NCBI GenBank assembly: GCA_035637675.1
Contig: DASPWU010000072.1
Coordinates: forward strand, 20,074 to 84,073
Direction: 5' to 3'
Length of the DNA stretch: 64,000 bases
Source: Candidatus Limnocylindria bacterium
GTDB lineage: Bacteria > Chloroflexota > Limnocylindria > Limnocylindrales > CSP1-4
The notes beneath the pieces were generated by a model that saw nothing but the letters and a program-made list of their open reading frames with translations, was not told the origin of the DNA and did not search any database. The position numbers and the translations under genes are program-made. Shown piece after piece: positions 1-64,000 of the stretch. Every line of letters begins with the position of its first letter. The first letter of the stretch is position 1.

Positions 1-114
1 ACAGATCGGCGAGCAATTTCCCGGTGAGGTTCGAGCGGTCCTGCCGCTGTACGACAGCGACATCCGCGGTGTGGCCATGCTGGACCGAGCGGGCGCGGCC
101 ATCTTCGGCTGATC

Positions 115-2337
115 GTGGCATATCCGGAGCGAGGCCCTCGTCGACTCGCTCCCGCGCGGCTCGGCCGGCTCGGGCTGGCCGGCCTGCTGCTGGCCGTCGG
201 GCCGATCGTCGGCGGTTGCGTGCCCCGGGCGGAGCCGAGCCGGCTCGCACCCACCCTGACCATCGAGCAGGACCCGGGTGGACCGATCGCCGTCCAGAAC
301 GGGATCGCCGTGCCGTCGTTCGAGGTCCAGCCCAGGCCCCGGATCGGCCTCGACGGCGACTGGCGGGTGATGCGCCTGGACCTGAATGACGACCTGTCAC
401 TGACTCCCCGCTCCAGCTCGCTCCAGACGATCGTCGCTCAGGCCGCCGGACGAGAGACGCCCGAATACGACGATCGTGGCTGGGATACCATCCGCGTGCC
501 GGGCACCGTCAATCCGCCCCCGCGGGTTCCGGAGACCGGGGCATGGTATCGCCGACAGTTCACGGTGCCGTCCGCCTGGGCCAGCCGATCGATCACCCTC
601 AAGTTCGGGGCGGCCAACTACGTCGCCGACGTCTGGCTCAACGGCACGTGGCTGGGCTATCACGAGGGCGGCTACACACCGTTCGCCTTCGAGGCGACCG
701 GAGCGCTCCGGCCGGGCACCTCCAATGTCCTCGCGGTCCGGGTCGACAACCCGGCGTGGGGCTCCCGCACGGACATCGTCCCCTGGGGCCTGGCCGACTG
801 GTGGAATGCGGGCGGGCTGACCCGATCGGTCTGGCTGGAGGCGAGCGATGCCGTTCGGATCGTGCGGGCCGACGTCGCGCCCCATCTCGACGGCGCGGAC
901 GTGTCGCTCGTGCTGGAGAACCGCGGCCAGGTTCCGGCAGACCTCTTGCCGGTCATCGAGGTGCTGTCCGCCCAGGTCACCCCGGGCAACCTGCTCAATC
1001 CGGACGCCCGCTCGTTGATCGCGTCGACGCTGCCGCTTGCGGTCCGGCTGCTGGATCGGGTGACGGTTCCGGCCGGTGGCCGGATCCGGGTGGCGGCCGA
1101 GTTCGTCGTGGCCGATGCCGACCTCTGGTCGCCGGGGAGCCCGGCGCTCTACGTTCTCCGGGCGCGCATCTTCGGTTCAGAGGGGCAGCGTGACGAGATC
1201 GACGAGAGCTTCGGCCTTCGCCAGGTGCGGGTGGACCCGGGAACCGCCTCGGTTCGCCTCAACGGCCAGGTCGTGGCATACGCCGGCATCGCGCTCCACG
1301 ACGAGCGGGTCATCGTCGATCCGTCTGGACCGGCCGGCGCCCTGGTCGGCGTGCTGCCGGACGCGGCTGCCATCCGCGACCAGCTCCTCCGGGCGCGCGC
1401 GGTCGGAGCGCAGCTCATTCGGACCTCGCACACGCCCGCGAACCCGGATCTCGTGCGCCTGAGCGATCGGCTGGGCTTCGCGATCTGGGAGGAGGTCCCG
1501 CTCTACCACTTCACGCCGGTCACGTTCACGGTCGCGCTCCGCCGCGGGATTGCCCGGCAGATGCTCCAGGAGATGGCGCTCCGGGACATGAATCGCCCGT
1601 CGGTCCTCTTCCACGGCCTGGCCAACGAGTCGACCGGCGACGCCGAGCGGGCGGCCGCCCTCGACGAGCTGGCCCGGGTCGATCGCGAGATCGATGGGAC
1701 GAGGCTGACCGGCCAGGCAGACTATGCGTTCGCCACGGACACGACGAGCAAGAATCTGGACGTGGCCGGCTTTACCTTCTACTACGGTGTGCTGTACGCC
1801 GGCGATCCCGTCGTGGATACGGCCCGGGCGATCGAGGCGGCCCATCGGACATATCCCGGCAAGCCGATCCTGACCCTCGAATACGGCCGCTGGGCGGACA
1901 GCCCGGCCGACGAGGCGGCCCAGCAAGAGATCGCCTCGGGTACCGGCAGGCAGTTCGTCGACCGTCGGGCGACGAGCCCCGACGGCTACGTCGCGGCGGC
2001 GATCTGGTGGACCCTGGAGGACTATTACACGATGCGTCCCGGGATCGAGCTCGAACGGTTCGGGTTGTACCGCCCGGACGGTTCGCCGCGTCCGGCAGCG
2101 GCGGACGTGCTCGACACGTTGCGGCCCATGAGCGCTCCGCCCGGCCGGACCGCCGCCGCATCGAGCGGGCGATCCCTGCCGGAAGCGGGCCGGGACTCCG
2201 GCCTGCTGTTCCTCGGCTACCTTGCATACGCTGCCGTCGTCACCCTCGGCCTGCTGGCCGTCGTCCTCGGCGCCATGCTCGCCCGCGGCGGTCGATCGGG
2301 CTGGCGCTGGCCGTCCACCCGGAGCTTGCGCCGGTGA
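115..2337 (+). CDS. Glycoside hydrolase family 2 (beta-galactosidase/beta-mannosidase-like), lipoprotein-type N-terminus and C-terminal TM anchor
   Basis: N-terminal hydrophobic signal ending in GGC (lipobox-like). GH2 sugar-binding region WLNGTWLGYHEGGYTPFAFEAT. TIM-barrel motifs LIRTSHTP (resembles NAIRTSHYP) and GLANES (acid/base Glu). Hydrophobic stretch at the extreme C-terminus. Confidence 0.7.
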   Translation: MAYPERGPRRLAPARLGRLGLAGLLLAVGPIVGGCVPRAEPSRLAPTLTIEQDPGGPIAVQNGIAVPSFEVQPRPRIGLDGDWRVMRLDLNDDLSLTPRSSSLQTIVAQAAGRETPEYDDRGWDTIRVPGTVNPPPRVPETGAWYRRQFTVPSAWASRSITLKFGAANYVADVWLNGTWLGYHEGGYTPFAFEATGALRPGTSNVLAVRVDNPAWGSRTDIVPWGLADWWNAGGLTRSVWLEASDAVRIVRADVAPHLDGADVSLVLENRGQVPADLLPVIEVLSAQVTPGNLLNPDARSLIASTLPLAVRLLDRVTVPAGGRIRVAAEFVVADADLWSPGSPALYVLRARIFGSEGQRDEIDESFGLRQVRVDPGTASVRLNGQVVAYAGIALHDERVIVDPSGPAGALVGVLPDAAAIRDQLLRARAVGAQLIRTSHTPANPDLVRLSDRLGFAIWEEVPLYHFTPVTFTVALRRGIARQMLQEMALRDMNRPSVLFHGLANESTGDAERAAALDELARVDREIDGTRLTGQADYAFATDTTSKNLDVAGFTFYYGVLYAGDPVVDTARAIEAAHRTYPGKPILTLEYGRWADSPADEAAQQEIASGTGRQFVDRRATSPDGYVAAAIWWTLEDYYTMRPGIELERFGLYRPDGSPRPAAADVLDTLRPMSAPPGRTAAASSGRSLPEAGRDSGLLFLGYLAYAAVVTLGLLAVVLGAMLARGGRSGWRWPSTRSLRR

Positions 2338-2915
2338 GACGGATCGGGCGACCCTCGGGCCATGGCCGTCGCGGCCGCCGGCTGACCGATCCGGTGGACC
2401 TGCCCCGTCCAACGCCGGGCACGCAGGCGGTTCGCGGGCGCCTGGCAGGCGTCTCCGTTCGGGCCGCCTTCTGGGCCGGGGCATGGGTCGGATTCGCCCT
2501 CGCCCTGGGCTTCGGGGTCGTCCTCGGCGCCGCGTTCGTCTGGCTTGCCGGGGCCGTGCTCGACTGGCAGCGCGACCTGGCCTTCACGTTCGGGGTCGCC
2601 CAGCGGCTGCTGCCGTTCGGCGACCAGCGCGCCCTGCTGCGGGACATCCAGGTCACGTGGTACGTGGTGATCCCGGTCGTCGGCCTCGCCGTCGGACTGT
2701 TCGGCGCGCTCCTGGGGGCGCTCATCGGCGGCTTGGTGGCGGCCGCCTACAACCGGTCGCCTCGCCACGCGCTCATCATCGTGGAGCTGCCCGAGCCGGC
2801 TGCCGTCGACGAGGCACGGGTCGCGATCGCGGAGATCGCCCTGCCCCTCGACGCCGCCCCGCAGGACCGGGCGGCTCAGCCGGATTCCGTCGCCCCGACC
2901 GCGTCCGATCCCTGA
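2334..2915 (+). CDS. Hypothetical membrane protein (3-4 predicted TM helices)
   Basis: GTG start overlapping the GH2 stop (GTGA). Hydrophobic helices FWAGAWVGFALALGFGVVLGAAFVWLAGAV and VVIPVVGLAVGLFGALLGALIGGLVAAAY. Start codon uncertain. Confidence 0.35.
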   Translation: MRRIGRPSGHGRRGRRLTDPVDLPRPTPGTQAVRGRLAGVSVRAAFWAGAWVGFALALGFGVVLGAAFVWLAGAVLDWQRDLAFTFGVAQRLLPFGDQRALLRDIQVTWYVVIPVVGLAVGLFGALLGALIGGLVAAAYNRSPRHALIIVELPEPAAVDEARVAIAEIALPLDAAPQDRAAQPDSVAPTASDP

Positions 2916-2937
2916 TCGCCGATCCGGCGAACCGGGC

Positions 2938-2949
2938 GGTGGTACACTC
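2938..2949 (+). promoter_or_regulatory. Extended -10-like element TGGTACACT upstream of the valS T-box leader
   Basis: Sequence gTGGTACACTcc matches the TGnTAnnnT extended -10 pattern. The same GGTACACTC core recurs upstream of the REC-ParA gene at 50903-50911. Confidence 0.3.
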
Positions 2950-2954
2950 CCGGC

Positions 2955-3192
2955 CTCACGGCGTGGACCGAGAGGAGTAGCGCCTCCATGGCCCCGGAGC
3001 GAGCGCGGGATGGTGCGAGCCGCGCGGGCACCGAGGCGTGAACGTCGCTCGCGAGCCGTGCGGCCGGCGCCCGATAGCGCGCCACGAGGAGGCCCGGACC
3101 CGCACCCGCGATGAGCGGACCGCCCCGGACCTCGAACCAGCAGGTGGTACCACGACCCGCTCGTCCGCTGGACGAGCGGGTGTTTTCTTTCC
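2955..3192 (+). ncRNA. T-box riboswitch leader (tRNA-sensing transcription attenuator) for valS
   Basis: T-box sequence GGTGGTACCACG at 3143-3154 (consensus GGUGGNACCGCG). UGGU fits a tRNA with discriminator A, as tRNA-Val has. It is immediately followed by the terminator hairpin CCCGCTCGTCC-GCTG-GACGAGCGGG plus TGTTTTCTTT. Upstream stem GAGCGAGCG...CGCTCGC carries a GUC (Val) triplet near its 3' side as a candidate specifier. Confidence 0.7.
3155..3192 (+). terminator. Intrinsic terminator of the T-box leader (11-bp GC stem, 4-nt loop, U-tract)
   Basis: CCCGCTCGTCC gctg GGACGAGCGGG followed by TGTTTTCTTTCC. Its 5' arm can alternatively pair with the T-box sequence to form an antiterminator. 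Confidence 0.75.
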
Positions 3193-3232
3193 GCGGCCTG
3201 ACGGCCGGGCATCGGAGACGGAGATCGAGCGC

Positions 3233-5983
3233 ATGTCGGACATGAGCGCACGTAAGGCAGCCTTGGCGAAGACCTATCAGCCGGCGCTGACGGAACACAC
3301 GATCTACGAGCGCTGGCTGGCTGCCGACGTATTTGCGCCCGACGGCGCCGGTTCTCGGGCCGATCCGGCCAAGGAACCGTTCGTCATCATCCAGCCGCCG
3401 CCAAACGTGACCGGCTCCCTCCACCTGGGCCATGCCCAGCGGTCGGCGGTGGAGGACCTGATGATCCGCCACGCGCGCATGCAGCGCCGGCCGGCCCTGT
3501 TCCTGCCCGGCCTGGACCACGCGTCCATTGCGGCTCAGGTGGTCCTCGATCGGATCCTTGCCGCCGAGGGCGAGACCCGCCAGAGCCTGGGCCGCGAACG
3601 CTACCTGGCGCGCATGCGCCGGTTCGTCGAGGAGACGCGGCCGGTCATGCTCGCCCAGCAGCGCCGCGTCGGCGCATCGCTCGACTGGAGCCGCCTCCGG
3701 TTCACGATGGACGAGGTATCCGCGCGCGCGGTTCGCGAGGCGTTCTGCCGGCTCTACCGCGACGGGCTGGCCTACCGGACCGAGGCGCTCGTCAACTGGT
3801 GCCCCGGCGACCGCACGAGCGTCTCCGACCTCGAGGTCGTGGCGACCAGGGAGACCGGCACGCTGTGGACGATCCGTTACCACGTGATCGACGAAGCGAC
3901 CGGCCGGCCCGACCCCGGGGCGACGATCGGCGTCGCCACGACCCGGCCCGAGACGATCCTGGGCGACACGGCAGTGGCCGTCCATCCCGACGATGAGCGC
4001 TACCGGGCGCTGGTCGGCCGACGGGCCCGGGTCCCTTTCGTGGAACGAGACGTCCCGATCCTCGCCGACCCGGTGGTCGATCGGGACTTCGGCACGGGCG
4101 CCGTCAAGATCACGCCGGCGCACGATCCGAACGACTTCGAGACCGGCCGCCGGCACGGCCTGCCGATGATCGACATCTTCGACGACGATGCCCGCCTGAA
4201 CGCAAACGGCGGCCCATACGCCGGGCTGGATCGATACGAGGCCCGCAACCGCATCCTCCAGGACCTGGACGTTCGGGGCGACCTGGTGAGCTCCGTGTCG
4301 CACGAGTTGATCATCGGTCGCTGCCAGCGCTCCAACGACGTCATCGAGCCCAGGCTCAAGACCCAGTGGTTCATCCGGACTCGTCCGCTCGCCGATGCCG
4401 CGCTGGCCGCCACCCGATCGCGCCGGACCCAGATCCTGCCCGGCCGATTCGAGAAGGTCTGGGAGCACTGGCTCACCGGGATTCGGGACTGGAACGTCAG
4501 CCGGCAGCTGTGGTGGGGCCACCGGATCCCGGCCTGGTTCTGCCCGGACGGCCATGCCACGGTGAGCGCCCTGGTGAGCGGACCCGAGGCCTGCGAGACG
4601 TGCGGCCGGCCGGCCCGCGAGCTGACCCAGGACCCGGACATCTTCGACACGTGGTTCAGCTCGGGACTGTGGCCGTTCTCCACCCTGGGCTGGCCCGAGG
4701 ACACGGCCGACTACCGCCGCTACTACCCGACGACGACCATGGAGACCGGCTACGACATCATCTTCTTCTGGGTCGCCCGGATGATGATGCTCGGCATCCA
4801 CCTGACCGGCCGCGAGCCGTTCGAGACCGTCTACCTCTCCGGCCTCATCCGCGACCCGTACGGCGCGAAGATGTCGAAGACGACCGGCAACGTCGTCGAC
4901 CCCCTCGAGGTGATCGGCGAGACCGGTGCGGACGCGTTGCGCTTCGCCCTGATCCATGGCGCCACGCCGGGCAACGACCAGCGATTCAGCCACGACAAGC
5001 TCAACAACGCCCGGAACTTCGCCAACAAGCTGTGGAACGCGGCCCGCTTCGTGCTCGGCGCGCGGCCGTCATCGATTCCCGCGGATGCGCTGCGACGGTC
5101 GCCCGACCCGGACGCCCTGGGACTCGGTGAGCGCTGGCTGCGGAGCAGGGTCGCCGCGACCACGGCTGCCGTGGACCGCGCGCTGGGCGAGTTCGCCTTC
5201 GCCGAAGTGACCCGCGAGCTGTACGAGGCGATCTGGAACGAGTACTGCGACTGGGGCCTGGAGATGGCCAAGGTGCGACTCGGGGACGATTCGCTGCCGC
5301 AGTCCGCTCGTGAGGCGACCTGGTGGACGCTCGTCGAGGCGCTCGACACGTATCTCCGCCTGCTGCATCCGGTGATGCCCTTCGTAACAGAGGCGATCTG
5401 GGGGGCGCTGCCACGAGCCGAGGACGACCCCGAGCTGCTCATCGTGGCCGACTGGCCGGTTGCTGGTGCCCGCGATGAGACGGTCGAGGCGCCGGTGGAG
5501 GCGGTGCTCGACCTGGTCCGAGCGGTCCGCAACGCGCGATCGGAGGCGCGCCTGGAGCCGGGCGTCTGGCTGCCGATCGACGTCAGCGCGCCGGCCGACC
5601 TGTGGGGGACGCTCGATGCCCTCGCGCCGGCCGTGACACGGCTCGCCCGGGCGCGGCCGCTGCGGTTGCATGCCGACCGCGCGGCGATGGCCACGGCGGC
5701 CGGGGAGGGAGGCCTGTCGGTCGTTGCCGGCGAGGTCGTGGCGGTCGTCGGCCGAGCGGGGGCCGCGGGGGACGGTGACGTTGCCGTGCTCGAACGGGCC
5801 CGGCTCGACAAGGAGCTTGCTCAGGCCGAGAGGCTGCTCGCGGCGACCCGGGCCCAGCTGGCAGACGAGTCGTTCACGGCTCGAGCGCCACAGGCCGTGG
5901 TGGAGGGGGTCCGCGTCCGCGAGGAAGAGCTGGTCGCGCAGGTCGCGCGCCTCGCCGAACGTCTCCGCTCCTTGGACGACTGA
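3233..5983 (+). CDS. valS: Valyl-tRNA synthetase
   Basis: Class I aaRS motifs PPPNVTGSLHLGHA (HIGH) and KMSKTTGN (KMSKS). ValS-type editing and anticodon-binding regions and a C-terminal coiled coil. ATG at 3233 preceded by GGAGAT. The longer ORF from 3038 would overlap the T-box leader and is rejected. Confidence 0.9.
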   Translation: MSDMSARKAALAKTYQPALTEHTIYERWLAADVFAPDGAGSRADPAKEPFVIIQPPPNVTGSLHLGHAQRSAVEDLMIRHARMQRRPALFLPGLDHASIAAQVVLDRILAAEGETRQSLGRERYLARMRRFVEETRPVMLAQQRRVGASLDWSRLRFTMDEVSARAVREAFCRLYRDGLAYRTEALVNWCPGDRTSVSDLEVVATRETGTLWTIRYHVIDEATGRPDPGATIGVATTRPETILGDTAVAVHPDDERYRALVGRRARVPFVERDVPILADPVVDRDFGTGAVKITPAHDPNDFETGRRHGLPMIDIFDDDARLNANGGPYAGLDRYEARNRILQDLDVRGDLVSSVSHELIIGRCQRSNDVIEPRLKTQWFIRTRPLADAALAATRSRRTQILPGRFEKVWEHWLTGIRDWNVSRQLWWGHRIPAWFCPDGHATVSALVSGPEACETCGRPARELTQDPDIFDTWFSSGLWPFSTLGWPEDTADYRRYYPTTTMETGYDIIFFWVARMMMLGIHLTGREPFETVYLSGLIRDPYGAKMSKTTGNVVDPLEVIGETGADALRFALIHGATPGNDQRFSHDKLNNARNFANKLWNAARFVLGARPSSIPADALRRSPDPDALGLGERWLRSRVAATTAAVDRALGEFAFAEVTRELYEAIWNEYCDWGLEMAKVRLGDDSLPQSAREATWWTLVEALDTYLRLLHPVMPFVTEAIWGALPRAEDDPELLIVADWPVAGARDETVEAPVEAVLDLVRAVRNARSEARLEPGVWLPIDVSAPADLWGTLDALAPAVTRLARARPLRLHADRAAMATAAGEGGLSVVAGEVVAVVGRAGAAGDGDVAVLERARLDKELAQAERLLAATRAQLADESFTARAPQAVVEGVRVREEELVAQVARLAERLRSLDD

Positions 5984-5989
5984 GCCGGT

Positions 5990-6982
5990 ATGGCGGACTC
6001 CGACGCGGTCCTGGCCCTGGACCTGGGCGCGACCCAGATCCGTGCAGCGGTCGTCACGGCTGACGGCGCCGTGCACGAGCGGCGCCGAGCGTCCACCCCG
6101 AGCCGGGATGGACCGGATGCCGTCGTCGAGGCCTGCATCCGGACGCTGCGATCGGTCCGGGCCGCCTACCGGGTCACCGAGCCTGACCTGGCCGGTCGCC
6201 TCGTTGGGATCGGTATCGCCGCGCCCGGTCCGGTGGACCCGTTTCGTGGTGTCATCGTCGATCCACCGAACATGGGCCCGTCGTTCAGGGACATTGCGCT
6301 GGCGGAACGAGTCGGCGCAGCGCTGGGCCTGCGCACCGTGCTCGACCGGGATACGCAGGTGGCGGCGATGGCCGAGGCCGCCCACGGAGCCGCACGCGGC
6401 TGCAGCGACTTCCTGTACGTCACCGTCTCCACCGGGATCGGGGGCGCGATCGTGAGCGACGGGCATCTCCTGCGGGGGCCGGACGGCGCGGCCGGTGAGC
6501 TGGGCCACCTCCTCATCGACCGGCAAGGGCCGCGATGCGGCTGCGGCGCCCGCGGGCACCTGGAGGCGATCGCCTCGGGGGTTGCCATCGCCGCCGCCGG
6601 CCGCGCCGCCGCGGAGCGCCGGGAGAGCCCCGTGCTGGCCGATCTCCTCTCGGAGCACGGACCCTCGTTCGGCGCGCAGGACGTCGCCGCCGCCGAGGAG
6701 ACCGGCGATTCCGCCGCGGCGGCGATCATGGCCGATGCCCGGGACGCGTTCGCCCAGGGTTGCGTCAGCCTCGTCGACATCTTCAATCCCGAACGGATCG
6801 TGGTTGGTGGCAGCCTGGCTCGCGGCCAGGGAGATCGCTGGCTGGATCCGGCTCGGGAAGTCGTGCGCCGCGATGCCTTCCGTCTGGCCGGGCAGCGGGT
6901 ATCGATCGTTCCGGCCGAGCTGGGGGATGACGTGGGCCTGGTCGGCGGCTACGAGCTCGTGAGGAGCCGGCTGGGGGCGTGA
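5990..6982 (+). CDS. ROK family sugar kinase (glucokinase-like)
   Basis: N-terminal LALDLGATQIRAAVV (ATP-binding DxGxT). ROK zinc motif CGCGARGHLEA. Starts 7 nt after the valS stop. Confidence 0.8.
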   Translation: MADSDAVLALDLGATQIRAAVVTADGAVHERRRASTPSRDGPDAVVEACIRTLRSVRAAYRVTEPDLAGRLVGIGIAAPGPVDPFRGVIVDPPNMGPSFRDIALAERVGAALGLRTVLDRDTQVAAMAEAAHGAARGCSDFLYVTVSTGIGGAIVSDGHLLRGPDGAAGELGHLLIDRQGPRCGCGARGHLEAIASGVAIAAAGRAAAERRESPVLADLLSEHGPSFGAQDVAAAEETGDSAAAAIMADARDAFAQGCVSLVDIFNPERIVVGGSLARGQGDRWLDPAREVVRRDAFRLAGQRVSIVPAELGDDVGLVGGYELVRSRLGA

Positions 6983-8193
6983 CGGCCCACCTCCGGCGTC
7001 CCGACGGCCTGGATCCGGACCGGCTGGATCCCGAGCGACTGCGGGCCGAGCTGCAGGCGCGGGACGGACGTGCCCGCGCGGCGGCCTCGGCGATCCGCGT
7101 CGTCCGGGCGCCGGGCCGCGTCAACCTGATCGGTGAGCACACGGACTACAACGGCGGCTTCGTCATGCCTGCAGCGATCGATCTCGAGATCCGGATGGCA
7201 TACCTGCCGACCGACGATCGGCGCGTGGAGATCACCCTCGACGAGACGGGCCGGACCGCCGGCTTCGCGCTCGACGCCATCGGCCCTGCCACCGGACGCT
7301 GGATCGACTATGTCGCCGGCACGGCGTGGTCGATGGTGGCCGCCGGCGCTGCCGTTCGCGGCCTGCGCGGGTTGCTGGCCAGCTCGCTGCCCCGTGGCGC
7401 CGGTCTCTCGTCGTCTGCAGCCCTCGAGCTCGCGTCGGCCTGGGCTCTGGCCGGCGATGAGCCGCCCTCGATCGGCGGGATGGCGCTGGCCCAGACGGCC
7501 CAGCGGGCGGAGAACGAATATGTCGGGGTCCAGTGCGGCCTCATGGATCAGTTCGCGTCGTCGCTCGGCGTGGCGGGCTCGGGCCTCTTCCTCGACTGCC
7601 GCTCCCTGGACTGGCATCCGGTGCGCCTGCCGCTGGCCGACGTCGCCCTGGTGGTCTGCCACTCGGGCTCGCCGCGACGGCTCGAGATGTCCGCCTACAA
7701 CGAACGGCGGGCCGAATGCGAGCGAGCCGCCGCGGCGATCGCCACGCGGGAGCCCGGCGTCCGGTCCCTGCGCGACGTGGACCCCGTCATGCTCGCCCGG
7801 CATCGCGACGCGCTCGATCCGGTCGCGGAACGGCGGACTCGCCACGTCGTGGAGGAGAACATTCGCGTGGTCGCGGCAGAGCGGGCGCTGGCGGCGGGGG
7901 ATCTGGCCGAGGTCGGCCGGCTGTTCGCGGCCAGCCACGATTCACTGCGCGATCTGTTCGAGGTCAGCTCGCCCGAGCTTGATGCCCTGGTGGGCATCGC
8001 CCGGAACACCGAGGGCGTCGTTGCCGCGCGCCTGACCGGCGCGGGCTTCGGCGGCAGCACGATCAACCTGGTGCGCCGCGGGCAGACGGCCGCCTTCCGC
8101 TTGGCCATCGAGCGCGACTACCCGGCCCGGACCGGCCTGCGGCCGACGGTCTACGAGGTGGCGCCGGTCGACGGCGCCGGCCTCATCGGCTGA
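6979..8193 (+). CDS. galK: Galactokinase
   Basis: Galactokinase signature GRVNLIGEHTDYNGG. GHMP kinase motif PRGAGLSSSAALE. GTGA overlap with the ROK stop. Confidence 0.85.
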   Translation: MTAHLRRPDGLDPDRLDPERLRAELQARDGRARAAASAIRVVRAPGRVNLIGEHTDYNGGFVMPAAIDLEIRMAYLPTDDRRVEITLDETGRTAGFALDAIGPATGRWIDYVAGTAWSMVAAGAAVRGLRGLLASSLPRGAGLSSSAALELASAWALAGDEPPSIGGMALAQTAQRAENEYVGVQCGLMDQFASSLGVAGSGLFLDCRSLDWHPVRLPLADVALVVCHSGSPRRLEMSAYNERRAECERAAAAIATREPGVRSLRDVDPVMLARHRDALDPVAERRTRHVVEENIRVVAAERALAAGDLAEVGRLFAASHDSLRDLFEVSSPELDALVGIARNTEGVVAARLTGAGFGGSTINLVRRGQTAAFRLAIERDYPARTGLRPTVYEVAPVDGAGLIG

Positions 8194-8311
8194 GTGCGGC
8201 CATAGCGCGCAGCGGCACGCCCCGCATGCCATCCTGACGGCGACATGTGTCCCGCGCCGAACCTGCCGATCTGCCCGGCCAGCTTCGCCGGCGCCGTACG
8301 CGATCGCTGAC

Positions 8312-9367
8312 GTGGCCTCTGCCGACGACGTCCTGGCGCATCCCCACCGGCGCTACAACCCGCTGATCGACGAGTGGGTCCTCGTCTCGATCGGACGCAC
8401 CGGGCGGCCCTGGCGCGGCACCCAGGAGCCGGCTCAACCCGACCAGCTGCCGGCCTACGATCCGACGTGCTACCTGTGCCCCGGCAACGCCCGGGCGAAC
8501 GGCGAGGCCAATCCGGCGTATACGTCGACGTTCGTCTTCACCAACGACTTCGCCGCCCTCGAGCCAGACACGCCGATCGGCGAGTTCCGGCAGGGCATCC
8601 TGCGTGCCGAAGGGGAGCAGGGCACGTGCCGGGTGCTGTGCTTCTCGCCTCGCCACGACCTGGACCTGGCGGTCATGGACCCGGCCGACGTCCGGCGCGT
8701 CGTGGACCTCTGGGCGGACCAGTCCGAAGAGCTCGGCCAGCGCTTCCGGTGGGTCCAGGTGTTCGAGAACCGGGGCACGTCGATGGGTGCCTCCAACCCG
8801 CACCCCCACGGTCAGATCTGGGCCGGCACGGCGCTGCCCGTCGAGGCGGCTCGCGAGGACGCCGCGCAGCGGCGGCACTTCGAGGCGACCGGTCGGCGTC
8901 TCCTCCTCGACTACGTCGCCGAGGAGCACACCGGGCCGCGCGTGGTGGTCGAGAACGACGAGTGGCTCGTGGCGGTGCCGTTCTGGGCCGTCTGGCCGTT
9001 CGAGACGATCATCATCGCCAGGCGCCCGATCGAACGTCTGGCCGACCTTGGCGAACGCGAGCGGAGCAATCTCGCCGGCGTGCTCGTCGAGCTGCTGAGC
9101 CGGTGCGACAACCTGTTCGGCGTAGCCTTTCCGTACTCGATGGGCTGGCATCAGGCGCCGTACGACCAGATGGCGCACGAGTACTGGCAGCTCCATGCCC
9201 ATGTCTACCCGCCGCTCCTCCGCTCGGCGAGCGTCCGCAAGTTCATCGCCGGGTATGAGCTGCTCGCCGAGCGGCAGCGCGACCTGACCGCCGAAGAGGC
9301 GGCCGAACGGCTGCGATCGGTCTCGCCGGTCCATTACCGGGCCGGCACGCCCGCCCGGTCCGAGTGA
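8312..9367 (+). CDS. galT: Galactose-1-phosphate uridylyltransferase (HIT family)
   Basis: HPHRRYNPL, zinc-site CYLCPGN, active-site HPHGQIW (HxHxQ). Confidence 0.85.
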   Translation: MASADDVLAHPHRRYNPLIDEWVLVSIGRTGRPWRGTQEPAQPDQLPAYDPTCYLCPGNARANGEANPAYTSTFVFTNDFAALEPDTPIGEFRQGILRAEGEQGTCRVLCFSPRHDLDLAVMDPADVRRVVDLWADQSEELGQRFRWVQVFENRGTSMGASNPHPHGQIWAGTALPVEAAREDAAQRRHFEATGRRLLLDYVAEEHTGPRVVVENDEWLVAVPFWAVWPFETIIIARRPIERLADLGERERSNLAGVLVELLSRCDNLFGVAFPYSMGWHQAPYDQMAHEYWQLHAHVYPPLLRSASVRKFIAGYELLAERQRDLTAEEAAERLRSVSPVHYRAGTPARSE

Positions 9368-9394
9368 ACGGTTCGCCGCTGTCGGGAACGACCG

Positions 9395-10294
9395 TCAGCC
9401 CTTGACGGCGCCTCCGGTGATGCCCCGCACGAAGTACCGCTGCAGCGCGAAGAACACGGCCAGGGGCAGCGCCATCGAGATGAACGCGGCCGCGCCGAGG
9501 AGCTGCCAGCCCGCGCCGAGCGAGCTCACGAGGTTCGCGATGGTCCCGGTCAGCGGGAGGTTCTCCGACCGGCTGAAGCCGATGTAGGTGATCGCCACCA
9601 GCAGGTCGTTCCAGACGAACAGGAACTGGAAGATCGCCAGGGCCGCGATCGCCGGCACGCTCATCGGCAGCGCCAGCCGGAAGAACGCGGTCACCGGGCT
9701 GGCGCCGTCGATGTAGGCCGATTCGAAGACCTCGCGCGGCAGCGATCCCATGAAATTCCGGAGCAGGTAGATCGCGAACGGCAGGCCATAGCCGGTGTGC
9801 GCGAGCCAGACCGACAGGAACTCGCCGTTGATTCCGATGCTGCTGAACAGCCGGAGGATGGGGATCAGGGTCGTCTGGAGCGGCACCACCAGGAGCCCCA
9901 CCACCGCCACGAACAGGATGTTCCGGCCGGGAAAGCTCATCCAGCTGAAGGCGTACGCGGCGAAGGCCGCCACGAAGATGGGGATGATCGTGGCCGGGAT
10001 CGTGATGAACAGGCTGTTGACGAACGCGTCGGCGATGCCAGCCTGACCGATGACGTTCCCGTAGTTCTCCAGCGTCAGCCTGCCCGGATCGAACAGGGCG
10101 TTCCACCAGCCCGACGTTGAGACATCCGCGGGAGGACGGAACGAGTTGACCAGCAGCCCGATCGTGGGCAGCAGCCAGAGGACGACCAGGAAGATGACGA
10201 ACGCGTGGAGCCCGATCCGGCCGAGTGGGCTCCGGCGCCGTCCGGCGGTCTCCGCGGAGGCCAGGGCGGAGCGAGTCTGCGCGGCAGCGGTCAT
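9395..10294 (-). CDS. Carbohydrate ABC transporter permease (MalG-like)
   Basis: Six-TM permease with the EAA-type loop. Typical CUT1 family architecture. Overlaps the upstream permease by 4 nt. Confidence 0.85.
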   Translation of the reverse strand: MTAAAQTRSALASAETAGRRRSPLGRIGLHAFVIFLVVLWLLPTIGLLVNSFRPPADVSTSGWWNALFDPGRLTLENYGNVIGQAGIADAFVNSLFITIPATIIPIFVAAFAAYAFSWMSFPGRNILFVAVVGLLVVPLQTTLIPILRLFSSIGINGEFLSVWLAHTGYGLPFAIYLLRNFMGSLPREVFESAYIDGASPVTAFFRLALPMSVPAIAALAIFQFLFVWNDLLVAITYIGFSRSENLPLTGTIANLVSSLGAGWQLLGAAAFISMALPLAVFFALQRYFVRGITGGAVKG

Positions 10295-11268
10295 CGGATC
10301 GCCTCCTGGGCGCGGAACCGGTTGATGTTGAGGCCCATGATCGGCACGATGGCGATCAGGAGGATCACCGCGACCGCGCTGGCCCGTCCGAAGTCGCCGT
10401 CGACGAACATCTCCTTGTACTGGAGGTTCGCGATCACCTCGGTGTTGTAGTTACCGTTGGTCATGACGTACACGATGTCGAACGCCTTTAGGGCAGTGAT
10501 GATGATCGTGGTCGACACGACCGCGATGGTCGGTAACAGGAGGGGGAACACGATGTGCCGGAACACGCGCCACTCGGTGGCGCCGTCCACCCGCGCGGCC
10601 TCCAGGAGCTCGGGGCTGATGCCCTTGAGCGCGGCCGAGAGGATGACCATCCCGAAACCGGTCCACATCCAGGCCATAACGGCGATCAGCGCGATCGTGT
10701 TGAAGGCCAGCGTGTCGGTCTGGAGCCAGGTCACGGGACCGAGCCCGACAGCCCCAAGGATGGCGTTCAACGTTCCGGTCTGCGGTGTGCCGGGCTGCTG
10801 GTAGTCGTACATGAAGCGCCAGATCACGCTGGCGGCGACCATGCTGATCGCGAGTGGCACGAAGATCACGGACTTGGCGATCGTCTCGTAGCGGACCCGG
10901 TCCACCAGGACCGCGATGATCAGGCCGAGTCCGACCGTGAACAGGGTCAGGAACACGACCCACAGGACGTTGTTGCGGAGCGCGATCAGCGCGCTGTCCG
11001 TCCCGAAGAACCACTGGTAGTTGGCGAGACCGACGAAGGCATCGCCGGCTCTGTCCTGGAAGCTCCTGACGATCGTGCCGATCGTCGGATAGACCAGGAA
11101 GACGAACAGGAAGGCCAATGCCGGCAAGAGCCACAGCCATGGCCGGATCCGGCCCCGCTGTCGCTCGGCGACCATGCGGAGCAGCAGCTCCGTGCCGTAG
11201 ATATAACCAACCAGAACCGCGGGCACGCCGATGACCACGGAGATCGCCGTTCCGAGCCGAGGATCCAT
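10291..11268 (-). CDS. Carbohydrate ABC transporter permease (MalF-like)
   Basis: Multi-TM permease with a conserved EAAxxDGA-like segment (LLEAARVDGATEWRVF). Confidence 0.85.
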   Translation of the reverse strand: MDPRLGTAISVVIGVPAVLVGYIYGTELLLRMVAERQRGRIRPWLWLLPALAFLFVFLVYPTIGTIVRSFQDRAGDAFVGLANYQWFFGTDSALIALRNNVLWVVFLTLFTVGLGLIIAVLVDRVRYETIAKSVIFVPLAISMVAASVIWRFMYDYQQPGTPQTGTLNAILGAVGLGPVTWLQTDTLAFNTIALIAVMAWMWTGFGMVILSAALKGISPELLEAARVDGATEWRVFRHIVFPLLLPTIAVVSTTIIITALKAFDIVYVMTNGNYNTEVIANLQYKEMFVDGDFGRASAVAVILLIAIVPIMGLNINRFRAQEAIR

Positions 11269-11338
11269 CGAGCACCTCCCGCCGTGGATTCATGGAGTGG
11301 GGAGGGCGGCGCCGCTCCCCACCGATGCGAGCTCCGGC

Positions 11339-12616
11339 CTACTTCTTGTAGGCGTCCACCTGGACCTTGTCGAGGCCGGCCAGGATCGTGTCGAGATTCG
11401 CGGGAGTCTTGGTGTAGTCGAGGATGGCCTTCCAGAAGGCGTCGTTCATTGCCTTTGGCATGAGGTCTGACGCGTCGAAGGCGAACGCCTTCGAATTCAC
11501 CAGCATGTCCGCCGACTTCTTCGCGATGTCGTCCGGATAGCTCTTCGCGTTCTTGTTGGCCGACAGTGCGCCGCCGATCTTGACCCAGATGTCCTGGGCC
11601 GGAGCGGTGACGAGGTACTTCATGAGCGACTTTGCCTCGGGCGTGTCGTGGAACATGCCGAACAGGTCACCAACGCCCTCGACTGCGCCCGAATTGGCCG
11701 GGTTGATGTCCGGGAACGGGAAGAAGTTGTAGTCGGTCCCGGCCTTCTTGCCCTTGAACCCGCCGAGGCCGGTGATGAAGCTTGCCTGGTGGTGGAATAC
11801 GCAGCCGGGCGGCGTGGCGAAGAGGGCGTCGCCACCCTTCTCGAAGTTCAGGGTCAGCGCGGTGTTGGCTCCGCCGTTCGCGCTTTGCATCACCTCACCG
11901 AACGTCTGGAAGGCGCTTTTGATCTCGGGCGATGTCCATTTGACCTTGCCTGCCCACCAGTCGTTGTAGACCTGCGTGCCCGATTGGCGAAGGACGATGT
12001 CCTCGATCCAGTCGGTGCCGGGCCAGCCGGACGCGGCGCCCGACTCGAGGCCGACGCACCAGATGGCATTCGCGCCGTCCTTGTTGGCGGTCGCCTGTGA
12101 CTTCAGCTCGTCCCATGTCTTGGGCGGTGCCGCCGACCAGTCGTGGAGCTTGGGGCTGTACCAGATCAGGCCCTTGACGCCCGACTTGATGAAGACGCCG
12201 TAGGTCTTGCCGTCAACGACGCCCAGATTCAGAAGGGGCGCGACGGTCTCGCTCTTGTACGTGGCCATGTCGAGCGTGTCGTCGAGCGGCTTGAGCGAGC
12301 CGCCCTTGGCGAACTCGATCAGCTGGCCGGGACCGGGCAGGCCCGCCATGTCCGGCAGGACGCCTGATGCCACTCCGGTCGTCAGGACGGCGTTGAGGTC
12401 CCGGGTGCCGGTGTACTTGACCTTGTTGCCGGTCTGATCCTCCCAGGGCTTCACCATCGCCAGGAAGGCCTTCTGCTCGTCGCCGCCCCACGTTCCGATG
12501 ACGGTGACGCTCTTGCCGCCGCCCTGATTGCTGGCGCAGCCGGCACCCACCAGGCTCACCGCCGCGAGCACGAGGCTCGCGCGCCAGGCCAAACCAAATC
12601 GTTTCATCGTTGTCAT
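11339..12616 (-). CDS. Sugar ABC transporter substrate-binding lipoprotein
   Basis: Signal peptide with lipobox LVGAGC. Family 1 extracellular solute-binding protein features. Heads the permease operon. Confidence 0.85.
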   Translation of the reverse strand: MTTMKRFGLAWRASLVLAAVSLVGAGCASNQGGGKSVTVIGTWGGDEQKAFLAMVKPWEDQTGNKVKYTGTRDLNAVLTTGVASGVLPDMAGLPGPGQLIEFAKGGSLKPLDDTLDMATYKSETVAPLLNLGVVDGKTYGVFIKSGVKGLIWYSPKLHDWSAAPPKTWDELKSQATANKDGANAIWCVGLESGAASGWPGTDWIEDIVLRQSGTQVYNDWWAGKVKWTSPEIKSAFQTFGEVMQSANGGANTALTLNFEKGGDALFATPPGCVFHHQASFITGLGGFKGKKAGTDYNFFPFPDINPANSGAVEGVGDLFGMFHDTPEAKSLMKYLVTAPAQDIWVKIGGALSANKNAKSYPDDIAKKSADMLVNSKAFAFDASDLMPKAMNDAFWKAILDYTKTPANLDTILAGLDKVQVDAYKK

Positions 12617-12756
12617 CTCCTCCTGCTATCTGGCCGGGCTCCCCGCCCGGCGTGTACTGCGTGCGTGGTGGTTTCGGACCGGCCTGCTGTCGGCAGGTCT
12701 CCTCCGTTCCCGTTTCCCGGGCTCGTCCACGCTCCTCCTCCGAGGTCTCTGCTCTG

Positions 12757-13803
12757 TCATGGCCCTCCGGCTTGCCCGGTGCCAATCCTGCTCGTCGAGT
12801 CACGCACGATCAGCTCCGTCGGGAGCAGCGTTCGCGGCGCAACGGGACGGCCGGCCACCCGGTCCATCAATGCGTGTCCCGCCGCCGCGCCCAACGCGTG
12901 GGCGGGCAGGTGGACGGTGGTCAGCGGCGGGTCGAAATGCTCCGCCAGGGGGATGTCGTCGAATCCGACGATGGAAATGTCCAGGGGCACCCGCCGGCCG
13001 GCCTCGCGCAGCGCCCGCAGGGCGCCGAAGGCCACGACGTCACTGGCCACGAAGACCGCGGTCGGCCTGGCTCGACTCAGGAGCTGGCCTATGGCGGTGT
13101 AACCGCTCGCTGCATCGAACGAGCCCTCCACGATCAGCCGCTCGTCGGGCTCGAGGTTGGCGGCCTCGAGTGCCTGGCGATAGCCCGCGAGCCGCTGGGA
13201 AGCGGCAGTGTACGCCAACGGTGCATTCGTGATGCAACCGATGCGACGGTGACCGAGACCGATCAGGTGCTCGACGGCGACCCGCGCCCCGGCCTGGTTG
13301 TCGACGTCGACGCTCGGCGCATCGAGATCGGGCCGGGAGCCCTGGAGCACGATGGGGAAACCGTCGCGCACGAGCCCGGCCAGCTCGTCGTCGTCGGCAC
13401 GCGGCCCGGACACCACGAGGCCGTCGGTGCGCTGCGACCGGAGGAGATCGGCGTACGTTCCGCTACCCGGCACGAGCGGCTCGATGAGCACCCGGTAGCC
13501 GCCCTGGCGGGCGGCCTGGGCGAGGCCCCAGAGCGTGGCCGAGAGCAGGGCGTCGGCCGCAACCTGATCGGCCGACTGGCGCAGGACGACCCCCAGCGTC
13601 AGGCTGGACCTGCCGGCAAGCTGACGGGCCGCCTCGTGCGGGTGGTAGCCCAGCTCGCGCGCGGCCTCCTCGACTCGCCGCCAGGTGGTCCGTGGGATCT
13701 GGGTGTCGGCGCGGCCATTGAGCACGAACGAGACCGTCGTCCGAGACACCCCGGCGCGGGCCGCGACATCGGCGCTGGTCGGCCGCCGCCGGGCCTGGGC
13801 CAT
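12757..13803 (-). CDS. LacI family transcriptional regulator
   Basis: N-terminal HTH ADVAARAGVSRTTVSFVLNG. Periplasmic-binding-fold effector domain. Confidence 0.85.
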   Translation of the reverse strand: MAQARRRPTSADVAARAGVSRTTVSFVLNGRADTQIPRTTWRRVEEAARELGYHPHEAARQLAGRSSLTLGVVLRQSADQVAADALLSATLWGLAQAARQGGYRVLIEPLVPGSGTYADLLRSQRTDGLVVSGPRADDDELAGLVRDGFPIVLQGSRPDLDAPSVDVDNQAGARVAVEHLIGLGHRRIGCITNAPLAYTAASQRLAGYRQALEAANLEPDERLIVEGSFDAASGYTAIGQLLSRARPTAVFVASDVVAFGALRALREAGRRVPLDISIVGFDDIPLAEHFDPPLTTVHLPAHALGAAAGHALMDRVAGRPVAPRTLLPTELIVRDSTSRIGTGQAGGP

Positions 13804-13820
13804 CGCTTCTCCCTGGCTAA

Positions 13821-13842
13821 CTCGCGTTACTAACGCGCATTA
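13821..13842. promoter_or_regulatory. Candidate LacI-family operator region (overlapping imperfect palindromes)
   Basis: TAACTCGCGTTACTAACGCGCATTA contains GTTAcTAAC and TAACGCGCATTA (10 of 12 palindromic), centred on CG. It sits in the divergent lacI/hypothetical intergenic region. Confidence 0.25.
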
Positions 13843-13942
13843 TGTCGAGCCCGCCGGTCTCGTCAAGCGAGTTCCGGCGGCCGGCGCGGCCCCAACGGAG
13901 GGTCTGGCGAGGGCTAGCGGCGAGCGAACGAAGGTCCCGCTG

Positions 13943-14749
13943 ATGTGGGCCGACTCGCTGCTACCATACGACCACCTTCACCGCACTTCGGGGTTCACCG
14001 TGCCGCTCGATTTCCTCAAGCGCAAACCTGGGGCTGGCCCGGCCGGCCCGGTCGACTACAGCGCCGGCATCCTGGCGGTGCCGGAAGAGGCGATCGCCCA
14101 GGAATACCAGCTCAAGCTCTACTACGCGGGCAAGAGCAGCGAGGGAGTCCGGATGAAGGCCGGGCCGCGGGCGCTGGCCGAGCTGCCATCCATGCTGACC
14201 GGTTTGGCCCAGAGCGAGATCGAGGTCGTGGAGCCGCTGCCCATCGAGTTCAGCCAGGCGACACCGGTCATCAGTCGCCCATCCGAGGCGATGCAATGGC
14301 TGAACGCTCACCACGTCCATAGCCCCATCACCCGCCATGCGCTCATGGTCCTGGAGTCGATCGACGCGGTGGACCTGGCGTTCGACACCTTCGTTTGCGC
14401 GCTGCTCGACGGCGAGATCGACACGTCGGGCTACCCCGAGTACAACGCCATCGTCGGCGGCGTCGCCTCGCATTGGGATGAGACCACCGGAGACATGATC
14501 GTCCGGGCGGTCGTCGGCTGGGGTGGCAAGGGCGTCCGCGGCGACACCGATCGGATCGGGGCGAAGCTGGTGGGCGGGTTGCTCACCAACATCCTCGCCA
14601 ACCAGTACGCGGTGGGCCTGACCCCGATCGAGCGGCCCGTGCCGGCAGCCGGACGGGGCGGGCTGGTATGCGCCCACTGCGGCTTCGCCTCGGCCCACGA
14701 GCGGGCGTTCTACTGCCCCAAGTGCGGCATGCGGCTGTTGCGCGGCTGA
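13943..14749 (+). CDS. Hypothetical protein with C-terminal CxxC...CxxC zinc ribbon
   Basis: ATG at 13943. The longer ORF would overlap lacI. C-terminus CAHCGFASAHERAFYCPKCG. No recognisable catalytic motif. Confidence 0.5.
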   Translation: MWADSLLPYDHLHRTSGFTVPLDFLKRKPGAGPAGPVDYSAGILAVPEEAIAQEYQLKLYYAGKSSEGVRMKAGPRALAELPSMLTGLAQSEIEVVEPLPIEFSQATPVISRPSEAMQWLNAHHVHSPITRHALMVLESIDAVDLAFDTFVCALLDGEIDTSGYPEYNAIVGGVASHWDETTGDMIVRAVVGWGGKGVRGDTDRIGAKLVGGLLTNILANQYAVGLTPIERPVPAAGRGGLVCAHCGFASAHERAFYCPKCGMRLLRG

Positions 14750-14776
14750 TAGGGTCGACAGGCCGAGCCCACTCGC

Positions 14777-15223
14777 ATGCCCACCTACGACTACGTCTGC
14801 CGCGCCTGCGGCCATCGGGTCGAGGTTCATCACGGACTGTACGCCGAGGGACCCACCCAGTGTCCCAACTGTCACTCGCACGCCCTGCGCAAGGCCATCG
14901 CCGCGCCGGCGATCGTGTTCAAGGGCAGCGGCTGGGCGAAGAAGGACCGGTCCAACGTCAAGTCGGCCACGGCCGCGGGCCGCGACGCCGCAGGCGGCGA
15001 AACCGGTAGCTCCTCGAACGAGGATGGCGGCGAGCCATCGAAGGGGAGCGAGCCGGCGAAGGGCGGCGAGGGGGCAAAAGGCGCCGAGACGACGAGAGGC
15101 GCAGAGCCGACGAGGGGCGCAGAGCCGACGAGGGGCGCCGAGCCAGCGAAACGCGGGTCGGGCACAACGGAGGCAGCTTCCGCCTCGTCGGGTGGCTCCA
15201 ACCCGGCCTCGGGCGTCGACTGA
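14777..15223 (+). CDS. FmdB family zinc-ribbon protein with repetitive C-terminal tail
   Basis: MPTYDYVCRACGHRVEV...CPNCHSH is the canonical FmdB CxxC..CPxC. Low-complexity tail with GAEPTRGAEPTRGAEPAKRG repeats. Confidence 0.7.
   Translation: MPTYDYVCRACGHRVEVHHGLYAEGPTQCPNCHSHALRKAIAAPAIVFKGSGWAKKDRSNVKSATAAGRDAAGGETGSSSNEDGGEPSKGSEPAKGGEGAKGAETTRGAEPTRGAEPTRGAEPAKRGSGTTEAASASSGGSNPASGVD
15040..15150 (+). repeat. In-frame tandem repeat (about 21 bp units) inside the FmdB-like gene
   Basis: ggcgcagagccgacgagg is repeated consecutively and encodes the GAEPTR repeats. Confidence 0.4.
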
Positions 15224-15225
15224 CG

Positions 15226-15465
15226 ATGCCCGCCGCTACCGACTGGATCACGCTGACCGAAGCCGCCGGCATCCTGGCGGCGGCCAACATCCACTTCCGG
15301 CCCCAGACCATCGGCGATTGGGCGCGGCGCGGCCGGCTCCAGAGCATCAAGCTCGGGGGGCGCCGATTCGTCCGCCGGGGCGAGGTGAAATCGCTCATCG
15401 CCGGTCGCCGAAGGGTGCCGGCCGACCAGTTGCAACCGAGCCTGTTCGAGGACTGGCACAGCTGA
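15226..15465 (+). CDS. Small HTH DNA-binding protein (excisionase/MerR-like HTH_17)
   Basis: ITLTEAAGIL...TIGDWARRGRLQSIKLGGRRFVRRGEV resembles excisionase-family DNA-binding domains. No integrase nearby. Confidence 0.55.
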   Translation: MPAATDWITLTEAAGILAAANIHFRPQTIGDWARRGRLQSIKLGGRRFVRRGEVKSLIAGRRRVPADQLQPSLFEDWHS

Positions 15466-15493
15466 TCGTCGAGGAGCGACAGCGGGAGCGAGC

Positions 15494-16456
15494 GTGCAAC
15501 GTTTGACCGGTCGCCTGCGCCGCCTGCGCGTGATCCTCGATCACCCTCGGGTGGCCACGGCGCGCGCGGTCCTCGAGGACTACGAGGCGGCCGGCGGTGG
15601 CCTGCTGGCCGGCGGCCTGGCCTACGCCGGGCTGTTCGCCGTCCTGTCGGCGATCCTGTTCGTGATCGGGGTGACGGGCTTCTTCGTCCAGGATTCCGAG
15701 CGGCTCGCGGCGATCGTCGGCGAGATCGGGCGTCGGCTGCCGCCGCTCGAAGGACTCGTGCGGACCGGCCTGAGCCGGGTCTCGGAGACCGCTGCGACGT
15801 TCTCGATCCTGGGTCTCGCCGGCCTGGGGTGGGGCGCCAGCCGGTTCTATTCAGCGCTGGACATCGCCTTCGCCCGCGTCTTCCGGGCGTCCTCCGCCCG
15901 CGGTTTCGCGGCACAGACGGTGCGCGGCATGGTCGTGGTGGGGCTGCTCCTCGCGGTCATCGTCGCTTCCGTGGTCCTGGCCTCGGTAGCCTCGTTCGTG
16001 GATGCATTCGTGGGCAAGGGCTCTGCCGTCGCCTTCGTCTGGCAGCTTGCGACGAGAGGCCTGGGACTGGCGCTGCAGTTCGTGGCGATCGTGGCCGTCT
16101 TCCGCTACGTTCCGCCCCACGGTCCAAGCTGGCGAGCGTTGGCACCGCCGGCGATCGCGGTGGCGCTCGTCCTTTCTGCCTTCACGAACGCGTTCGTGCT
16201 GATCCAGGCACGGCTGGTCGGGTCCCTCGAGCTGTTCAGCGGGTTCGCCTTCGTGCTGGCCACGATGGTCTGGTTGTCCCTCGGGTTCCAGGTGCTGTTG
16301 CTGGGCGCTGCCTGGACGCACGTGCGCGAGCCCGACGCCGTCCAGGCCCGGGATCTCCCGGTGGAGGCCATGGATCCCTCGACCCCTGGCCCGGAGGATT
16401 CGCCCCCTGCCGTTGCCCGGCCGCGATCGTCGCCGGATGGTGACCGGCCGTCCTGA
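15494..16456 (+). CDS. YihY/BrkB family membrane protein
   Basis: GGGLLAGGLAYAGLFAVLSAILFVIG and a multi-TM profile typical of YihY (ribonuclease BN-like) proteins. Confidence 0.8.
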   Translation: MQRLTGRLRRLRVILDHPRVATARAVLEDYEAAGGGLLAGGLAYAGLFAVLSAILFVIGVTGFFVQDSERLAAIVGEIGRRLPPLEGLVRTGLSRVSETAATFSILGLAGLGWGASRFYSALDIAFARVFRASSARGFAAQTVRGMVVVGLLLAVIVASVVLASVASFVDAFVGKGSAVAFVWQLATRGLGLALQFVAIVAVFRYVPPHGPSWRALAPPAIAVALVLSAFTNAFVLIQARLVGSLELFSGFAFVLATMVWLSLGFQVLLLGAAWTHVREPDAVQARDLPVEAMDPSTPGPEDSPPAVARPRSSPDGDRPS

Positions 16457-16459
16457 CGG

Positions 16460-18190
16460 TCAGGCCGGGACCTGGTTCGCTCCGCATCGACGGCAGAAGC
16501 GCGCCGTGGCGGACAAGGGCAGCCCGCAGTTCACACAGGACTGGACTCCCGATTCCGGCCGGCTCAGCACGTCGCGGCTGGACGCCGCCCAGATCGCGTC
16601 GACGGCGCTGACCCGACCGCCGCGTTGTTCGCCGGCGGGCCAGCTGGGGGCGGCGGACGGCTGGCTGGCGGGCCAGGCCGGGGTCGACGGCCACTCGGGT
16701 TCGGTAGCCGGGGGGGAAGCCACCGGGAGCGCCGCCTGCGGGAGGGCGGGCGGCTGAACGGCTGCGGCCGGGATTGCCGGCGGCGGGACGGGCGCTGGCG
16801 GTGCGCTCGGCGCCACCGGCGCGGGCCACCGTGCCTGTACCGATGGCTGGAGGGCAGGCCCGGGTGACGTCGGGACGATCACCGGCTCGGCTGGATGTCC
16901 GTTCGGTTGGCCAGCGGGCGCCGGCGGTGTCTCGACATGCCACGTCGGGACCTCGATCCGGTCGACCTGCGGCCTGGCGGGCTCCGCCGCGACGGGCGGC
17001 TGAGCGGGCTCGGACGGCTGGGCGCGCTCGGCTGCCACGGGCGGCGGCTGAACGGGCTCAGACGGCTCGACGGGTTTGGATTCCGCGGCCGCTGCCGGCC
17101 GGGACCCGGTCGTCCGATTGAAGCGCGTGAGGAATTCGGCAGTCTGGGCCAGCGCCGCCGCGGTACGCTCGTCGATCGCGTCGAGCTCGCTCGGCGGGGT
17201 GCCGGCGACCGCGGTGTCATCTGCCGGCGGCTGCGCGCTCGCGGGGACCGCAGGTTGCTCACGCGCTGCCAGGGCGGCCTCGGCTCCGGCATGGGCAGCG
17301 TCTTCCTCGAAGAGGCTGACTTCCAGGGCGATGTCCCGGGCCGGTTTCGCCGGCTTGGGCGGGATCGGCGCCCTCGGGGCAGGCTTGGCCGCAACGGTCC
17401 CCGCCGGCGGCCCGGCGACGGCAGCCGGCGCGACGGCGGTTGGCGGCTCCTGGACGACGGTGGGCGCCGGCGGCTTGACAACCTCGGCGGCCGGCGACTC
17501 GGCGGCCGGCGGCACGGGCGCGGCCTCCACCGGCGGGGGCTCGGCCGGCGCGGCCGCCACCGGCAGGTCGGGCCCGCCCTTCACCGGCGGTGACTGGACG
17601 ACGTCGCCGACCTGCTCGTCCGGTCGGGTGGCGATCGCGAAGAGGGACTGCAGGCGCGATACCGCGTCGGTTTCCTCATCCTTGACCGCCTCCTCGGCGG
17701 GAGGCGTCCGACTCAGGTCCGTGGTCGGCCAGGCCGCCTCTGCCGAAGAGCCCTGGAGGAGAGTCTCCAGATCGATCTCGTGGCCGTTGCCGGCGGCCGC
17801 CGCACCGATCGAGGCGATTCGGCCGAACGGGTCGGGAGCCCTGAACGGCGCCTCCAGGACCTCGTGGCCCAGATGAGGCGCGCAGCTCAGGCAGCGGCTC
17901 TCCACCTCGTTCCAGCAATTGGCACAGGTGTACTGCCGGCACGACATGCAGAAGTTGAACGTCTTATGGAACGCATCGAGCTGCTGCCCGGATGCCTGGC
18001 GATCCTCGTCGCTGCGAGCGTCTGCAAGGGCCTCGTCGAGCGACGCCTCGTCGCTCAGGACGTAGTTCTTCAGACCCCGGGAGAGGACCTTGAGCTTGCC
18101 GAACCGCCGCCCGGCCCGGGGCGATTCCGTCTCGAAGGTGTAGCGCGTGCCGCAGCGTTCGCAGAATGACTCAGTCAGGATCTCGGACAT
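16460..18190 (-). CDS. Zinc-ribbon / Pro-Ala-rich protein (N-terminal 8-Cys domain, long PA-rich linker, C-terminal zinc ribbon)
   Basis: ATG at 18190 preceded by GGGGA. N-terminus CERCG...CMSC...CANC...CLSC (four CxxC pairs). About 350 aa low-complexity Pro/Ala/Val region. C-terminal CVNCG...CRRCG. Confidence 0.6.
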   Translation of the reverse strand: MSEILTESFCERCGTRYTFETESPRAGRRFGKLKVLSRGLKNYVLSDEASLDEALADARSDEDRQASGQQLDAFHKTFNFCMSCRQYTCANCWNEVESRCLSCAPHLGHEVLEAPFRAPDPFGRIASIGAAAAGNGHEIDLETLLQGSSAEAAWPTTDLSRTPPAEEAVKDEETDAVSRLQSLFAIATRPDEQVGDVVQSPPVKGGPDLPVAAAPAEPPPVEAAPVPPAAESPAAEVVKPPAPTVVQEPPTAVAPAAVAGPPAGTVAAKPAPRAPIPPKPAKPARDIALEVSLFEEDAAHAGAEAALAAREQPAVPASAQPPADDTAVAGTPPSELDAIDERTAAALAQTAEFLTRFNRTTGSRPAAAAESKPVEPSEPVQPPPVAAERAQPSEPAQPPVAAEPARPQVDRIEVPTWHVETPPAPAGQPNGHPAEPVIVPTSPGPALQPSVQARWPAPVAPSAPPAPVPPPAIPAAAVQPPALPQAALPVASPPATEPEWPSTPAWPASQPSAAPSWPAGEQRGGRVSAVDAIWAASSRDVLSRPESGVQSCVNCGLPLSATARFCRRCGANQVPA

Positions 18191-18359
18191 CGTGTCCCCG
18201 GGGCGCAACTCATCAAGCTCGGGCGGCGACGCCAGCCGAACGGATGCGAGAGTATACCGCAGGGTCATTGCCTCCCCTCCGCCGCTCGTACCCCGTGGGC
18301 CTACCGATGGTCCCGCCGATCGGGCGGGCCGGACGCCTCTGCTAGACTCCGGGCGCCTC

Positions 18360-19145
18360 ATGCGACCCCTCGCCGCTCTCGAGCGGATCATCGAACGGCT
18401 CGTCGAACGGTCATCGGCCCGACTCTTCCGGACGCGAATCCAGCCGCTTCAGGTCCAGCGGCGGGTCGAGCGGGAAATGGAGACGCATCGCCGCAGCGTG
18501 GGCGATCGGACCCTGGTGCCCAACCGCTTCACGGTACGCCTGAATCCGGCCGATCTGGCCGAGCTCGAGGCGGTTGCCCAGAGCCTGGTCGCGGAGCTTG
18601 CCGACGCCGCGCTCACGTTCGCCCGGGCGCACCGATACGCCGTTGCGGATCGACCGCAGGTGGCGCTCGTCGCAAACCGCGCTGTCGCCGTGGGGGAGAT
18701 CGACGTCGATGCCCGATTCGAGGATCCCGGACGACCCATGGACGGTGCCGTCGCGCGGGCCGGCCAGCCCGATGGCTCACCGATGGGCGATGACGCCCCG
18801 GGCCTCGAGCGGACCATGGTGTTCTCGATCCCGCAGCCGGAGGCCCCGCTCGCCGTGCTGCGCCAGATCCTGCCCGATGGGTCGGATCGCCAGATTCTCC
18901 TCGACGGACGGCCGCTGACGATTGGCCGGGCGACCGACAACGACGTGGTCCTCCGGGACTCGCGGGTGTCTCGCCATCATGCTCGCCTCCAGAGTCGACG
19001 GGGCACGCTGGTGCTGACCGACCTGGGAAGCAGCAACGGCTCGCGGGTCAACGGGATCACCGTGCAGGAGGTGGTATTGGGGCCCGGCGACCGGATCCAG
19101 CTGGGTGACTCGGTCCTGGTCGTCGACAGCGTGTCCAACGCCTGA
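18360..19145 (+). CDS. fhaA: FhaA-like protein (DUF3662 N-terminal domain plus C-terminal FHA domain)
   Basis: N-terminal MRPLAALERIIERLVE...FRTRIQP. C-terminal FHA: GRATDNDVVLRDSRVSRHHARL...LTDLGSSNGSRVNG. Confidence 0.75.
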   Translation: MRPLAALERIIERLVERSSARLFRTRIQPLQVQRRVEREMETHRRSVGDRTLVPNRFTVRLNPADLAELEAVAQSLVAELADAALTFARAHRYAVADRPQVALVANRAVAVGEIDVDARFEDPGRPMDGAVARAGQPDGSPMGDDAPGLERTMVFSIPQPEAPLAVLRQILPDGSDRQILLDGRPLTIGRATDNDVVLRDSRVSRHHARLQSRRGTLVLTDLGSSNGSRVNGITVQEVVLGPGDRIQLGDSVLVVDSVSNA

Positions 19146-19149
19146 ACAG

Positions 19150-19587
19150 ATGGATGGCGCCCTTCTGACGCTGTGGATCATGCGCCTCGCCTTCCTGGCC
19201 CTGATCTACCTGTTCCTGATCGGTGTGGTCCGCGTGCTCATCCGCGACCTGCGGGCCGCGTCGCGCGAGCCGGCCACCGAGCTCGGGCGGCTGATCGTGC
19301 TCGCGTCGCCCTCCGGCGAGCCGGCGGTCGGCTCGGTCTTCGCGCTGGATGCCGTCACGACGATCGGCCGCGACGTGAACAACGCCGTCGTCATCGAGGA
19401 TCCGTTCGCGTCTTCCGAGCACTGTGCCCTGACGTTCCGTGGCCGCTCGTGGTACGTGGAGGACCTGGCCAGCACGAACGGCACGTTCCTCAACGGCAAC
19501 CAGGTCGATGGAACGGCCCCGATGAGCTACGGCGACGAGATCCAGGTCGGTGAGGTCCGGCTGCGCCTGGAGCGAGGTCGCCGGTGA
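19150..19587 (+). CDS. fhaB: FhaB/FipA-like protein (N-terminal TM helix plus FHA domain)
   Basis: TM LWIMRLAFLALIYLFLIGVV. FHA: IGRDVNNAVVIEDPFASSEHCAL...VEDLASTNGTFLNG. ATG 5 nt after the fhaA stop. Confidence 0.75.
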   Translation: MDGALLTLWIMRLAFLALIYLFLIGVVRVLIRDLRAASREPATELGRLIVLASPSGEPAVGSVFALDAVTTIGRDVNNAVVIEDPFASSEHCALTFRGRSWYVEDLASTNGTFLNGNQVDGTAPMSYGDEIQVGEVRLRLERGRR

Positions 19588-21041
19588 GCGGCAGCCGGCA
19601 GATGGCCCTCCCGGCGTTGCGCTGGAGGGCGATCCGGCCACGCGCGCGCTGGCGGGAGAGCGCCCTGCTTGGACTGCTGGCCGTGACGCTCATCGTGGGC
19701 AGCGCCTCGCTGGGTGCAACCGAGCGAGTGCTGGCCGGGGGTCAGCCCGGATTTGCCGCGGCCGACCCGCGTGCGCTGAGCCTCTACCTGGGCATGCTCT
19801 TCGCCGTTCACCTGGCCCAGGTGCTCGCCGGGCGCCGCACCGACCAGGTGCTCCTGCCGGCTGTGGGGATGCTCGGCGGCATCGGGCTTCTCCTCATGGA
19901 GCGGCTGCCGCCCGGTCAGGTCACCCAGCAGATCTTCGGCAGGACGCTCGTCCTCGGCCAGCTCCAGCTGGCCTGGCTCGTGCTGGCGCTCGCGATCGTC
20001 GGCGGGCTGGCGGTGGCGGTCCGATCCGACCGATGGCTGCGCCTCTACAAGTACACCTGGGCCGCCGCGGGAATCGCGCTGCTCCTGCTCACCCTCGTCC
20101 TGGGCATCGACGTGAACGGGGCTCGCCTGTCGCTCCGGGTCGGGCCCCTGACCGGACAGCCGTCCGAGCTCCTGAAGGTGATGCTGGTCATCTTCCTGGC
20201 CGGCTACCTGTCCGAGAACCGGCCGCTGCTGGTCGAGCAGGACACGAGGCTCGGGCCGATCCGCCTGCCGCCGCTGCCCTACCTGGCCCCGATGGTTGCC
20301 ATGTGGGCGACGGCGCTGGGAATCGTCGTGATCGAGCGCGACCTGGGCGCCGCGCTGCTGTTCTTCGTGGTCTTCCTGCTGCTCCTGTACATCGCCACCG
20401 GCCGAACCAGCGCGATCGTGCTCGGCCTCATCCTGTTCGCGGTCGGCTCCGTGCTCGCCTATCAGCTCGTCGAGCACGTGCGAACCAGGGTCGATATCTG
20501 GGTCGATCCGTTTGCGGACCCCACCGGGGCCGGATACCAGGTGGTCCAGGCGCTCCACGCCTTCGCCCGGGGCGGAATCGTCGGCACCGGGTTGGGCGGC
20601 GGGCTGCCGCTCATCGACGGGCAGCCTCCGATTCCCGCGCTGCACACCGACTTCCCGTTCGCGGCCCTGGGCGAGGAGCTGGGCCTGGCCGGGATCCTGG
20701 CGATCCTGGGCCTGTACCTCGTGGTGATCGAGCGGGGCCTCCGCATCGCGGCCTCCGCGGCGGATGACTTCCGGGCGATCCTGGCGGCCGGGCTGAGTCT
20801 CGTCGTCGGCGTCCAGGCGTTCATCATCGCGGCCGGCAATCTCAAGCTCATCCCCTTGACCGGCATCACCCTGCCCTTCATCAGCTATGGCGGCTCGTCG
20901 CTGCTCACGAATGCCGTCGTGGTCGGCCTGCTGCTGGCGATCTCGGACAAGGGCGTGGAGCCGCCGCCTGCACCGGGACGCCTGCCGCGGCTGTCCCGGC
21001 GCCGCCTGGTGGGATTTCTCCAGCGCGGACGCGCGCAATGA
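19584..21041 (+). CDS. rodA: FtsW/RodA/SpoVE family peptidoglycan glycosyltransferase
   Basis: Ten-TM SEDS protein with conserved FILIxEPDLG-like and PxxGxTLPFISYGGSS motifs. Overlaps the fhaB stop. Confidence 0.85.
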   Translation: MSGSRQMALPALRWRAIRPRARWRESALLGLLAVTLIVGSASLGATERVLAGGQPGFAAADPRALSLYLGMLFAVHLAQVLAGRRTDQVLLPAVGMLGGIGLLLMERLPPGQVTQQIFGRTLVLGQLQLAWLVLALAIVGGLAVAVRSDRWLRLYKYTWAAAGIALLLLTLVLGIDVNGARLSLRVGPLTGQPSELLKVMLVIFLAGYLSENRPLLVEQDTRLGPIRLPPLPYLAPMVAMWATALGIVVIERDLGAALLFFVVFLLLLYIATGRTSAIVLGLILFAVGSVLAYQLVEHVRTRVDIWVDPFADPTGAGYQVVQALHAFARGGIVGTGLGGGLPLIDGQPPIPALHTDFPFAALGEELGLAGILAILGLYLVVIERGLRIAASAADDFRAILAAGLSLVVGVQAFIIAAGNLKLIPLTGITLPFISYGGSSLLTNAVVVGLLLAISDKGVEPPPAPGRLPRLSRRRLVGFLQRGRAQ

Positions 21042-22567
21042 CCGCCGGCCGGCCACCCCAGGCTGTCCGTCGCGTCACCGGCCGCACGGTTGGCCGCAAC
21101 ATCAGTCGCGTCGGCGTCACCCTGGCCCTCGCGTTCGCGGCTCTGGCGGGCGGCGCCGGCTACTGGCAGGTCGTCCGGTCCACGGACCTGTCGACCTCCC
21201 CCGACGACGCGGCGGTCATCTCGGCCGTTCGTCACGTTCCCCGGGGCCGCATCCTGGACCGCCGTGGCACGGTCCTCGCCTCGAACAAGCTGGACGCGAA
21301 CCGGGAGCCATACCGCACGTACCGCTACCCGGTGATGAGTCCGGTGATCGGCTACGCCTCGCGGCAATTCGGCAAGGCCGGCCTGGAGCTCGCGTACGAC
21401 GCGCAGCTGGCCGGCCTCCGTCGTGCCGATCCGGTGGCCGACATGCTCACGAAGTTCCAGACCAAACGCTATGACCCGCAGGACATCACCCTGTCCATTT
21501 CCCTCCAGCTCCAGGCCGCCGCGGCCCGCGGGCTCGGTCGCGACCAGGGCGCCGTCGTCATGCTCGATCCGCGGACCGGCGAGGTCCTGGCGCTCGCCTC
21601 CACGCCCACGTTCAACGCGTCCACCCTGACCAACCCGAAGCGGGACGAGGCAGCGGCGTCCTGGAAGGCGCTCAACGCCGACAAGGCCGACCCGCTCCTG
21701 CCGCGGGCCACCCTGGGCAAGTACGTCCCGGGCTCGGTCATGAAGATCGTCACGGCGATTGCCGCCTTCCGGTCCGGTTCGATCACGAAGGACACCACGT
21801 TCAAGCAGCAGCCCGGGGCGGAGACGACCGGCCTGCTCGTCTCCGGTTACCGCGTCCGCGACGGTCATCACCTGTTCACGGGAGACAGGGCCCTCGATTT
21901 CATCGAGGCGACCGAGGTGTCGTGCAACATCTACTTCGCCCTCGCCGGCCTTCGGACCGGCGGCGCCGAGATGGATGCGGCAGCCCGCAAGCTGGGCTTC
22001 TACGCACCGATCCCGTTCGACCTGCCCACCGCGTCGTCCCAGCTGACCAACGGCGGCGGGCCGCTGCCGGGCGGCTTCCTCGATCGGGTCGAGCTGGCCA
22101 ACGCGGCCTACGGTCAGGGTGAGACGGTCGTGACGCCGCTCCAGATGGCCCTGGTCGCGGCCACGGTCGCCAACGACGGCGTCCTCATGAAGCCCCATCT
22201 GGTGCGCTCCTTCAAGGGCGCCAACGGCACGCAGACGGTGGCACCCGAGACCTGGACCACGGTCCTCCCGTTCAACGATGCCGCGGTCATCAAGGAGGCA
22301 ATGCAGCGCGCCGTGGAGGGTCAGTACGGCCGTCTGTTCACGTCCGGCGCCAGGGTGCCCGGCATCCCGACCGCGGGCAAGACCGGCACGGCCCAGCTGG
22401 GCGGCTCCGGCGAGCCCAACAGCTGGTTCATCGGCTTCGCTCCGGTCGACCAGCCGCGCGTGGCCATCGCCGTCGTGGTGGCGCACGGCGGCGGCGGCGG
22501 GGCACGCGCAGCGCCGCTGGCCGGCAACCTGATGCAGCTCTTCTTCGACACCGAGGCGAATCGATGA
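21038..22567 (+). CDS. pbpA: Penicillin-binding protein (class B transpeptidase)
   Basis: SxxK (GSVMK), SxN (SCN) and KTGT motifs. N-terminal TM. Overlaps the rodA stop. Confidence 0.85.
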   Translation: MTAGRPPQAVRRVTGRTVGRNISRVGVTLALAFAALAGGAGYWQVVRSTDLSTSPDDAAVISAVRHVPRGRILDRRGTVLASNKLDANREPYRTYRYPVMSPVIGYASRQFGKAGLELAYDAQLAGLRRADPVADMLTKFQTKRYDPQDITLSISLQLQAAAARGLGRDQGAVVMLDPRTGEVLALASTPTFNASTLTNPKRDEAAASWKALNADKADPLLPRATLGKYVPGSVMKIVTAIAAFRSGSITKDTTFKQQPGAETTGLLVSGYRVRDGHHLFTGDRALDFIEATEVSCNIYFALAGLRTGGAEMDAAARKLGFYAPIPFDLPTASSQLTNGGGPLPGGFLDRVELANAAYGQGETVVTPLQMALVAATVANDGVLMKPHLVRSFKGANGTQTVAPETWTTVLPFNDAAVIKEAMQRAVEGQYGRLFTSGARVPGIPTAGKTGTAQLGGSGEPNSWFIGFAPVDQPRVAIAVVVAHGGGGGARAAPLAGNLMQLFFDTEANR

Positions 22568-22815
22568 CCGGCACCGACGGTGGTCCGGCCGAGGAGCCTG
22601 TCGGGGCACACGCTTCCGAGGCGGAGGCCAATCGCGAGCCCAGACCATGGATCGAGCGGATCGGCCTGGCCGGTATCGCGCTCCTCATGGCCGGGCTGTT
22701 CGGCACCGTCGGCGTGGCGGCCTGGTACGGGAACGAAGGATTCCTGGCCGCCATGGGTGCCATCGGCTGCCTCATGACCCTGTGGGTCGGGGCGCTGACG
22801 CTCGTCCGCGGCTGA
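22564..22815 (+). CDS. Small hypothetical membrane protein
   Basis: ATGA overlap with the pbpA stop. Two hydrophobic helices, [22 protein letters not shown] and [17 protein letters not shown]. Confidence 0.4.
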
Positions 22816-25758
22816 GCGCCACGCGCGGGCCCGGATCGAGCAACGCTGCCAGCGAGGCAGCGGATCCGTCGACCGCCTGGCCGGCCTTGCTCGTCTGCTC
22901 GAGCAGCTTCGCGACCAGGGCAGTCCAGCCCGTCTGATGGCTCGCTCCCAGGCCGGCCCCCGTGTCACCGTGGAAGTACTCGTAGAACAGGATCCGATCG
23001 CGGAACGCCGGATCGCGTGCGAACCGAGGGTCGGGGCCGAAGACCGGCCGTCGTCCCGCCGCATCGGGCAGGAACAGCGCCTCCAGCCGGAGCGACAGCT
23101 CGTGGGCCACATCCCCGAGGGTTGCCTGCCGACCGGACCCGGTCGGCAGCTCGACCGTGAACGCCTGGCCGTAGTAATGGTTGAACCGCTGGAGCGCCTC
23201 GATGATCAGGTAGTTGATGGGGAACCAGATCGGGCCGCGCCAGTTGGAGTTGCCGCCGAACAGCGGAAGGCGCGATTCGGCGGGTTCGTAATCCACGCGG
23301 TGCTCGGCACCGTCGATGGGCAGCACGAACGGGTGGTCGCGATGGAAGCGGCTCAGGGAGCGGATTCCGTGATCGGCAAGAAACTCGTCGGAGTCGAGCA
23401 TCCGGGCCAGCAGCGCCTGCAGCCGGTCGCCATGGACCAGCGCCAGCAGGCGGCGCTGGCCGACTCCCGGCTCTTCCCACGACGCCACGAGCCGGGCGAG
23501 CTCCGGCCGGTTGGCCAGGAACCAGCGCATCCGCCGCCGGAACTCGGGCAGCAGGTCCAGGGTCCCCGGGTCGAGCGTCTCGACCGCGAGCATCGGGATC
23601 AGTCCCACCAGGGATCGGACCTTCAGCGGGATGACCTCGTCCGTATCGAGATGGAGCACGTCGTAGAAGAACCCGTCTTCCTCGTCCCAGAGGGGGATCC
23701 GCTCACCGTCGGGCAGGCCCACGCCGTTCAGGGCTCCGGCGATGTACAGGAAGTGCTCGAAGAATTTCGTCGCGATGTCCTCGTAGACGCGGTCCTCCCG
23801 CGCCAGCTCGAGCGCGATCGCCAGCATGTTCAGGCTGTACATCCCCATCCAGGCGGTGCCGTCCGCCTGCCCGAGGTGGCCCGCGACGGGCAGCGGCGCG
23901 CTCCGGTCGAACACGCCGATGTTGTCCAGGCCCAGGAAGCCGCCCTGGAAGACGTTGTTGCCGTCGGCGTCCTTGCGGTTCACCCACCAGGTGAAATTGA
24001 GCATGAGCTTGAGGAAGACACGCTCCAGGAACGAGCGGTCCGGCCGCCCGTGCAGGCGCTCGTCGATCTGGTAGACGCGCCGGGTCGCCCAGGCGTGGAC
24101 CGGCGGATTGACCTCGCCGAAGGACCACTCGTAGGCCGGCAGCTGGCCGTTGGGGTGCATGTACCACTCCCGCGTGAGCAGGAGGAGCTGAGCCTTGGCC
24201 AGCTCGGGATCCACCTGGGCCAGGGGGATGCAGTGGAAGGCCAGGTCCCATGACGCAAACCAGGGGTATTCCCAGGTATCGGGCATGAGCAGGATGTCCG
24301 CGTTGTTCAGCTCCGCCAATCGTGGTTGCGGCCGCGGCGGCGCTCCGGCGGAGGAACCGGCTGATCGGGGTCGCCCTCCAGCCAGCGCCCCACGTCGTAC
24401 TGATACCACTGCTCCGACCACAGGAGACCGGCGAACGCCTGGCGCTGGACGAGGCGCTCGTCGGGCGTCGCCCGCGGGCCGGCGAGCGGGCGATAGAACG
24501 CGTCCGCTTCCGCCCTGCGGGTCGCCAGCAGGTCGTCCGCGTCGGCAAATGGCACCGTCTCGTCCGGCGGCGCGTGGGGCGCGTGATCCGCCGGGTGGTC
24601 GGCATCCGGGGTCTCGTCACAGGAGAACAGGCGCAGGCGAATCCGGCTCGTCTCTCCGGGCGCCAGCAACAGCTCGTAGCGCACCGCCACCTTGGATCCT
24701 TCGCCGGCCGGATTGACCGCGTCACGCCGTCCCTCGACGACCGCCGCATGGATCCCGTCCTTGACGAACGGGCCGGGGTTGGACACCCCGTACAGGCGTT
24801 CTGCGTTCGTTTCGTTCTCCGTGAACAGCAGCTCCGGAGCGCGACCGTCGACGGGTTCCGCCGCAAGGCGGTAGGTGCCCAGGCGCGGATGGGACGACTC
24901 GACGCGCCGACAGCCGCCGGCGGTGGCTCCCACGTCGCGCAGGCGGGGCCGGGTCTTGTGGCGCCCCCACGACCAGGTGTTGCAGAACCACAGCGTGGGC
25001 AGCACGTCGAGCCGGGCCGGTTCGGGGCCGCGGTTGGTGACCGTGATCCGGATGACGAGATCCTCCGGCTGGGCCTTGGCGTATTCGACCTCCACGTCGA
25101 AATAGCGGTCGTCATCGAGGACGCCGGTGTCCAGCAGCTCGTATTCGGGGTCCGAGCGGGTCCGGCCGGCGTTTCCGGCCACGAGATCGTCGTATGGAAA
25201 CGCGGCCTGCGGGTACTTGTAGAGCGCCCGCAGGTAGCTGTGGGTCGGCGTCGCATCAAGGAACCAGTAGAGCTCCTTGACGTCCTCGCCGTGGTTTCCC
25301 TGCTGGCCACTGAGGCCGAAGAGGCGCTCCTTGAGGATGGCGTCCCGGCCGTTCCACAGGGCGAGCGCGAAGCACAGGCGCTGCTGGTCGTCACTGATGC
25401 CGAGCAGGCCGTCCTCGCCCCAGCGATAGGCGCGCGACCGGGCGTGGTCGTGCGGCAAGTACGCCCAGGCGTTGCCATCCGCCGAGTAGTCCTCGCGAAC
25501 GGTGCCCCACTGGCGCTGGGACAGGTACGGACCCCAGCGACGCCAGCGCGTCGACGGGTCGGCGGCAGCGGCCAGGCGGGCGCGCTCGGCGTCCACTTGC
25601 CGAGCGGGAGATCGTCGACGGGGTCGGGCATCGGCTCGACCGCCGGGTCGAGCCGGGCGTGTCGCGCCAGCCACGCCCCGAGCGCTGCCGGCGGCCGATC
25701 GATCGACGCTCATCGAGTCATCGCCCCGGATCATGCGTCCCGGCCATCGCTGGAGCAT
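22772..25758 (-). pseudogene. Glycoside hydrolase family 63 (MGH/YgjK-like glucosidase) split by a frameshift near 24307-24421
   Basis: Upstream ORF 24307-25758 carries the GH63 N-domain ([21 protein letters not shown]...[11 protein letters not shown]...GRNHDWRS-stop). The downstream ORF 22772-24421 in another frame continues with [25 protein letters not shown] and the (alpha/alpha)6 domain. The two are contiguous in homologues. The N-terminal start is uncertain (25596-25758). Confidence 0.55.
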
Positions 25759-25926
25759 CTCCGCGATGGGCCGGATCCAAGCGTCACCGCGAACCCATTC
25801 TGGTCGTCAGACGTACTATCGGTTGACACTCCGGCGTGCGCCATCAGTCGCCGCTCCGCCGAATCCACCGAAATCGCTTATGGGCGAGGCTCCCAGACCG
25901 GGTCACGCCCCACCCGCGAGGAGCCC

Positions 25927-26959
25927 AATGACCAAGATCCAGGAGTCCGGCGAGAAGGTCATCGCCAACGTCGAGCGGGTGATCGTGGGCAAGCACCACG
26001 AGGTCCGCCTGGCCCTCGTCGCGTTGCTGTGTCGCGGTCACCTCCTCATCGAGGATGTGCCCGGCACGGGCAAGACGATGCTCGCCAAGGCGTTCGCCCG
26101 CAGCCTTGGCTGTACGTTCCGGCGCATCCAGTTCACGCCCGACCTGCTCCCCTCCGATGTGACCGGGCTCTCGATCTTCAACCAGAAGACGCAGGAGTTC
26201 GAGTTCCGCCCCGGGCCGATCATGGCCCAGGTCGTCCTGGCCGACGAGATCAACCGGGCCACGCCAAAGACCCAGTCGAGCCTGCTGGAGTGCATGGAGG
26301 AGCGCCAGGCCACGATCGACGGGACCACCTACAAGATGCCCGACCCGTTCCTCGTCATCGCCACCCAGAACCCGATCGAGTACGAGGGCACCTTCGCCCT
26401 GCCGGAGGCCCAGCTCGACCGGTTCATGCTCAGGATCCGGCTCGGCTACCCGCAGCCCATCGAGGAGATCGTCATCCTCGACGAGCAGAAGCGGGAGCAT
26501 CCGCTCGACGAGCTGGAAGAGGTCTGCGGTGTGGACGAGCTGCGCGAGCTGCAGGCTGCGGTCCGCGAGATCTACGTCGACTCGACCGTGAGCGACTACA
26601 TCGTCCGCCTGGTCAACGGCACGCGGAACCACCCGGACGTCTACCTGGGTGCGTCGCCTCGCGGCTCGCTCGCTCTGTACCGCGCCGGCCAGGCCATGGC
26701 CGCACTGCTCGGTCGCGATTACGTCATCCCGGACGACGTCAAGGTGCTGGCCGAGCCCGCCCTGGCCCACCGGCTCATCATCAAGACGAGCTCGACGATT
26801 CACGACGTCCAGCCCGGCCAGGTCATCCGTGAGCTGCTCGACACGACGGCCGTCGAGGGCGTCCATCCGCAGGGCCGCGAAGCGTCGCCCCGGCCGCTGC
26901 GACCGGCCGCCGTGGGAAGCGCCGAATCCGCCGGCATGGCCCGCGAAAGCAGCGTCTAG
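25927..26959 (+). CDS. MoxR family AAA+ ATPase
   Basis: Walker [10 protein letters not shown]. Walker [14 protein letters not shown] preceded by GAGGAG. Confidence 0.85.
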
Positions 26960-27000
26960 GCGCGGCAGGGACCGGCCCTCCTCGTCGTGCGATCCGTCCG

Positions 27001-28281
27001 ATGATCCGCCGCATCCAGGCGCTCGCGATCGCGACGACGCTCGTCCTGGCAGCCTTCTCGACCGGCCTGCCGTTCCTGTTCTACCTCCTGTATCTGGCCG
27101 TCCTCATCATCGGCGGCAGCTACATCGTGACCCGGCTGGGCCTGACCGATCTGGAGGCAGGCTACGCGGTCAACCAGCTCCACGGTCGGGTCGGAGACAC
27201 GCTCCGCGTGACGTACACCCTTCGCAATGCCAGCCGGACCCCAAAGCTCTGGCTCGAGGTCTACAACCCGACCAACCTGCCGGCGGGCCTGCCCGGCCGG
27301 GCCCTGTCACTCGGTCCCAACCGCGAGCGCTCCTGGATCATCAAGACGCCGCTCAACCGGCGCGGTCACTTCCGGATCGAGCCGCTCCAGATCCGAACCG
27401 GCGACCCGTTCGGGCTGTTCGAGGCGTCCGCGGCGGTCGGGCAGGGCCTGTCCCTGGTGGTCTACCCCCGCATCGAGCGACTGCCCCTCTGGCGATTGCC
27501 CGCCGCCAACATCGAGGGCAGCCACGCCGCCCCGGAACGGACGCTCCAGACGACCCCGCTGGCAACGACGGTTCGGCCCTACGCGCCGGGCGACAGCTTC
27601 AATCGAATCCACTGGAAATCGACCGCTCGGCACGGCGACATCCAGGTCAAGGAATTCGACCTTGAGCAGACCTCGGACGCGTGGATCTTTCTCGACCTCG
27701 ATCGACGCGTCCAGGCGGGCCGGGGTGATGACTCGACGGTGGAGATCGGGGTGATGGCAGCCGCCTCCATTGCCGACCGGGCTCTGCTCGAGAACCGGGC
27801 GGTGGGCCTCACCACGAGCGGCCATCGCATCGCGGTCGTGCCGGCCGACCGCGGCGGGCGCCAGCACCTCAAGATCATGCAGCTCCTGGCCGCGGTCGAG
27901 GGTGACGGCACCGGAATGCTGGCGGAGACCCTGGTCACCGGGCTGTCTCGGCTGCGCAGGGGCATGACCGCGGTCGTGATCACGCCGTCGCTCGAGCGCA
28001 ACTGGGTGCGCCCGCTCGCGTCACTTCGGTCGCGAGGGGTCGCCTGCGTGGTGGTCGTGATCGACGCCCAGTCGGCGAGAGTGGCCAGCGAGCCGGCCCG
28101 CCGGAGCCAGACGCCCTCGGGCACGGCCGCGGGAACGGCTCCCGGTTCGGCCGCCTGGCAGGCCGATGCCGACGCGCGGGCGCAGGCCGCCCGGGCCCTG
28201 CGTCACGCCCTGGCCGAGTACGAGCTGAGGGTGAACTGGGTGGAAGCCCGGCGGCCCCTCGCCGAGGCGCTGCTGGGATGA
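27001..28281 (+). CDS. DUF58 domain protein (MoxR partner, vWA-like)
   Basis: N-terminal TM pair. DUF58 core RPYAPGDSFNRIHWKSTARHGDIQVKEFD. Confidence 0.8.
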   Translation: MIRRIQALAIATTLVLAAFSTGLPFLFYLLYLAVLIIGGSYIVTRLGLTDLEAGYAVNQLHGRVGDTLRVTYTLRNASRTPKLWLEVYNPTNLPAGLPGRALSLGPNRERSWIIKTPLNRRGHFRIEPLQIRTGDPFGLFEASAAVGQGLSLVVYPRIERLPLWRLPAANIEGSHAAPERTLQTTPLATTVRPYAPGDSFNRIHWKSTARHGDIQVKEFDLEQTSDAWIFLDLDRRVQAGRGDDSTVEIGVMAAASIADRALLENRAVGLTTSGHRIAVVPADRGGRQHLKIMQLLAAVEGDGTGMLAETLVTGLSRLRRGMTAVVITPSLERNWVRPLASLRSRGVACVVVVIDAQSARVASEPARRSQTPSGTAAGTAPGSAAWQADADARAQAARALRHALAEYELRVNWVEARRPLAEALLG

Positions 28282-30638
28282 CCGCGACGACCTGGCGCAG
28301 CAACGCCGTCCCGGAGGGTCGCCGCCTGCTCTTCCCGACTCGACCGTCGGAGGGCTGGCTCACCCTGGGCCTGGTGATGCTGCTCGTCCTGCCCATCGCC
28401 TGGTCCATCCAGGATGCTCGATGGGTGCTCGGCGACCGGCGGCTGACCGAATTCCTGCCATATACGGTCCTGGGGGGCGCCGCGCTGGGGATCCTCGGCG
28501 CGAAGGTCGGCTGGGGCCGCTGGCGGACCCACCTCGTCGGCGCAGTCGCCGCGGCGCTGGTCGTGCCGATCCTGGTGGGCATGGTCCTCGAGCCGGGCGG
28601 TGGCGTCGCCGGCTGGTTCCTGGCGACGTCGGACGCGACGACGGAAGCGGTCCTGGATCTCACGATCCGCAACCGGACCGTGACCCAGCAGTACGCCCAC
28701 TTCCTGCTGGTGCTCGGCCTCATCTGCTGGGCGACCGGCCAGTTCGCGGGCTACGCGACGCTCGGCCACCGCCGGCCCCTGGGAGCTGTCTTCGTGACCG
28801 GGCTCGTCCTGCTGTCGAACATGTCGCTGACCCGTCTCGACCAGCTCCAGCTCCTCGTCGTCTTCAGCCTGGCCGCCCTGTTCCTCCTCGTCCGAATCCA
28901 TGCCGACGACGAGCGGTTGGGCTGGCTCCGGCGCCGGATCGGCGACCCGGCCACGGTGACCGATCTCTATCTCCGGGGTGGAACGGTCTTTGTGGTTGCC
29001 GCCGTGATCGGATCGCTGTTCTTGACGAGCGCGGCCGCGTCGGCGCCACTGGCCGGGGCGTTTCGGACCCTGGACCAGCGGCTCATCGACGTCGGCCAGT
29101 CGGTCCAGCGCTACCTGCCGTTCGGTGGGCCGGGCACGCGGCTATCCGGCGACAGCTTTGGGGCAACGGCGTCGATCACCGGACAGTGGGAAACGGACGA
29201 CACCCCCTCGTTGAAGATCCGCCTCCCGCCCGGAGACGCGCATCCGTATTACTGGCGGGCGTTCGTCTACGACCGATTCACGCTCAACGGCTGGACCCTC
29301 GGGGAGAACGTCCAGGAAGACCGGTCGTCGGGCCAGGCGATCCTCGCCGGAACCGGCGATCAGGTTCCGGATCCGACGGTCCGCCATGCGCTCAGCTACA
29401 CCGTCGAGTCGCTCGGCTATAACGGCTCCCCGATCTTCCTTCCCGACGCGCCGGGGACGGTCGAGATGAATACCCGGCTGACGGTCATCGGCAGCGAGCG
29501 CGCATTCGGCGGCCTCGAGGCCGGCGGGTCGTGGAAGACGTACCGGGCGACCTCGCTAGTGCCGACCGAAGGCGACGAGGCCTTCAGCGGCTCCCAGCTG
29601 CGGGCGGCCGGCCGCGAGTATCCGCCCGAGATCCTGGCCCGCTACACGAGCGTCCCGCCCGGTGCGATCGGTCCCGAGGCGCAGAAGCTCCTGGCCCGCA
29701 TCCGCCGGCTGGCCGGCAGCGACAACCCCTATGACCTCGCTCTTGCCGCCGCGACGCTGCTGCGAGGCGGCGAGTTCAACTACGACACAGACGTGCTGGA
29801 CCTCCTCTCGGGGCCCTGCGAGGGGATCAGTGCGGTCGAGTGCTTCGCGCGGTACAAGCGGGGCTACTGCCAGTATTACGCGAGCACCATGGCGATTCTG
29901 CTCCGGGAAGCCGGGGTCCCAACCCGACTCGCCCAGGGTTACCTGCCCGGCGACCGCGATCCCAAGACCAGCATCGAGACGATCCTGAGGAGCAACTCGC
30001 ACGCCTGGGTTGAGGTCTATTTCCCACGCTTCGGCTGGTATACGTTCGATCCGACGGGTGGCGGGCTGACCGTGTTCTCGCCGCTGCCGGCCGGCCGGCC
30101 GGTGCCGACGCCGTCGGCCGCGCCCCGCGCGAGCGGGGACATTGAAAACCCGCCAGGAGCGGAGGCGCGTCGTCCGCCGACGGGAGCAGGCGGAACGACG
30201 GACACGAATTCGTCCGGCCCGGGCAGCGTCCCGTTCATCGTGCTCACGATCCTGCTGGCCCTGGCGGTCGGGGCCCTGGCCTTCCTGGCGTACTGGCGGG
30301 GGCCGCGCCAGGCAGCGGCACCCGACACCGTGTGGTCCGGGGTGGCCCGGCTGGCGGGTCGGTTCGGCTGGGCCCCCAGGCCGACCCAGACGCCATTCGA
30401 GTACGCCCAGGCGCTCGGCGACGTGCTGCCGGTCGCCCGACCGGAGCTCCACGTGGTGGCCATTGCCAAGGTCGAGGCCGCCTACGGCCGGCGGGTCCTC
30501 GACGAGCGGCGGATCGCGGCTCTCCGGGAGTCGTATCGGCGGTTGCGGCTCCTTCTCCTCCGGCTCGCCTTCCGGCGGCGCGGCCGCCGACCGAGCGGGC
30601 GGTCGCGCGGATCCTGGCGGCCGAGGTTCCGTCGCTGA
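28278..30638 (+). CDS. Transglutaminase-domain membrane protein (TgpA-like, DUF3488 plus transglutaminase core)
   Basis: Multi-TM N-terminus. Cys-His-Asp transglutaminase core GYCQYYAS...[21 protein letters not shown]-terminal TM. Confidence 0.8.
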
Positions 30639-32293
30639 TGGCCACGACGTTGGAGCGTATTGACCAGACGACCGAGTGGGCAGCCCTGGCGGGCCACGCC
30701 GCCACGATGCGCGACCGCCACCTGCGGGAGCTCTTCGCGGCCGATCCGGACCGCGGCGCGCGACTGACAGCGGAAGCGGCCGGACTGTTCCTCGACTACT
30801 CGAAGAATCGTCTCACCGACGAGACGCTCGGGCTGCTCGTCGGGCTCGCGGAGCGCGCGGGGCTGCGCGACCGGATCGAGGCGATGTTCCGGGGCGAGCG
30901 GATCAACACGACCGAGGATCGGCCCGTCCTGCACGTCACGCTGCGAGCGCCAAGGGGCACGCGCATCGTGGTGGACGGAGAGGACGTCGTGCCGGGCGTC
31001 CATGCGGTGCTCGACCGGATGGCCGACTTCAGCGAGCGGGTCCGATCCGGCGCGTGGACTGGCCACACGGGCAGCCGGATCCGGGCCGTGGTCAACATCG
31101 GCATCGGCGGATCCGATCTGGGTCCGGCGATGGCCTACGAGGCGCTGCGCTGGTACAGCGACCGGTCCCTGGTCGTGCGTTTCGTCTCCAACGTGGATGG
31201 CACGGACCTGTTCGAGGAGACCCGCGACCTGGACCCGGCGGAGACGCTGTTCGTGGTCTGCTCCAAGACCTTCACCACGCTGGAGACACTGACGAACGCC
31301 CGGTCGGCGCGGGCGTGGCTGCTCGACGGCTTGGGTGGCGACTCGTCGGCGGTGGCCCGCCATTTCGTCGCCGTCTCCACGAACGCCGAGAAGGTCGCGG
31401 AGTTCGGCATCGACACCCAGAATATGTTCGAGTTCTGGGACTGGGTGGGCGGGCGCTACTCGTACGATTCGGCGATCGGGCTGTCGCTCATGATCGCGAT
31501 GGGCCCCGACCGCTTCCGCGAGATGCTAGACGGCTTCCACGCGATGGACGAGCACTTCCGCGGGGCGCCGTTCGAGCGCAACTTGCCGGTCCTCCTGGGC
31601 CTGATCGGCATCTGGTACGGCGACTTCCTGGGGGCCGAGACGCAGGCCATCCTGCCCTACAGCCAGTATCTCGGAAAATTCCCCGCGTACCTCCAGCAGC
31701 TCGACATGGAGAGCAACGGCAAGTCGGTCGACCTGTCCGGGCGGCCGGTCAACGTCCAGACCGGCCCGATCGTGTGGGGCACGCCCGGCACCAACGGCCA
31801 GCATGCCTACTTTCAGCTCATCCACCAGGGGACCCGGCTCATCCCGGCCGACTTCATCGGCTTCGTCCATGCTTCCGAGGAGGTGGGCGGCGAGACCGGC
31901 GGCCACCAGGACCTGCTGATGGCCAACTTCTTCGCCCAGACGGAGGCTCTCGCGTTCGGGCGGACCGCGGATGAGGTCCGGGTCGAGGGCGTGCCGGAGG
32001 CGCAGGTGCCCCACCGGACCTTTCCCGGTAACCGCCCATCGAACACGATCCTGGCCGACCGCCTGGACCCGCGGACGCTGGGCGCGCTGGTCGCCCTCTA
32101 CGAGCACAAGGTCTTCACCCAGGGCACGATCTGGGGCATCGATTCGTTCGATCAGTGGGGCGTGGAGCTGGGCAAGAAGCTCGCCATGCGGATCGCTCCG
32201 GAGCTGACCGCGTCGCCGGCCCCGCCGCTCGCCCACGACGGCTCGACCAACGCACTGATCCGACGCTATCGCGCAGGGCGCGGGCGAGGGTAG
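30638..32293 (+). CDS. pgi: Glucose-6-phosphate isomerase
   Basis: PGI signature regions ([21 protein letters not shown]). ATG overlaps the TgpA stop (TGATG). Confidence 0.9.
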
Positions 32294-32321
32294 AGCTCGG
32301 GGCCGAGGGGCGCGGCCGACC

Positions 32322-33110
32322 CTAGAGGGCGCCGGTCGCCTCCCGGCTGGCGGCCTCGGCCTCCGCCCTGGGCTCTTCCGCGAGCACGGCCAGGTGCTCG
32401 ACGAGATTGTGCGCGCGGAGGACACCCCGGCCATCCCGCAGCTCGACGACCGTCAGGCCGCACAGGGCGAACGAGAATGCCCAGAACCGCTCGAGCGGCA
32501 GGCCGAGTAGCGCCAGGACGACGAGCTTGAAGACGCCGTCGTGGCCAACCAGCAGGCTCCATGGCGCATCCGCTCCGGCCGGACCCGGGTAGCCCGCAAC
32601 CGCGCCGCGCCCCGACCACGAGGATGAAGCCTGCGCTTCCGGGGTGGAGGCCAGGCGTGCCACTGCCCGACCGACGGCTGCCCGAGCCCGTCCGGCCGCG
32701 TCCATCACCGACTCGCCGCCCGGGGCGTGGGCCCGGAGCGGATCGCGACGCCACGCGGCCAGCAACTCGCCGTCTTCGGCCTCGATCTCCTCGCGGCGCT
32801 TGCCCTCCCAGCGCCCCTGGGCCAGCTCCTTCAGGTCGGGCTCCGGGCGGAGCGGGGGTGGAGACCCGACCCGGCCGTCCATCGCCGCGGCCACCAGCTC
32901 CGCCGTACGGGCGGCGCGCAACAGCGGCGAATGGACGATCTCCAGCGGGGGTATCGGCGAGATCGGCAGGGCCGGCCGCTCGCCGGGCCGGGCTAGGCGC
33001 TCCGCCGTGAGGGCTGCCTGGCGCTCGCCGAGCGGCGATAGCGGGGAGTCGGCCTGGCCCTGGAAGCGGCCCTCCGTGATGTGGACCGACTCGCCGTGCC
33101 GGAGCAGCAC
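32322..33110 (-). CDS. Histidine phosphatase (phosphoglycerate mutase-like) family protein
   Basis: GTG start giving MLLRHGES. The RHG catalytic motif is at the N-terminus. It is downstream of serA in the same operon. The long overlapping ORF 32322-34667 is otherwise artefactual. Confidence 0.6.
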   Translation of the reverse strand: MLLRHGESVHITEGRFQGQADSPLSPLGERQAALTAERLARPGERPALPISPIPPLEIVHSPLLRAARTAELVAAAMDGRVGSPPPLRPEPDLKELAQGRWEGKRREEIEAEDGELLAAWRRDPLRAHAPGGESVMDAAGRARAAVGRAVARLASTPEAQASSSWSGRGAVAGYPGPAGADAPWSLLVGHDGVFKLVVLALLGLPLERFWAFSFALCGLTVVELRDGRGVLRAHNLVEHLAVLAEEPRAEAEAASREATGAL

Positions 33111-33166
33111 GATCGCCGCCTCGACACCGGCCGGAATCTGCAGCCCCGCCGAGCTCGGCGGATCGC

Positions 33167-34768
33167 TCAGCGGTCGGTCCCCAGACGGATCGTCCACAGG
33201 TCCAGGACCGCCTCCTGGGCGCGGATCGCATCGGCCACCGCCGGCGGCACCTCCTCGTCGAGAGCCAGGATCATGAACGCATCCTGGCGAAGGCCCGACC
33301 GGGCCAGGTGCATCGCGCTGATGTTCACGTCGGCGTCGCCCAGCATGATCCCGATCCGGCCCATCGTGCCGGGCTTGTCCTGGTGACGGGTGAGGAGCAT
33401 GTGGGTCGTGGGAGCCATGTCCAGCCAGTACTCGTTCAGGCGGGCGAAGCGTGGCTCGCCGTACGCAACCGTGCCGCCGACCGTCGTGGTCGCCCCGGCC
33501 GCCTCCCCGGACAGCGTCAGGAGGGAAGCGAACGCACCGGCCTCCGACGTCTTGCGCTCCACCACCGTGATGCCTCGAGCCCTGGCCAGAGAGGCGGCGT
33601 TGACGAGGTTGACCCGCTCCGTGGTCGCGTTCTCCAGGAGACCTCGCAGCACGGCCGCGGTCAGCGGCGAGACGTCGTGGGTCGCCAGCTCGCCGGCCAC
33701 CTCCAGGGTCAGCGTCCGGACGCCGGTCCGGCAGAACTGGCGGAAGAACCGGCCCAGCGTCTCGGCGAGCGGGAGGTACGGGGCAATGGCCTGGGCCGTC
33801 TCGGGCGTGAGCAGCGGCGAGTTGACGGCGTAGCGGGCCGAACGGCCGTCGAGGACATCGACGATCTGGGCGGCGACCTCCTCGGCCACTCGGACCTGGG
33901 CCTCGGCCGTCGAGGCCCCCAGGTGTGGCGTCAGGAGCGTGTTCGGGGCGTCGAGAAGCGGCGAAGGTGGATTCGGGTCGAAGGGCGGCTCGTGCTCGAA
34001 GACGTCCACGGCCGCGCCGGCCAGGCGGCCGTCCCGCAATGCGGCGGCCACGGCCGCCTCGTCGACCACCCCTCCGCGGGCCACGTTGAGCAGCAGGGCC
34101 GTGGGCTTCATGAGCCCGAGCTGGCGCGAGCCGATGAGTCCGCGCGTGTCGTGGGTGAGCGGCACGTGGACCGTCACGACGTCCGAGCGCCGCAGGAGAT
34201 CGTCGAGGCGGACCAGCTCGATGCCCCGCAACGCCGCCTGCTCGGCCGTGACGTAGGGGTCCTCGGCCAGGACGGTCATCTCCATCGCCCGGGCGCGATC
34301 GGCGATGGCCAGGCCGATCTTGCCGAGCCCGATGATCCCCAGCGTCTTGCCCCGTAGCTCGACGCCCGTCAGCCCGGCGCGCGCCTGCTGCCACTCCCGC
34401 CGGCGCATCGCCCCGTCGGCCTCGGGCAGGTGCCGCGCCAGGCCGTACATGAGCGCCAGGGTGTGTTCGGCGGCCGCGATCGTGTTGCCGGTGGGCGCGT
34501 TGACGACGACGATCCCGGCCCGGGTCGCCGCGTCGAGCGCGACGTTGTCCACGCCGACCCCCGCCCGGCCGATGACGACGAGCCGGCTGCCCGCCGCGAT
34601 GAGATCGCTGTCGACCTGGACCTGGCTGCGCACGACGAGGGCGTCGTACTCGCCGATGATCGCGCACAGCTCGTCGCGCGAGAGGCCCACCTTCTGGTCG
34701 ACGTCATGGTGGGCGCGAAGCAGCGCGACGCCCTCCTCGGCGAGCGGCTCGGCGACGAGCACCCTCAT
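33167..34768 (-). CDS. serA: D-3-phosphoglycerate dehydrogenase with C-terminal ACT domain
   Basis: MRVLVAEPLAEEGVALL, NAD-binding GxGxxG (GRAGVGVD), ACT domain at the C-terminus. ATG overlaps the upstream aminotransferase stop (ATGA). Confidence 0.9.
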   Translation of the reverse strand: MRVLVAEPLAEEGVALLRAHHDVDQKVGLSRDELCAIIGEYDALVVRSQVQVDSDLIAAGSRLVVIGRAGVGVDNVALDAATRAGIVVVNAPTGNTIAAAEHTLALMYGLARHLPEADGAMRRREWQQARAGLTGVELRGKTLGIIGLGKIGLAIADRARAMEMTVLAEDPYVTAEQAALRGIELVRLDDLLRRSDVVTVHVPLTHDTRGLIGSRQLGLMKPTALLLNVARGGVVDEAAVAAALRDGRLAGAAVDVFEHEPPFDPNPPSPLLDAPNTLLTPHLGASTAEAQVRVAEEVAAQIVDVLDGRSARYAVNSPLLTPETAQAIAPYLPLAETLGRFFRQFCRTGVRTLTLEVAGELATHDVSPLTAAVLRGLLENATTERVNLVNAASLARARGITVVERKTSEAGAFASLLTLSGEAAGATTTVGGTVAYGEPRFARLNEYWLDMAPTTHMLLTRHQDKPGTMGRIGIMLGDADVNISAMHLARSGLRQDAFMILALDEEVPPAVADAIRAQEAVLDLWTIRLGTDR

Positions 34769-35949
34769 CCGCGGGCCTCGACGCCGGCGATCAGGCCCAG
34801 GCTCTCCAGGCCGGCTCGCTGGCCGGCGGCAACGCCCGCGCCCGGCGTCACCTGGCGGCCGAGGGCGAGGAGCCCCTCCTCGATGGCGCCAAGGCAGCCG
34901 AGGATCTCGTCCAGGGTGACCGTACCCAGGTGGCCGATCCGGAAGACCTTGCCGGACAGCTTGCCCTGGCCGCCTGCCACGACGAGCTTCCGCCGCTTGA
35001 GCTGGGCATTGAACGCCTTCCAGTCGAGGTCGTCCGGCAGGTGGACGCAGGTCACGGTCGTGGAGGCGTGCGCCGGATCGGGGAACAGCCGGAAGCCCAG
35101 CGCGTCGAGGCCGGCGCGGGTCGCCGCGGCGCACGCCGCATGCCGGGCGAAGATCGCCTCGCTGCCCTCGTCGCGCATCAGGCCGATCGCGACGTCCAGC
35201 TGGAAGACGACCGCGACGGCCGGCGTCCACGGCGTCTGGCCGCTGGCCTGGCTCTCGCGGTGCTTCGCCAGGTCCAGGTAGTAGCGCGGCATGCGAGCGG
35301 TCGCGCCCGCCTGCCAGGCTCGCTCCGAGACGCTCACGAAGGCCATGCCGGGTGCCGCCATCCAGCTCTTCTGCGAGCCCGACACGACGACGTCCAAGCC
35401 CCACGCGTCCTGCCGGAACGGCACCGCGCCGACGCCCGACACGCCGTCGACGAGGATGAGCGCGTCGGGCGCGAGCTCGCGGACCACACCCGCCAGGTCG
35501 GCGATCGGGTTCATGACGCCGGTCGACGTCTCGTTGTGGGTCAGGAGGACCGCCTGCCAGGGGCCGCCGGCGCGGAGCGCGTCGGCCAGCGCGTCGGGCT
35601 CGGCGGCCTTGCCCCATGGCACGTCGAGCCTGGTGACCTCAGCACCGTACGTCGAGGCGATCGCCGCGAACCGGTCGCCAAACGCGCCGATGCTCACCGC
35701 CAGGACTCGATCGCCCGGGGAGAGCGTGTTGACGATCGCGGCCTCCAGGCCACCCGTTCCGGCACAGGTCAGGAGAACGATGTCGTTGGCCGTGCCGAAG
35801 AACTCGCGCAGGCCGCCCACGACGCGCTCCTGCATCCCGGCGAATTCGGGCCCGCGATGATTGATCATCTGGCGGGCGCCCGCCTCGCGCACGGCCGACG
35901 GCAGGGAGGTGGGGCCCGGGATTCGCAGGTTCGTCTCGAAGCGGTTCAC
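34765..35949 (-). CDS. Class V aminotransferase (phosphoserine / serine-glyoxylate aminotransferase-like)
   Basis: PLP-lysine motif VVSGSQKSW. Class V fold. GTG start preceded by GGAGG. Likely serC function given coupling to serA. Confidence 0.75.
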   Translation of the reverse strand: MNRFETNLRIPGPTSLPSAVREAGARQMINHRGPEFAGMQERVVGGLREFFGTANDIVLLTCAGTGGLEAAIVNTLSPGDRVLAVSIGAFGDRFAAIASTYGAEVTRLDVPWGKAAEPDALADALRAGGPWQAVLLTHNETSTGVMNPIADLAGVVRELAPDALILVDGVSGVGAVPFRQDAWGLDVVVSGSQKSWMAAPGMAFVSVSERAWQAGATARMPRYYLDLAKHRESQASGQTPWTPAVAVVFQLDVAIGLMRDEGSEAIFARHAACAAATRAGLDALGFRLFPDPAHASTTVTCVHLPDDLDWKAFNAQLKRRKLVVAGGQGKLSGKVFRIGHLGTVTLDEILGCLGAIEEGLLALGRQVTPGAGVAAGQRAGLESLGLIAGVEARG

Positions 35950-36032
35950 GGAGGCCTCCAGGCGGGGTGGGGGAGCCTCCATCGTAGCCTCCCAGCGCCG
36001 ACCGGCGCCAGCGGCGGCCGCCGAATCCTGGC

Positions 36033-36290
36033 CTAGCGGCGCGGCTCCCCGGCGATCGCCGAGATCACCAGGCGGACGAGGACGGCACCGATGAATGCGA
36101 CCAGGAGCGCCCCGAGGAATCCGCCCGGGTCGCCGAGTCGCAGCTCTCGTGCGAGGAACCCGCCGACGATGCCACCCAGGATGCCGACGAGGAGGTTGGG
36201 CAGGCAGCCGCGGGCGGTGTGTCCTGGCACGACGAGCGACGACAGCCAGCCGGCGAGCACGCCGATGACGATCCAGCCGATGAGGTCCAT
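36033..36290 (-). CDS. GlsB/YeaQ/YmgE family (transglycosylase-associated) small membrane protein
   Basis: MDLIGWIVIGVLAGWLSSLVVPG...LLVGILGGIVGGFLA is the canonical family sequence. Confidence 0.75.
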   Translation of the reverse strand: MDLIGWIVIGVLAGWLSSLVVPGHTARGCLPNLLVGILGGIVGGFLARELRLGDPGGFLGALLVAFIGAVLVRLVISAIAGEPRR

Positions 36291-36381
36291 GGCATCAGTC
36301 TCGCATGTTGCGGCCCGCCCGGGACGGGCCGAACCGCGTGTTGCTCAGCCGCCAGCGTCCTGCTTCTCCGTCTCGCTGGGC

Positions 36382-36410
36382 TTGACAGCGCCCGCCGTTG
36401 CGGCAATACT
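36382..36410 (+). promoter_or_regulatory. Sigma70-type promoter (TTGACA-17-AATACT) positioned for a leaderless ArsR mRNA
   Basis: TTGACA at 36382-36387, 17-nt spacer, AATACT at 36405-36410, then 7 nt to the ATG at 36418. Confidence 0.45.
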
Positions 36411-36417
36411 GAACCTG

Positions 36418-36753
36418 ATGGTTCACTATTCACCGGTCGATCGGACGTTCGCCGCGCTGGCCGACCCCACCCGCCGAGTCGTGCTCGAGCGGCTGGGGCA
36501 GGGAAGCGCCACGATCAGCGAGCTCGCCGAACCGTTCGGCATGTCGCTGACCGGAATGAAGAAGCACGTCCGCATCCTCGAGGAAGCCCAGCTCGTCGCC
36601 ACCGTCAAGGTGGGTCGGACGCGGCTGTGCCACCTGGGGCCGCGGCGGCTCGACGACGTCCGGGGGTGGGTCGACGTCTACCGGCAGATGGTGAACGAAC
36701 AGCTCGATCGGTTCGGGGACGTCCTCGACCGAACGAAAGGAGACCGACAGTGA
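36418..36753 (+). CDS. ArsR/SmtB family transcriptional regulator
   Basis: ALADPTRRVVLERL...ISELAEPFGMSLTGMKKHVRILEEAQLV winged HTH. Confidence 0.8.
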   Translation: MVHYSPVDRTFAALADPTRRVVLERLGQGSATISELAEPFGMSLTGMKKHVRILEEAQLVATVKVGRTRLCHLGPRRLDDVRGWVDVYRQMVNEQLDRFGDVLDRTKGDRQ

Positions 36754-37238
36754 CCGTCGATCAGCAGAGCCCCCACGCCGTCAGCTTCACGAAGCCGAGC
36801 GACCTCGAGTTCAAGGTGGAGCGGACCTTCGATCATCCGATCGAGCGGGTCTGGGCCGCCTATACCGATCCCGCCCTGATCCCCCAGTGGTGGGGCCAGG
36901 GGACGACGGTCGATCGCCTCGACGTCCGAACCGGTGGCGGCTATCGGTTCGTGTCGAACCCGGGCACCGACAAGGAGAGCGCGGTCAGCGGCGACTTCCT
37001 CGAGGTCAGCCCGCCCGACCGCCTCGTCCAGACGTTCGAGATGGAGGGACCATACGGCAAGCCGTTCACCCAGACAGTCGAGCTCGAGCGGGTCGGCGAC
37101 GGGACGCTCCTCGCGATCACTTCGCGGTTCGACTCGACCGAGGAGCGCGACGGCGTCGTCAACTACGGTGCAGAGCAGGGCGCGATGGGCGGCTGGGCCC
37201 GCCTGGACGCGTTGCTGAAGCAGCTCGCCGCCGCGTAA
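36750..37238 (+). CDS. SRPBCC / Aha1-domain protein
   Basis: GTGA overlap with the ArsR stop, preceded by AAGGAG. IERVWAAYTDPALIPQWW is typical of AHSA1/SRPBCC proteins. Forms the classic ArsR pair. Confidence 0.75.
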   Translation: MTVDQQSPHAVSFTKPSDLEFKVERTFDHPIERVWAAYTDPALIPQWWGQGTTVDRLDVRTGGGYRFVSNPGTDKESAVSGDFLEVSPPDRLVQTFEMEGPYGKPFTQTVELERVGDGTLLAITSRFDSTEERDGVVNYGAEQGAMGGWARLDALLKQLAAA

Positions 37239-37269
37239 CCAGCCCCGCACCCACACAGCATCGCGAGAT

Positions 37270-37298
37270 CACGGCCGACCCGCACCGGGTCGGCCGTG
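37270..37298. terminator. Bidirectional terminator-like hairpin between convergent SRPBCC and rarA genes
   Basis: CACGGCCGACCC gcacc GGGTCGGCCGTG is a perfect 12-bp inverted repeat. No U-tract, as in I-shaped hairpin terminators of high-GC bacteria. Confidence 0.4.
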
Positions 37299-37427
37299 TC
37301 GTACCCTCCACCGGGCCGGAATGCAGTCGAGATCGCAATCCCGGACCATGACCGCCATGGTTTAGGTCGAGGTAGACGAGCTTCGGGGGCCGCGGCGAGA
37401 CCAACAGCTTGGTCGGCCAGATGTAGG

Positions 37428-38951
<1,524 letters not shown>

Positions 38952-39000
38952 GAGCCCATCGTAAGCCGGATCTCCGCACCGGCGATACGGGACCGGTCGG

Positions 39001-39654
39001 TCAGTCGGGCGTGTGGTGCGACCGGCCGAGCCCGAGCGGACCCAGCATCCGGCGGATCACCGGAATCCAGAAGGCCGCGCCGAACAGCTGAGCCAGGACG
39101 ATCCAGATGACGAGGAGAGACGGCACACCGACGATCAGGGCGGGCACCACGATGTCGCCCAGCGTGGCGAACGCACCACCGCCACCGCTCTCGGTCGGCC
39201 CGGCCCCGGCGGCAGACGAGGGGGAGGTGCCGGGCGAAGACTGGTCGAGTGACTCGACGGGCGGCGATGCGCCGGGCGACGACTCGCCGGCGCTGGGGCT
39301 TGGGCTGGGCGGCGCCGTCGGCACAGGACCGATCGTGGGCACGGGACCGATCGTGGGCACAGGACCGATCGTCGGCACGGGACTGATCGTGGGCACAGGA
39401 CCGATCGTCGGAAGCGGAAGCGTGGGCAGCGGGGAGATCGTCGGCAGCGGAAGCGTGGGCAGGGGACCGACGGTCGGCAGGAGACGAACCGTCGGGAGCG
39501 GCATCAGCGACGGCAACGGCGAGACGAGCGCGAGGCTCGGCAGCGGCAGGACCAGCGCGTGGGCCGGCGCGACGGCGAGGAGCGGAATGATCGACAGGGC
39601 GACGCCCACGAGGATCGACGACCCGCGGCGTCTCCGCCCCGGGTCAGGCGACAT
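39001..39654 (-). CDS. Exported/membrane Pro-Thr-rich tandem-repeat protein
   Basis: N-terminal RRRRGSSILVGVALSIIPLLAVAPAHA signal-like segment. Repeats PTIGPVPTIGPVPTIGPV and LPTLPLPTISP. C-terminal TM helix. Confidence 0.55.
   Translation of the reverse strand: MSPDPGRRRRGSSILVGVALSIIPLLAVAPAHALVLPLPSLALVSPLPSLMPLPTVRLLPTVGPLPTLPLPTISPLPTLPLPTIGPVPTISPVPTIGPVPTIGPVPTIGPVPTAPPSPSPSAGESSPGASPPVESLDQSSPGTSPSSAAGAGPTESGGGGAFATLGDIVVPALIVGVPSLLVIWIVLAQLFGAAFWIPVIRRMLGPLGLGRSHHTPD
39300..39480. repeat. 18-bp tandem repeats (ggcacnggaccgatcgtg and variants), at least 8 units
   Basis: Plus-strand ggcacaggaccgatcgtgggcacgggaccgatcgtgggcacaggaccgatcgtcggcacgggactgatcgtg..., encoding the PTIGPV repeats on the minus strand. 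Confidence 0.6.
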
Positions 39655-41488
39655 TGCCGCGCGGCGTCCAGAGCATAGCCGGCGGCCGGTCCATGCCGGG
39701 CAGCGGCGCGTCGGGCGCCGATCGAAGGCCCTCGATGAAGGCGACCACCAGGGCCGGTTCGAGCTGGCTGTCGGCCGCGTCCTCCAGACGGCGGATCGCC
39801 TCCTCGACGTCGAGCGCCTTGCGGTAGGGCCGGCTCGTCGTCATCGCCGAGAACGCATCGGCGACGGCCAGGATCCTGGCAAACAACGGAATGTCCAGGC
39901 CGGCCAGGCCGTCGAGATAGCCGGTACCGTCCCAGCGCTCGTGGTGATGGCGGACGCCGCCCCGCACCAGCTCGATGTTCGGAAGGTCCCGCGCGATCAT
40001 GTCGCCGAGCGCGACGTGCTGCTTGACGATCGCGTATTCGTCGGCGGTCAGGGCGGCCGGCTTGCGCAGGATCGCGTCCGGGATGCCGATCTTGCCGACG
40101 TCGTGAAGGAGGCCGGCCATGGCCAGGGTCCGGCGGGGCTCGGCCTCCATGCCGATCCGGTCGGCGAGGAACAACGCGTAACGGGCAACGTCTTCCGAGT
40201 GGCGCTTGGTGTAGCGATCCTTCGTGTCGACCGCGATGACCAGGCCCTGCAGGACATCGAAGCTCGACTGCTCGGTCGCCTTGAGCCCGGCGATCGGCCC
40301 CGCTGCGACCCTGATCCCGTCGCCGCCACTGCCCTTGGCCTCGCCCAGGGTGACCGTCGCCACGGACAGGAGCTCGGTCGCCGCGTCGCCGTCGACGGGG
40401 GCGAAGCAGATTCCGGCGCTCACCGTGACCGGGAGACGCTCGGAGACCCCGAACTGGAGGCTGAGATCGAGCAGGCCCGTGCGCAGCCGACCGATCGCCG
40501 CCTCCAGGTCGTTGGAGCACGACGGTGGCGCCACGACGAGGAACTCGTCCGGCCCGTAGCGGCCCAGGACAGACTGACTGGAGAGCTCCCGCCGGAGGAT
40601 TCGGGCGACCTGCCGCAGCGCCTCGTCGCCGGCCGCGTGACCGTGTGCGTCGTTGAGGAGACGGAAGTTGTCGACGTCCACGATGGCAACGCCAACCGCT
40701 CCGCCGCCGGGATGGGCGGCCTCGATCTGGCCGATGAGCTCACCGACGACCGAGCCATGATTGAGCAGGCCGGTCAGCGCATCGCTCCGCTCTGCCTGGA
40801 GCAGCTCCCGCGTCTGGCGGCTCAACCGCGCCTGGGCGGCCCGGAAGATCAGGTACAGGAGAACGGCCAGGATCGTCGCCGCGGCCAGCGTGATGACGAC
40901 GGTGTCGCGGCGGCTCGCCTCGGCGTGGGCCGTGATCGGCGCCGCATCGCGATAGATCTCGAACACCAGGGGGATGCCGCCCGAGGTCTTGACCGGGAGG
41001 TACTCCTCCAGGACCAGGTCCGCCGGCAGTGCATCGGCGTCGCGCTCCTCGCCGTTGTCGCCGTCGGTGAGGTCGGCGAAGGGCTCGCCGGCGAACGCTT
41101 CCCGGAGGTCCTCCTCCAGGCCGAAGTTCCGACCGCGAAGCTCGGCAACGTCGCTGAAGAGGATCGTGCCGTCCGGGCCGTAGACCTTGACCCGGAGCAT
41201 GCCCGACGACCTGACCAGGTCCGAGAGACGCGCATCGATGTCAGCCTGTCGGGCAGGGGTCGGCCCGGCCGGCGAGAGATCCTCGGGCCCGATGAAGGCG
41301 CCGACGAAGCCGCTGACAAAGGAGGCGTCGGCGGCCACGCTGGATGCCAGTGCCGTCCCGGTCACGTGGCTGGACACGACGAAGGCCAGGGCGGCGCAGG
41401 TCCCGGCTACGAGCGTCAGGCTGGCCGCGTACACCAGGACCAGCAGCGGCGTCCTTCGTCGTCGCACGAGCGCGCTGCGCAGGTTCAC
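39644..41488 (-). CDS. Membrane sensor with degenerate GGDEF domain and HD-GYP phosphodiesterase domain
   Basis: N-terminal TM/periplasmic region. GGDEF domain with RYGPDEF in place of GG(D/E)EF. HD-GYP: RHSEDV...LHDVGKIGIPD...HHERWDGTGYL. Confidence 0.8.
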   Translation of the reverse strand: MNLRSALVRRRRTPLLVLVYAASLTLVAGTCAALAFVVSSHVTGTALASSVAADASFVSGFVGAFIGPEDLSPAGPTPARQADIDARLSDLVRSSGMLRVKVYGPDGTILFSDVAELRGRNFGLEEDLREAFAGEPFADLTDGDNGEERDADALPADLVLEEYLPVKTSGGIPLVFEIYRDAAPITAHAEASRRDTVVITLAAATILAVLLYLIFRAAQARLSRQTRELLQAERSDALTGLLNHGSVVGELIGQIEAAHPGGGAVGVAIVDVDNFRLLNDAHGHAAGDEALRQVARILRRELSSQSVLGRYGPDEFLVVAPPSCSNDLEAAIGRLRTGLLDLSLQFGVSERLPVTVSAGICFAPVDGDAATELLSVATVTLGEAKGSGGDGIRVAAGPIAGLKATEQSSFDVLQGLVIAVDTKDRYTKRHSEDVARYALFLADRIGMEAEPRRTLAMAGLLHDVGKIGIPDAILRKPAALTADEYAIVKQHVALGDMIARDLPNIELVRGGVRHHHERWDGTGYLDGLAGLDIPLFARILAVADAFSAMTTSRPYRKALDVEEAIRRLEDAADSQLEPALVVAFIEGLRSAPDAPLPGMDRPPAMLWTPRGNVA

Positions 41489-41569
41489 GCCCGGACGCTA
41501 GGTTGAGGCGTGCGGCCTGTCGATAGGACGAATGGGTGTCGGCCCGTCCCATTTGGGCCGGGCGGCGGC

Positions 41570-41980
41570 TCAGAGTCGAATGACGCCCACCACGTCGATC
41601 AGGATGAACAGGATCGCCAGAATGCCCACCAGCGATCCTCCCACGCGAGCGATCCGCCGGACATCGCGGACGACGTAGGCGTACTCCTCCTCGGCCCGGG
41701 CGGCCAGCAGGCTGCCCTCGCGGCTCCGCCCCGGCGTCAGCCCCAACGACTGCTCGCTCCGTTTGCGCTCCCGGGCACGCGTCCGGCCCGCCTCGGCCGC
41801 CCGCTCCTCGGCGAGGATCTGGGCCTCGAGCTCCGCGGCGCGGGCCTCTTCGGCCGCGGTCAGTGCGCCGATCGGCCGGGAGGGCGCGGCGGGCCTGGGT
41901 CCGGCCGGCGGCCGAGTACCGGGCCGGCCGGCGCGGGCCGACGACCGCTGGCCGGGTCGAGTTCGCTGACGCTTGGCCAT
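41570..41980 (-). CDS. Hypothetical small protein (basic N-terminus, coiled coil, C-terminal TM)
   Basis: ATG at 41980 with AGGAGG upstream (long spacer). LVGILAILFILIDVVGVI at the C-terminus. Confidence 0.35.
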   Translation of the reverse strand: MAKRQRTRPGQRSSARAGRPGTRPPAGPRPAAPSRPIGALTAAEEARAAELEAQILAEERAAEAGRTRARERKRSEQSLGLTPGRSREGSLLAARAEEEYAYVVRDVRRIARVGGSLVGILAILFILIDVVGVIRL

Positions 41981-42318
41981 CGCTCGGGAACAGCCTCCTG
42001 GGGGCGGATGCCGATCGCTTGGCACGACGCAGCCGTTCGGTGGGCGCCGTGTCCGAAGGCGAAGAATACCATCGGCTGATCGGGCCACCGGGTGGCGGGG
42101 GACGAGTTGACGGGCCTGCCGAATCGGCCCCGACCCCGCAGGGCCCATGCGCTGGACGCAACAATGCACGCGCATTCACGCGGGCCAGGCCGGTTGCGGC
42201 GTCCCGTCGCCGCCCGGCAGGCACTCGCCCGTGCAGGACCGCCTGATAGACTCGGGCGACCGCCTGGGAGGGCCCGTTCATCGATCTCAACGCGCTCGTC
42301 GAGCCCCGGATCGGCGTC

Positions 42319-42831
42319 GTGGCGGCCGTCCTCGCCATCCTCCTGTGCGCCGCACTGGTGCTGGTCGCGATCCTGGCTCGTCGTGTGCGGCGGCTGGAGC
42401 GGCGCCTGAATGGCATCACCCGCAGCGCCGAGGGCTGGAGCCTGGAAGCCATCCTGGAGGGGCACCTGGACCGGGTCCTGGCGGTGGACCGGGAGGTCGA
42501 CCAGCTGGCGGCCCGCACGGCCATCCTCGAGGCGGCCGGCAGGCGGGCGTTTCAGCGGGCCGCGCTCGTCCGCTTCAATCCGTTCGAGGAGACCGGCGGC
42601 AACCAGAGCTTCGCCCTCGCCCTGCTGGACGCCGAGGGCGATGGTTTCATCATCAACAGCCTTCACGCCCGGGCGGGGACGCGGGTCTACGCGCGAACGC
42701 TCACCGGCGGTCGGGCGGAGGGCCAGCTGTCGGCCGAGGAGGCCGAGGCACTCAAGCTGGCCCGCTCCTCGCCGGCAGGACGCCCGGCCGTCGCCGACCG
42801 GCCCGACCGGCAGTCCAGCCGAGGCGCGTGA
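42319..42831 (+). CDS. DUF4446 family protein
   Basis: N-terminal TM, then LERRLNGITRSAEGWSLEAILEGHLD...FNPFEETGGNQSFALALLD, characteristic of DUF4446. Confidence 0.6.
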   Translation: MAAVLAILLCAALVLVAILARRVRRLERRLNGITRSAEGWSLEAILEGHLDRVLAVDREVDQLAARTAILEAAGRRAFQRAALVRFNPFEETGGNQSFALALLDAEGDGFIINSLHARAGTRVYARTLTGGRAEGQLSAEEAEALKLARSSPAGRPAVADRPDRQSSRGA

Positions 42832-42868
42832 CGACTGAGCTGTCACGACTCGCAGCGATGATCGGAGC

Positions 42869-45800
42869 ATGGTCTCCCAGGCGGCAACGCGCGTCAGGCG
42901 TCGGATGAGGCGGCACGTCCGGCGCGAGCCGGAGCGTCTCGAGCAGATCCCCGTCTGGAGTGAGCAGGCCGGCGTCTCCGGCCCGATGCACCCGGAACGG
43001 GCCCGTCCCGGGGCCGAGAGGGAGAATGGGCACGGACTGGCCGGGCTGCTCCATGGCCTCAACCCGGAGCAACATCGGGCCGTGACCCACGGCCAAGGGC
43101 CCCTCCTCGTCGTGGCCGGCGCCGGCACTGGGAAGACCCAGGTCATCACCCGCCGGATCGCCTGGCTCATCGCCACCCGCCGTGCCCGACCCTCCGAGAT
43201 CCTCGCCCTGACATTCACGGACAAGGCGGCAGCGGAGATGCAGGTCCGCGTCGATCAGCTCGTGCCATACGGCTATGCGGACGCGGCCATCTCCACGTTC
43301 CACGCATTCGGCGACCGGATGATTCGCGAGTTCGCCCTGGAGCTGGGCCGCGCCCCGGACGCCCGGGTGCTGTCCCGTCCGGAGGTCGTCGTCTTCCTGC
43401 GCGAGCATCTCTTCGACTTCCAGCTCGAGCGCTACCGGCCGCTCGGCGATCCCACTCGCTTTCTCGATTCGCTGGCGGCCCTGTTCAGCCGGTGCAAGGA
43501 CGAGGATGTATCGCCGGCCCGCTATCTCGAGCATGCCCAGTACCTGGCGGCCAGCGCTGAGGAGATGGCGGCCTCCCTGGCCGCGCGGGGTGACGTGGCC
43601 ACCGACGCCGAGCGGGACGCCGCCGACGCGGCGACCGAGGAGGCCCAGCGGCAGCTCGAGCTGGCCCGCGCCTACGGCCTGTACCAGGAGCTGCTCGGCC
43701 GAGCCGGGTTCCTCGACTTCGGCGACCAGGTCAGCCTGGCCCTGCGGGTCCTGCGCGAGTCGGCTGCCGTTCGCCAGGAGATGCAGGCCCGCTTCAAGTA
43801 CATCCTGGTGGACGAATTCCAGGACACCAACCGGGCCCAATCCCAGCTCGTCGCCCTGCTCGCCGAACGGCACCGGAACGTCACCGTGGTCGGCGACGAC
43901 GATCAGTCGATCTACCGCTTTCGGGGAGCCGCGATCAGCAACATCCTCGAGTTCCGGGAGCGCTACCGGCGTGCTCGGCTGGTCGTGCTTCGGCGCAACT
44001 ACCGCTCGTTCGGGCCCATCCTTGACGCCGCCTATCGACTCGTCCGGCATAACGATCCGGACCGCCTGGAGGTTCGCAGCGGGATCGTCAAGCGGTTGCG
44101 CCCCGAGCGCTCGGACGACGCCGCGCCCCCCGTCCGGCTGGAGGCATTCGCAACCGGCTCGGACGAGGCCGACTGGGTGGCCGCGGAGATCGGGCGACGG
44201 ATCGCGGCGGGTGCCCGACCGCGAAGTCACGCGGTGCTCGTCCGCACGAACGCCACCGCGGATTCGATCCTGCGCTCGCTCAACGTTGCCGGCATCCCCT
44301 GGCGCTTCTCGGGCACGTCGGGCCTGTACGGACGTCCGGAGGTCCGCGTCCTGCTGGCCTTTCTGCGCGCGGTCGCGGACCTGTCGTCGAGCACGGACGT
44401 GTACGCCCTGGCGGCGTCGGAGGTCTACGGCCTGGGCGGAGAGGACCTCACGGCCATCGTCAACGCGGCCCGCCGCCGGAATCGGTCGCTGTGGGAGGTC
44501 ATCGAGGAGCTGGATCGCCAGCCCGGTCTCATCCGCCTGGGGCCACAGACGCGGGCGGGCCTGGCCCGCCTGGTAGCCGATCTGCGGCGCTGGGTCGAGC
44601 TTGCCCATGAGCGATCCACGGGGGAGGTGCTGTACGCATTTCTCCGCGAGTCCGGGCTGCTGGCTCGCTGGGCCGCTCTCGAGACGACCGGGGCCGCGGA
44701 GGCGCTGCAGAACGCGGCGCGCTTCTTCGAGGTCGTCCGGGCGCGGTCGGAGCTCGTGGCGGATCCCCGGCCGGCATTCGTGGTGCCGCACCTGGCCACG
44801 CTCATCGAGGCCGGCGACGATCCTGCCACCGCGGAGCTGGACCCGGACGCCGATGCGGTCGCGGTTCTGACCGTTCACAAGGCCAAGGGTCTCGAGTTCC
44901 CCGTGGTCTTCCTGGTGGGCCTGGTCGCCGGCCGGTTCCCCACGGCCACGCGGCGGGACCCTCTGCCGTTGCCGGTCGAGCTGCTCGATGGGACGCTGCC
45001 GGAGGGCGACTTCGAGCTGCAGGAAGAGCGGCGGCTCTTCTACGTGGGCATGACCCGCGCCCGGGACGAGCTGATCCTCAGTCACGCCGCTGACTACGGC
45101 GGAGCCCGAGCCCGCCGGGTCTCGCCGTTCGTGTTGGAGGCGCTCGACCTGCCCGCCTCCGCCGCCGCCCCTGGTGCGGGACTGGGCGAGCCCTCTCCGC
45201 TCGAGAAGCTGGCCGCCTTCCAGGCTGTCGAGCCGCCGCCGGAGGCTGCGCGCCCGGCGCCGGGGCCCCGGTCCGAGCCGCTGTCGCTGAGCTACGGGGC
45301 CATCGACGCGTACCTGACCTGCCCGGCGAAGTACCGCTACGGTCACGTGCTGCGGATCCCGATCGCGCCCCATCACGCGCTCATCTACGGGTCGGCGCTC
45401 CACGCCGCAGTCCAGGAGTTCCATCGGCGCCACGCCCGAGGCGAGGTCATGTCCGAGGAGGCGCTCGTGGCGGCCTTCAAGGCGGCCTGGACGAACGAGG
45501 GCTTCCTCACCCGGGAGCACGAGGAAGCGCGTCTCAGCGCCGGCCGTGCGGCGCTCCTTCGGTTCCGCGCCGATCAGCTCCGACCCGGCGCCGTCATTCC
45601 CGCATACGTGGAGCGAGAGTTCACCTTCAGCCTGGGAGGCGATCGGATCCGCGGCCGCTGGGACCGGGTCGACGTCGAGCCGGCGGACGAGGCAGCGACG
45701 GCTCGTCCGTCCGCGGCGTCCGATCCTGCCGCGGTGCCGGCCCGACCGGTGGTGCTCCCGGACGTCGTGGAAGACACGCTCCCGCTCCTGCCCCGCGAGC

Positions 45801-46153
45801 GAGTGACGATCACGGACTACAAGTCGAGCGACGTCCGCGATGCGGTCACGGCGCGGCAACGGGCCCGCGATTCGCTCCAGCTCTCGATCTACGCGCTGGC
45901 CTACCAGGCCCAGACCGGTCGTCTCCCGGACGCGGTTCAGCTGTGGTTCCTCGAGTCCGGGCTTATCGGGCGGGCCGAGATCGACGATCGGCGCCTGGCC
46001 CGGGCTCGGGCGCGGATCTCGCGCGCCGCGGAGGGCATCCGTGCCGGCGACTTCGCGGCGCGGCCGGACCCGCTGTCCTGCTCGTACTGCCCGTATCGCG
46101 ACATCTGCCCGGACAGCGTCGCTCGCGGGTCCGGCCGATCGACGGGCGCCTGA
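42869..46153 (+). CDS. UvrD/PcrA-like SF1 helicase fused to a C-terminal PD-(D/E)xK nuclease with an Fe-S cysteine cluster (AdnB/AddA-like, single chain)
   Basis: Walker A AGAGTGKTQV. Helicase motifs II-VI (DEFQDT, VGDDDQSIYRFRGA, VHKAKGLEFP). C-terminal RecB-family nuclease with CSYCPYRDIC plus an upstream Cys. Start may be the ATG at 42986. Confidence 0.8.
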   Translation: MVSQAATRVRRRMRRHVRREPERLEQIPVWSEQAGVSGPMHPERARPGAERENGHGLAGLLHGLNPEQHRAVTHGQGPLLVVAGAGTGKTQVITRRIAWLIATRRARPSEILALTFTDKAAAEMQVRVDQLVPYGYADAAISTFHAFGDRMIREFALELGRAPDARVLSRPEVVVFLREHLFDFQLERYRPLGDPTRFLDSLAALFSRCKDEDVSPARYLEHAQYLAASAEEMAASLAARGDVATDAERDAADAATEEAQRQLELARAYGLYQELLGRAGFLDFGDQVSLALRVLRESAAVRQEMQARFKYILVDEFQDTNRAQSQLVALLAERHRNVTVVGDDDQSIYRFRGAAISNILEFRERYRRARLVVLRRNYRSFGPILDAAYRLVRHNDPDRLEVRSGIVKRLRPERSDDAAPPVRLEAFATGSDEADWVAAEIGRRIAAGARPRSHAVLVRTNATADSILRSLNVAGIPWRFSGTSGLYGRPEVRVLLAFLRAVADLSSSTDVYALAASEVYGLGGEDLTAIVNAARRRNRSLWEVIEELDRQPGLIRLGPQTRAGLARLVADLRRWVELAHERSTGEVLYAFLRESGLLARWAALETTGAAEALQNAARFFEVVRARSELVADPRPAFVVPHLATLIEAGDDPATAELDPDADAVAVLTVHKAKGLEFPVVFLVGLVAGRFPTATRRDPLPLPVELLDGTLPEGDFELQEERRLFYVGMTRARDELILSHAADYGGARARRVSPFVLEALDLPASAAAPGAGLGEPSPLEKLAAFQAVEPPPEAARPAPGPRSEPLSLSYGAIDAYLTCPAKYRYGHVLRIPIAPHHALIYGSALHAAVQEFHRRHARGEVMSEEALVAAFKAAWTNEGFLTREHEEARLSAGRAALLRFRADQLRPGAVIPAYVEREFTFSLGGDRIRGRWDRVDVEPADEAATARPSAASDPAAVPARPVVLPDVVEDTLPLLPRERVTITDYKSSDVRDAVTARQRARDSLQLSIYALAYQAQTGRLPDAVQLWFLESGLIGRAEIDDRRLARARARISRAAEGIRAGDFAARPDPLSCSYCPYRDICPDSVARGSGRSTGA

Positions 46154-46186
46154 GCGGGTGAGCTGCATCGGGCCGGCGGCGCACCG

Positions 46187-46993
46187 GTGAGCACCCCGGT
46201 CGCCCTGGCGGCCATCACGTTCGACTTCGGCAACACGCTCGTGCCGGTAGGCGACGAGGAGTTGCGCGCGGTCGTGGACCGCACCGCCCGGGACGTGGCC
46301 CGGCTGAGCGGCCCGTTCGCGAAGGATGCGTTCCTGGCGGCGTGGCACGAAGAGCGCGGCCGGCAGTTCGCCGAGGAGGTGCCGGCGATGCGCGAGGTGG
46401 ACCTCGAGCAACGGATGGGCCGCGTCCTGGCGCGGCTGCGCGGCATGTCGCCGCCACCCGGCGGGGAACGTTGGGACGACGAGGGCGCGGCCGTCCTGTC
46501 GACGCCGGACGAGCGGGCCGCGGCAGTCGATGCATATGGCCGGGCATTCGTCGAGCTCGTTCCGGCGCCTTCGGAGGTCGGTCCGCTGCTGGGACGGCTG
46601 GCCCGCCGCTTCCGCCTGGGCATCTTGTCCAATTGGCCGCTCGCGGTGACCATCGACCGCTTCGTGGCGGCAGCCGGCTGGGACCGTTACCTGAGCACGA
46701 TCGTCGTGAGCCAGCGAGTCGGCACGGTCAAGCCCGACCCGGCCATCTTCGCGGCCGCGGCGAAGGCGCTCGGGGTGTCCGGCCCAGATGCGCTCCACGT
46801 CGGCGACGACTGGCTTGCCGACGTCGTGGGGGCGAAACGGGCCGGCTGGCGGGCCGCCTACCTTCGTGACGCCCAGGCCGGATCGCCCCTGCCGTCGAGC
46901 AGTCCGGATGCCGACGCCACGGTGGTTCCGGATGTGGTTCTGGACCACCTCACCGAGATCGAGGCGAGGCTCGGCCGTGCTCCGCTCGCGTAG
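46187..46993 (+). CDS. HAD superfamily hydrolase (atypical motif I)
   Basis: ITFDFGNTL (DxGxT rather than DxDxT). C-terminal GDDWLADVVGAKRAG (motif IV). Confidence 0.65.
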   Translation: MSTPVALAAITFDFGNTLVPVGDEELRAVVDRTARDVARLSGPFAKDAFLAAWHEERGRQFAEEVPAMREVDLEQRMGRVLARLRGMSPPPGGERWDDEGAAVLSTPDERAAAVDAYGRAFVELVPAPSEVGPLLGRLARRFRLGILSNWPLAVTIDRFVAAAGWDRYLSTIVVSQRVGTVKPDPAIFAAAAKALGVSGPDALHVGDDWLADVVGAKRAGWRAAYLRDAQAGSPLPSSSPDADATVVPDVVLDHLTEIEARLGRAPLA

Positions 46994-47004
46994 ACTCGCG
47001 GGCG

Positions 47005-47379
47005 ATGGAAGCACGGGACCGGCTCGTGAATCTCGCGATCTTCGCTGCGGCCGGTCTGGCCTGGCTGCTCGTGGGGCTCGTGATCACGTCGCGCGATCCA
47101 CGACAGGATCCCGGAGCCGGCTTCGTGGGCGCGGTGCTCATCGGCCTGGCCATCGGGCTGACGACGATCCCGCTGTTCTGGTTGGCGGTGTTTGGTCGTC
47201 ACCGCCGCCTGGCCTATCGGGGCGATTGGCTGCGCGCCATCCGGCGCGGCGGCTGGGTGGCGGTCGTCGTCGCCCTGTTCGTCGTGCTTCGCCTCCAGGG
47301 TGCGCTGCAGCTGCCCATCGCGCTTTTCGTCCTCACCCTCGTCGCAGTTGCAGAGGCGACCCTGTCGACCGAGCGGTGA
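47005..47379 (+). CDS. Small hypothetical membrane protein (4 TM)
   Basis: Hydrophobic helices throughout. No conserved motif recognised. Confidence 0.4.
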   Translation: MEARDRLVNLAIFAAAGLAWLLVGLVITSRDPRQDPGAGFVGAVLIGLAIGLTTIPLFWLAVFGRHRRLAYRGDWLRAIRRGGWVAVVVALFVVLRLQGALQLPIALFVLTLVAVAEATLSTER

Positions 47380-47432
47380 TCGGGGTGCCGCCCTGCGCCA
47401 CAAGTCCATAGCTTTGGCAAATAGGAGGAGCC

Positions 47433-48665
47433 GTGCCCACATTCGATTCCACCGTTGCTCCGGCCGCGCCCTTTGCCGACGCGAAACGGCGCCTGGCGGA
47501 TGCCGTTCAGGCCGGACGCCAGGAGATCCTCGAGCTCAGCCACCGGATCCACGAGAACCCCGAGCCGGCCTTCGAGGAGCACCGCGCGGCAAGCTGGGTG
47601 GCCGAAGCTCTCGGCCGGCACGGGTACGCCGTGACAGCCCCGGCCGGCAGCCTGGCCACTGCCGTCCAGGGGCGACTGGCCGGCGGCAGGGCCGGAGGCG
47701 GGAAGAAGGACCGGCCTGGCCCGCGCATCGGGATCCTGGCCGAATACGACGCGCTGCCCAGCCTGGGCCACGGCTGCGGCCACAACACGATGGCGGCGTC
47801 GGGGGTGGGCGCGGCGATCGCCCTCGCCGCGCTTGCGCCGGACCTGGCCGGCGAGATCGTGTTCCTTGGCTGCCCGGCGGAGGAGCGCGGCTCGGGCAAG
47901 CAGCAGATGCTCGACGATGGGCTGTTCGACGGGCTGGACGCCGCGTTGCTCTTCCACCCCTCAGATCGAACGCAGGTCGCCTGCGAGCTCCTCGCCAGCG
48001 AGGACATCGAGGTCACGTTCAGCGGGCTGCAGGCGCACGCCGCGTCGGAGCCGTGGGAGGGCAGGAACGCCCTCGACGGGCTCGTCATGCTGTTCTCCTC
48101 GATCGGGCTGTGGCGCCAGCAGTTGCCGCACCACGCACGGGTTCACGGGATCGTCCTGGAGGGCGGCACGGCGGCCAACATCATCCCGGACCGCGCCGTC
48201 GGGCGGTTCATGATCCGCAGCACGAACCAGGCCTACTTCGGGAAGATGCGGCAGCGGTTCCGCGACCTGGTCGCGGCCGCGGCGCTGGCCAGCGACACGT
48301 CGGGCGCGGCCGTCTTCTCGGGCGGCTCGACGACGATGAAGGACAACGCGGTCCTCAAGGACCGATTCCGGGTCAACCTCGAGGCCTACGGATGGACGGA
48401 CCACCCCTTCGATCCCGAGCACATGGGCAGCTCGGACATGGGCAACGTCAGCCATCGGCTGCCTACCATCCATCCCCAGCTGGCGATCTGCGACGAGGGG
48501 GTGCCCGGCCACTCGATCGCCTTCCGGGATGCCGCCGTCGAGCCGCGAGCGGACGAGGTGACGCTGCTCTCCGCCGCCCTCGTCGCCCAGACGGCATACG
48601 AGCTGTTCGTCGACGCCGACCTCGTCGCCGCCGCCTGGCGGGAGTTCCGCGGCGAGGCCGGCTGA
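47433..48665 (+). CDS. M20D family amidohydrolase (hippurate hydrolase/AbgB-like)
   Basis: HRIHENPEPAFEE and metal-site GHGCGHN. M20 dimerisation-domain features. Confidence 0.8.
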   Translation: MPTFDSTVAPAAPFADAKRRLADAVQAGRQEILELSHRIHENPEPAFEEHRAASWVAEALGRHGYAVTAPAGSLATAVQGRLAGGRAGGGKKDRPGPRIGILAEYDALPSLGHGCGHNTMAASGVGAAIALAALAPDLAGEIVFLGCPAEERGSGKQQMLDDGLFDGLDAALLFHPSDRTQVACELLASEDIEVTFSGLQAHAASEPWEGRNALDGLVMLFSSIGLWRQQLPHHARVHGIVLEGGTAANIIPDRAVGRFMIRSTNQAYFGKMRQRFRDLVAAAALASDTSGAAVFSGGSTTMKDNAVLKDRFRVNLEAYGWTDHPFDPEHMGSSDMGNVSHRLPTIHPQLAICDEGVPGHSIAFRDAAVEPRADEVTLLSAALVAQTAYELFVDADLVAAAWREFRGEAG

Positions 48666-48858
48666 TACACCAACATTTGGCTGGCGCGCCGGTCGCGATT
48701 CCGGCTGGTGCTAGCATTCCGTTCGGCGCGCCCCGCTGGACGTCGGATGCGAACCGGCGGCGCCCCCAGAGAGACGGATCGGACCCGCGGCGCCCCCTTG
48801 GCGGCCCGGGCGGACTGCCGCCACCGCTTGCGGCACGCCGTCTCCCGGAGGACTGCCC

Positions 48859-49977
48859 GTGTCCCAGCGCCACGAGCCCGGCCAGGCCGAGGAATCCCAC
48901 GGCCGCGACTTCGCCGCCGTCAACGGCTGGGACCGCCCGTTCGAGACCTACCAGGACGTCGACCTGCCCACGTACGTCGGACCCGTCTCGTTCGCGAAGC
49001 TGCCGTGGATCACCGACCCGGCCGAGATCCGGGCCCGCGCCGTGGACGTCGCGATCGTCGGCGCGCCGTTCGACGATGCGGTGACCCATCGTTCCGGGGC
49101 GAGGTTCGGGCCGCGGGCGATCCGCCAGGCCCAGTACACCTCGGGCTCGATGCACTCGCTCCAGCTCGGCATCGAGCCGTTCGACGTTCTGACGGCGGTC
49201 GACGCGGGGGACGCCAACATCGTGCCGGCCTGGATCGAGCGCGGCCATGCCCTGATCTACCGCAAGGTGCGTGAGATCGCGGAGACCGGCGCGATCCCGA
49301 TCGTCCTGGGCGGCGACCACTCGATCACGTGGCCTTCGGCGACCGCCGTGGCAGCGGTCCGCAGCCCGGCCAGCATCGGCATCGTCCATTTCGACGCCCA
49401 TGCCGACACGGCCCCCGATGACTGGGGCGTGCTGGCCGGGCACGGCACGCCGATGCGCCGGCTCATCGAGTCGGGCGCGGTCAAGGGCTCCAACTTCGTC
49501 CAGGTCGGGCTGCATGGGTACTGGCCGTCGATGGAGGTCTTCCGCTGGATGCAGGCCCAGGGAATGCGCTACCACTTCCTCCACGAGATGGAGGAGCGGG
49601 GGGCGGAGGCCGTCGTCGCGACCGCGATCGCGGAGGCGCTCGACGGCCCCGACGCGGTCTACCTGTCGCTCGACATCGACGTCATCGATCCCGGCCTGGC
49701 ACCCGGCACCGGGACGCCCGAGCCCGGCGGCATGCTGACGCGAGAACTGCTCCGGGCGATTCGGCAGATCGTCGCGGCCGTGGACCTCGCCGGCATGGAC
49801 GTCGTCGAGGTGTCGCCGCCCTACGACCACGCCGAGCAGACCGCGATGGCCGCCAACCGTGCGGTCATGGAGGCGATCAGCGCGCTGGCCGTCAAGAAGG
49901 CGGCCGGCCGAGCCGTCCGGTTCCAAGGGGGATCACTCGGCGGATCACTCGGCGGATCCCTCGGCCCATCCGGCTGA
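48859..49977 (+). CDS. Agmatinase/ureohydrolase family protein
   Basis: Arginase-fold metal motifs GGDHSIT, DAHADT, SLDIDVIDP. GTG preceded by GGAGGA. C-terminal GGSLGGSLGGSLG repeat tail. Confidence 0.85.
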   Translation: MSQRHEPGQAEESHGRDFAAVNGWDRPFETYQDVDLPTYVGPVSFAKLPWITDPAEIRARAVDVAIVGAPFDDAVTHRSGARFGPRAIRQAQYTSGSMHSLQLGIEPFDVLTAVDAGDANIVPAWIERGHALIYRKVREIAETGAIPIVLGGDHSITWPSATAVAAVRSPASIGIVHFDAHADTAPDDWGVLAGHGTPMRRLIESGAVKGSNFVQVGLHGYWPSMEVFRWMQAQGMRYHFLHEMEERGAEAVVATAIAEALDGPDAVYLSLDIDVIDPGLAPGTGTPEPGGMLTRELLRAIRQIVAAVDLAGMDVVEVSPPYDHAEQTAMAANRAVMEAISALAVKKAAGRAVRFQGGSLGGSLGGSLGPSG

Positions 49978-49985
49978 CCGGTCAG

Positions 49986-50831
49986 ATGGACGACGCGACG
50001 CACGGCTCCATGCCGCGAAGCGCGACCGGGACCGGCATCTGGCCCGCGCCCTCGCCGGCGGAGTCCGCCGCCCTCGCCCGGCTCTACGACCTCGACCTCG
50101 CCGACGACCCAGGCGACCTCGATCTGTACGCTGCCCTCGCCAAGCGGGCGAGCGGGCCGATCCTCGAGCTGGCGGTCGGGACGGGTCGCCTGGCGGTGCC
50201 GCTGGCCCGAGCCGGCCACTCGGTCACCGGGGTCGACCGCGATCCGGCGATGCTCGAGCGCGCCGGGCGCCGCGCCTCGGCCGCCGGACAGGAGACGGTG
50301 GCCCGACTCCGCCTCGAATTGAGTGATGCGCTCGACGTCCGGTTGCACGATGCCGGCGACTACCGGCTGGCGTTCATCGGCCTCAACTCACTCTTGCTGT
50401 TCGGCGATCGGGACGCCCAGGCCGCGGCCGTCGCGACGCTCGCCGCGCACCTCGCCCCGGGCGGCATCGCCGCCGTCGACGTGTGGTTGCCCGACGCCGA
50501 CGACCTGGGTCGCTTAGACGGCCGGATCGTGCTGGAGTATCCGCGCCTGGATCCAGAGACGGACCACCTCGTCACGAAGGCCGCGAGCGCCGTCCATGAC
50601 GCGGCCACCGGAACGGTCCGTCTGCTGGCCATCTACGAGGAAGGCCGCCAGGGTCAGCCGTCCGTACGGTGGCTCCGCCAGGAGCTCCTGCGTCTCGTGT
50701 CGGCCGACGATCTTCGAGATTTCGCCCGGGTCGCGGGCCTCACCGTGGAGCTCATTGCGGGCGGCTACGATCTGGAACCGCTGGGTCCCGGCGCCGAGCG
50801 GGCGGTGCTCATCGCGGTCAAGCCCGGCTGA
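49986..50831 (+). CDS. Class I SAM-dependent methyltransferase
   Basis: Motif I ILELAVGTGRLAVPLA and acidic post-I residue VTGVDRD. Confidence 0.7.
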   Translation: MDDATHGSMPRSATGTGIWPAPSPAESAALARLYDLDLADDPGDLDLYAALAKRASGPILELAVGTGRLAVPLARAGHSVTGVDRDPAMLERAGRRASAAGQETVARLRLELSDALDVRLHDAGDYRLAFIGLNSLLLFGDRDAQAAAVATLAAHLAPGGIAAVDVWLPDADDLGRLDGRIVLEYPRLDPETDHLVTKAASAVHDAATGTVRLLAIYEEGRQGQPSVRWLRQELLRLVSADDLRDFARVAGLTVELIAGGYDLEPLGPGAERAVLIAVKPG

Positions 50832-50922
50832 TCGATGTCGGGCTCGGCCGCCCGTCACGACCCGGTGACCGCCGCCGGCAGGGTGGGCCGCCTCGCCCGG
50901 TGCTCTTGGTACACTCGCCAGG

Positions 50923-52065
50923 ATGGCCGCCAGCAACCAGATCCGTCTCCTTGTGATCGAGGACGTTCCGCAGGTCGCGCAATACATCCGCGGACTGCTG
51001 AACTCGCAGTCGCAGATCAAGCTGCTCGACGTCCTGTCCGACGGATCCAAGGTGCCCGGCCAGGCCCAGCAGCTGCGACCGGACGTCATCATCGTCGACG
51101 CGCTCCTCCAGGGCCGGACCAAGGGCCTCACCCTGGTCCAGCAACTGAACGAGCAGAAGATCCCGGCGCCGGTGATCGTGCTCACGGTTCCCCAGAACCC
51201 GGTCGAGATGAATCCGGAGCGGGGCATCCACGGCGTCCTGTCGATGCCGTTCTCCGGATACGACCTCATCAACCGGATCCAGAACGTCCATATCGCCTAC
51301 CAGGCCAGCGAAGAAGGGGGCATGTCGCGGCTGATCAGCGTGTTCGCGCCCAAGGGCGGCGTCGGCAAGACGACCATCGCGTTCAACCTGGCGGTGGCGG
51401 TCGCCCAGCAGGGGCGCCGGACCGTGCTCATCGACGGCAGCCTCCAGTTCGGCGACATGCGGGCCCTGCTGAAGGTGCCCGTCGACGCGCCGTCGATCCT
51501 GGACCTGCCCACGGACCGGATCCAGGAGTCGGACCTCCAGGACGTCCTGTGGCGGGACCCGTCGGGTGTCGACATCCTCCTCGCCCCGCCGCGCGTCGAG
51601 ATGGCCGAGATGGTCACCGTCCGCGACGTCGACAAGATCCTGTCGATCCTCCGCCACGTCTACGAGGTGATCGTTCTCGACACGGCATCCGCGCTGTCCG
51701 ACATCAATCTCGCCTTCCTCGACGCCTCGGACACGATCCTCGAGATCGTCACCTACGACTCCACGACGATCCACAACACGATTGCCGTGGCCGACGCCTT
51801 CCGCTCCATCGGCTACCCGGCCTCGAAGGTGCGCTACCTGATCAACCGATCGGACTCGCCCGGCGGCATCTCCCCGGACGACCTCGCCCGGGCCCTTGGC
51901 CGCGTCCCCGAGCACTCGGTCGTCTCGGACGGGCTCCTCGTCGTCCAGGCCAACAACGAGGGCATCCCCTTCGTCCTGGCCAGCCCGGAATCGGCGATCA
52001 GCCGCGACGTGACCCGGCTCGCCAGCGACCTGCTCGGGGCCCGGGCGCTGGCGGCGGCCCGCTGA
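50923..52065 (+). CDS. Receiver-like domain fused to ParA/MinD-type ATPase (CpaE/TadZ-like)
   Basis: N-terminal REC fold (LLVIEDV...DVIIVDA...IVLT) lacking the conserved Lys (SMPF). C-terminal deviant Walker A KGGVGKTT. The upstream TACACT -10-like element suggests a near-leaderless mRNA. Confidence 0.75.
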   Translation: MAASNQIRLLVIEDVPQVAQYIRGLLNSQSQIKLLDVLSDGSKVPGQAQQLRPDVIIVDALLQGRTKGLTLVQQLNEQKIPAPVIVLTVPQNPVEMNPERGIHGVLSMPFSGYDLINRIQNVHIAYQASEEGGMSRLISVFAPKGGVGKTTIAFNLAVAVAQQGRRTVLIDGSLQFGDMRALLKVPVDAPSILDLPTDRIQESDLQDVLWRDPSGVDILLAPPRVEMAEMVTVRDVDKILSILRHVYEVIVLDTASALSDINLAFLDASDTILEIVTYDSTTIHNTIAVADAFRSIGYPASKVRYLINRSDSPGGISPDDLARALGRVPEHSVVSDGLLVVQANNEGIPFVLASPESAISRDVTRLASDLLGARALAAAR

Positions 52066-52070
52066 CCGAG

Positions 52071-52961
52071 GTGTCCGACCCACGACCGATCGGCGTCTTC
52101 GACTCGGGGGTTGGCGGCCTGACGGTCCTCCGCGAGATCCTCCGGCGATCTCCCGGCGAATCGACGATCTACGTGGGAGACAACGCGAGGGCGCCGTACG
52201 GCACGCGCACCGATGCCGAGGTCCTCGCGTTCAGCCGCGAATGCCTGGACGACCTGGCCGCCCGTGACGTGAAGGCGATCGTGGTCGCCTGCAACACCGT
52301 CTCGGCGGTGGCGCTGACCGACCACCGGCGGCGCTACGACGTGCCGATCCTGGGGGTCATCACCCCGGGTGCCTCGGCCGCCGCCCTGGCGACGCGCACG
52401 CGCCGGGTGGGCGTCATCGCCACCCCGGCGACCGTTCGATCACATGCCTACTTCGAGGCGATCAAGAACGAGAACCCGGCCGTCGAGGTCTACGAGCACG
52501 CCACGCCGGCGCTCGTCCCGCTGGTGGAGGCCGGCGTCGTGAGCGGTCCTCGAGCCGAGGCCGTCGTGGCCGACTCTCTCGCGCCGCTGCTGGGCACGCG
52601 CGATTCCGACGGTGAGTTCGTGTTCCCGATGCCGCCCTCGGCCAGGATCGACACGCTCCTCCTGGGGTGCACTCACTACCCGCTCCTGCGACCGATCCTA
52701 GCGGAAGCCGTCGGCGACGGCGTGGCGATCGTCGACAGCGCGACCGCGACGGCCTCGGCACTTGCCGAGCTGCTGTCGATCAACGGCCTCGACGCGCCGG
52801 ACATGGCCCCGGACGGCGGCAAGTCGCCGGCGGCGACGCCGCCGGCCAGCCACCGGCAGTTCACGACGGGCGACGTGGTCGCCTTCCGGCGGCTGGCGAA
52901 CCGGCTCTTCGGGGATGCCGTTTCGGAAGTCGAGCCGCTCAGTCTGGCGGTGGCCGGATGA
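52071..52961 (+). CDS. murI: Glutamate racemase
   Basis: IGVFDSGVGGLTV, VVACNTVS, LLGCTHYP (the two catalytic Cys motifs). Confidence 0.85.
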   Translation: MSDPRPIGVFDSGVGGLTVLREILRRSPGESTIYVGDNARAPYGTRTDAEVLAFSRECLDDLAARDVKAIVVACNTVSAVALTDHRRRYDVPILGVITPGASAAALATRTRRVGVIATPATVRSHAYFEAIKNENPAVEVYEHATPALVPLVEAGVVSGPRAEAVVADSLAPLLGTRDSDGEFVFPMPPSARIDTLLLGCTHYPLLRPILAEAVGDGVAIVDSATATASALAELLSINGLDAPDMAPDGGKSPAATPPASHRQFTTGDVVAFRRLANRLFGDAVSEVEPLSLAVAG

Positions 52962-54175
52962 GCGGCTCCGATCGCTCGCGCGGACGTGGCCGCTGGCAGG
53001 ACCCCCTGTGGCAGGGCGGCTTCCTGGTGGGAGCGGCCATCGGCGCGGCGGCAACCGTGCTCGGCCGGCGCGCGGAGCGAGTGGCCCGCCAGGGGCTCGT
53101 CGACTGGCCCGCGGCCGAGGCGTTCGCCATCGCTCGATTGGGCCGCGCCCCCGGCAACCTCAGCCCGGCCGAGCTGGCTGCAAGCGAGCCCGCATACGCC
53201 GCCGCCATGTCCCGGATCACACCCCGCCTCGCGCAGGTGCTGGAGGCGCAGCTGCCGGGTGTCGTGGATCGGGCCGCCGTCGTGGACCGCGCCGGCTGGG
53301 TCCGCGCGAACATCGCGACGTTCGCCCAGCTCATCGGTCACCTGGAGGGCCAGCTGCTCGACCAGGTGATCCCGCCCGGCGGCGGCCTGGCCAAGGCATC
53401 GATGGCGATCGCCAATCGCTACCTGACGACCCGGCAGCTGGGATTCCTGCTGGGCTTCATGGGCCAGCGAGTGCTGGGCCAGTACGACCTGGCCCTGCTG
53501 TCCGCGGAGGCAACCCCCGGCCGCCTGCTGTTCGTCGAGGAGAACATCCGCCAGACGGCTCACGCGCTGGACGTGCCTCTGGACGCCTTCCGGACGTGGA
53601 TCGCGCTGCACGAGACGACCCATGCCTTCGAGTTCGAGGCGCATCCCTGGCTCCGGCCGTACCTCGCCGAGCGGTTGGAGCGCCAGCTCGAGGCCTTCTC
53701 TCGGGACCTGACCGTCGTCTCGCGTGACACGGTCCGCCAGCTTGGCCGCGTGCTGCGCGGCAGTGGCGAGGGCGACCATTGGCTGGAGCGGCTCATGACC
53801 GACGAGCAGCGCCGCCTGTTCCGCGAGACGCAAGCCGTCATGAGCCTGCTGGAGGGCTTCAGCGACTATGTCATGGATGAGGTCGGGCGGGAGCTCGTCC
53901 CCGACGTGGACAGGATCCGCGGCCGGTTCCAGGAACGACGCGAGCGCCGGTCCGGGTTCGAGCGGGCGGTGATGCGCCTGATCGGCATGGACCTCAAGCT
54001 CGAGCAATACCGGAAAGGGGAGATCTTCGTCCGGGCGATCGCGAAGCGGGGCGGCCCGGCCGCGCTTCGTCAGCTGTGGACGGGCCCCGAGAGCCTGCCG
54101 ACGCCGGCCGAGATCGAGGCACCGGAACGCTGGCTTCAACGCGTGTACGCGGCGGGGTCCCGGAGCCAGGCATGA
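52958..54175 (+). CDS. Zincin-like metallopeptidase, DUF2342 family
   Basis: HETTHAFEFEAHPW (HExxH plus downstream Glu). N-terminal TM. ATGA overlap with the murI stop. Confidence 0.65.
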   Translation: MSGSDRSRGRGRWQDPLWQGGFLVGAAIGAAATVLGRRAERVARQGLVDWPAAEAFAIARLGRAPGNLSPAELAASEPAYAAAMSRITPRLAQVLEAQLPGVVDRAAVVDRAGWVRANIATFAQLIGHLEGQLLDQVIPPGGGLAKASMAIANRYLTTRQLGFLLGFMGQRVLGQYDLALLSAEATPGRLLFVEENIRQTAHALDVPLDAFRTWIALHETTHAFEFEAHPWLRPYLAERLERQLEAFSRDLTVVSRDTVRQLGRVLRGSGEGDHWLERLMTDEQRRLFRETQAVMSLLEGFSDYVMDEVGRELVPDVDRIRGRFQERRERRSGFERAVMRLIGMDLKLEQYRKGEIFVRAIAKRGGPAALRQLWTGPESLPTPAEIEAPERWLQRVYAAGSRSQA

Positions 54176-55257
54176 CCGAATCGCGCCGCGCCGCGGGCTC
54201 CGGTCGCGGGCCGGGGGGTGCGCCGGCGGCGATCGCGCTCACGCCGATCCTCTCGGCTCGCTACCGGACTGGCGACCTGGAGCGGATCCGGGCGGCGGCG
54301 CCGGGAGCGCGGCTCGTCAACGTCAGCGTGGAGGGCCTGGCCGATGGGCCAGTCGACGACGTCGAGGTGCTGCTGCGGGGGTGGCTGTCGGCGGACGCGT
54401 TCGATCGACTTCTCGCGCGCACCCCGCGGCTCGTCTGGGTCCACAGCGCCTCGGCCGGCGTGGAACGCGTCCTGACCCGGGCGGGCGGCGAGCGAGGGCT
54501 CGTGATCACCAACGCACGGGGCGTCTTCAGCCGCCCGATCGCCGAGTACGTGATGATGATGATCCTCGCGGTCAGCCGGCGACTGCCGCAGCTGCTGGAG
54601 CTCCAGCATGAGCGAACCTGGCAGCCGCTCGAAGGCGCCGAGCTGCGGGACGTCACTGTCGGGATCGTCGGCCTCGGCTCGATCGGCCGAGCGGTGGGCG
54701 CGCTGGCGACTGCCTTCGGCTGCCGGGTCATCGCCACCCGCCGGCGATCCGATGTGGCCGTCGAGCAGCCTGGCAGCAGCGAGGAGCCTCCCGGCGATGG
54801 CGATGGAGACGAGCGGCCACTCGGTGCGATCATGCTCGATCGCGTGCTCGGCCCCGACGGGCTGCCCGACCTCCTGGCCGAGTCCGACTTCGTCGTCCTC
54901 GCGGCGCCGCTCACGCCGCAGACCGAGGGCATGATCAACGACGAGACCCTTGCCCTCACCAAGCCAGGCGCCTGGCTCATCAATGTCGCCCGCGGTCGCC
55001 TCGTCGACGAGCGCGCGCTCCTTCGATCCCTGCGCGATGGTCGGATCGGAGGCGCCGTGCTCGACACGTTCGCGGAAGAGCCGCTGCCGCCGGACTCCCC
55101 GTTCTACGACCTGCCGAACGTCATCGTCACCCCGCACACGTCATGGTCCAGCGGGCGCGTCCTGGACCGGAGCGTCGGCCTCTTCTGCGACAATCTCAGG
55201 CGATTTGCTGCGGGCGAGCCGCTCGTCAACGTCGTCGACCCAGCCGTCGGCTACTAG
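54172..55257 (+). CDS. D-isomer-specific 2-hydroxyacid dehydrogenase (NAD-binding)
   Basis: GxGxxG (GLGSIGRAVG), catalytic region INVARGRLVDE...VTPHTSW. ATGA overlap with the zincin stop. Confidence 0.8.
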   Translation: MTESRRAAGSGRGPGGAPAAIALTPILSARYRTGDLERIRAAAPGARLVNVSVEGLADGPVDDVEVLLRGWLSADAFDRLLARTPRLVWVHSASAGVERVLTRAGGERGLVITNARGVFSRPIAEYVMMMILAVSRRLPQLLELQHERTWQPLEGAELRDVTVGIVGLGSIGRAVGALATAFGCRVIATRRRSDVAVEQPGSSEEPPGDGDGDERPLGAIMLDRVLGPDGLPDLLAESDFVVLAAPLTPQTEGMINDETLALTKPGAWLINVARGRLVDERALLRSLRDGRIGGAVLDTFAEEPLPPDSPFYDLPNVIVTPHTSWSSGRVLDRSVGLFCDNLRRFAAGEPLVNVVDPAVGY

Positions 55258-55280
55258 CCGTGTACTCCATCGGAGGAGCC

Positions 55281-55547
55281 ATGGAGGACTACCGCGTGAC
55301 GCTCGTCCAGATGGCCCGCGAAATCGCGATGCTGCCCTTCGGGCCGTCGCTGTCGGGCGGCGACGAGCTGCGCTTCCTGCGCCGGTTCCGAACCATCTAT
55401 CAGCATCTGGCCATCACGGTCGAGACCTCCGGCGGCGGCGCGACGCCGAATCCGATGATGGGCATGGACCCGTTCATGCGCAGCCCGGACCAGGTCCGGG
55501 ACCTGATCGACCGCTCAGACGCAAACCTGTCCGAGCTCGAGCGCTGA
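55281..55547 (+). CDS. Small hypothetical protein (88 aa)
   Basis: ATG preceded by GGAGGAG. No recognisable domain. Confidence 0.4.
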   Translation: MEDYRVTLVQMAREIAMLPFGPSLSGGDELRFLRRFRTIYQHLAITVETSGGGATPNPMMGMDPFMRSPDQVRDLIDRSDANLSELER

Positions 55548-55574
55548 TCGCCCGCGCCTCGCTAGGCTGGCGCC

Positions 55575-56678
55575 ATGCAGATCGCGATCGTGGGTCTTGC
55601 CGCAAGCGGCAAGACGACCGTCTTCAACACCCTCACTCGCGGCCACGCCCAGACCGGTGGCTTCGGCGGGATGCAGCTCAACGTTGGCGCGGTCAAGGTT
55701 CCGGACGAGCGCCTGGACCGGCTGGCCGAGATCTTTAAGCCCAGGAAGGTCATCCATGCCGACGTGACGTACGCGGACCTGCCCGCCCCGCCCGCCTCGA
55801 GTGAAGGGCGGATCGGCACGGAGGAGCTGCCGGCCGAGCACCTCGCGCGGCTGCGCGACTCCGACGCCCTCCTGCACGTCGTCCGCGCGTTCGACGACCC
55901 GAGCGTGCCCCACCCGGAGGGCTCCGTCGATCCGTGGCGGGATCTGGAGCGGTTGGACCTGGAGTTCATCCTGGCCGACCTGGCCATCGCCGACCGCCGG
56001 CTGGAACGGCTGGGGACGTCGGGCCGTCACGGCACCTCCGCCGAGCGCGAGGCAAACGAGCGCGAGGAGGCGATCCTGCGCCGGCTCAGGCAGGCGCTGG
56101 AAGGTGGCCGCCCGATCCGCGACGTCGAGCTCGACGTCGACGAAGAGAAGACCATCCGCGGCTTTCGCTTCCTCACCCAGAAGCCCGTCCTGGTCCTCCT
56201 GAACCTCGGCGAAGCGGACCTGCCCCACGCGGCCGAGCGCGTCGCGGCGATCGCCGACCGGTACGACCATCGCCATACGATCGTCGACGCGCTGTCCGCC
56301 CGGATCGAGATGGAGCTCGGCGAGCTCGAACCGGACGAGGCGGCCGCGTTCATGGACGAGCTGGGCATCACCGCCTCGAGCCTGGACCGGGTCATCGCGC
56401 TGTCCTACCGCCTGCTCGGCCTGGTGAGCTTCCTGACGGCCGGTCCGGACGAGGTCCGGGCATGGCCGATTCCATCGGAGTCCACGGCGGTGGATGCCGC
56501 GGCGGCCATCCACACCGACCTGGCCAAGGGCTTCATCCGCGCAGAGGTCGTGACCTACGAGGACCTGGTCGCGCTCGGCTCCACGGCCGAGGCGCGGAAG
56601 CACGGCCGGCTGCGATCCGAGGGAAAGACCTACAGGGTGAAGGATGGCGACGTGCTGGAGGTGCTCTTCAGCCGCTGA
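55575..56678 (+). CDS. YchF/Obg-family GTPase homologue with C-terminal TGS domain and variant G1 motif
   Basis: DERLDRLAEIFKP matches the YchF DPRLDxLAEIVKP region. G1 is GLAASGKT instead of GLPNVGKS. C-terminal TGS-like beta-grasp domain. Confidence 0.7.
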   Translation: MQIAIVGLAASGKTTVFNTLTRGHAQTGGFGGMQLNVGAVKVPDERLDRLAEIFKPRKVIHADVTYADLPAPPASSEGRIGTEELPAEHLARLRDSDALLHVVRAFDDPSVPHPEGSVDPWRDLERLDLEFILADLAIADRRLERLGTSGRHGTSAEREANEREEAILRRLRQALEGGRPIRDVELDVDEEKTIRGFRFLTQKPVLVLLNLGEADLPHAAERVAAIADRYDHRHTIVDALSARIEMELGELEPDEAAAFMDELGITASSLDRVIALSYRLLGLVSFLTAGPDEVRAWPIPSESTAVDAAAAIHTDLAKGFIRAEVVTYEDLVALGSTAEARKHGRLRSEGKTYRVKDGDVLEVLFSR

Positions 56679-56689
56679 TCGGCGATGCG

Positions 56690-56740
56690 ACCGGGGTCGA
56701 TGCGGCCGGGGTCGATGCGGCCGGGGTCAGTTCGGCCGGC
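56690..56740. repeat. 15-bp direct tandem repeat (3 units) in convergent intergenic region
   Basis: ccggggtcgatgcgg ccggggtcgatgcgg ccggggtcagttcgg, between the YchF stop and the acidic-protein stop. Confidence 0.4.
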
Positions 56741-57119
56741 GGGAAGCGTCGCCCCGGAAGTCGGCCAGGATCGACTTGTAATCCGCGTCGAGCTCATCGT
56801 CGGCGCCTTCGGTCCCTTGCGACTCATCACCGTCCAGGTCGGTCAGGAACGTCTCATCGGGGTCGCGCGAGACGTTGACGGCCGCGGTCAGCCGATCGTC
56901 GGAGATGAAGATGAACTCGTAATCGCGTTCCAGCTCGTCGGCGATCGCCTCGATGAGGGTATCGTGCTCGTGCGAGTCGAGCACCCGCTCCCGGACGTTC
57001 TTCACCGTCTCGAAGAACTCCTCCGGCTCCATCTCTTCCTCGCGGGCCAGCAACAGATCGGCGAAGATGTCGCCATCGCCTTCATGAAGTTCGTAAAAAT
57101 ACACGTTCGCTCCCGGCAT
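56727..57119 (-). CDS. Highly acidic hypothetical protein (130 aa)
   Basis: About 35% Asp/Glu. The 5' codons are unusually AT-rich for this genome (GTA TTT TAC GAA CTT CAT GAA). Confidence 0.5.
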   Translation of the reverse strand: MPGANVYFYELHEGDGDIFADLLLAREEEMEPEEFFETVKNVRERVLDSHEHDTLIEAIADELERDYEFIFISDDRLTAAVNVSRDPDETFLTDLDGDESQGTEGADDELDADYKSILADFRGDASRRPN

Positions 57120-57169
57120 CCTGGCTCGATCCGACCGCGCCAGTCGGAACCTCTTGAGTATACGGCCGC

Positions 57170-58201
57170 ATGACCGACGGCTCCCGCGGCGGGCCTGTGG
57201 ACCGGGCTTCCCCCGGCGCGCCGGCCGGGCCGCCGGCTGGGTCGCCGGCCGATGCGTCAGCCGACGTCCGGACTGACGACCCTGCGGACGGCCGGTTTGC
57301 CCCCCAGGTGGTGGTCGTGGGGGCTGCCGCTCGCGACATCGCGACCGACGATCCGCGCGGCTGGCGGCTCGGTGGGGGAGTCGCGTACTCGGCCCTGACC
57401 ACCGCCCGGCTCGGCTTGCAGACCGCAGCACTGGTCGGCGTGGATCGGGACGCCGCCACCGCGCTCGAGCTCGACCTGCTGCGCCACGCCGGCGTGGTCG
57501 TCCATCTCGTCCCGCTCGAACGAGGACCCGTCTTCGACAACGTGGAGACGCCCGAGGGCCGGATCCAGGTGGGCCACGAGAGCGCGGATCCGATTCCCGT
57601 CGAGGCGCTGCCCGACGGGTGGCGTACCGCGCCGGCATGGATCCTGGCGACGGTGGCCGACGAGCTGCCGCCCGCCTGGTCTGAGGTTCCCGACGAGAGC
57701 GCGCTCGTCGCGGCCGGCTGGCAGGGCATGCTGCGAGAGGTCGTGGCCGGGCAGCGAGTCCGACGCCGACCTCCGGGCACATCGCCGATCGTCGCCCGGG
57801 CGGACCTGGTGGGCGTCAGCCGGGACGACCTGGGGCCCGACGCGCCAGTCAGCGACCTGTTCCGGTTCCTGCACCCGGGGGCCACTCTCGTGCTCACCCA
57901 GGGCGACCACGGCGGTCTGGTCATGACCGCCGGCCGCGACGGAGCGAGCGCGATGTACCACTATCCGGCGATCCGCTCGCCCGCGATCGTGGACCCCACG
58001 GGCGCCGGCGACGTCTTCCTGGCGGCCCTGTTGGCGGCCAGGGCCGAGCCGCGGCTGGTCGGCGGACGCCTCGACCAGCGCTTCGACGTGCTGCTGGCCG
58101 CGGCGGTGGCCTCGCTCGTCCTGGAGGGGCGAGGCCTGCTGGGCGTGCCGGAGCGTTCGGCCGTTCGCCGGCGAATGACCGCGGGGCGTCAGACCGCCTG
58201 A
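57170..58201 (+). CDS. PfkB family carbohydrate kinase
   Basis: N-terminal VVVVGAAARD. C-terminal DPTGAGDVF (PfkB signature 2). Confidence 0.75.
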   Translation: MTDGSRGGPVDRASPGAPAGPPAGSPADASADVRTDDPADGRFAPQVVVVGAAARDIATDDPRGWRLGGGVAYSALTTARLGLQTAALVGVDRDAATALELDLLRHAGVVVHLVPLERGPVFDNVETPEGRIQVGHESADPIPVEALPDGWRTAPAWILATVADELPPAWSEVPDESALVAAGWQGMLREVVAGQRVRRRPPGTSPIVARADLVGVSRDDLGPDAPVSDLFRFLHPGATLVLTQGDHGGLVMTAGRDGASAMYHYPAIRSPAIVDPTGAGDVFLAALLAARAEPRLVGGRLDQRFDVLLAAAVASLVLEGRGLLGVPERSAVRRRMTAGRQTA

Positions 58202-58207
58202 CCGCGG

Positions 58208-59590
58208 TCATCCCAGGCGCCGCCGCAGGCGCCGGCCCCGTTCGACGAGGTTCGCCTCGACGTGCGGCAAGGGCCGACCCAGGGTCCGGCTGCGCTCGGC
58301 CTGTCGCCAGCCGCTGCGGACGGCCTCGTAGGCCCCCATCAGATCGCCAAGGCGATGCTCTCGAAGCTTGGCCACCTCGATCCACGCGACGACGCCACGC
58401 GCCCCACCGGCAACGGCCACGGCTTCCCAGGCGCCCGCCGCCTCCTCGAACCGCCCGAGCCGCCGCAGGATCCTCGCCCGTTCGACACAGATCCGCTCCC
58501 GCGTCCAGGGGTCCTGGAGACGGCCGCCGTCATCGACCGCGGAACGCAGCCGATTCGTCGTCCGCGTCCTGCCGCCGAAATCGGGACGGTGGCGCGGCAG
58601 CCACCAGCCATCTCGGGTCGGGTCGTCCTCATCACCCCGCCGGCGACGCTCTCGTCCGAAGGGATCGGGCGCGGCGTCCCCCCGACGGAGTGCCGCGTCG
58701 ACGCACTCCAGCGCTTCATCCAGCCGCTTCTCGCGTGCGAAGGCCCGCGCAAGTCCGGCCAGGTCGCCCTCATGGGCATTCGCGCGATCGTGGCGCGCGC
58801 CGTACCGCTGCTCGACGTGGACCAGGAGGCGCGCCAGCGACACGACGTCCTCGTCGTTGTGACGGGCGACGTCCGCCAGGAGCGTTCCGGGCCCGCCTCG
58901 CAGGAACGACAGATAGCGGCCGGGGATCTCCCAGCCCTCGACGTCGGCGTGGCGAACGAGACCGAAGAGTTGCGATTCGACCGATCGGAGGCGCGCGTCG
59001 GTCATGCGGTGCCGGAAGACGCGTCGAACGAGCGGGAGGAGGTCGAGGTGGCCGGCGTGGACAGGCGGACCCTTGCCCGACATCCGGAATCGCGTCACGA
59101 GCAGCGGCCAGTCGAATGTCCGGCCGTTGTACGTCACGAGCCAGGCGCTCGGGTCGATTTCGGCCGCCAGGGCGGCGAGGAGCGCCGGCTCCTCGGACTG
59201 GTCCGGCAGGAGAAGCTGGACCACCCGAAACTGCGTCGTGTCCCAGCGGCCGAGTCCGACGATGAAGGCCATGGTCCCCGCGGCCGTCGCCAGCCCCGTC
59301 GTCTCGGTGTCGAGACAGACGAGCGGCACATCTGCCGGCGGTTGCCCGGGCAGCGACGCCAGGCGCGCTCGGTCGATGGCCATGGGAACGGCTCCGACGT
59401 CGCGCCGGACGATGGTCCCGAGAGCGCCCGTCACGACCTCGGCGTCGATCGCCGCGGCCAGGCGTGCCGCAAGCTCCGACGGCCGGGCTCTGGCCGACGA
59501 GGCATCGGCTCCCGCCCTGCCTCGTTCTTCCCGGAACGCCGCGAGGCGACGCTCGAGCCGCGTCGCCGCGGTCACCTGCGTGAGGGTCAT
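58208..59590 (-). CDS. YprB/MrfB-like RNase H-fold 3'-5' exonuclease with C-terminal TPR-like region
   Basis: DEDD-type motifs LVCLDTETTGL, YNGRTFDWPLL, HLDLL, HNDEDVVSLARLL. ATG overlaps the stop of the upstream helicase (ATGA). Confidence 0.65.
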   Translation of the reverse strand: MTLTQVTAATRLERRLAAFREERGRAGADASSARARPSELAARLAAAIDAEVVTGALGTIVRRDVGAVPMAIDRARLASLPGQPPADVPLVCLDTETTGLATAAGTMAFIVGLGRWDTTQFRVVQLLLPDQSEEPALLAALAAEIDPSAWLVTYNGRTFDWPLLVTRFRMSGKGPPVHAGHLDLLPLVRRVFRHRMTDARLRSVESQLFGLVRHADVEGWEIPGRYLSFLRGGPGTLLADVARHNDEDVVSLARLLVHVEQRYGARHDRANAHEGDLAGLARAFAREKRLDEALECVDAALRRGDAAPDPFGRERRRRGDEDDPTRDGWWLPRHRPDFGGRTRTTNRLRSAVDDGGRLQDPWTRERICVERARILRRLGRFEEAAGAWEAVAVAGGARGVVAWIEVAKLREHRLGDLMGAYEAVRSGWRQAERSRTLGRPLPHVEANLVERGRRLRRRLG

Positions 59591-61956
59591 CCGACGGTCG
59601 AGACGACGTCCGCATGCATCTCGACGCCGGACGTGGTGGACGGCCTCGCTTGTCTGGTCGGGGGCGGTGGCTGCAGGGCCGCAAGCAGGCGCCGGGCGAG
59701 GAGCTTGGCGTCCACGTCCGGCTCCAGCCGGGGTCCGGTGCAGGCCGGGCAGCCCGCTTCACAGCCGCAGGCAGCGATGAGGTCATCCGCGGCAGCGATC
59801 AGCTCGTCGTGCCGCTCCCAGAGTCGTTCCGAGAGGCCCACGCCGCCGGGGATCGCCTCGTACAGATAGATCGTGGGCGCCTCGTGGTGGGGGGACCGGA
59901 CCTGGCTCACCAGCCCGAGGTCGCGCGGGTCGACCATGAGCAGCACGCTGGCGACCGTCTGGATGGCCCGCCCGGCTCCGAGCAACGCCACGTCGAGCTC
60001 GTTGCGGCGCCAGCCGCTGGCCGCTCGCTCCGCGGTGAGCCAGTAGGCTGTGGTCTGGAGCTCCAGCTCGGGCAGGTCGATCGGTCCCCAGCCGACGTTC
60101 TCGTCCGTCACGAACTTGAGCTTCTTGAAGAGCGTCGCCAGGCTCGCGACCATCACCTCGCCGTGGATGCGCCGGCCGCCTGGAGCCGGCGCCTCGGCGA
60201 AGACGTCGAGGGGCTTGAGCGTCACGGCCCGGCTGGCGTACGTGTAATGGTCGACATCCACGCGGTGGACGTACGCCTTCTTCTCGCCCCAGTCGAGGCG
60301 GTCGACGTAGTACTGCAGGGACTCGTGGATGTAGATTGCTCGCTCGTGCACGAGGACCTGGGCCGAGAAGAGATCGACCTCACCGAGGACTCTGGGCCGG
60401 TCGGGGGTCGTGTCGATGATCACGACGTTCTCCGGCGCGGCGGCGCGCATCGAGATCTCCGAAGCCGGGAAGTTTTCGGAGCTCCAGTACCAGCGGCCGT
60501 CGCCGGCCTGCCGGACGTGGCCCTCCTCGGCCAGGAAGGCGAGGAGGTCATCGGCCGGCGCCGGTCCGAAGACGTCGCCGGGCTCGAACGGCATCTCGAA
60601 CGTCGCCGCCCGGAGATGGGCCAGCAGGACATGGACGTTGTCCGGGTCCAGGCGGGCCTCCTCCGGCCGCCCGCCGAGAAGGAATTCGGGGTGGTGGATC
60701 ACGTATTGATCGACGGGAGCCGGCGAGGCAACCAGGACTGCGACGCTCGTCCCCAGCCGTCGTCCGGCCCGCCCGATCTGCTGCCAGGTCGCCGCGATCG
60801 AGCCCGGGTAGCCGGCCAGGATGGCCGTGTCCAACCGTCCGATGTCCACTCCGAGCTCCAGGGCGTTCGTGGCGACGACGCCGAGAACCTCTCCGTCCCG
60901 CAGCCCATGCTCGATCGACCGGCGCTCGGTTGGCAGGTAGCCGCCCCGATAGCCGCGAACCCGGGTTCGCGGACCGAAGCTCTCGCGAAGCGCCTCCCGC
61001 AGGCCGGTCAGGAGAATCTCCACGGCGACCCGCGATCGCCCGAAGACGATCGTCTGTCGACCGGCTCGCAGGAACGGCAGTGCCCAGCGATTGGCAAGCG
61101 TGAGAGCCGAGCCGCGCGCCCCCGTCGCGGCGTCGAGGACTGGTGGGTCGACGAGGAGGATGTGGCGCTCCCCGGCCGGCGCGCCGTTCCGATCGATGAG
61201 GCCGATCGGCCGCCCGGTGAGCATGGCCGCCAGCTCGGCGGGATTGCCGATCGTGGCGGAGCAGCAGACGATCACCGGCCGGCTGCCGTAATGCGCGCAC
61301 AGTCGCAGGAGCCGTCGGATGACATTGGCCACGTGGCTGCCGAACACGCCACGGTAGGTGTGAAGCTCGTCGATGACGATGACCCGCAGCTGCTCGAAGA
61401 GCTGGAACCACTTCGTGTGGTGGGGCAGGATCGCCGAGTTGAGCATGTCCGGGTTCGTGACGACGACCTGGCCGGCCTTGCGGACCGCAGATCGGATCGG
61501 CGCCGGCGTGTCCCCGTCGTAGGACGCCGCGGAGACGTTCAGCCCCGCCGCCCGGGACAGCGCCGAGAGCTCGGCGACCTGGTCCTGGCCGAGGGCCTTC
61601 GTGGGGAACAGGAACAGCGCCCTGGCCGCCGGGTCATCGGCGATCGCCTGGAGCGTGGGCAGCGTGTAGCACAGTGACTTGCCCGACGCCGTGGGCGTGA
61701 CCACGACGACATCGTTGCCCGCTCGGACCGAATCGATCGCCTCCGCCTGGTGGCAGTACAGCCGATCGATTCCACGGGCGGAGAGGCCGGCCCGGATACG
61801 ATGGTCCAGCCAGGCCGGCACGTCCGCGTATGCGGCTTCGCGGGCGGGCACGATCTCGTGATGAACGACGCCTAGGGCGAGCGACGGCTCCTGGAGGATG
61901 CGCTCCAGGACGGTGGCGGCATCGAGGGGTGCATAGGTGCGCACGACGGCTCCCAT
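59587..61956 (-). CDS. YprA/MrfA-like DEXH helicase with C-terminal DUF1998 four-Cys domain
   Basis: Motif I TPTASGKS. Motif II VIDELH. HRSA-type motif VI. C-terminal ACGCEAGCPACTGP. Start assigned to the ATG at 61956, leaving a 117-bp divergent promoter region. Confidence 0.8.
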   Translation of the reverse strand: MGAVVRTYAPLDAATVLERILQEPSLALGVVHHEIVPAREAAYADVPAWLDHRIRAGLSARGIDRLYCHQAEAIDSVRAGNDVVVVTPTASGKSLCYTLPTLQAIADDPAARALFLFPTKALGQDQVAELSALSRAAGLNVSAASYDGDTPAPIRSAVRKAGQVVVTNPDMLNSAILPHHTKWFQLFEQLRVIVIDELHTYRGVFGSHVANVIRRLLRLCAHYGSRPVIVCCSATIGNPAELAAMLTGRPIGLIDRNGAPAGERHILLVDPPVLDAATGARGSALTLANRWALPFLRAGRQTIVFGRSRVAVEILLTGLREALRESFGPRTRVRGYRGGYLPTERRSIEHGLRDGEVLGVVATNALELGVDIGRLDTAILAGYPGSIAATWQQIGRAGRRLGTSVAVLVASPAPVDQYVIHHPEFLLGGRPEEARLDPDNVHVLLAHLRAATFEMPFEPGDVFGPAPADDLLAFLAEEGHVRQAGDGRWYWSSENFPASEISMRAAAPENVVIIDTTPDRPRVLGEVDLFSAQVLVHERAIYIHESLQYYVDRLDWGEKKAYVHRVDVDHYTYASRAVTLKPLDVFAEAPAPGGRRIHGEVMVASLATLFKKLKFVTDENVGWGPIDLPELELQTTAYWLTAERAASGWRRNELDVALLGAGRAIQTVASVLLMVDPRDLGLVSQVRSPHHEAPTIYLYEAIPGGVGLSERLWERHDELIAAADDLIAACGCEAGCPACTGPRLEPDVDAKLLARRLLAALQPPPPTRQARPSTTSGVEMHADVVSTVG

Positions 61957-62037
61957 ATCGAACGTCCGTTCTATCACGGGCAGTCTACAGCTACCGTCCA
62001 GCCCGCCTGTGACAGCTTGGGTGGCACGGGGTTCGCA

Positions 62038-62066
62038 TTGACACGTCAGCTGCACGCAGCTACCAT
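62038..62066 (+). promoter_or_regulatory. Near-consensus sigma70-type promoter (TTGACA-17-TACCAT) positioned for a leaderless mRNA
   Basis: TTGACA at 62038-62043, 17-nt spacer, TACCAT at 62061-62066, 7 nt to the ATG at 62074. Same architecture as the ArsR promoter at 36382. Confidence 0.45.
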
Positions 62067-62073
62067 CGCCTGA

Positions 62074-62592
62074 ATGCAGCGCGCGCCGGGGATCGAGCCG
62101 TCGCTCGGGCCGTCTGACGAGGCCATCGAGCTCGCAGACCCCACGCCGGGCGACAACGCCCCGCGCCGATCGCCGCCATCGCTCCAGGGCCTGGCCGTGG
62201 CGGGTTTCACTCGACGCCGAGTCGCCTGGCTCATCGGGGCTATGGTCGTGGCCTGGATCCTCGTGGTGTTCGCCCGCCAGATGGGCGATGCGGCCACGAA
62301 GTCTGCCGAGGCTGACCGGGCCCGCCTCGCGAACGCCGGCCTGGTGGCCGATGTCTCTTCACTGCAGCGCGAGCTGGAGCTCGTCCAGCGACAGGCCTAC
62401 ATCGAGCAGCAAGCCCATGGGCTGGGCCTCGGGCAGGCGCGCGACCGCGCCTTTGCCCTGGAGGCCGGTGCGCCGCCGCTGCCCCCCGACGCTCCTGGAT
62501 CGGCCGCCGTGCGCCTTGGTGCAGTGGCCGGGAGCCCCTCGCCGCTCGACTCCTGGCTGTCCCTGCTGTTCGGGCCCGCCCCATCGCAGTGA
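62074..62592 (+). CDS. FtsB/DivIC-like (septum formation initiator-like) bitopic protein
   Basis: Single TM (VAWLIGAMVVAWILVVF) followed by a coiled coil with LQRELELVQRQAYIEQQA. Weak family assignment. Confidence 0.45.
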   Translation: MQRAPGIEPSLGPSDEAIELADPTPGDNAPRRSPPSLQGLAVAGFTRRRVAWLIGAMVVAWILVVFARQMGDAATKSAEADRARLANAGLVADVSSLQRELELVQRQAYIEQQAHGLGLGQARDRAFALEAGAPPLPPDAPGSAAVRLGAVAGSPSPLDSWLSLLFGPAPSQ

Positions 62593-62753
62593 TCGCGTCC
62601 TTCCCGGTCGGTCCGACCCGGCCGAGAGAGAGCTGTAATGCCCGTGCGACGTCCGTGGCGCGAGCGAAAGCGCCAACGACGCATCATCTGCGCCTAATCG
62701 GTGGCGACGGTCCCTACGGCCCAGCCGCCTGAACGCGCCTGGAGGTGCAAGTC

Positions 62754-62981
62754 GTGACCTACGTCGAGCGCGAAGGCATCCAGCCCGGCTGGTCCGTCTG
62801 GGCGAGCGATGGCGAGGATCTCGGCGCGATCATCCGCGTCGAGCCAGAAGCGATCATCGTCAAGAAGGGCGGCTTGATCTCGCGAGAGCTGAGCGTGCCG
62901 CGCGGCGCTGTTGCCGAGGTCGAGACCGGGCGAGTCGAGCTCAACATGACCCGCAGCGAGATCGAATCGGCCGGCAAGTGA
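62754..62981 (+). CDS. DUF2171/PRC-barrel-like small protein
   Basis: GTG preceded by GGAGG with an 8-nt spacer. VWASDGEDLGAIIRVEPEAIIVKKGGLISRELSVPRGAV is typical of DUF2171. Confidence 0.5.
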   Translation: MTYVEREGIQPGWSVWASDGEDLGAIIRVEPEAIIVKKGGLISRELSVPRGAVAEVETGRVELNMTRSEIESAGK

Positions 62982-63179
62982 TTTCCGCCCCGCACGCAAC
63001 GCCGATCTGAGGACAACGCCGGCCTGCCCTGGCCCGGCGCAGAACATCTTCAGCGCACGCGGGGCCACCGGGGCTCGTATTCTGGACGCCGATCGTTGAC
63101 GCAAGGAATCGGCTCACCGCGCGTCAGGTGGGCAGCGGCGCTTCGACGTCGGGACGCAAGAGGGTGAGGGCGAGGGCCG

Positions 63180-63746
63180 GTGATCCAGATCCCCGTTGAG
63201 GATCTCGTCTTCGTCGTCTGCGCACTCCTGGGCGGCAGCCTCCTTCTCATCATGGTCGTCTTCGACGACATCCTGGGCGGCATTCTCGACGCGCTCCACG
63301 TCGGTTTCGACATCGGTGGAACATCCGTCACGCCGCTGCTCCTCGGGTTCATCTCGATGTTCGGCGTCGGCGGCCTGTTCGCGACGCAGGTCCTGTCGGT
63401 CCACGGAGGTCCGGCGGCCACGATCGGCGCCGTCTTCGGTGCCGCCGGCGCGTTTCTCGCCTGGGGCCTGTTCGGCCTCCTGCGGCGCTCCGAGAGCCCC
63501 GATCCGTTCTCGCTCGACGACCTCATCGGACGGCAGGCATCCGTCGCGGTTGCGATTCCGGCCGGCCGGCTGGGCAGCGTCTATGTCAAGGCGGAGGGGC
63601 AGACCCACGAGGTGAGCGCCACAGCGTCCGTCGACGTGGCCCCCGGGACAACTGTATCGATCACCGGAGTGTCCGGGCCGGGCCTCGTCGTGGCGCCGCT
63701 GGCGCCCAACGCCGGAGCAAGCACCGGAACGGACGCAGGATCGTGA
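63180..63746 (+). CDS. NfeD-like membrane protein (OB-fold C-terminus)
   Basis: Three TM helices, then a beta-rich SVYVKAEGQTHEVSATASVDVAPGTTVSITGVSG domain. Directly upstream of a flotillin gene. Confidence 0.65.
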   Translation: MIQIPVEDLVFVVCALLGGSLLLIMVVFDDILGGILDALHVGFDIGGTSVTPLLLGFISMFGVGGLFATQVLSVHGGPAATIGAVFGAAGAFLAWGLFGLLRRSESPDPFSLDDLIGRQASVAVAIPAGRLGSVYVKAEGQTHEVSATASVDVAPGTTVSITGVSGPGLVVAPLAPNAGASTGTDAGS

Positions 63747-63781
63747 GACGGTCCCGATCGGGGCCTTGAGGGAGGCGAGGG

Positions 63782-64000
63782 ATGCCGGATCTGTTCAACT
63801 TCGTCAACACGGGGACGCTCACCGTCTTCCTGCTGATCGTCATCGCGGTGCTCCTCGTCGCCTACATCACGAGCCGGTTCAAGGTGGCCGGGGCGAACGA
63901 GGCCCTCATCCGCAGCGGGCGCATCGGGGGCGGTTCGGCCGAGCTGCGGGTGGTGCGGGGCGGGGCGATCATCGTGCTGCCGCTGTTCCACAAGCTGGGC
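63782..64000 (+). CDS. Flotillin/SPFH (band 7) protein, 5' fragment truncated by window end
   Basis: N-terminal TM then EALIRSGRIGG...RVVRGGAIIVLPLFHKLG, characteristic of YuaG/FloT-type flotillins. Confidence 0.65.
   Translation, partial: MPDLFNFVNTGTLTVFLLIVIAVLLVAYITSRFKVAGANEALIRSGRIGGGSAELRVVRGGAIIVLPLFHKLG

Follow-up and report, generated by a model that had tools for sequence, protein, structure and literature searches.

The window, that is, the whole 64-kb stretch of DNA that was analysed, was found to contain a five-gene cluster on the forward strand at positions 18360-22815, in which fhaA, fhaB, rodA (SEDS) and pbpA are followed by a gene for an 83-aa protein with two transmembrane (TM) helices. 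The features of the locus were as follows:

16460..18190, minus strand: conserved divergent zinc-ribbon neighbour of the module, 576 aa.
18337..18349, plus strand: extended -10-type element, CTCTGCTAGACT, of the form TGnTAnnnT, whose 3′ end lies about 10 nt from the fhaA ATG.
18360..19145, plus strand: fhaA, 261 aa, with FhaA_N at about residues 1-122, a short linker and a C-terminal FHA domain at about residues 165-255.
19150..19587, plus strand: fhaB (FipA-like), 145 aa, with an N-terminal TM helix and an FHA domain.
19584..21041, plus strand: SEDS glycosyltransferase, called rodA by synteny, 485 aa, a multi-pass membrane protein with a GTG start.
21038..22567, plus strand: pbpA, 509 aa, a class B PBP of the PbpA type with a single TM helix at the N-terminus.
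22564..22815, plus strand: membrane protein of 83 aa with two TM helices, encoded by the fifth operon gene.

The fhaA, fhaB, rodA and pbpA genes had been placed at these coordinates in the first-pass annotation, and all four were borne out by Pfam. Read directly off the sequence, the fhaA/fhaB junction was found to be TGA-ACAG-ATG, followed by a GTGA overlap between fhaB and rodA, an ATGA overlap between rodA and pbpA and another ATGA overlap between pbpA and the 83-aa ORF. The earlier claim of translational coupling was thus upheld for the GTGA and ATGA overlaps, whereas the 5-nt gap given for fhaA-fhaB was found to be 4 nt. The convergent GH63/MGH1-like gene is real by Pfam and was found to overlap the 3′ end of the 83-aa ORF by 44 nt. 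The order of pbpA, the 83-aa ORF and the convergent GH63 gene had been read correctly; the 83-aa gene is an operon member, with a homologue directly 3′ of pbpA in 75 of 85 related loci. The GH63 gene was found to be an occasional insertion (12/85 loci). The cluster is a real, tightly packed cell-wall operon.

The FhaA protein was found to contain the FhaA_N (1.9e-25; 90 bits against a cut-off of 25) and FHA (2.7e-19; 69.8 bits) domains of Pfam. Its FHA part matched the FHA domain of M. tuberculosis FhaA (3po8/2lc1) at 1.7e-09 in a phmmer search against the PDB; that search returned FHA domains only, with no match to the N-terminal domain of M. tuberculosis FhaA, and the N-domain assignment stands on the Pfam profile. 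In FhaB, the TM helix occupied residues 1-19 and the FHA domain was matched by Pfam at 6.5e-19, and the top NCBIfam model was FhaB_Rv0019c with 97.5 bits, under its 125-bit equivalog cut-off. The GR, SxxH and NG loops that contact phosphothreonine (pThr) were found to be conserved in both proteins. The residues G189, R190, S204, R205, H207, N226 and G227 of FhaA were invariant among 23 homologues, and G73, R74, S88, H91, S108, N110 and G111 of FhaB were kept in 82-83 of 83 homologues. Both FHA domains thus retain the canonical pThr-binding residues and are putative pThr readers. In mycobacteria, FhaA and FhaB read pThr and act on the synthesis of the cell wall, and their genes belong to the seven-gene cluster (PMC11898655, PMC6554272).

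The SEDS protein was found to contain the Pfam family PF01098 (FTSW_RODA_SPOVE) at 3.4e-73. The NCBIfam models ftsW and rodA_shape gave 250 and 198 bits, respectively, both under cut-off, and the PDB matches were FtsW at 7.6e-41 and RodA at 1.9e-30. These family-level matches identify it as a probable peptidoglycan glycosyltransferase. The PbpA protein was found to contain the Pfam Transpeptidase (3.5e-56) and PBP_dimer_2 (5.5e-08) domains with the transpeptidase motifs SVMK233, SCN295 and KTG448 intact. Its top PDB matches were 4mnr (1.9e-47) and M. tuberculosis PbpA 3un7/3lo7 (about 1e-42), so that the top solved-structure relatives of this PBP are actinobacterial PbpA proteins.

The same five-gene order was found in more than 80 species-level genomes of the class Limnocylindria (81-83 loci), and it was unchanged in the more divergent members of the class. 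The largest spacing among these loci was 118 nt between fhaB and rodA, 234 nt between rodA and pbpA and 315 nt between pbpA and the small ORF; with equally tight spacing in 81-83 related loci, the overlapping and recurrent arrangement is not a matter of chance. The close relatives were nearly all MAGs labelled Chloroflexota or Candidatus Limnocylindrales. The first-pass annotation had described an actinobacterial-type cluster in a deep-branching, high-GC lineage. The homology of the core genes held, with the PBP nearest to actinobacterial PbpA among solved structures; the host, however, belongs to the Chloroflexota class Limnocylindria and is no actinobacterium. The deep-branching, high-GC lineage was confirmed; Limnocylindria is a deep branch adjacent to Chloroflexota (bioRxiv 10.1101/2021.08.23.457424). 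No description of the cluster outside Actinobacteria and Firmicutes was found in the literature.

The Pfam families Pkinase, PASTA, PP2C and SpoIIE were absent from all GC3-supported ORFs of the 64-kb window, and PknB and PstP probes gave no match by phmmer in any of its six-frame ORFs of at least 50 aa, even at E ≤ 10. Motif and probe searches of the window and of 85 related loci (1.53 Mb) likewise gave no kinase or PP2C. The probes were checked against Pfam, which confirmed them as valid family members, and against L090, a locus with both enzymes, in which the kinase was found at 3.6e-38 and the PP2C at 1.8e-36. A PP2C gene between fhaB and rodA had been reported missing, which agrees with the stop/start overlap in the window and with the largest fhaB-rodA gap of 118 nt among 81 related loci, too small for pstP to fit. 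The reported local absence of pknA and pknB was likewise found to be correct, as pbpA leads to the 83-aa gene and then to the convergent GH63 gene, and no Pkinase or PASTA domain was present in the 64 kb. The possibility that pstP, pknA and pknB lie adjacent and had been missed was pursued across the full window, beyond the flanks of the cluster, and none of them was found. The kinase-less layout is the norm of the class Limnocylindria and not a peculiarity of the source genome.

The 83-aa family was found to contain two TM helices and a highly conserved C-terminal part of about 55 aa. It matched no Pfam or NCBIfam family, giving only sub-threshold DUF3040 matches. The 576-aa divergent neighbour contained a Cys-rich zinc-ribbon region at its N-terminus and a zinc ribbon at its C-terminus (Pfam Zn_Ribbon_1, 5e-05), joined by a long linker rich in Pro and Ala. 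In 80 of 85 Limnocylindria-type loci, this gene lay head-to-head with fhaA; it was not beside fhaA in L088-L092, the loci from other lineages. The two-TM and zinc-ribbon proteins are uncharacterised and strictly syntenic, which makes them candidate partners of the module.

In 47 of 50 related loci, the motif lay 10-12 nt ahead of the fhaA start; within the window it occurred once. In metagenome contigs, the same 16-mer was found immediately before tRNA genes and before many ATG starts. A role as an operator of a cluster-specific regulon was rejected, and the motif is better read as a general promoter consensus, because the 16-mer precedes tRNA genes and many unrelated genes in the metagenome scan. 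The one kinase-bearing contig from that scan (L183) was left out of the evidence, no lineage being assignable to it. A consensus promoter/terminator scan of positions 18000-23200 returned nothing; such a scan requires a -35 box, which is absent here. The element is described as a putative extended -10 promoter that may drive the operon, the mRNA of which would then be leaderless or nearly so.

Outside Limnocylindria, the fhaA-fhaB pair was found to be modular; other lineages have it in four or more distinct gene neighbourhoods. The locus L091 (GCA_046128415.1, a MAG of 73% GC) contained a short FhaA (252 aa), FhaB, SEDS and PbpA genes in the same order as the window, with identities of 34% for FhaA, 34% for FhaB, 40% for SEDS and 34% for PbpA. 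It differed by the presence of a PP2C gene between fhaB and the SEDS gene and of a PASTA kinase gene followed by ddl after pbpA, and so has a canonical six-gene cluster like that of Actinobacteria. The Chloroflexia-type loci L088, L089 and L092 contained an FhaA_N+FHA gene followed by a TM+FHA gene, also with no adjoining kinase or phosphatase, but had no SEDS or PBP gene downstream; a VanW/PG_binding_4 protein was encoded just downstream in two of the three. On one contig, fhaA-fhaB was flanked by a kinase and a PP2C gene and lacked rodA-pbpA.

The reading favoured here, and held to be probable, is that of a five-gene operon typical of Limnocylindria, in which FHA adaptors are encoded with a synthase pair and the kinase and phosphatase are unlinked and act in trans. 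The genes from fhaA to the small TM gene would be transcribed from the predicted extended -10 promoter that immediately precedes fhaA, and would be translated as a coupled series. The SEDS glycosyltransferase and the PbpA-type transpeptidase would form a peptidoglycan polymerase and cross-linking pair, whereas the membrane-anchored FhaB and the soluble FhaA may act as phosphothreonine-dependent adaptors between this synthase and Ser/Thr phosphorylation signalling, presumably through protein-protein contacts. The kinase or kinases and the phosphatase would be unlinked to the operon. Of the two alternatives in the first-pass annotation, kinase and phosphatase genes elsewhere or FHA proteins acting without a local cognate kinase, the former, with action in trans, is favoured as the likeliest, since neither FHA domain shows variation at the residues that bind pThr.

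The evolutionary origin of the layout may be read in more than one way. The FhaA-FhaB-SEDS-bPBP arrangement could be the original one, with the PP2C and PASTA-kinase genes inserted later toward Actinobacteria; the fact that several Chloroflexota-type lineages have fhaA-fhaB with neither enzyme alongside and the deep branching of Limnocylindria beside Chloroflexota (bioRxiv 10.1101/2021.08.23.457424) are in keeping with this. However, the reverse course, in which genes were lost or moved away from a full cluster like that of L091, or independent assembly, fits equally well, and the linkage of pstP to pknB is reportedly kept throughout Firmicutes and Actinobacteria (PMC6554272), which hints at an old age for that pair too. 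An ancestral layout is possible but less likely than not.

The SEDS-PBP pair could alternatively be a divisome FtsW-FtsI pair instead of one of the RodA-PbpA type, given the higher NCBIfam score of ftsW and the top PDB match of the SEDS protein to FtsW. Both NCBIfam scores are, however, under cut-off, the PBP contains the PbpA-specific PBP_dimer_2 domain and has actinobacterial PbpA proteins as nearest solved relatives, no dcw genes (mraZ, mraW, mur, ftsQ/A/Z) were found nearby in the window, and the position next to fhaA-fhaB equals that of rodA-pbpA in the canonical cluster, as in L091. The divisome assignment is accordingly considered unlikely, and elongation is the putative role of the pair, given that the SEDS protein scores higher as FtsW than as RodA with both scores below cut-off.

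A further-reaching proposal is that FhaA-FhaB of Limnocylindria are permanently wired to the SEDS-bPBP pair and to a new subunit with two TM helices, while the whole genome has neither a cognate PASTA kinase nor a PP2C; more weakly, FHA-SEDS-bPBP would be the ancestral functional unit, which kinase and phosphatase joined only later, in Actinobacteria. If the genome had no cognate kinase or PP2C, control of the module would be phospho-independent or exerted by a non-Hanks kinase; the proposal is judged improbable. Also judged improbable are FHA proteins that work independently of phosphorylation, with no cognate PASTA kinase or PP2C and with FhaA and FhaB binding RodA-PbpA or each other by phospho-independent surfaces. 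Such an account would suit a module that is self-contained and strictly conserved without the two enzymes, and their absence from the 64-kb window and from the 1.53 Mb of related loci. The class-wide invariance of the pThr-contacting residues in both FHA domains is, however, hard to explain without a pThr ligand, and it is usual for Chloroflexota genomes to carry several genes for Hanks-type kinases; moreover, the 85 sampled loci say little on the rest of the genome, because all are one homologous neighbourhood. A recent deletion confined to this genome, or an error of assembly, that removed pstP, pknA and pknB from a canonical seven-gene cluster, for which the local absence alone would speak, is refuted: the identical overlapping or near-abutting order recurs in more than 80 species-level genomes that are independent of one another, as well as in independent assemblies from ENA, JGI, NCBI and Logan.

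The favoured reading, an FHA-synthase operon served in trans, can be set beside the known systems. CrgA, whose gene lies near the pknB cluster, is a small protein with two TM helices that partners PBPs in mycobacteria. The 83-aa protein resembles it in being small, in having two TM helices and in being encoded beside a PBP gene, but no sequence relationship between the two was detected; none of five family members matched Pfam CrgA (PF06781) even at E ≤ 10, whereas M. tuberculosis CrgA itself was recognised at 1.5e-27, and an identity as CrgA was rejected.

The four named genes of the operon are homologous to core genes of the actinobacterial fhaA...pknB cell-wall cluster. The fhaA, fhaB, SEDS and PbpA genes share their order and orientation with M. 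tuberculosis Rv0020c-Rv0014c (fhaA-fhaB-pstP-rodA-pbpA-pknA-pknB), and both clusters contain an FhaA with FhaA_N and FHA domains, an FhaB with a TM helix and an FHA domain, a PbpA-specific dimerisation domain and tight coupling. The host is Chloroflexota/Limnocylindria, and, unlike the actinobacterial cluster, the Limnocylindria cluster contains no PP2C gene between fhaB and rodA and no kinase gene after pbpA, in the window or in more than 80 related genomes, and has an extra conserved two-TM gene after pbpA. The linker of FhaA is about 40 aa in the window, compared with about 300 aa in M. tuberculosis (PMC11898655).

The result is a comparative-genomics refinement of a known module, a lineage-wide variant with no new mechanism. 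To our knowledge, the seven cluster genes of Actinobacteria have always been discussed together, so that the tie of FhaA/FhaB to the kinases could not be separated there from that to the RodA-PbpA synthase. Limnocylindria keep fhaA-fhaB with rodA-pbpA, whereas other lineages keep the pair with kinase and phosphatase and without the synthase; the two linkages are therefore separable, which points to a direct and testable relationship between FhaA/FhaB and the SEDS-bPBP pair.

Five consecutive + strand genes were found at 18360-22815, and their features are listed below together with those of the flanking genes.

16460-18190, - strand: zinc-ribbon protein, 576 aa (N-terminal Cys-rich zinc-ribbon region, ~350-aa Pro/Ala-rich linker, C-terminal zinc ribbon)
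18360-19145, + strand: fhaA (Pfam FhaA_N and FHA)
19150-19587, + strand: fhaB (Pfam FHA; one N-terminal TM helix)
19584-21041, + strand: rodA, SEDS protein (Pfam FTSW_RODA_SPOVE; multi-pass membrane protein)
21038-22567, + strand: pbpA (Pfam Transpeptidase and PbpA-type PBP_dimer_2; one N-terminal TM helix)
22564-22815, + strand: small ORF, 83 aa (two TM helices; no Pfam family)
22775-25597, - strand: GH63/MGH1-like gene (frameshifted in the window; 1-nt indel near 24315)
25928-30638, + strand: MoxR AAA+/DUF58/transglutaminase (TgpA-like) operon

The fhaA, fhaB, rodA and pbpA genes and the 83-aa ORF of the first-pass annotation were borne out by Pfam and TM analysis, as was, by Pfam, the convergent GH63/MGH1-like hydrolase gene that comes next. 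The proposed coupling of the genes stood for the overlaps, which were GTGA at fhaB-rodA and ATGA at both rodA-pbpA and pbpA-small ORF, whereas the fhaA-fhaB gap, put at 5 nt, was read from the sequence as TGA-ACAG-ATG, a gap of 4 nt.

The genes of the window were called by third-position GC, and no Pkinase, PASTA, PP2C or SpoIIE match was found when all supported ORFs of the whole 64 kb were scanned against Pfam. The other genes encoded sugar-utilisation functions, ValRS, the MoxR-DUF58-transglutaminase operon, PGI, SerA, helicases and others. PknB kinase-domain and PstP catalytic-domain probes gave zero phmmer matches among the six-frame window ORFs of at least 50 aa, even at E<=10. The probe sequences were validated: Pfam classed them as Pkinase (7e-52) and PP2C_2 (5e-14), and as a positive control they picked up the kinase (3.6e-38) and PP2C (1.8e-36) of locus L090. 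The earlier claims that PP2C is absent between fhaB and rodA, which overlap, and that pknA and pknB are absent locally were thus upheld, and neither search found a pstP, pknA or pknB overlooked next to the cluster.

Homologues of the window proteins were located in the window and 84 related loci (85 loci, 1.53 Mb), which contained no kinase or PP2C. The commonest order was a BrkB-like gene and the divergent zinc-ribbon gene followed by fhaA-fhaB-rodA-pbpA-small ORF and MoxR-DUF58-transglutaminase. The spacing was at most 7 nt for fhaA-fhaB (83 loci), 118 nt for fhaB-rodA (81 loci), 234 nt for rodA-pbpA (81 loci) and 315 nt for pbpA-small ORF (74 loci), so that no phosphatase or kinase gene fits at these junctions in any locus compared. 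The order agreed in long contigs with precomputed Pfam matches and in three more divergent class members with a longer FhaA linker. The suggested synteny check against Chloroflexi genomes therefore returned a kinase-free order that recurs class-wide in Limnocylindria-type loci.

The named closest FhaA homologues were from MAGs labelled Chloroflexi/Chloroflexota or Candidatus Limnocylindrales, an order placed in Chloroflexota, class Candidatus Limnocylindria (NCBI taxonomy). When an FhaA alignment was scanned against GTDB, with each species represented by a single genome, 228 relatives were recovered; almost all of the top 80 (52-73% identity) were Chloroflexota/Candidatus Limnocylindrales MAGs, the few exceptions evidently being mislabelled bins. 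The Ellin6529/RIF-CHLX group has been described as a deep, monoderm, peptidoglycan-containing lineage adjoining Chloroflexota (preprint 10.1101/2021.08.23.457424). The "deep-branching high-GC lineage" of the first-pass annotation agreed with these relatives, whereas "actinobacterial" fitted the homology only and not the host. Limnocylindria-type loci were also carried by L032, L081, L016, L043 and L074, MAG contigs recorded as Saccharimonadales, Patescibacteria, Anaerolineaceae or Thermomicrobiales, which are probably mis-binned or mislabelled.

The motif CTCTGCTAGACT at 18337-18349 (+), of the extended -10 type (TGnTAnnnT), occurred once in the window; in 47/50 related loci 10-12 nt separated its end from the downstream fhaA ATG. 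In metagenome contigs the same 16-mer immediately preceded tRNA genes as well as many ATG codons, with leaderless-looking starts. It was therefore rejected as a cluster-specific regulatory site and is probably a promoter consensus in general use among these high-GC bacteria; the putative promoter would imply a leaderless or near-leaderless operon transcript starting at fhaA.

The 83-aa protein was conserved in 75/85 loci, and its C-terminal 55 aa were highly conserved. No family was assigned, only sub-threshold DUF3040 matches (E 0.035-0.29) being found, and its identity as CrgA was rejected. The zinc-ribbon gene was head-to-head with fhaA in 80 of the 85 loci and absent beside fhaA in other lineages; both proteins are put forward as possible partners of the module. 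GH63, an insertion, was present in only 12/85 loci, the small ORF usually being followed by ~250 nt and then MoxR. The ENA contig L001 was 99.9% identical to the window apart from the 1-nt indel at ~24315 and contained the GH63/MGH1-like gene as a single 940-aa ORF, the frameshift in the window copy being due to sequencing error or marking a pseudogene. In about 65-70 of the 85 loci the cluster was immediately followed by the MoxR operon. Rv1480 is presumably a DUF58 protein. This vWFA-domain protein of the moxR1 operon is listed in the mycobacterial FhaA interactome (PMC11898655), and the adjacency of cluster and MoxR operon may be functional.

The SEDS protein and the PbpA-type PBP would be expected to form a glycosyltransferase-transpeptidase pair. 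The SVMK, SCN and KTG motifs were intact in the window PBP, whose best solved relatives were actinobacterial PbpA proteins (4mnr, 1.9e-47; M. tuberculosis 3un7/3lo7, ~1e-42). The pThr-contact residues G189, R190, S204, R205, H207, N226 and G227 of FhaA were invariant (23 sequences), and G73, R74, S88, H91, S108, N110 and G111 of FhaB were kept in 82-83 of 83 sequences. The most economical reading would be that both adaptors still read pThr marks, with kinase and phosphatase, we infer, encoded away from the operon. An RTMVF motif (T152; residues 151-155, window 18810-18824, +), ~35 aa N-terminal to the FHA GR loop, was nearly invariant in FhaA (116 of the 120 closest homologues). We take it to resemble the ETTSVF phospho-acceptor motif of GarA/OdhI; by this analogy T152 is a speculative candidate phospho-acceptor and FHA ligand or docking site. 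In mycobacteria, FhaA binds MviN and CwlM, phosphorylated PknB substrates, and FhaB/FipA has a division role (PMC11898655).

FhaA_N proteins formed 1588 clusters at 50% identity (E<=1e-3). Two Chloroflexia-type loci contained fhaA-fhaB with a VanW/PG_binding_4 gene directly downstream (L088, 11729-14275; L092, 11943-14222), a peptidoglycan-related partner where rodA-pbpA would be. A Herpetosiphonaceae MAG contained fhaA-fhaB followed by the nuo operon, and one contig contained Pkinase-fhaA-fhaB-PP2C without rodA-pbpA. One 73% GC MAG (GCA_046128415.1) contained fhaA-fhaB-PP2C-SEDS-PbpA-PASTA kinase-ddl, its proteins sharing 34-40% identity with their window counterparts and its FhaA having HTMIY where the window has RTMVF. 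Since the contexts vary by lineage, the fhaA-fhaB pair is the constant element, and its links to the synthase pair and to signalling enzymes are lineage-specific and separable. The Limnocylindria form is fhaA-fhaB with the synthase pair and without signalling enzymes; it may be ancestral or reduced, the contexts seen being compatible with either.

No published description of a Limnocylindria-type cluster was found in literature searches, and the finding is considered solid and of modest interest. A seven-gene cluster has been described in Actinobacteria, all of which are reported to keep pstP, rodA, pbpA and the PASTA kinase gene linked (PMC6554272, PMC11898655). The window locus is homologous to the core of that seven-gene cluster and is predicted from its sequence to work like it, but differs in lacking PstP, in lacking PASTA kinases and in the phylum of its host. 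As these are three defining features of the actinobacterial cluster, the window locus is a lineage-wide variant and not a member.
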